A stretch of 15,666 nt of DNA from Promethearchaeota archaeon (GTDB taxonomy: Archaea > Asgardarchaeota > Lokiarchaeia > Sigyniarchaeales > SOKP01): positions 1-15,666 of the forward strand of contig JAFGOA010000207.1 of the NCBI GenBank assembly GCA_016926735.1. Direction: 5' to 3'. The first letter of the stretch is position 1; each line of letters starts with the position of its first letter. A program made the translations under genes and the position numbers. Below are positions 1 to 15,666 of the stretch, in pieces. The notes below the pieces were generated by a model. The model saw only the letters and a list, made by a program, of their open reading frames with translations. It searched no databases and was not told the origin of the DNA.

Positions 1-55
1 ACCAATTTTATTATTATTTAATTATTATTATAATTAAAAATTGGTGTTATATATT

Positions 56-781
56 ATGGGTATAAGAAAGATTGAGGATGAAATAGATCTCAGAGAAGCT
101 ATGAGAAAAAAAGGTACTGAATTAAAATTTAAAGAAATGGAAGCTAAAGCTTCAATTAAAAATCTTACAAAAGAAAAAATTGATGAGATGGCTAAAAGTC
201 ATGGTGTTATTTTAGCGTTAAATCCGGATCTAAAAGAAGAGGTTGAATATCTACAGAAGAAATATAATATTCCTCCATCAAAAATAATCAAAGAACAAAT
301 ACAAGAAACTGATGTATTAGGTAATAAATCAAATAAAATAAATATTGATAATTTAGGTATGTTAGCATACCAACGGATCCTTCTTAGAAAAGAAGAAATA
401 GGTATAGGATTATTACCATTATCAGAGATTTTTGATGTTGTAAATACGGGAGATTTAAAGGGTAAAGTTGATCTCAATCATGTGTCAAAAGCTATGAATT
501 TATTAAAAAAAAAAGGAGTTATTGAGGATGTTAAAAGACTTGATTCAGGAGCATTTGTGGTTCAATTTTTTCCAATCTATTATACCGCTGATCAGATGAA
601 AATAATTGAATTAGTAAAAAATAAAGGTAAAGGTGTTATTTTATTGGAAGATGTTATAAATGATTTAAATTGGACTCAAGATAGATCCTTAAGAGCTTTA
701 AAAACATTAGAAGATAGTGGGCTCGCAAAATTTAGAGAGTCCATACTAAAAGGAAAACAATGGTTCTTTCCTTCATTATAA
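56..781 (+). CDS. vps22: ESCRT-II Vps22/Vps36-like (EAP30 domain) winged-helix protein
   Basis: N-terminal basic helix MGIRKIE resembles the Vps22/Snf8 N-terminus. Tandem winged-helix features include GLLPLSEIF..V, DQMKIIELV, LNWTQDRSLRALKTLEDSGLA and the terminal WFFPSL (Vps22 ends YWFP-like). It neighbours vps25/vps4/ESCRT-III. Start moved from the track's TTG (41) to in-frame ATG 56, with SD-like GGTG at 43-46. Confidence 0.85.
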   Translation: MGIRKIEDEIDLREAMRKKGTELKFKEMEAKASIKNLTKEKIDEMAKSHGVILALNPDLKEEVEYLQKKYNIPPSKIIKEQIQETDVLGNKSNKINIDNLGMLAYQRILLRKEEIGIGLLPLSEIFDVVNTGDLKGKVDLNHVSKAMNLLKKKGVIEDVKRLDSGAFVVQFFPIYYTADQMKIIELVKNKGKGVILLEDVINDLNWTQDRSLRALKTLEDSGLAKFRESILKGKQWFFPSL

Positions 782-794
782 AAAAAAACATCTT
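779..794 (-). terminator. Oligo-T terminator for the vps4-vps25 transcript, in the 13-bp convergent gap
   Basis: A-run on the + strand at ~780-788 is an oligo-U tract on the minus strand just after the vps25 stop. Confidence 0.4.
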
Positions 795-1754
795 TTATTC
801 AATTCTTATTTTAAAAGCGATTTTACCATCATCAGTCTTGATAACTTTCCCTTTCCCCTCTTTATTTAGGAGGTTAAATATTTTTTCAAGATCTTCTTTA
901 GGTAGAGAACTAAATTCTTGATCTGCATCTCTAATTTCATAAATAAGGATAGGATCGAGTTTACCCATTTCATGAGCCCAATCATATATTTCATCTGCCC
1001 AAATTTCTAGCGTTTTCCAATAGATGCGAATCCTATCTTGTTTTTTAGTAATCCATTCTCCTAATTGATCAAGAACAAGTTTATTTGCAATTTCTTTAAT
1101 TGCTTGTTTACGGTTCTCGAATTTAGAAAAAGGAATCTCTGAATAAAGTTTTGTGAGATAAAGAATATGCAATATTGCATATCTTGCATAGTCAAATAGT
1201 ACTTTTCCCCATTCATTTTGCCAAGATTCAAAATCATCAGGATTTTTAGTTTTATTTGGAATTTGGTACATATATTCATATCTTGGCTCTTCAAGCCAAG
1301 GGTAATTTTCTAATAATTGATCATATGGACTTAACTCTTTTTCTATAAGACCAGCTTCTCCAACAATTTCCTTTTCTAATTCAATTAGTTGAGATTCAAT
1401 ATATTCAGCATTTTTGTCATATGTATTTTGATCAATTCGTTCCAACTCTTTACTGAGAAAATCATCCATTTCACTTAGTTTCTCTTCAATTTTTTCAATT
1501 CCCGTTATATCAATTTTAACATCTGATAAATTTTCATCAATAGGGATCTCAGTTTCTTCTTGAGTAATATATTCAACTTTATCTTTTTCAACTTCTATTT
1601 TTTGTTCATTTTTTAGCTTCTGCTCTTCTTTTAATTTTTCTTCTTTTAGTTTTTTTAATCGCTCAAGTTCTTTTCTGAGTCTTAAGAGTTCATTATCTGT
1701 TTTTTGCTTTATTTCTTTTGAGACTTCTTTTGCTCTTTCTTTTTGTTTTTCCAT
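795..1754 (-). CDS. vps25: ESCRT-II Vps25-like protein with long charged N-terminal coiled-coil extension
   Basis: The C-terminal ~170 aa follows the Vps25 tandem winged-helix Trp pattern: W...WGKVLFDYAR, LGEWI, IYWKTLEIWADEIYDWA, LIYEI, EFSSLPKEDLEKIFNLLNKEGKGKVI. It lies 25 bp downstream of vps4 on the same strand. Confidence 0.85.
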   Translation of the reverse strand: MEKQKERAKEVSKEIKQKTDNELLRLRKELERLKKLKEEKLKEEQKLKNEQKIEVEKDKVEYITQEETEIPIDENLSDVKIDITGIEKIEEKLSEMDDFLSKELERIDQNTYDKNAEYIESQLIELEKEIVGEAGLIEKELSPYDQLLENYPWLEEPRYEYMYQIPNKTKNPDDFESWQNEWGKVLFDYARYAILHILYLTKLYSEIPFSKFENRKQAIKEIANKLVLDQLGEWITKKQDRIRIYWKTLEIWADEIYDWAHEMGKLDPILIYEIRDADQEFSSLPKEDLEKIFNLLNKEGKGKVIKTDDGKIAFKIRIE

Positions 1755-1779
1755 TTTTACACATCAGCATTTAGATTAA

Positions 1780-2994
1780 TTAGGTTTGACCATATTTTTC
1801 TTCCCATTCTTGATATTCCCTTAACTCATCTTTATATAGTACGGGTTTAGATTTTTTAAAGGTTTTCTTAAAATCGTCTAAAGTGATATCTCTTCTTTGA
1901 ATATCCATATTAGGATTTTCTAACAATCCTTTTGTATCTATCTCTCGAATGGGGATCATTACAACTTCTTGACAAATATTTGCAATATCTCTTCCAGAAT
2001 ACCCTTCTGAACGCACTCCTAATTCAATAAAATCATCATCTTCTAATTGCATATTAACTCCTTTTGTATGAATTTTAAATATCGCAGTTCTTGCTTCCAT
2101 ATCAGGTAATGGAACAAAGACTCTCTTTTGAAATCTACTAAGAATTGCATTATCTAAATCCCAAGGATGATTAGTAGCACCAATTACTAAGAGAGGTTTA
2201 TCATGAGATGATTTTAAACCCTCAATCTCGCTTAATAATTGCGTTTTTACCCTTCTTTCCCCACCACTTTCATTTCCTCCTCTTTTAGTAGCAATAGCGT
2301 CAATCTCATCCATAAAAATCAAGCTTGGAGCTTTTATTCTTGCTAATTTAAATAATGAACTAATTAATTTTTCACTTTCTCCAAGCCATTTACTTAACAG
2401 ATCTGATGCAGAGGTCCCAAAAAAAGTAGCTTTAATTTCTGATGCAGCAGCTTTTCCTAATAATGTTTTACCACATCCAGGAGGACCAAATAATAGAATT
2501 CCTTTCCAAGGCTTAACAACGCCAGTAAACCATTCTGGTTTTAATATAGGTAATACAATTGCTTCTCTTATTAGTTGTTTACTACCATCAAGTCCAGCTA
2601 TATCTTTCCATTTTATTTCAGGAGATTCAGTTATAATAGTTCCAGAAATCATATCCAAAAGATCTTGTTCTTCACTTGAAACTGCTTCATGTTCATTTTC
2701 GACCTTATCATCAGATGGATGTATAGTTGGTTTTTGTGGAGAACTCTTTTTCGTACGTGATCCTCCAACATGATCTCGAAGAATCTTAGCCCGTTCAAGG
2801 TATTCTTGGATTTGAATCTTGCATTTCTGGTTCATAATATGATTTTTATTAAATTTTATAAATTGAATTAAACTTTCTGCAGCTCTTTGATACTTAACCA
2901 TTGCTTGTTTATAATGACCTTTTGAGTCTAAAGCTACAGCTTCTTTTGCTTCTTGAACAGCAAATTGATATAATTTTGAATCTACAGAAGACAT
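1780..2994 (-). CDS. vps4: Vps4 AAA+ ATPase (MIT domain + AAA)
   Basis: N-terminal MIT domain (AKEAVALDSKGHYKQAMVKYQRAAE...EYLERAKIL), Walker A GPPGCGKT, pore loop SKWLGESEK, Walker B FMDEID, RRVKTQLL, ATNHPWDLD and C-terminal helix YQEWEEKYG. ESCRT gene context. Confidence 0.95.
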   Translation of the reverse strand: MSSVDSKLYQFAVQEAKEAVALDSKGHYKQAMVKYQRAAESLIQFIKFNKNHIMNQKCKIQIQEYLERAKILRDHVGGSRTKKSSPQKPTIHPSDDKVENEHEAVSSEEQDLLDMISGTIITESPEIKWKDIAGLDGSKQLIREAIVLPILKPEWFTGVVKPWKGILLFGPPGCGKTLLGKAAASEIKATFFGTSASDLLSKWLGESEKLISSLFKLARIKAPSLIFMDEIDAIATKRGGNESGGERRVKTQLLSEIEGLKSSHDKPLLVIGATNHPWDLDNAILSRFQKRVFVPLPDMEARTAIFKIHTKGVNMQLEDDDFIELGVRSEGYSGRDIANICQEVVMIPIREIDTKGLLENPNMDIQRRDITLDDFKKTFKKSKPVLYKDELREYQEWEEKYGQT

Positions 2995-3190
2995 TTCTAT
3001 ATACCATAAATAATTATTATTTTACAAAATTTTTGTTATCTAATATATAATAACAAATCAAATTATTATTAATATATTTTAAGCAATATTTCAAATTTTT
3101 TTTTGTTTATAGAAATTTAAAAATTGGACTCTAAAAATAATTTTATATAATTAGATTTTATATATATTATAAAAAGATTAATAATTATTT
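2995..3190. promoter_or_regulatory. Divergent promoter region between vps4-vps25 and ESCRT-III
   Basis: About 200 bp of very AT-rich sequence between head-to-head genes, with TATA-like TTTTATATAA at 3141-3150 and further TATA-like runs. The exact boxes cannot be resolved. Confidence 0.55.
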
Positions 3191-3197
3191 AGGTGAT
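3191..3197 (+). promoter_or_regulatory. Shine-Dalgarno site (AGGTGAT) for ESCRT-III
   Basis: Archaeal-type SD 5 nt upstream of ATA 3203. Confidence 0.75.
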
Positions 3198-3202
3198 CTC
3201 TT

Positions 3203-3829
3203 ATAGGATTTTTAAAAGATATTAGTGGATGGTTATCTGGAGGTAAAAAATCAGATAATATACGTTCTGCAAGCATAAAATTAAAGGTATTTAACAAAAG
3301 GTTATTACGTCAATCTAAAAAATTAGAAATGACTTCAAAATTAGCAAGAGATAAAGCAGTTCAATTAAGACAACAAGGAGATATGGAAGGATCAAAATTT
3401 CACGCACGAAATTATTTACAAGTTAAAAAGCAAGCTCGGGCTGTGGATGCTTTTAGAACTAATTTAGAAGGACTGCTCTTTAAATTAGAACAAGCAAGTG
3501 CAATTAGTGATGTAGCAGGGATTATGAAAAATATTTCTCAATCCGTTGCCACTCTTAAAGCTACCTTATCAATACCTCAAATAACAGAAATGATGACAGA
3601 TATTAATATGAATATAGAAGACTTTGAAGTTACATCAGAAATAACAGCCGAAGGAATTGATGGCATAACTTTAGACACAGCAGTTACAGACAATCAAGTT
3701 AATGAAGTTCTCGGCGAGATCGATGCAGAGATTAATGTAGAAATGACGGGCGCCCTTCCTAGTGTAGTTTCAAATGAAAAAATTGATGAGCTAGAAAAAG
3801 AACTAAACAGACTTAAATCAAAAGATTAA
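3203..3829 (+). CDS. ESCRT-III subunit, Vps2/24/46 (CHMP1/2/3-like) class, Snf7 fold; probable ATA start, 208 aa
   Basis: Basic N-terminal helical hairpin, acidic C-half (DNQVNEVLGEIDAE) and C-terminal MIM1-like DELEKELNRLK. The frame stays open 42 codons upstream of the track's ATG 3329, to ATA 3203 (in-frame TGA at 3194-3196), and SD AGGTGAT lies at 3191-3197. The extension reads (M)GFLKDISGWLSGGKKSDNIRSASIKLKVFNKRLLRQSKKLE. Confidence 0.9.
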   Translation: MGFLKDISGWLSGGKKSDNIRSASIKLKVFNKRLLRQSKKLEMTSKLARDKAVQLRQQGDMEGSKFHARNYLQVKKQARAVDAFRTNLEGLLFKLEQASAISDVAGIMKNISQSVATLKATLSIPQITEMMTDINMNIEDFEVTSEITAEGIDGITLDTAVTDNQVNEVLGEIDAEINVEMTGALPSVVSNEKIDELEKELNRLKSKD

Positions 3830-3837
3830 AATATTTA
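3770..3837 (+). repeat. 68-bp direct repeat, copy 1 (3' end of ESCRT-III gene plus stop)
   Basis: TCAAATGAAAAAATTGATGAGCTAGAAAAAGAACTAAACAGACTTAAATCAAAAGATTAAAATATTTA is identical to 6302-6369. Confidence 0.97.
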
Positions 3838-4041
3838 ATTTTAAATTCCTTACTTTAATTTTAAAAAATATCAAGATTGTTATCAGGTTATTTAAATTAA
3901 GCTCATTTAGATTCCTTTCTTTAAAATAGAAATAAATTATAAATAATTTGTCTAAAATTAGTCCTGATCCTGTTTATATACTTGTAAAAATTATTTAAAG
4001 TATAAACTTTAAAATCCAAAAAATTAAATGATTTTACAAAA

Positions 4042-6024
4042 ATGAAATTTCATAAAAATTTAAAAATATTATTTATTTCATTGTTTTCTGTTATTATATT
4101 TTTTAATTTAAATAATCTATTTATATATGATAATACAATAGACTATACAGCTAATCCTAATTTAGAAAGGGCACAATCTGAAATTATATTAACCAATCCT
4201 CTAGAACCATTTTATATTGAATCTTCTATTCCAATAAACATTATTTTTATTGGATTTGATTCAGTATATATCAATACATCTTATATTAATAACTCTTTAG
4301 AGGATTTAATAAAACCAACCTATAGAGAAATTATTGATGATGAAATAAAATCATCTTACATGGGAGCTATTTATAATCTAGAATATAATTATTATTTTTC
4401 TGATGGTACGTCTCTGGAATTGGATTTTGCTAATTATTTAGCTTCTATTGAAACAGATATATTACTTCCATATAAATTACTAGAATATGATCCTACAGCA
4501 ACAACTGCAAAAGAATATTCTGCTGTGGACGCTATTACCTGGTTAGATAACAATATAAACAACTATTTTTCTGAAATAAATAATAGTTATTGTTTCTATC
4601 TCATTGATCTTTACACTCATGGACTTATCCAAGATTATCATTATTATTCAATTGTTTTTGAAGATGCAACAATAGGATCTCCATCAACTATAATAGAGTA
4701 TACTATCCTTTATGGTGGTGAAATCCCAAATAGAGGTGTTTTTCTTGATTTATCTGCAGGACCAATTTATCATTATGATTTCATTCCCATAGAAGATCCT
4801 ATGATAGATGGTGTTTCTCCAGAGGAGATTCCACCTATTTGGGAGTATTCTTTTCCTTTAGATAAAGATGCTCTTAATAATGAGTTTATAGAATATATCA
4901 GAGATTTATCTAATTATATATTTTTACCTTGTTATGTCTATGAACCAATGATATATGAAGAGAAGAATAATATAAGAATTGTTATTTTTGATAATACTAC
5001 GGGTAATCTGTTTTCAAGTAATCCAAATAATTATATAGATAAAAATGTCATAAAAAATACCATTGAAGAGTTGATTCCTAATTCTCAATGGGATGTCTCA
5101 ATTCATACAGAATCTATATATACTTTCCCTGAATTGGAAAGACTGATAATGGAAGCAAAAAATTCTTCAATTATACAAAGTCGAATATATGAGAATATAA
5201 CAGTCTATTTAAAGAATTTCTATAATGAATTAGGTATATTTGAAGATACTATTCCTGTATTTATGTTTGCATTACCGGAAAACATAATCATTGCAGGATT
5301 AGGTGTAACTGGAGTTTCTCTTTTTGAGAGAGTTATTGTTATTGATGGAGGATATGATAGTGAAATATTAACTGATCATACAAATTTAATTGTTCATGAA
5401 GTAGGACATGAAATAGGATTATTACATCCATTTAATTACTATACAATTGATAAAGATAATGTGGATAACCTTTATGTAGATTTCCTATTTAATTTTATTT
5501 CTACACCAATGAGTTATCTACACAGTGATACTTCATATAGTACATTTGATAGAGATGCAATTGCTCGAGCCCATTCATTCAAATATATAAATAAAACTTG
5601 GGAATTATTAAATATAGCAAATACCACTCTTTTAAACAATGGATTTACCAATTTGGATCTCTTTTTAGAAAAGGAATTAAATTATATTTTCTCAAATCAA
5701 TCATTTTTTTATAATACATATGAGTCTGAAGACTTTATAGAAGCTCAATCTTATGCAAAACAATCATACCTCTCTGCTCAGCTATATTATGAGTATGCTA
5801 TTACTTTACAACAAAATAATAGACTAGGCGATGTAAATAATGACGGTAATGTTAATATTGTTGATGCTATGTTAATAGCTCAATATTATGTAGGTATATC
5901 TCCTGAGATCTTCTATCCAGAAGTCGCTGATGTTAATGGAGATGGAATTATCGATATTGTTGATGCTTTATTAGTAGCTCAATTATATGCAGGTATAATA
6001 GATGAATTTCCAATAAATCCTTAG
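4042..6024 (+). CDS. Secreted/membrane-anchored metzincin-type zinc metalloprotease with C-terminal type I dockerin-like domain
   Basis: N-terminal signal/anchor MKFHKNLKILFISLFSVIIFF. Zinc motif HEVGHEIGLLH (HExxHxxGxxH, 5395-5427) and Met-turn-like TPMSY. Paired Ca-binding dockerin repeats GDVNNDGNVNIVDAMLIAQY and ADVNGDGIIDIVDALLVAQL (from 5827). Confidence 0.85.
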   Translation: MKFHKNLKILFISLFSVIIFFNLNNLFIYDNTIDYTANPNLERAQSEIILTNPLEPFYIESSIPINIIFIGFDSVYINTSYINNSLEDLIKPTYREIIDDEIKSSYMGAIYNLEYNYYFSDGTSLELDFANYLASIETDILLPYKLLEYDPTATTAKEYSAVDAITWLDNNINNYFSEINNSYCFYLIDLYTHGLIQDYHYYSIVFEDATIGSPSTIIEYTILYGGEIPNRGVFLDLSAGPIYHYDFIPIEDPMIDGVSPEEIPPIWEYSFPLDKDALNNEFIEYIRDLSNYIFLPCYVYEPMIYEEKNNIRIVIFDNTTGNLFSSNPNNYIDKNVIKNTIEELIPNSQWDVSIHTESIYTFPELERLIMEAKNSSIIQSRIYENITVYLKNFYNELGIFEDTIPVFMFALPENIIIAGLGVTGVSLFERVIVIDGGYDSEILTDHTNLIVHEVGHEIGLLHPFNYYTIDKDNVDNLYVDFLFNFISTPMSYLHSDTSYSTFDRDAIARAHSFKYINKTWELLNIANTTLLNNGFTNLDLFLEKELNYIFSNQSFFYNTYESEDFIEAQSYAKQSYLSAQLYYEYAITLQQNNRLGDVNNDGNVNIVDAMLIAQYYVGISPEIFYPEVADVNGDGIIDIVDALLVAQLYAGIIDEFPINP

Positions 6025-6034
6025 TTTTTTTTTT
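6025..6034 (+). terminator. Oligo-T archaeal terminator
   Basis: T10 run directly after the TAG stop. Confidence 0.55.
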
Positions 6035-6295
6035 CCTTTCTATTTTAATATAATATAAAATAAGATTTAATCCAATATTTCTGTAGTATAATTATCTTTT
6101 TCTTTATAATTCAGATATAAATTGAATTATCTCCCTACTTAATCAGAATGGTTTAAATTTTAGTTTTTTAATTTATTAATATAGTATATTATTATACTTC
6201 TATGTAAATTCAAATCTTTTGCTATTAAAGAAGCATTAACTCTGAGTTGATTTTCAATGAAACTTAGTATATCTAATATATGTTGAAAATTTAGA

Positions 6296-6361
6296 ATGGT
6301 CTCAAATGAAAAAATTGATGAGCTAGAAAAAGAACTAAACAGACTTAAATCAAAAGATTAA
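6296..6361 (+). other. 21-aa mini-ORF / ESCRT-III gene fragment MVSNEKIDELEKELNRLKSKD (isolated MIM1-like tail)
   Basis: ATG 6296 is in frame with repeat copy 2 and ends at TAA 6359-6361. There is no SD and expression is unproven. Confidence 0.35.
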
Positions 6362-6369
6362 AATATTTA
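6302..6369 (+). repeat. 68-bp direct repeat, copy 2
   Basis: Exact match to 3770-3837 at offset 2532. It extends to about 3767-3842 / 6299-6374 with two mismatches. Confidence 0.97.
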
Positions 6370-6515
6370 TTTTTGATATCTATAATTTTCATTTATTCTA
6401 ATACTTAAATCAATTTTTAGACAATTCTCGATTTTTTATCTAAACATGAAGAATATATTTGTCTTATCTAAAGGTTATAAGAATTAATTTATCCAAATAT
6501 TGTGATATAAATATT

Positions 6516-8702
6516 TTAGACCGTATTTAGTTTTTTAAATATTTGAGAGGCTTTATTAAGATAAGACATTGCTTTAGAAATATTACCCATTAACATATAT
6601 GTTCTTCCAAGGTTTTCCATTTGGATAGCTGCTCCTATTAAATCCTCAATCTGATTATTAATTCTTAAAGCATTCTCAAACATTGAGATTGCACCATTAA
6701 ACTGTCCTATTGCAACATATGCTTTCCCAATATTGTCAATATTTTTTAATTGTTCTGATATAGCTCCAATTTGCTTATTAATCTCTAATGCTTTCTTAAA
6801 ATACTCAATAGCATTGAAATAATCATATTGAATATAGTAATATGATCCGATGTTATTTAGACGAATTGCTTTTCCAGCAGAATTATCTAATTGTTCATCT
6901 ATTTCTAAAGCCATTTTATACATTTTAAGTGCTTCTGATTTTCCTTTTTCAAATTCATAAACAAGTCCTAGATCATTTAATATTTCAGCTTTAAGGGAAA
7001 TATTATCAATTAAATTTGCAATATCAAGTGCTTTTTCAAAAATTAATAATGATTCAGAATATTTTTTTTGATTATAAAGAATTTCTCCTATATTCGATAA
7101 ACATGAAGCATAGCCTTCCAGATTACCTAATAGTTCAAAAATCTGTGATGATATTTTATATTGTTCTAGTGCTTTATCTAAATTATGTTGAAATTTATAT
7201 ATATTACCAATATTATTTATTAAAACAGATTTATTATGTAAATCACTTAATTTTTCAGTAATAATAAGAGCTTGTTTATAATTTTTTAATGCTTTTTTAT
7301 ATTCTCCTTGAAATCGATATATATCTCCAATACTATTTAGAAAGACAGATATACTTCTTGAATTTCCTAAATCAGAAACAATTTTCAATGCTTTTTCCAT
7401 ATAATGTAGAGCTTCTGAATATTTTCCTTTCTTTTTATATATCCAAGCAATATCATTCATACAAGAAGCAATTCCGTCTTTATCAGATAATTCTTCATAT
7501 ATCTCTAATGCTCTTTCATAATAAGCAAGAGCCTCTAAATTTTGACCTAAATTATTTATACTATGTCCTATATTTCTTAAAGCTATGGATTTCCAATATT
7601 TGTTATTCTCATTATTAGAGAATTCTAATATAAAACGAGAACAACGAAGAGAATCATTATATTGTGAAAAATTTTGATATATTAAATTTGCATTTGCATA
7701 TTTTCTAAATTGATCTGGTTTTTGAAATTTTTGTTTTAACCAAATTTTTGGAGTTATCGAAAAAGTATCTTGTTTTTTAATATTTTTATTGGAAGACATA
7801 TTCCTAATCATTAGAGATGTGTTAACATCAATTTTATAGATATTTTGAGCAACTTTTCTATGATATAGGTTGTGCAGAATTTGATCTACTTTCTTTGATG
7901 TAGATGAAGAAGGTTCTTTAGAATCTATTTTATAAATCTTTCCTATTCCATCATTATCTGAAATATAATTTATCCATATAAGATTTTTAATGTTCTTTAG
8001 TACCAATAATGTAGGAATAATGTCAAAATCATCCATTCCAGAATAACCGATAATAACAAGTGATCTTCTTTCTGTGGCATTTATAAATAGATTTTTTTGG
8101 AAAGGGTAGAGTTGAAATAAATTTAATCCTTCTTTATTTTTTCCGAAAGCTTGAATAGTTGCAATTAATGACTTTTTTGTATTCTTCTCGGGATTAATAA
8201 TATTTTTTGGAGAACCATGAATTTTATAAATTGTCTTTTTTCCTTTTTGATATAAATCGTTAGGATCTATATATTTCTTAAAATCGGTTTTTGTAATAAC
8301 AGGGAGAATCTCATCATTGGGAACTCCTAATTGTTGTAAAGCATTTTCTATTAATGAATCAAAATTAGTTGTTAATACAAAATGTCCCTTTTTAATCATA
8401 TCTGCTAAGAATATGTGCTGTAAATTTGAACTTTTACATTCTCCATAGAAATCAATAATCTTTAGATCCTTATCAATAGTTTTCCTCATAATTTCAACTA
8501 ATTGTTCAAAACGAAGATCTTTTAATTTTAAAATGTTCTGTATTTCAGATGGAGCACAAATAAAATTAACAATTTCTTCTATCATTTCTCTACCTGCGGG
8601 AAGACAAGAAGGTGGGTCAACAGAACACCCAGCACCTACTAAAAAAGTTATTTTTTCACTTTCCGCAAACAATTCCTCAATTTTCTTATCAATAATTTCC
8701 AT
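6516..8702 (-). CDS. SIR2-like (SIR2_2) domain + tetratricopeptide repeat protein
   Basis: Sirtuin-fold motifs FLVGAGCS..P..LP, TTNFD, KIHGS and IGYSGMDDFDI. The C-terminal half has about nine ~40-aa TPR-like repeats (LNNIG..Y.....Y..AL..Y.KAL.I). Confidence 0.9.
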   Translation of the reverse strand: MEIIDKKIEELFAESEKITFLVGAGCSVDPPSCLPAGREMIEEIVNFICAPSEIQNILKLKDLRFEQLVEIMRKTIDKDLKIIDFYGECKSSNLQHIFLADMIKKGHFVLTTNFDSLIENALQQLGVPNDEILPVITKTDFKKYIDPNDLYQKGKKTIYKIHGSPKNIINPEKNTKKSLIATIQAFGKNKEGLNLFQLYPFQKNLFINATERRSLVIIGYSGMDDFDIIPTLLVLKNIKNLIWINYISDNDGIGKIYKIDSKEPSSSTSKKVDQILHNLYHRKVAQNIYKIDVNTSLMIRNMSSNKNIKKQDTFSITPKIWLKQKFQKPDQFRKYANANLIYQNFSQYNDSLRCSRFILEFSNNENNKYWKSIALRNIGHSINNLGQNLEALAYYERALEIYEELSDKDGIASCMNDIAWIYKKKGKYSEALHYMEKALKIVSDLGNSRSISVFLNSIGDIYRFQGEYKKALKNYKQALIITEKLSDLHNKSVLINNIGNIYKFQHNLDKALEQYKISSQIFELLGNLEGYASCLSNIGEILYNQKKYSESLLIFEKALDIANLIDNISLKAEILNDLGLVYEFEKGKSEALKMYKMALEIDEQLDNSAGKAIRLNNIGSYYYIQYDYFNAIEYFKKALEINKQIGAISEQLKNIDNIGKAYVAIGQFNGAISMFENALRINNQIEDLIGAAIQMENLGRTYMLMGNISKAMSYLNKASQIFKKLNTV

Positions 8703-8805
8703 TAGAATTCTTGAAACCTAAATGAAAAATGCTATTTTAAGGTAGAGATTTTCTTTATAATCTTTATTTTTTTTTATTTAAATACAAAGAACATTTTTAT
8801 TATGT

Positions 8806-9180
8806 ATGAAAGTTTTAAAAGTTAAACTAAATGATAGATCTTTGAAATGTGGTATTTGTCATTCTCGAATTGCAAATTCTTCTAAAATTTATAATTCCGA
8901 GCTTTTATTTATTCCTTTCTGCTATAATTGTGAAAAAAAATTTGATAAAGAAGAGAAAAAGGTAATATTAACCTTATTGGAATCATATGGTGGATATTTT
9001 GGAATATTTTCAAGAGAGGACTATTCTTTAGAAAAAGATCTTAATTTCATCATAAAAAAAAACCCTAAAATTAATTCTAAAGAGGATCTAGATGGAATTA
9101 ATAGTAAATTACTTCATAATGCTTTACTGCATGGAATTACAATTCATGAATATATATCAAAATTAGAACTACTGATATAA
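8806..9180 (+). CDS. Hypothetical zinc-finger protein (CxxC...CxxC)
   Basis: CGIC and CYNC pairs, then YGGYFG. TATA-like TTTAAATA at 8777-8784 is at a leaderless-type distance. Confidence 0.7.
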   Translation: MKVLKVKLNDRSLKCGICHSRIANSSKIYNSELLFIPFCYNCEKKFDKEEKKVILTLLESYGGYFGIFSREDYSLEKDLNFIIKKNPKINSKEDLDGINSKLLHNALLHGITIHEYISKLELLI

Positions 9181-9288
9181 TGATCTTATTTTCTTTAATT
9201 TAAAAATTCTTAAATAAAGTTTTTAAGAATAGATATTATTTCTAATTTAATTTAAAATGTTATTATTATTTAAGAATAGGAGAAAATA

Positions 9289-10311
9289 ATGAAACCAGAA
9301 TTAATCACAATCGGGAGCTGCACTCTAGATTGCATCATTCAAATTGATGATATTCTAAGATTTGAATTACTTGATAAACATACAATTAAAAAATATACTG
9401 CTGTTGAATATAGTCGCAAAATGAATGTAGATAACGTCAGATTCGTACCTGGAGGATCTGCTGCTAATATAGCATCAAATTGCGCAATGTTAGGATTAAC
9501 AACCGCTTATTTAGGTGTTTTAGGAAAAGATTTTTCAGCACAAATATGTATGGATGATATGAAAAAGAGAGGAGTTGATCTTTCTGATATTCTTCAGACT
9601 GATAAGGATAGTACAGCTTTTTCAGTGATATTAAAGACAGAATGGGGTAAGGATAGAAGTATTTTAGCTTATAAGGGTGCAAATAATTTACTAAAACCTG
9701 AAAATATAAAAGAAGAGTTATTTGATAATATAAAAGCATTAGTTTGGACATCATTAACAAATGAAGAAGCTTGCAAAGCAATAGATAAAGCGATTGATAT
9801 TACAAAAAAGAAAGGAGGAAAAGTCTTTGCAGCCCCAAGTATGTCAATCCTTTCTCATAATAGGAAATGGGCTAAAATTCTGATTTCAAAATCAGATGTA
9901 TTATCATTAAATAAAGAGGAAGCGAAAGAAATTACAAAAAAAGAAGAATCTCTTGATATGTTGAAAAAACTTCATAATTGGGGTATTAAATTAGTATCAT
10001 TAACAGATGGTCAAAATGGGTCAATTTTATTTGATGGAGAAAATATATTAAATAGTTCTATTTTTGAAGGCCCTGTAGAAGACACAACAGGAGCAGGTGA
10101 TGCCTTTATGAGTGGGATTCTTATTTCTACTCTCAATAATTTCTCTTTAAAGAAAACTGCGAGGATTGCTGCTGCTATGTCCCACTTGGAATGTAAAACA
10201 ATGGGTGTACGAGTAGGATTGCCAACTAATCTTCAGGAGTTAGAAAAATTCATTGAAGCAAATAATATCAAACAAACAGAGACTAAATTAGTTAAAACAA
10301 CTGATGATTAA
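9289..10311 (+). CDS. PfkB/ribokinase-family carbohydrate or nucleoside kinase
   Basis: PfkB signatures PGGSAANIA...LG and DTTGAGDAF, plus N..EA. SD AGGAG upstream. Substrate not determinable. Confidence 0.93.
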   Translation: MKPELITIGSCTLDCIIQIDDILRFELLDKHTIKKYTAVEYSRKMNVDNVRFVPGGSAANIASNCAMLGLTTAYLGVLGKDFSAQICMDDMKKRGVDLSDILQTDKDSTAFSVILKTEWGKDRSILAYKGANNLLKPENIKEELFDNIKALVWTSLTNEEACKAIDKAIDITKKKGGKVFAAPSMSILSHNRKWAKILISKSDVLSLNKEEAKEITKKEESLDMLKKLHNWGIKLVSLTDGQNGSILFDGENILNSSIFEGPVEDTTGAGDAFMSGILISTLNNFSLKKTARIAAAMSHLECKTMGVRVGLPTNLQELEKFIEANNIKQTETKLVKTTDD

Positions 10312-10456
10312 AATCAATAAAGAATATCCTGTTTTTTTTATTACATTTTTTTAAAATTTTAATTTTAAGATTATACTTATACAAATCTTTATTAATAGCA
10401 ATTCTTATAATCTGTTTGAAATAATTTTAGATTCTAGTATTTAAACGGAGATTAAA

Positions 10457-11584
10457 ATGAAGCGTATAATCTTTTTTATTAAAAAATATTTTGTACCCGT
10501 TTTATTATTTTCAATTTATGAAATCTTTTGGATTACTGCAGGATTAATCGTAATTTTCTTTTTTCCACATGAATTTCAATATGAAATAAGTCCATGGATC
10601 CCAGGAAAAACGTTGATAGTTGAATTAATGGTAGTTTTTGTTATATATATACCTGCTATGGGATTTGTAGGATATCTTCTGGGAGGGTTTATTTTAGCTC
10701 CAATTTTCCTTTATATACATAAGAAAATAATAGGAAAAAAATTGCTATATGGAATTCAAGAAAAACCTACTCCAACAAAAGTTAAATTCTTTGGAAAGGG
10801 TTTTTTTCCAATTATGTTTGCATTAATGCTAGCAACGAGTTTTTATACGAAATTTTTAACAGATGATATAATTAATATAATATATTCTCCCGAATTTAGA
10901 GCTTTTCTTATGAGCACTAACACAGAAGAAGTGCAACTAAGCAATATAGTTAGCTTAGTAGTTACTCTCCCTTGGACATTTGCCATTTCAATGTTTCTTT
11001 TTGCTTCAATATGGTTTTTAAAGAATTCTGGAATTATCTATTCAAATGAGATGAAAGTCAAATCTATTTCAGAGCCATTTATCGTAAGATCTGTTGGAGG
11101 GTGGTTCCATACAGTTATAAAAGGATATGCAGGTATTGGAGTTATTGCAACCTATTTCACGATAATTCTTAATTTGATTTCAACTTATTTAGAGGATAAT
11201 CAATTCCAATACGTTATAATCGCATTAGTCGTATGGATATTATTATTAATTATGATTTTATTAGCTACAATTCCAGGATTAATTTTTAATGAGATGATAA
11301 GGCATAAAAGTGGGAATTATGTAAGAAAACATGGTGCAAAATTAGGTATAGTAGAATTTGCTGAAATTAAATTAACATTCAAGAAAATGAAAGTATCTGA
11401 AGAAGAAGTATTACCAGAAATGGAAAGAATTATAGAACCAGAATATGAAGTTACAAAAGTTCTTGAAAGTAGTATTGATAAATTTACCACTCAAGATTTT
11501 GAATCAGAAACTCCAGAGCATATCCATGAGATTTCTTTTAAAGAGAATGAAGAAAATAAAGAAAAAAAGCAGGGGGATATTTAA
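10457..11584 (+). CDS. Polytopic membrane protein (~6 TM) with acidic C-terminal tail, unknown function
   Basis: Several long hydrophobic segments, an E-rich C-terminal ~60 aa and SD GGAG upstream. Confidence 0.8.
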   Translation: MKRIIFFIKKYFVPVLLFSIYEIFWITAGLIVIFFFPHEFQYEISPWIPGKTLIVELMVVFVIYIPAMGFVGYLLGGFILAPIFLYIHKKIIGKKLLYGIQEKPTPTKVKFFGKGFFPIMFALMLATSFYTKFLTDDIINIIYSPEFRAFLMSTNTEEVQLSNIVSLVVTLPWTFAISMFLFASIWFLKNSGIIYSNEMKVKSISEPFIVRSVGGWFHTVIKGYAGIGVIATYFTIILNLISTYLEDNQFQYVIIALVVWILLLIMILLATIPGLIFNEMIRHKSGNYVRKHGAKLGIVEFAEIKLTFKKMKVSEEEVLPEMERIIEPEYEVTKVLESSIDKFTTQDFESETPEHIHEISFKENEENKEKKQGDI

Positions 11585-11730
11585 TTTTAAATTTCTAGAG
11601 GAACTATTGTTTTTTTATTTATTTATTTTTTTATTTTGATATTTTATAAAAACCCAAATAACAAAGAAAGTACGGCTTTTCCAATTAGGTTAAATTTTAA
11701 TATCTTTTTAAATTTATTAACTTAATTTTA

Positions 11731-12735
11731 TTATTCTGCGCTTGTAGTATAGAAGTAATAATTAATGGCTTTACATATTAAATCTTCTTGGAATTTTCTT
11801 TTCAATAAATGTTTCTGAATTTGAATCTTAGTTAATCCTCTTTTCTTTAAGGTTCTAATTATCATTTTCATCCTATAGAGCTTCACTTGATCTGTAAAAA
11901 AATCTGGATCTCTTTGGAATGTCTTGATATTTCTCTCGATAAGGTCACAATAGTGTTTTTGATAATCATTTCCAACAGCGATCCTTCCAAGTCGTAATGC
12001 CTCAAGCAACGTTGTGCCAAACCCAGCAAAGCAATCAAAAACAACATCTCCTTTATTTGAAAAATATTTAACTAAATGATGAGGAATTTCAAGTGGAAAT
12101 CGTGCTGGGTGTACATCCTGCAAATCTGGGGGAATTGGCTCGATTTTCCAAATTGAACGTGAAAAATTGGTAATAAATGACTGTTTATGAAATAAGGGAT
12201 CTTTGATGTAATCTGATTGCTTTATATCACTTGATTTTTTAAATATAAAAATATATTCGTGCGACCAGTTCGGCTTGTAATAAAAACTAAAGGGTTGGTA
12301 AAGATATCTTTGAGAATGGAGCTTTCTATCGTCCAGTTCGATTGTCTTATCCCAAATAATCGTGTCTTCCCAGATAAAAAACTCTGAAAGGATGTTAAAA
12401 AAGTGAAATGAGAGGGGAAAATGGATTTTATTTGAACAGATATCAGATATAACAATAATTATATATCCTGACTGCTTGAGGAGTCGTTTCAGGCGAATAA
12501 AAATATCTCGCATTTCCTTAAGATAATTCTGGTAATGTATAAGCGTCTTTTCTTGTGTGCTGAGATTTTGGGATAGTTTCGCATTCTGGATAAGGGGAGG
12601 TAAATTTGCGTGTTTTTCATAATCTCTTGCGTTGAAATAAGGAGGCGAAGTAAGAATTAATTGAACTGAGTTTGACTGAAGCTCTTTTAAGCAATCCTGC
12701 TCTCTTAGATCTTTATTTAATATTAGATACTTCAT
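11731..12735 (-). CDS. Orphan beta-class N4-cytosine/N6-adenine DNA methyltransferase
   Basis: Catalytic motif IV TSPPY precedes HPARFP and the SAM-binding motif I DCFAGFGTT (beta order). Also IIWDK and HEYIFIFKK. SD GGAGGT at 12750-12755. Confidence 0.92.
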   Translation of the reverse strand: MKYLILNKDLREQDCLKELQSNSVQLILTSPPYFNARDYEKHANLPPLIQNAKLSQNLSTQEKTLIHYQNYLKEMRDIFIRLKRLLKQSGYIIIVISDICSNKIHFPLSFHFFNILSEFFIWEDTIIWDKTIELDDRKLHSQRYLYQPFSFYYKPNWSHEYIFIFKKSSDIKQSDYIKDPLFHKQSFITNFSRSIWKIEPIPPDLQDVHPARFPLEIPHHLVKYFSNKGDVVFDCFAGFGTTLLEALRLGRIAVGNDYQKHYCDLIERNIKTFQRDPDFFTDQVKLYRMKMIIRTLKKRGLTKIQIQKHLLKRKFQEDLICKAINYYFYTTSAE

Positions 12736-12798
12736 TTTCTTTTTTTTATACCTCCTATTTTTTAAAATTACACTAAAAAGAATTGAATATTTTTAATC

Positions 12799-13320
12799 TT
12801 AGATTTCTTTTTGACAGTTCCTTAGGTCTGTATCGTTCTTTATATCTTTTTCAATATCATTAGGAAGTATAGTGATCTTATTTCTGCTAATTTTGTACTG
12901 ATCATGATATTTTACACTGTACCCATCTCCTGTATCCTGAATACCGTGGGTAAACATAACAGAAATAACTTCATTATCATAGTCAATAAGTTCATAATTA
13001 CAATATGCCCCATTTAATCGCTTATACCCCATATTCGCATATATTTCCTTCCTTAATATCTCAAGCATTTCAATACATTCGAAATACTGCTCTTCTGAGA
13101 GTTCTTGTTTTAATGTCTCAATTACATTCTCTTTAATTTTATCATCCTGCTCATATTCAATATAGTCAGAAAAATCGTTTACTTTAATAATATCGGTTAT
13201 AAGATCATAAAAACGATCAAACAACATCGACTTAAGAGTGCTGGGATCATAGCAAGAATCGTCGAAGGTCTCGCTGTCCCACTCTGTTGAGTCGATCTCA
13301 ACTTTAAAGATTAATTTCAT
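12799..13320 (-). CDS. Acidic hypothetical protein (MGE-like)
   Basis: 173-aa D/E-rich ORF with strong SD GGAGG at 13331-13335, co-oriented in the operon. Confidence 0.7.
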   Translation of the reverse strand: MKLIFKVEIDSTEWDSETFDDSCYDPSTLKSMLFDRFYDLITDIIKVNDFSDYIEYEQDDKIKENVIETLKQELSEEQYFECIEMLEILRKEIYANMGYKRLNGAYCNYELIDYDNEVISVMFTHGIQDTGDGYSVKYHDQYKISRNKITILPNDIEKDIKNDTDLRNCQKEI

Positions 13321-13396
13321 TTTTTTTATCCCTCCTTTTTTTTTATTTTGGATTTTTATTGATTTTAATGTGATTTTTGATAATTTGAAAAAAAAA

Positions 13397-13804
13397 TTAA
13401 TTGGAAATAGAATATTTTTGACTGAGAAGGTGCGATAACCATTGGTTTAAGAACTGGTTGAGCTGTTTTTTGAGGGTTGGATTGAAGTTGTTGCTCTCGT
13501 CATACACTCTCTGAAATACGCCTAAATTATCCTGCTGGAAGGTGAGGGCTTCTGCCATGTTGTATTTTTTAATGATCCTCACTTCCATATCGGGATCGCA
13601 CATAATATCCCCATTATGTTTATAATTGTGAGCAATTGAGATGATAAAAGAATCATCGTCTCCATTGTTATATCGTAAAAAATCAACGTGGAGATCCATA
13701 AATCCAGCACTCTTATAGTTGAGATATCCTTGGGCGATAAGCCAATTAAAATCGATAAATTTAGTTAATTTTGTAAAAATCCTTTCATAAATTGTCTTGT
13801 TCAT
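13397..13804 (-). CDS. DUF1249/DUF6908-like protein
   Basis: Motifs GFMDLHVD, SIAHNY..NGD.MCDPDM, AEALTFQQD and LNQFLNQWL, recognised from memory of this MGE-associated family. SD AGGTGA at 13812-13817. Confidence 0.7.
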   Translation of the reverse strand: MNKTIYERIFTKLTKFIDFNWLIAQGYLNYKSAGFMDLHVDFLRYNNGDDDSFIISIAHNYKHNGDIMCDPDMEVRIIKKYNMAEALTFQQDNLGVFQRVYDESNNFNPTLKKQLNQFLNQWLSHLLSQKYSISN

Positions 13805-13822
13805 ATCTTTTTCACCTTCCTA

Positions 13823-14005
13823 TTAGATTAGACCTAATGTTTTCAGGGGATTTTTTTTAGAACATTCTGGGCATCTCTCATAATCAGGCTCTAAATCCCC
13901 ATATTCGCAATAAGGACATAAAATAATTTCATCCATAATAGCCCTCTCCATCATTGCTTCTATTTCCTCTCGGGTAAGTCTTTTCTTTTTTATTATATTA
14001 CTCAT
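13823..14005 (-). CDS. Small zinc-ribbon protein
   Basis: CPYC-x10-CPEC with LEPD and NPL..LGLI. First gene of the minus-strand operon. Confidence 0.75.
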   Translation of the reverse strand: MSNIIKKKRLTREEIEAMMERAIMDEIILCPYCEYGDLEPDYERCPECSKKNPLKTLGLI

Positions 14006-14067
14006 TTTTTCTTATCTCTTTTTTTAAGTTAATTATATTTGAATTTATTACTATATAATTACAAATG

Positions 14068-14081
14068 GAGTATTTAAACTC
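14068..14081 (-). promoter_or_regulatory. TATA box (TTTAAATA) within an imperfect palindrome, upstream of the MGE-like operon
   Basis: The + strand reads GAGTATTTAAACTC. On the minus strand this gives TTTAAATA at 14071-14078, ~65 nt before ATG 14005. Confidence 0.45.
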
Positions 14082-14493
14082 AAAGAAAAATAATCAAATC
14101 CTCTTAATATCCCTTAAAATAATCTTAAACATATAAATAGAATATATGTGCAGACATTGACTAGGTGCTTTGAATCTATCTTCTGTAAAGATTGATTGTA
14201 TTGCTATTTCAATAGTTATACTTATGGAATTCTAATAGGAAAAAGAAGAGTAGAATGCGTTAAAAGGCTGTAATTAGCGAGAATAACTGAGGAATTACTA
14301 CAATAAATATGAAATTCCAATCTTCCTATGATCACTCCTTTTTTAATCAGATCAAATAATAATGATATTTAATAGCAATTAAAAAGTGCTAGTTTAGCAA
14401 TTCTCATAATAATTATCAATATATCTATAGTATTTTTTTCTTTAAATTGAGAGGAGTCTTTTTAAATATAAACTAATTATCAATAGTTAGACC

Positions 14494-15273
14494 ATGAGCA
14501 AAATTCTTTCGAAAATAACATGGATTTTAGGTATAATTGGAATTTTGTTATTCTCAATCTTATCTGTAAAATTATTGAGTATTAACAGTTTAAACGGAAT
14601 CTATTTCTTATTGTATCTTGGTCTTACAATTGCCTCATGCTATTTGATAAATTTTATTTTAAAACAATATCGATCGGATGAGAATTATGCTTTTGATATT
14701 ACGATAAAATTATTTATAGTGTTAATTTTCTTCCTTTCATATCTTATCACTTTTGTCCATGAAAGTGGGCATGCTTTCTTATTAATGATTTTTAATATTC
14801 CTTTTTCTGAATTTAATGTTCGAGTGTTAAGTGGAGAAGTTGTTTTCTCCCAAACACTTAATCCACAAGAAGCGTTATTCATCATTTCTGCAGGAACGCT
14901 TTCCTTATTAAGTGCGTCTTTTATTATAATAATTTTACTGGCTTTAAATAGAAAAATTAAAGCAGAAATATTTTATGCTTTCTTTTTTGTTATGGGGGTT
15001 ATAATTTTGAATGATTTTGATTATTGGATAAGGGGTACTATTAACCAATTTGGAGACCCATGGATGCTTCTTGAATTCAATCCTTCAATTACTCCTGAAC
15101 TACTTATTTATTTTACTAATTCACTTCGATTAATATCTATAATCTTTTTTTATTTTCTTTTCCAAATAAAGCACACTCAATATTCGCAAAGAAAAAATAG
15201 GTTCATTTCTATACAATTAATTACGCTGTATCATTGGAAAGTACTGATTAAAATCTCCCAAGAATCTAAATGA
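14494..15273 (+). CDS. M50/M50B-like (site-2 protease type) membrane metallopeptidase
   Basis: Membrane-embedded HExxH (TFVHESGHA), then ISAG and a GD motif, with multiple TM segments. TATA-like TTTAAATA at 14461-14468. Confidence 0.7.
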   Translation: MSKILSKITWILGIIGILLFSILSVKLLSINSLNGIYFLLYLGLTIASCYLINFILKQYRSDENYAFDITIKLFIVLIFFLSYLITFVHESGHAFLLMIFNIPFSEFNVRVLSGEVVFSQTLNPQEALFIISAGTLSLLSASFIIIILLALNRKIKAEIFYAFFFVMGVIILNDFDYWIRGTINQFGDPWMLLEFNPSITPELLIYFTNSLRLISIIFFYFLFQIKHTQYSQRKNRFISIQLITLYHWKVLIKISQESK

Positions 15274-15332
15274 TATCTAAATAACGCTCTAAATCCTCTT
15301 AAAATACAAAAGTGCTATTTTCCGAAGGAAAT

Positions 15333-15494
15333 TTATTTATTTTTCTTTAGTTTTTCTCCTCTTAGTTGGTATTCGGGGCAAATTTTATAGCAAGGAAAAT
15401 TACAAATCACTTCTGACTTGGGGAGAATACAGCTATTGGAAAAGGGGCAAATTAAAATATGCTTATTTAGATATGTATTTTTTTCAATACTCAT
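15333..15494 (-). CDS. Small Cys-rich protein (53 aa), absent from the ORF track
   Basis: Hand translation: MSIEKNTYLNKHILICPFSNSCILPKSEVICNFPCYKICPEYQLRGEKLKKNK*. It has five Cys, and TTTAAATA on the minus strand at 15516-15523. Confidence 0.6.
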   Translation of the reverse strand: MSIEKNTYLNKHILICPFSNSCILPKSEVICNFPCYKICPEYQLRGEKLKKNK

Positions 15495-15666
15495 ATAATA
15501 ACACTATTATCTGCATATTTAAATAAAAAATTAAAATTCACTATGTAAGTATAATCTTCTTCGCATCATTTTCACGCTATTTATAAAGGAACAATTCTAA
15601 TTATTTCTTTCTTTAAAAACGTAACTAAAAATGCTAAAATCCAACTTTTTTTCTATTTATTTTAAG

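What the first reader, a model, noticed from the sequence alone, without database searches (positions are those of the whole stretch)
3770..6369. ESCRT-III 3' end used as an att-like integration site: exact 68-bp repeat brackets a single cargo gene
Seen: the last 60 nt of the ESCRT-III CDS plus 8 nt of flank (3770-3837) recur exactly at 6302-6369, enclosing only the metzincin-dockerin gene. Established: integrative elements that target a gene's 3' end (usually tRNA, sometimes protein genes) duplicate that end so the target stays intact. Inference: an element or integrase-less cassette mobilised in trans inserted into a eukaryotic-signature membrane-remodelling gene and preserved its Vps4-binding tail. 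The perfect identity suggests a recent event. Recombination between the copies would excise a 2532-bp circle.
Basis: partly seen in the sequence, partly recalled or inferred. Interest (0 to 1): 0.85.

Follow-up and report, generated by a model that had tools for sequence, protein, structure and literature searches.

The report
Orphan ESCRT-III tail beside inserted protease gene
In a Lokiarchaeota genome, a single protease gene was inserted just after the ESCRT-III gene and the gene's last 68 bases were copied in the process; this is a real insertion scar in a gene-swapping hotspot, but nothing shows an active mobile element with its own attachment site.

Summary
The exact 68-bp direct repeat (3770-3837 and 6302-6369) is real. 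It occurs only twice in the 3.9-Mb genome and brackets only the metalloprotease-dockerin gene.

The insertion is genuine:
- One sister species (G002) has an empty site. G001 and six other genera lack the gene, as does a fifth lineage (L049) with other cargo.
- The protease family was found in only 3 of 121 family genomes.

The "recent, att-like, integrase-driven" reading is not supported:
- The closest relative, G003 (about 94% genome identity), has the same insertion, so the event most likely predates that split.
- In G003 the two copies differ at 8 of 68 positions, within a roughly 450-bp patch of foreign-looking sequence.
- There is no recombinase, no terminal inverted repeat and no hairpin. 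No third copy turned up in the genome, the viral contigs or the metagenome contigs.
- The same spot holds other insertions: SIR2-TPR in this genome only, an IS fragment in G003, and a Na/Ca-exchanger block in L049. Each has a different or no flanking repeat.

Best reading: a core-gene-flanked accessory-gene hotspot, where recombination anchored in the ESCRT-III 3' end left an orphan 3' fragment. This resembles icdC beside e14, or the orphan 3' ends in Rhs and T6SS arrays. Excision could not be tested, because only contigs were available. Interest is modest.

The parts
3197..3829 (+). ESCRT-III (Snf7 family) gene. The likely start is ATA at 3203, after a TGA at 3194-3196. This is the conserved anchor upstream of the hotspot.
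   Evidence: Pfam Snf7 E 6e-15. Orthologues are 94-98% identical in amino acids within the genus. The AGGTGAT...ATA start context is conserved in four genomes.
3770..3837 (+). Repeat copy 1: the functional last 19 codons plus stop of ESCRT-III, and 8 nt of flank.
   Evidence: Exact identity to 6302-6369. The amino-acid sequence is identical in G002 although 14 of 68 nt differ.
3838..4041 (+). Left flank of the inserted segment, upstream of the protease gene. Its first ~100 nt (3838-3935) resemble the ESCRT-III downstream spacer of G002.
   Evidence: Anchored alignment against an empirical null of 1500 gene 3' flanks gives p about 0.001 over 52 nt and 0.016 over 98 nt. It is not similar to the flank after copy 2.
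4042..6024 (+). Cargo gene: a secreted metallopeptidase-like protein (HExxHxxGxxH) with a C-terminal dockerin.
   Evidence: Dockerin_1 E 6.6e-12. There are only weak peptidase hits, M57 and Reprolysin_3 at E about 0.3. The catalytic part is unique in the genome. Found in 3 of 121 family genomes.
6025..6301 (+). Right flank of the inserted segment, with no ORF. It is 98.6% identical to G003.
6302..6369 (+). Repeat copy 2: an orphan ESCRT-III 3' fragment. It can be read as a 21-codon ATG ORF from 6296.
   Evidence: The G003 copy 2 differs by 1 nt, which changes a Leu to His.
6370..6462 (+). Native intergenic spacer that originally followed ESCRT-III. Together with 8770-8805 it is collinear with the 109-nt spacer of the empty site in G002.
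   Evidence: Near-gapless alignment (fewer than 1 in 1500 null flanks score as well).
6463..8769 (-). Second, independent insertion found only in this genome: a SIR2-TPR gene (6516-8702, minus strand). It is flanked by an imperfect 29-nt repeat, 6432-6460 and 8770-8798, with 24 of 29 matching.
   Evidence: Absent from G003, G002 and salt-marsh contigs. Repeat p about 0.002. Pfam and PADLOC show SIR2 plus TPR.
8806..9180 (+). A 124-aa ORF with no confident family, which forms the conserved right border of the hotspot in G000, G002, G003 and the L049 lineage. PfkB kinase follows at 9289-10311.

Best explanation
The spacer between ESCRT-III and the next conserved genes (the 124-aa ORF and PfkB) is an accessory-gene hotspot in this Lokiarchaeota genus. 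A foreign segment of about 2.46 kb carrying one protease-dockerin gene was captured there in the common ancestor of G000 and G003, after G002 had split off. The joining event was anchored in the 3' end of ESCRT-III and duplicated its last 60 nt plus 8-13 nt of flank. Copy 1 keeps the gene whole. Copy 2 is an orphan fragment still attached to the original downstream spacer.

Inferred, not shown: host recombination did this, not a cargo-encoded integrase. Either one end of the incoming DNA paired with ESCRT-III and the other joined illegitimately (homology-facilitated illegitimate recombination), or a circular intermediate carrying a piece of the ESCRT-III end integrated by a single crossover.

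Later, recombination with a diverged allele overwrote about 450 bp in G003, covering the 3' half of ESCRT-III, copy 1 and 50 nt beyond. That is why the copies differ in G003 but are still identical here. The 68-bp repeats could in principle recombine and pop out a 2532-bp circle. This is untested.
For: - Empty site: in G002, ESCRT-III is followed by a 109-nt spacer and then the 124-aa ORF. That spacer aligns almost without gaps with the flank after copy 2.
- In G001 and six other genera, ESCRT-III is followed by PfkB, directly in most and after about 1.1 kb in G004.
- The protease is rare: 3 of 121 family genomes and 10 close homologues in the protein collection, in varied contexts.
- The insertion is shared with G003 at 97% identity.
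- Hotspot behaviour: the SIR2-TPR gene is present only in G000. A 368-bp IS630-like fragment is present only in G003, with a 9-bp duplication. The L047-L049 lineage carries a 3.3-kb block with a Na/Ca exchanger, a carbonic-anhydrase fragment and DUF6431, and no ESCRT-III repeat.
- Mosaic divergence between G000 and G003: 1.7% at 3197-3438, 9.8% at 3439-3886 (binomial p 5e-9; densest 250-nt window has 31 differences against a null maximum of 25), and 2.8% in the cargo.
- No recombinase in the window; one PF00589 and three PF00239 hits lie on other contigs.
- No terminal inverted repeats, no hairpin, and cargo GC like the host.
- At the cargo's divergence rate, zero differences in 68 nt since the split has P about 0.16, so no special homogenising process is needed.
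Against: - The mechanism is inferred from anatomy only. No intermediate, donor locus or junction microhomology was shown.
- The flank after copy 1 looks like a diverged copy of the ancestral spacer (p about 0.001-0.016). A plain in-place 68-bp duplication does not predict this. It fits a donor from a homologous locus, but then the exact identity of the 68-mer needs a crossover at the very end of the homology or a later gene conversion.
- At genome-wide divergence (about 6%), P of zero differences is about 0.02.
- A trans-acting recombinase cannot be excluded.
Confidence: 0.55

Rival explanations
1. A decayed or non-autonomous site-specific integrative element. A tyrosine or serine recombinase, now lost or acting in trans, recombined an attP carrying a substitute ESCRT-III 3' end with the chromosomal gene, as e14 and phage 21 do in E. 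coli icd.
For: The direct repeat sits at a gene's 3' end and the ORF is preserved. Empty sites exist. In G003 the copies differ at 7 sites shared with the window comparison: 6 synonymous and 1 after the stop, with the first 21 nt identical. This is the pattern seen for icd and icdC (PMC13626634). The flank after copy 1 looks like a foreign version of the spacer.
Against: No recombinase lies in the 2.5-kb cargo or anywhere on the 15.7-kb contig. The 99%-complete genome has only one PF00589 gene. There is no third copy in the genome, no hit in the viral-contig collection and only two chromosomal hits in metagenome contigs. The elevated divergence in G003 starts about 330 nt left of the repeat, which an att crossover inside the repeat does not explain. 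Other cargo at the same spot lacks the repeat.
Confidence: 0.2
2. Repair or replication by-product. Foreign DNA was joined into a staggered break or by template switching, and fill-in created a 68-73-nt target duplication in place, with no homology-guided step.
For: The copies are exactly identical with sharp edges in G000. Three insertions at the spot have flanking duplications of different lengths: 68, about 29 and 9 nt. This does not fit one enzyme with a fixed stagger.
Against: Target duplications this long are not known for archaeal end joining (my own knowledge, not tested). This reading does not predict the spacer-like sequence after copy 1. The 29-nt repeat around SIR2-TPR is only 83% identical although that insertion is younger than the G000-G003 split, so at least that one was not made by simple fill-in.
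Confidence: 0.12
3. Assembly artefact: two unrelated contigs joined through a shared 68-mer.
For: The genome is a fragmented metagenome bin of 238 contigs. The repeat is longer than common k-mers, and the Logan unitigs break at it.
Against: G003, a JGI contig and Logan contigs from other studies carry the same order across both junctions. This includes strains where the copies are not identical.
Confidence: 0.02

Closest known systems
e14 / phage 21 integration into E. coli icd, leaving the icdC pseudogene
   Same: An insertion at the 3' end of a protein-coding gene. The gene stays intact, and an orphan C-terminal fragment lies at the far end of the insert. The copies can differ by synonymous changes, as in G003 (PMC13626634).
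   Different: e14 is a roughly 15-kb prophage with its own integrase and SOS-induced excision. Here the insert is one gene of 2.5 kb, with no recombinase and no evidence of excision.
Displacement of 3' ends and cassettes by homology-facilitated illegitimate recombination (T6SS effector-immunity arrays in Vibrio; orphan Rhs/CdiA 3' regions)
   Same: A conserved upstream gene serves as anchor. New DNA is added next to it, and an old 3' end is pushed downstream as an orphan. Different lineages carry different cargo, and the anchor has mosaic recombination tracts (PMC5361080).
   Different: Those systems swap toxin and immunity modules that are part of the anchor gene's own function. Here the cargo is unrelated to ESCRT-III, the organism is an archaeon, and the recombination machinery is unknown.
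Integrated mobile elements of Asgard archaea (Atabeyarchaeia iMGEs, Heimdallarchaeia aloposons)
   Same: Insertions in Asgard chromosomes that vary between strains.
   Different: The described elements are multi-gene, encode tyrosine integrases and/or ParB-like proteins, and use short motifs such as an 11-bp attachment site (PMC11529989; PMC8813620 not read in detail). None of these features is present here.
Casposons
   Same: Archaeal elements that are flanked by direct repeats of target sequence (target-site duplications).
   Different: Casposons have terminal inverted repeats, a Cas1 casposase and target duplications of 13-22 bp (PMC8464041). None was found here.

Membership tests
Site-specific integrative element (tyrosine/serine recombinase, attL/attR) | Recombinase gene inside or next to the element | tested here: not met
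   Pfam scan of 16 of the window's 23 ORFs of 60 aa or more, covering all its long non-nested ones, shows none. The genome's only PF00589 hit is on C228, and the three PF00239 hits are on C12, C188 and C162.
Site-specific integrative element (tyrosine/serine recombinase, attL/attR) | Direct repeats of the target at both ends, and a single-copy empty site in relatives | tested here: met
   68-bp exact repeat. G002 and G001 have one copy and no cargo.
Site-specific integrative element (tyrosine/serine recombinase, attL/attR) | The same att sequence on a free element, a virus, or at other cargo | tested here: not met
   Two copies only in the genome. There were 0 hits in viral contigs and 2 chromosomal hits in metagenome contigs. 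The L049-lineage cargo has no second copy.
Site-specific integrative element (tyrosine/serine recombinase, attL/attR) | Excision products (circle junction and empty site) in the same population | not testable with these tools
   Only Logan contigs were available. With an exact 68-mer longer than k they cannot tell the junction forms apart.
e14/icd-type 3'-end replacement | The element supplies a substitute 3' end that differs mainly by synonymous changes from the orphan host fragment | tested here: inconclusive
   In G003 the copies differ at 8 sites: six synonymous, one after the stop, and one G003-specific change in copy 2. In G000 they are identical. The divergent tract in G003 extends 330 nt left of the repeat.
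Transposon / IS / casposon | Terminal inverted repeats, short target duplication of fixed length, and a transposase or casposase | tested here: not met
   The best alignment of the two cargo ends as inverted repeats scores below the shuffle mean. The duplication is 68 bp. No such gene is present.
Integron gene cassette | attC-type imperfect palindrome at the cassette end, and IntI nearby | tested here: not met
   The 68-mer folds at only -1.4 kcal/mol. No integrase is on the contig.
Diversity-generating retroelement (TR/VR pair at a gene's 3' end) | Reverse transcriptase nearby, and differences confined to adenines of the template repeat | tested here: not met
   No RT domain appears in the window ORFs. 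The G003 differences are C/T, A/C and T/A in both directions.
Core-gene-flanked accessory hotspot with recombination-mediated capture (HFIR-like) | Conserved flanking genes, different cargo in different lineages, and recombination tracts in the anchor gene | tested here: met
   Five states of the locus occur in five lineages. A patch at 3439-3886 has 9.8% divergence against 3.6% elsewhere, p 5e-9.
Core-gene-flanked accessory hotspot with recombination-mediated capture (HFIR-like) | Microhomology at the illegitimate junction, and an identifiable donor locus | tested here: inconclusive
   Six of the 10 nt left of the repeat match between the copies, which is not significant. No donor locus was found: the protease homologues lie in unrelated contexts.

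The most novel reading that the evidence does not exclude
The protease cassette belongs to an integrase-less class of cargo that spreads among related Lokiarchaeota using only host recombination. It would pop out as a circle through its flanking repeats and re-enter other genomes through the highly conserved ESCRT-III 3' end that it carries as a portable homology arm. Copy 2, read as a 21-codon ATG ORF, would in addition give a free Vps4-binding tail peptide.
Probability: 0.07. Interest if true: 0.65.

Novelty: new member of a known kind. Interest (0 to 1): 0.3.

Why it matters
It shows that the ESCRT gene cluster of a Lokiarchaeota genus borders a spot where accessory genes come and go: a secreted protease, a SIR2-TPR defence-like gene, an ion exchanger and an IS remnant. 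It also shows that the ESCRT-III gene itself carries recombination tracts. That is useful background for anyone reading Asgard ESCRT loci as stable, vertically inherited markers. It also gives a clean natural example of a gene-end duplication made without a visible integrase in an archaeon. It does not reveal a new kind of mobile element.

Tried and rejected
- Laying public runs on 3000-9400. Only Logan contigs were available. No joint of the form 3837 to 6370 or 6301 to 3838 was listed, but contigs cannot show either when the repeat is exact. This is therefore no evidence for or against excision. The uneven contig depth over the cargo in the probable source run was not interpreted.
- The scan of viral contigs with a degenerate 45-nt pattern of the ESCRT-III end found nothing. 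The metagenome scan found only a G003-like and a G001-like contig.
- A genome-wide search for other isolated long local repeats bracketing genes. The other long repeats are parts of diverged paralogue duplications, internal domain repeats, a small multi-copy sequence or the CRISPR array. I found no second case of this architecture.
- Protease homologues elsewhere: the G001 paralogues and three metagenome contigs are not next to ESCRT genes and show no 3'-end duplications.
- Spacers downstream of ESCRT-III in other genera could not be aligned to either flank.
- DGR, integron, casposon and IS readings were rejected on missing defining features (see the membership test).
- Whether the cargo moved between G000 and G003 after their split. 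The cargo is 97.2% identical, against 90-97% for other long matches, so it is at the upper end but within range. Not claimed.
- Which of G000 and G003 keeps the original state of copy 1. Outgroup polarity is mixed. I favour G000 as original because one recombination patch in G003 explains all the differences, but this is not proven.
Full report
**Observation.**
Positions 3770-3837 and 6302-6369 are identical over 68 nt, and the exact match does not extend by a single base on either side. The repeat covers the last 19 codons and the stop of a Snf7-family ESCRT-III gene, plus 8 nt of flank. That gene sits in a typical Asgard cluster: an EAP30/Vps22-36-like gene, Vps25, Vps4, then ESCRT-III. Sources name close homologues as Lokiarchaeota or Promethearchaeota.

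The only ORF of 60 aa or more between the copies is 4042-6024. It encodes 660 aa with an N-terminal hydrophobic segment, an HExxHxxGxxH motif and a dockerin. The window is the whole contig C29 of a 3.88-Mb, 238-contig genome. The 68-mer occurs there exactly twice. Among all local exact repeats in the genome it is the third longest. It is the only long one bracketing a gene whose flanks drop straight to background identity.

**Not an assembly artefact.**
- The sister genome G003 has the same order: ESCRT-III, protease, second copy. Its two copies are not identical, so no assembler ambiguity exists there.
- A JGI contig that is 99.7% identical to G003 covers the cargo end, copy 2 and what follows.
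- Logan contigs from other studies bridge 3773-4273 and 6305-6396.
- In the probable source run the unitigs stop at 3837 and resume at 6340, as expected for an exact repeat longer than k.

**It is an insertion.**
- In G002 (same genus, about 79-84% nt identity), ESCRT-III is followed by a 109-nt spacer and then the 124-aa ORF that lies at 8806 in the window.
- In G001 and in six other genera of the family, PfkB follows ESCRT-III, directly in most and after about 1.1 kb in G004.
- The G002 spacer aligns almost without gaps with the sequence after copy 2 (6362-6462, continued at 8770). None of 1500 other gene 3' flanks of this genome fits it as well. So copy 2 is attached to the original downstream DNA, and copy 1 completes the gene.
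- The protease family was found in only 3 of 121 genomes of the family. It has about ten close homologues among 5.8 billion proteins, in unrelated and variable contexts.

**Age and the meaning of perfect identity.**
G003 shares the insertion at 97% identity. Other long G000-G003 matches are 90-97% identical, mostly 93-95%. The simplest reading is one event, before these two species split and after G002 branched off.

In G003 the functional copy differs from the window's 68-mer at 7 positions: six synonymous and one after the stop. G003's orphan copy differs at 1, which turns a leucine into histidine.

These differences are part of a longer tract. Between G000 and G003, divergence is 1.7% at 3197-3438, 9.8% at 3439-3886 and 2.8% in the cargo. 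The tract stands out at p about 5e-9, and its densest 250-nt window exceeds all 500 permutations. G003 is the more aberrant of the two against the outgroups at 3655-3769. One recombination import of about 450 bp into G003 therefore explains why its copies differ. It leaves G000 with the original, still identical pair.

At the cargo's divergence rate, the chance of zero changes in 68 nt since the split is about 0.16. At the genome-wide rate it is about 0.02. Gene conversion in G000 therefore remains possible. Either way, perfect identity does not mean a recent insertion.

**A hotspot, not a dedicated site.**
Three further indels lie in the same roughly 100-nt spacer:
- Window 6463-8769, carrying a SIR2-TPR gene on the minus strand. 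It is absent from G003, G002 and salt-marsh contigs, and it is flanked by an imperfect 29-nt repeat with 24 of 29 matching, p about 0.002.
- In G003, a 368-bp degenerate IS630-like fragment right after copy 2, with a 9-bp duplication.
- In a fifth lineage (contigs L047-L049, 79% identical), 3.3 kb holding a carbonic-anhydrase fragment, a Na/Ca exchanger and a DUF6431 gene. These loci have no second copy of the ESCRT-III end and no long flanking repeat.

Five lineages thus show five states of this locus between the same conserved genes.

**No element machinery.**
- No ORF scanned in the window has a recombinase, transposase, Cas1 or reverse-transcriptase domain.
- The 99%-complete genome has one Phage_integrase-family gene and three small resolvase-family genes, all on other contigs.
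- The cargo ends show no inverted repeats, the 68-mer has no hairpin potential, and cargo GC (25%) matches the host.
- No viral contig carries the ESCRT-III end.

**Mechanism (inferred).**
The anatomy is a conserved anchor gene, an orphan copy of its 3' end pushed downstream, varied cargo, and recombination tracts in the anchor. This matches what has been described for displacement by homology-facilitated illegitimate recombination in T6SS and Rhs loci (PMC5361080). It also formally resembles icd and icdC around e14 (PMC13626634).

One unexplained detail bears on the choice. The first ~50-100 nt after copy 1 also resemble the G002 spacer (p about 0.001 over 52 nt, 0.016 over 98 nt), yet they do not resemble the flank after copy 2. 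This suggests the incoming DNA came from the homologous locus of another lineage, bringing its own version of the spacer. It argues against a simple fill-in duplication.

I put about 0.55 on host-recombination capture, by single-end anchoring or single crossover of a circle. I put 0.2 on a lost or trans-acting site-specific recombinase, 0.12 on a repair or replication by-product, and 0.02 on an artefact.

**Excision.**
Recombination between the two 68-mers would give a 2532-bp circle and restore the empty site. Nothing available here could show it, because only contigs were on hand.

**Verdict.**
It is not supported in its specific claims of a recent event and an att-like site of a mobilisable element. 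This is a new example of a known kind of genome scar, in an interesting place. Interest is modest.

Noticed in passing
window 3191-3210: ESCRT-III has no ATG, GTG or TTG in frame before 3329. The context AGGTGAT followed by ATA GG(A/T) TTT TTA AAA is conserved in all four genomes of the genus, and the 42 upstream codons are conserved as protein. An ATA start at 3203 is therefore likely.
   Followed up: partly
window 6463-8769: The SIR2-TPR gene (defence-like; PADLOC hits to SIR2 and TPR models) is an insertion specific to this genome. It is absent from the 96%-identical G003 locus. The genome has about eight paralogues on other contigs.
   Followed up: partly
L023 (G003:C74), reverse-complement coordinates 7139-7507: A 368-bp, GC-richer fragment encodes the C-terminal part of an IS630-type DDE transposase with in-frame stops. 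It is inserted directly after repeat copy 2 with a 9-bp duplication (AAATATTTA).
   Followed up: partly
window 6296-6361: Copy 2 can be read as a 21-codon ATG ORF giving the ESCRT-III C-terminal tail. In G003 the single substitution in this copy is non-synonymous (Leu to His in the NRLK motif). This gives no sign of purifying selection on such a peptide.
   Followed up: partly
L047-L049 (ENA contigs), e.g. L049 6230-9590: A fifth lineage of the genus carries a carbonic-anhydrase fragment, a Na/Ca exchanger and a DUF6431 gene at the same spot. L047 also has a TnpB/OrfB_IS605 gene where the window has its methyltransferase block. The region right of the 375-aa ORF is therefore a second variable spot.
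   Followed up: no
window 11762-15666: Homology to G003 and G002 ends at about 11761. The rest holds an N6/N4 DNA methyltransferase, a DUF6908/DUF1249 protein, a zinc-ribbon ORF and an M50-like membrane protein. It appears to be another accessory block.
   Followed up: no
L037 (G001:C113) 3129-3323, 5331-5526, 6811-6845: Roughly 200-nt intergenic repeats (77-94% identical) bracket single genes next to a protease paralogue in G001. Whether these are shared promoters of paralogues or cassette boundaries was not examined.
   Followed up: no
G000:C182 about 10100-12900: A CRISPR array with a 30-nt repeat (GTTGAACCAAAACATAAGATGTATTTAAAT) was seen during the genome-wide repeat scan.
   Followed up: no
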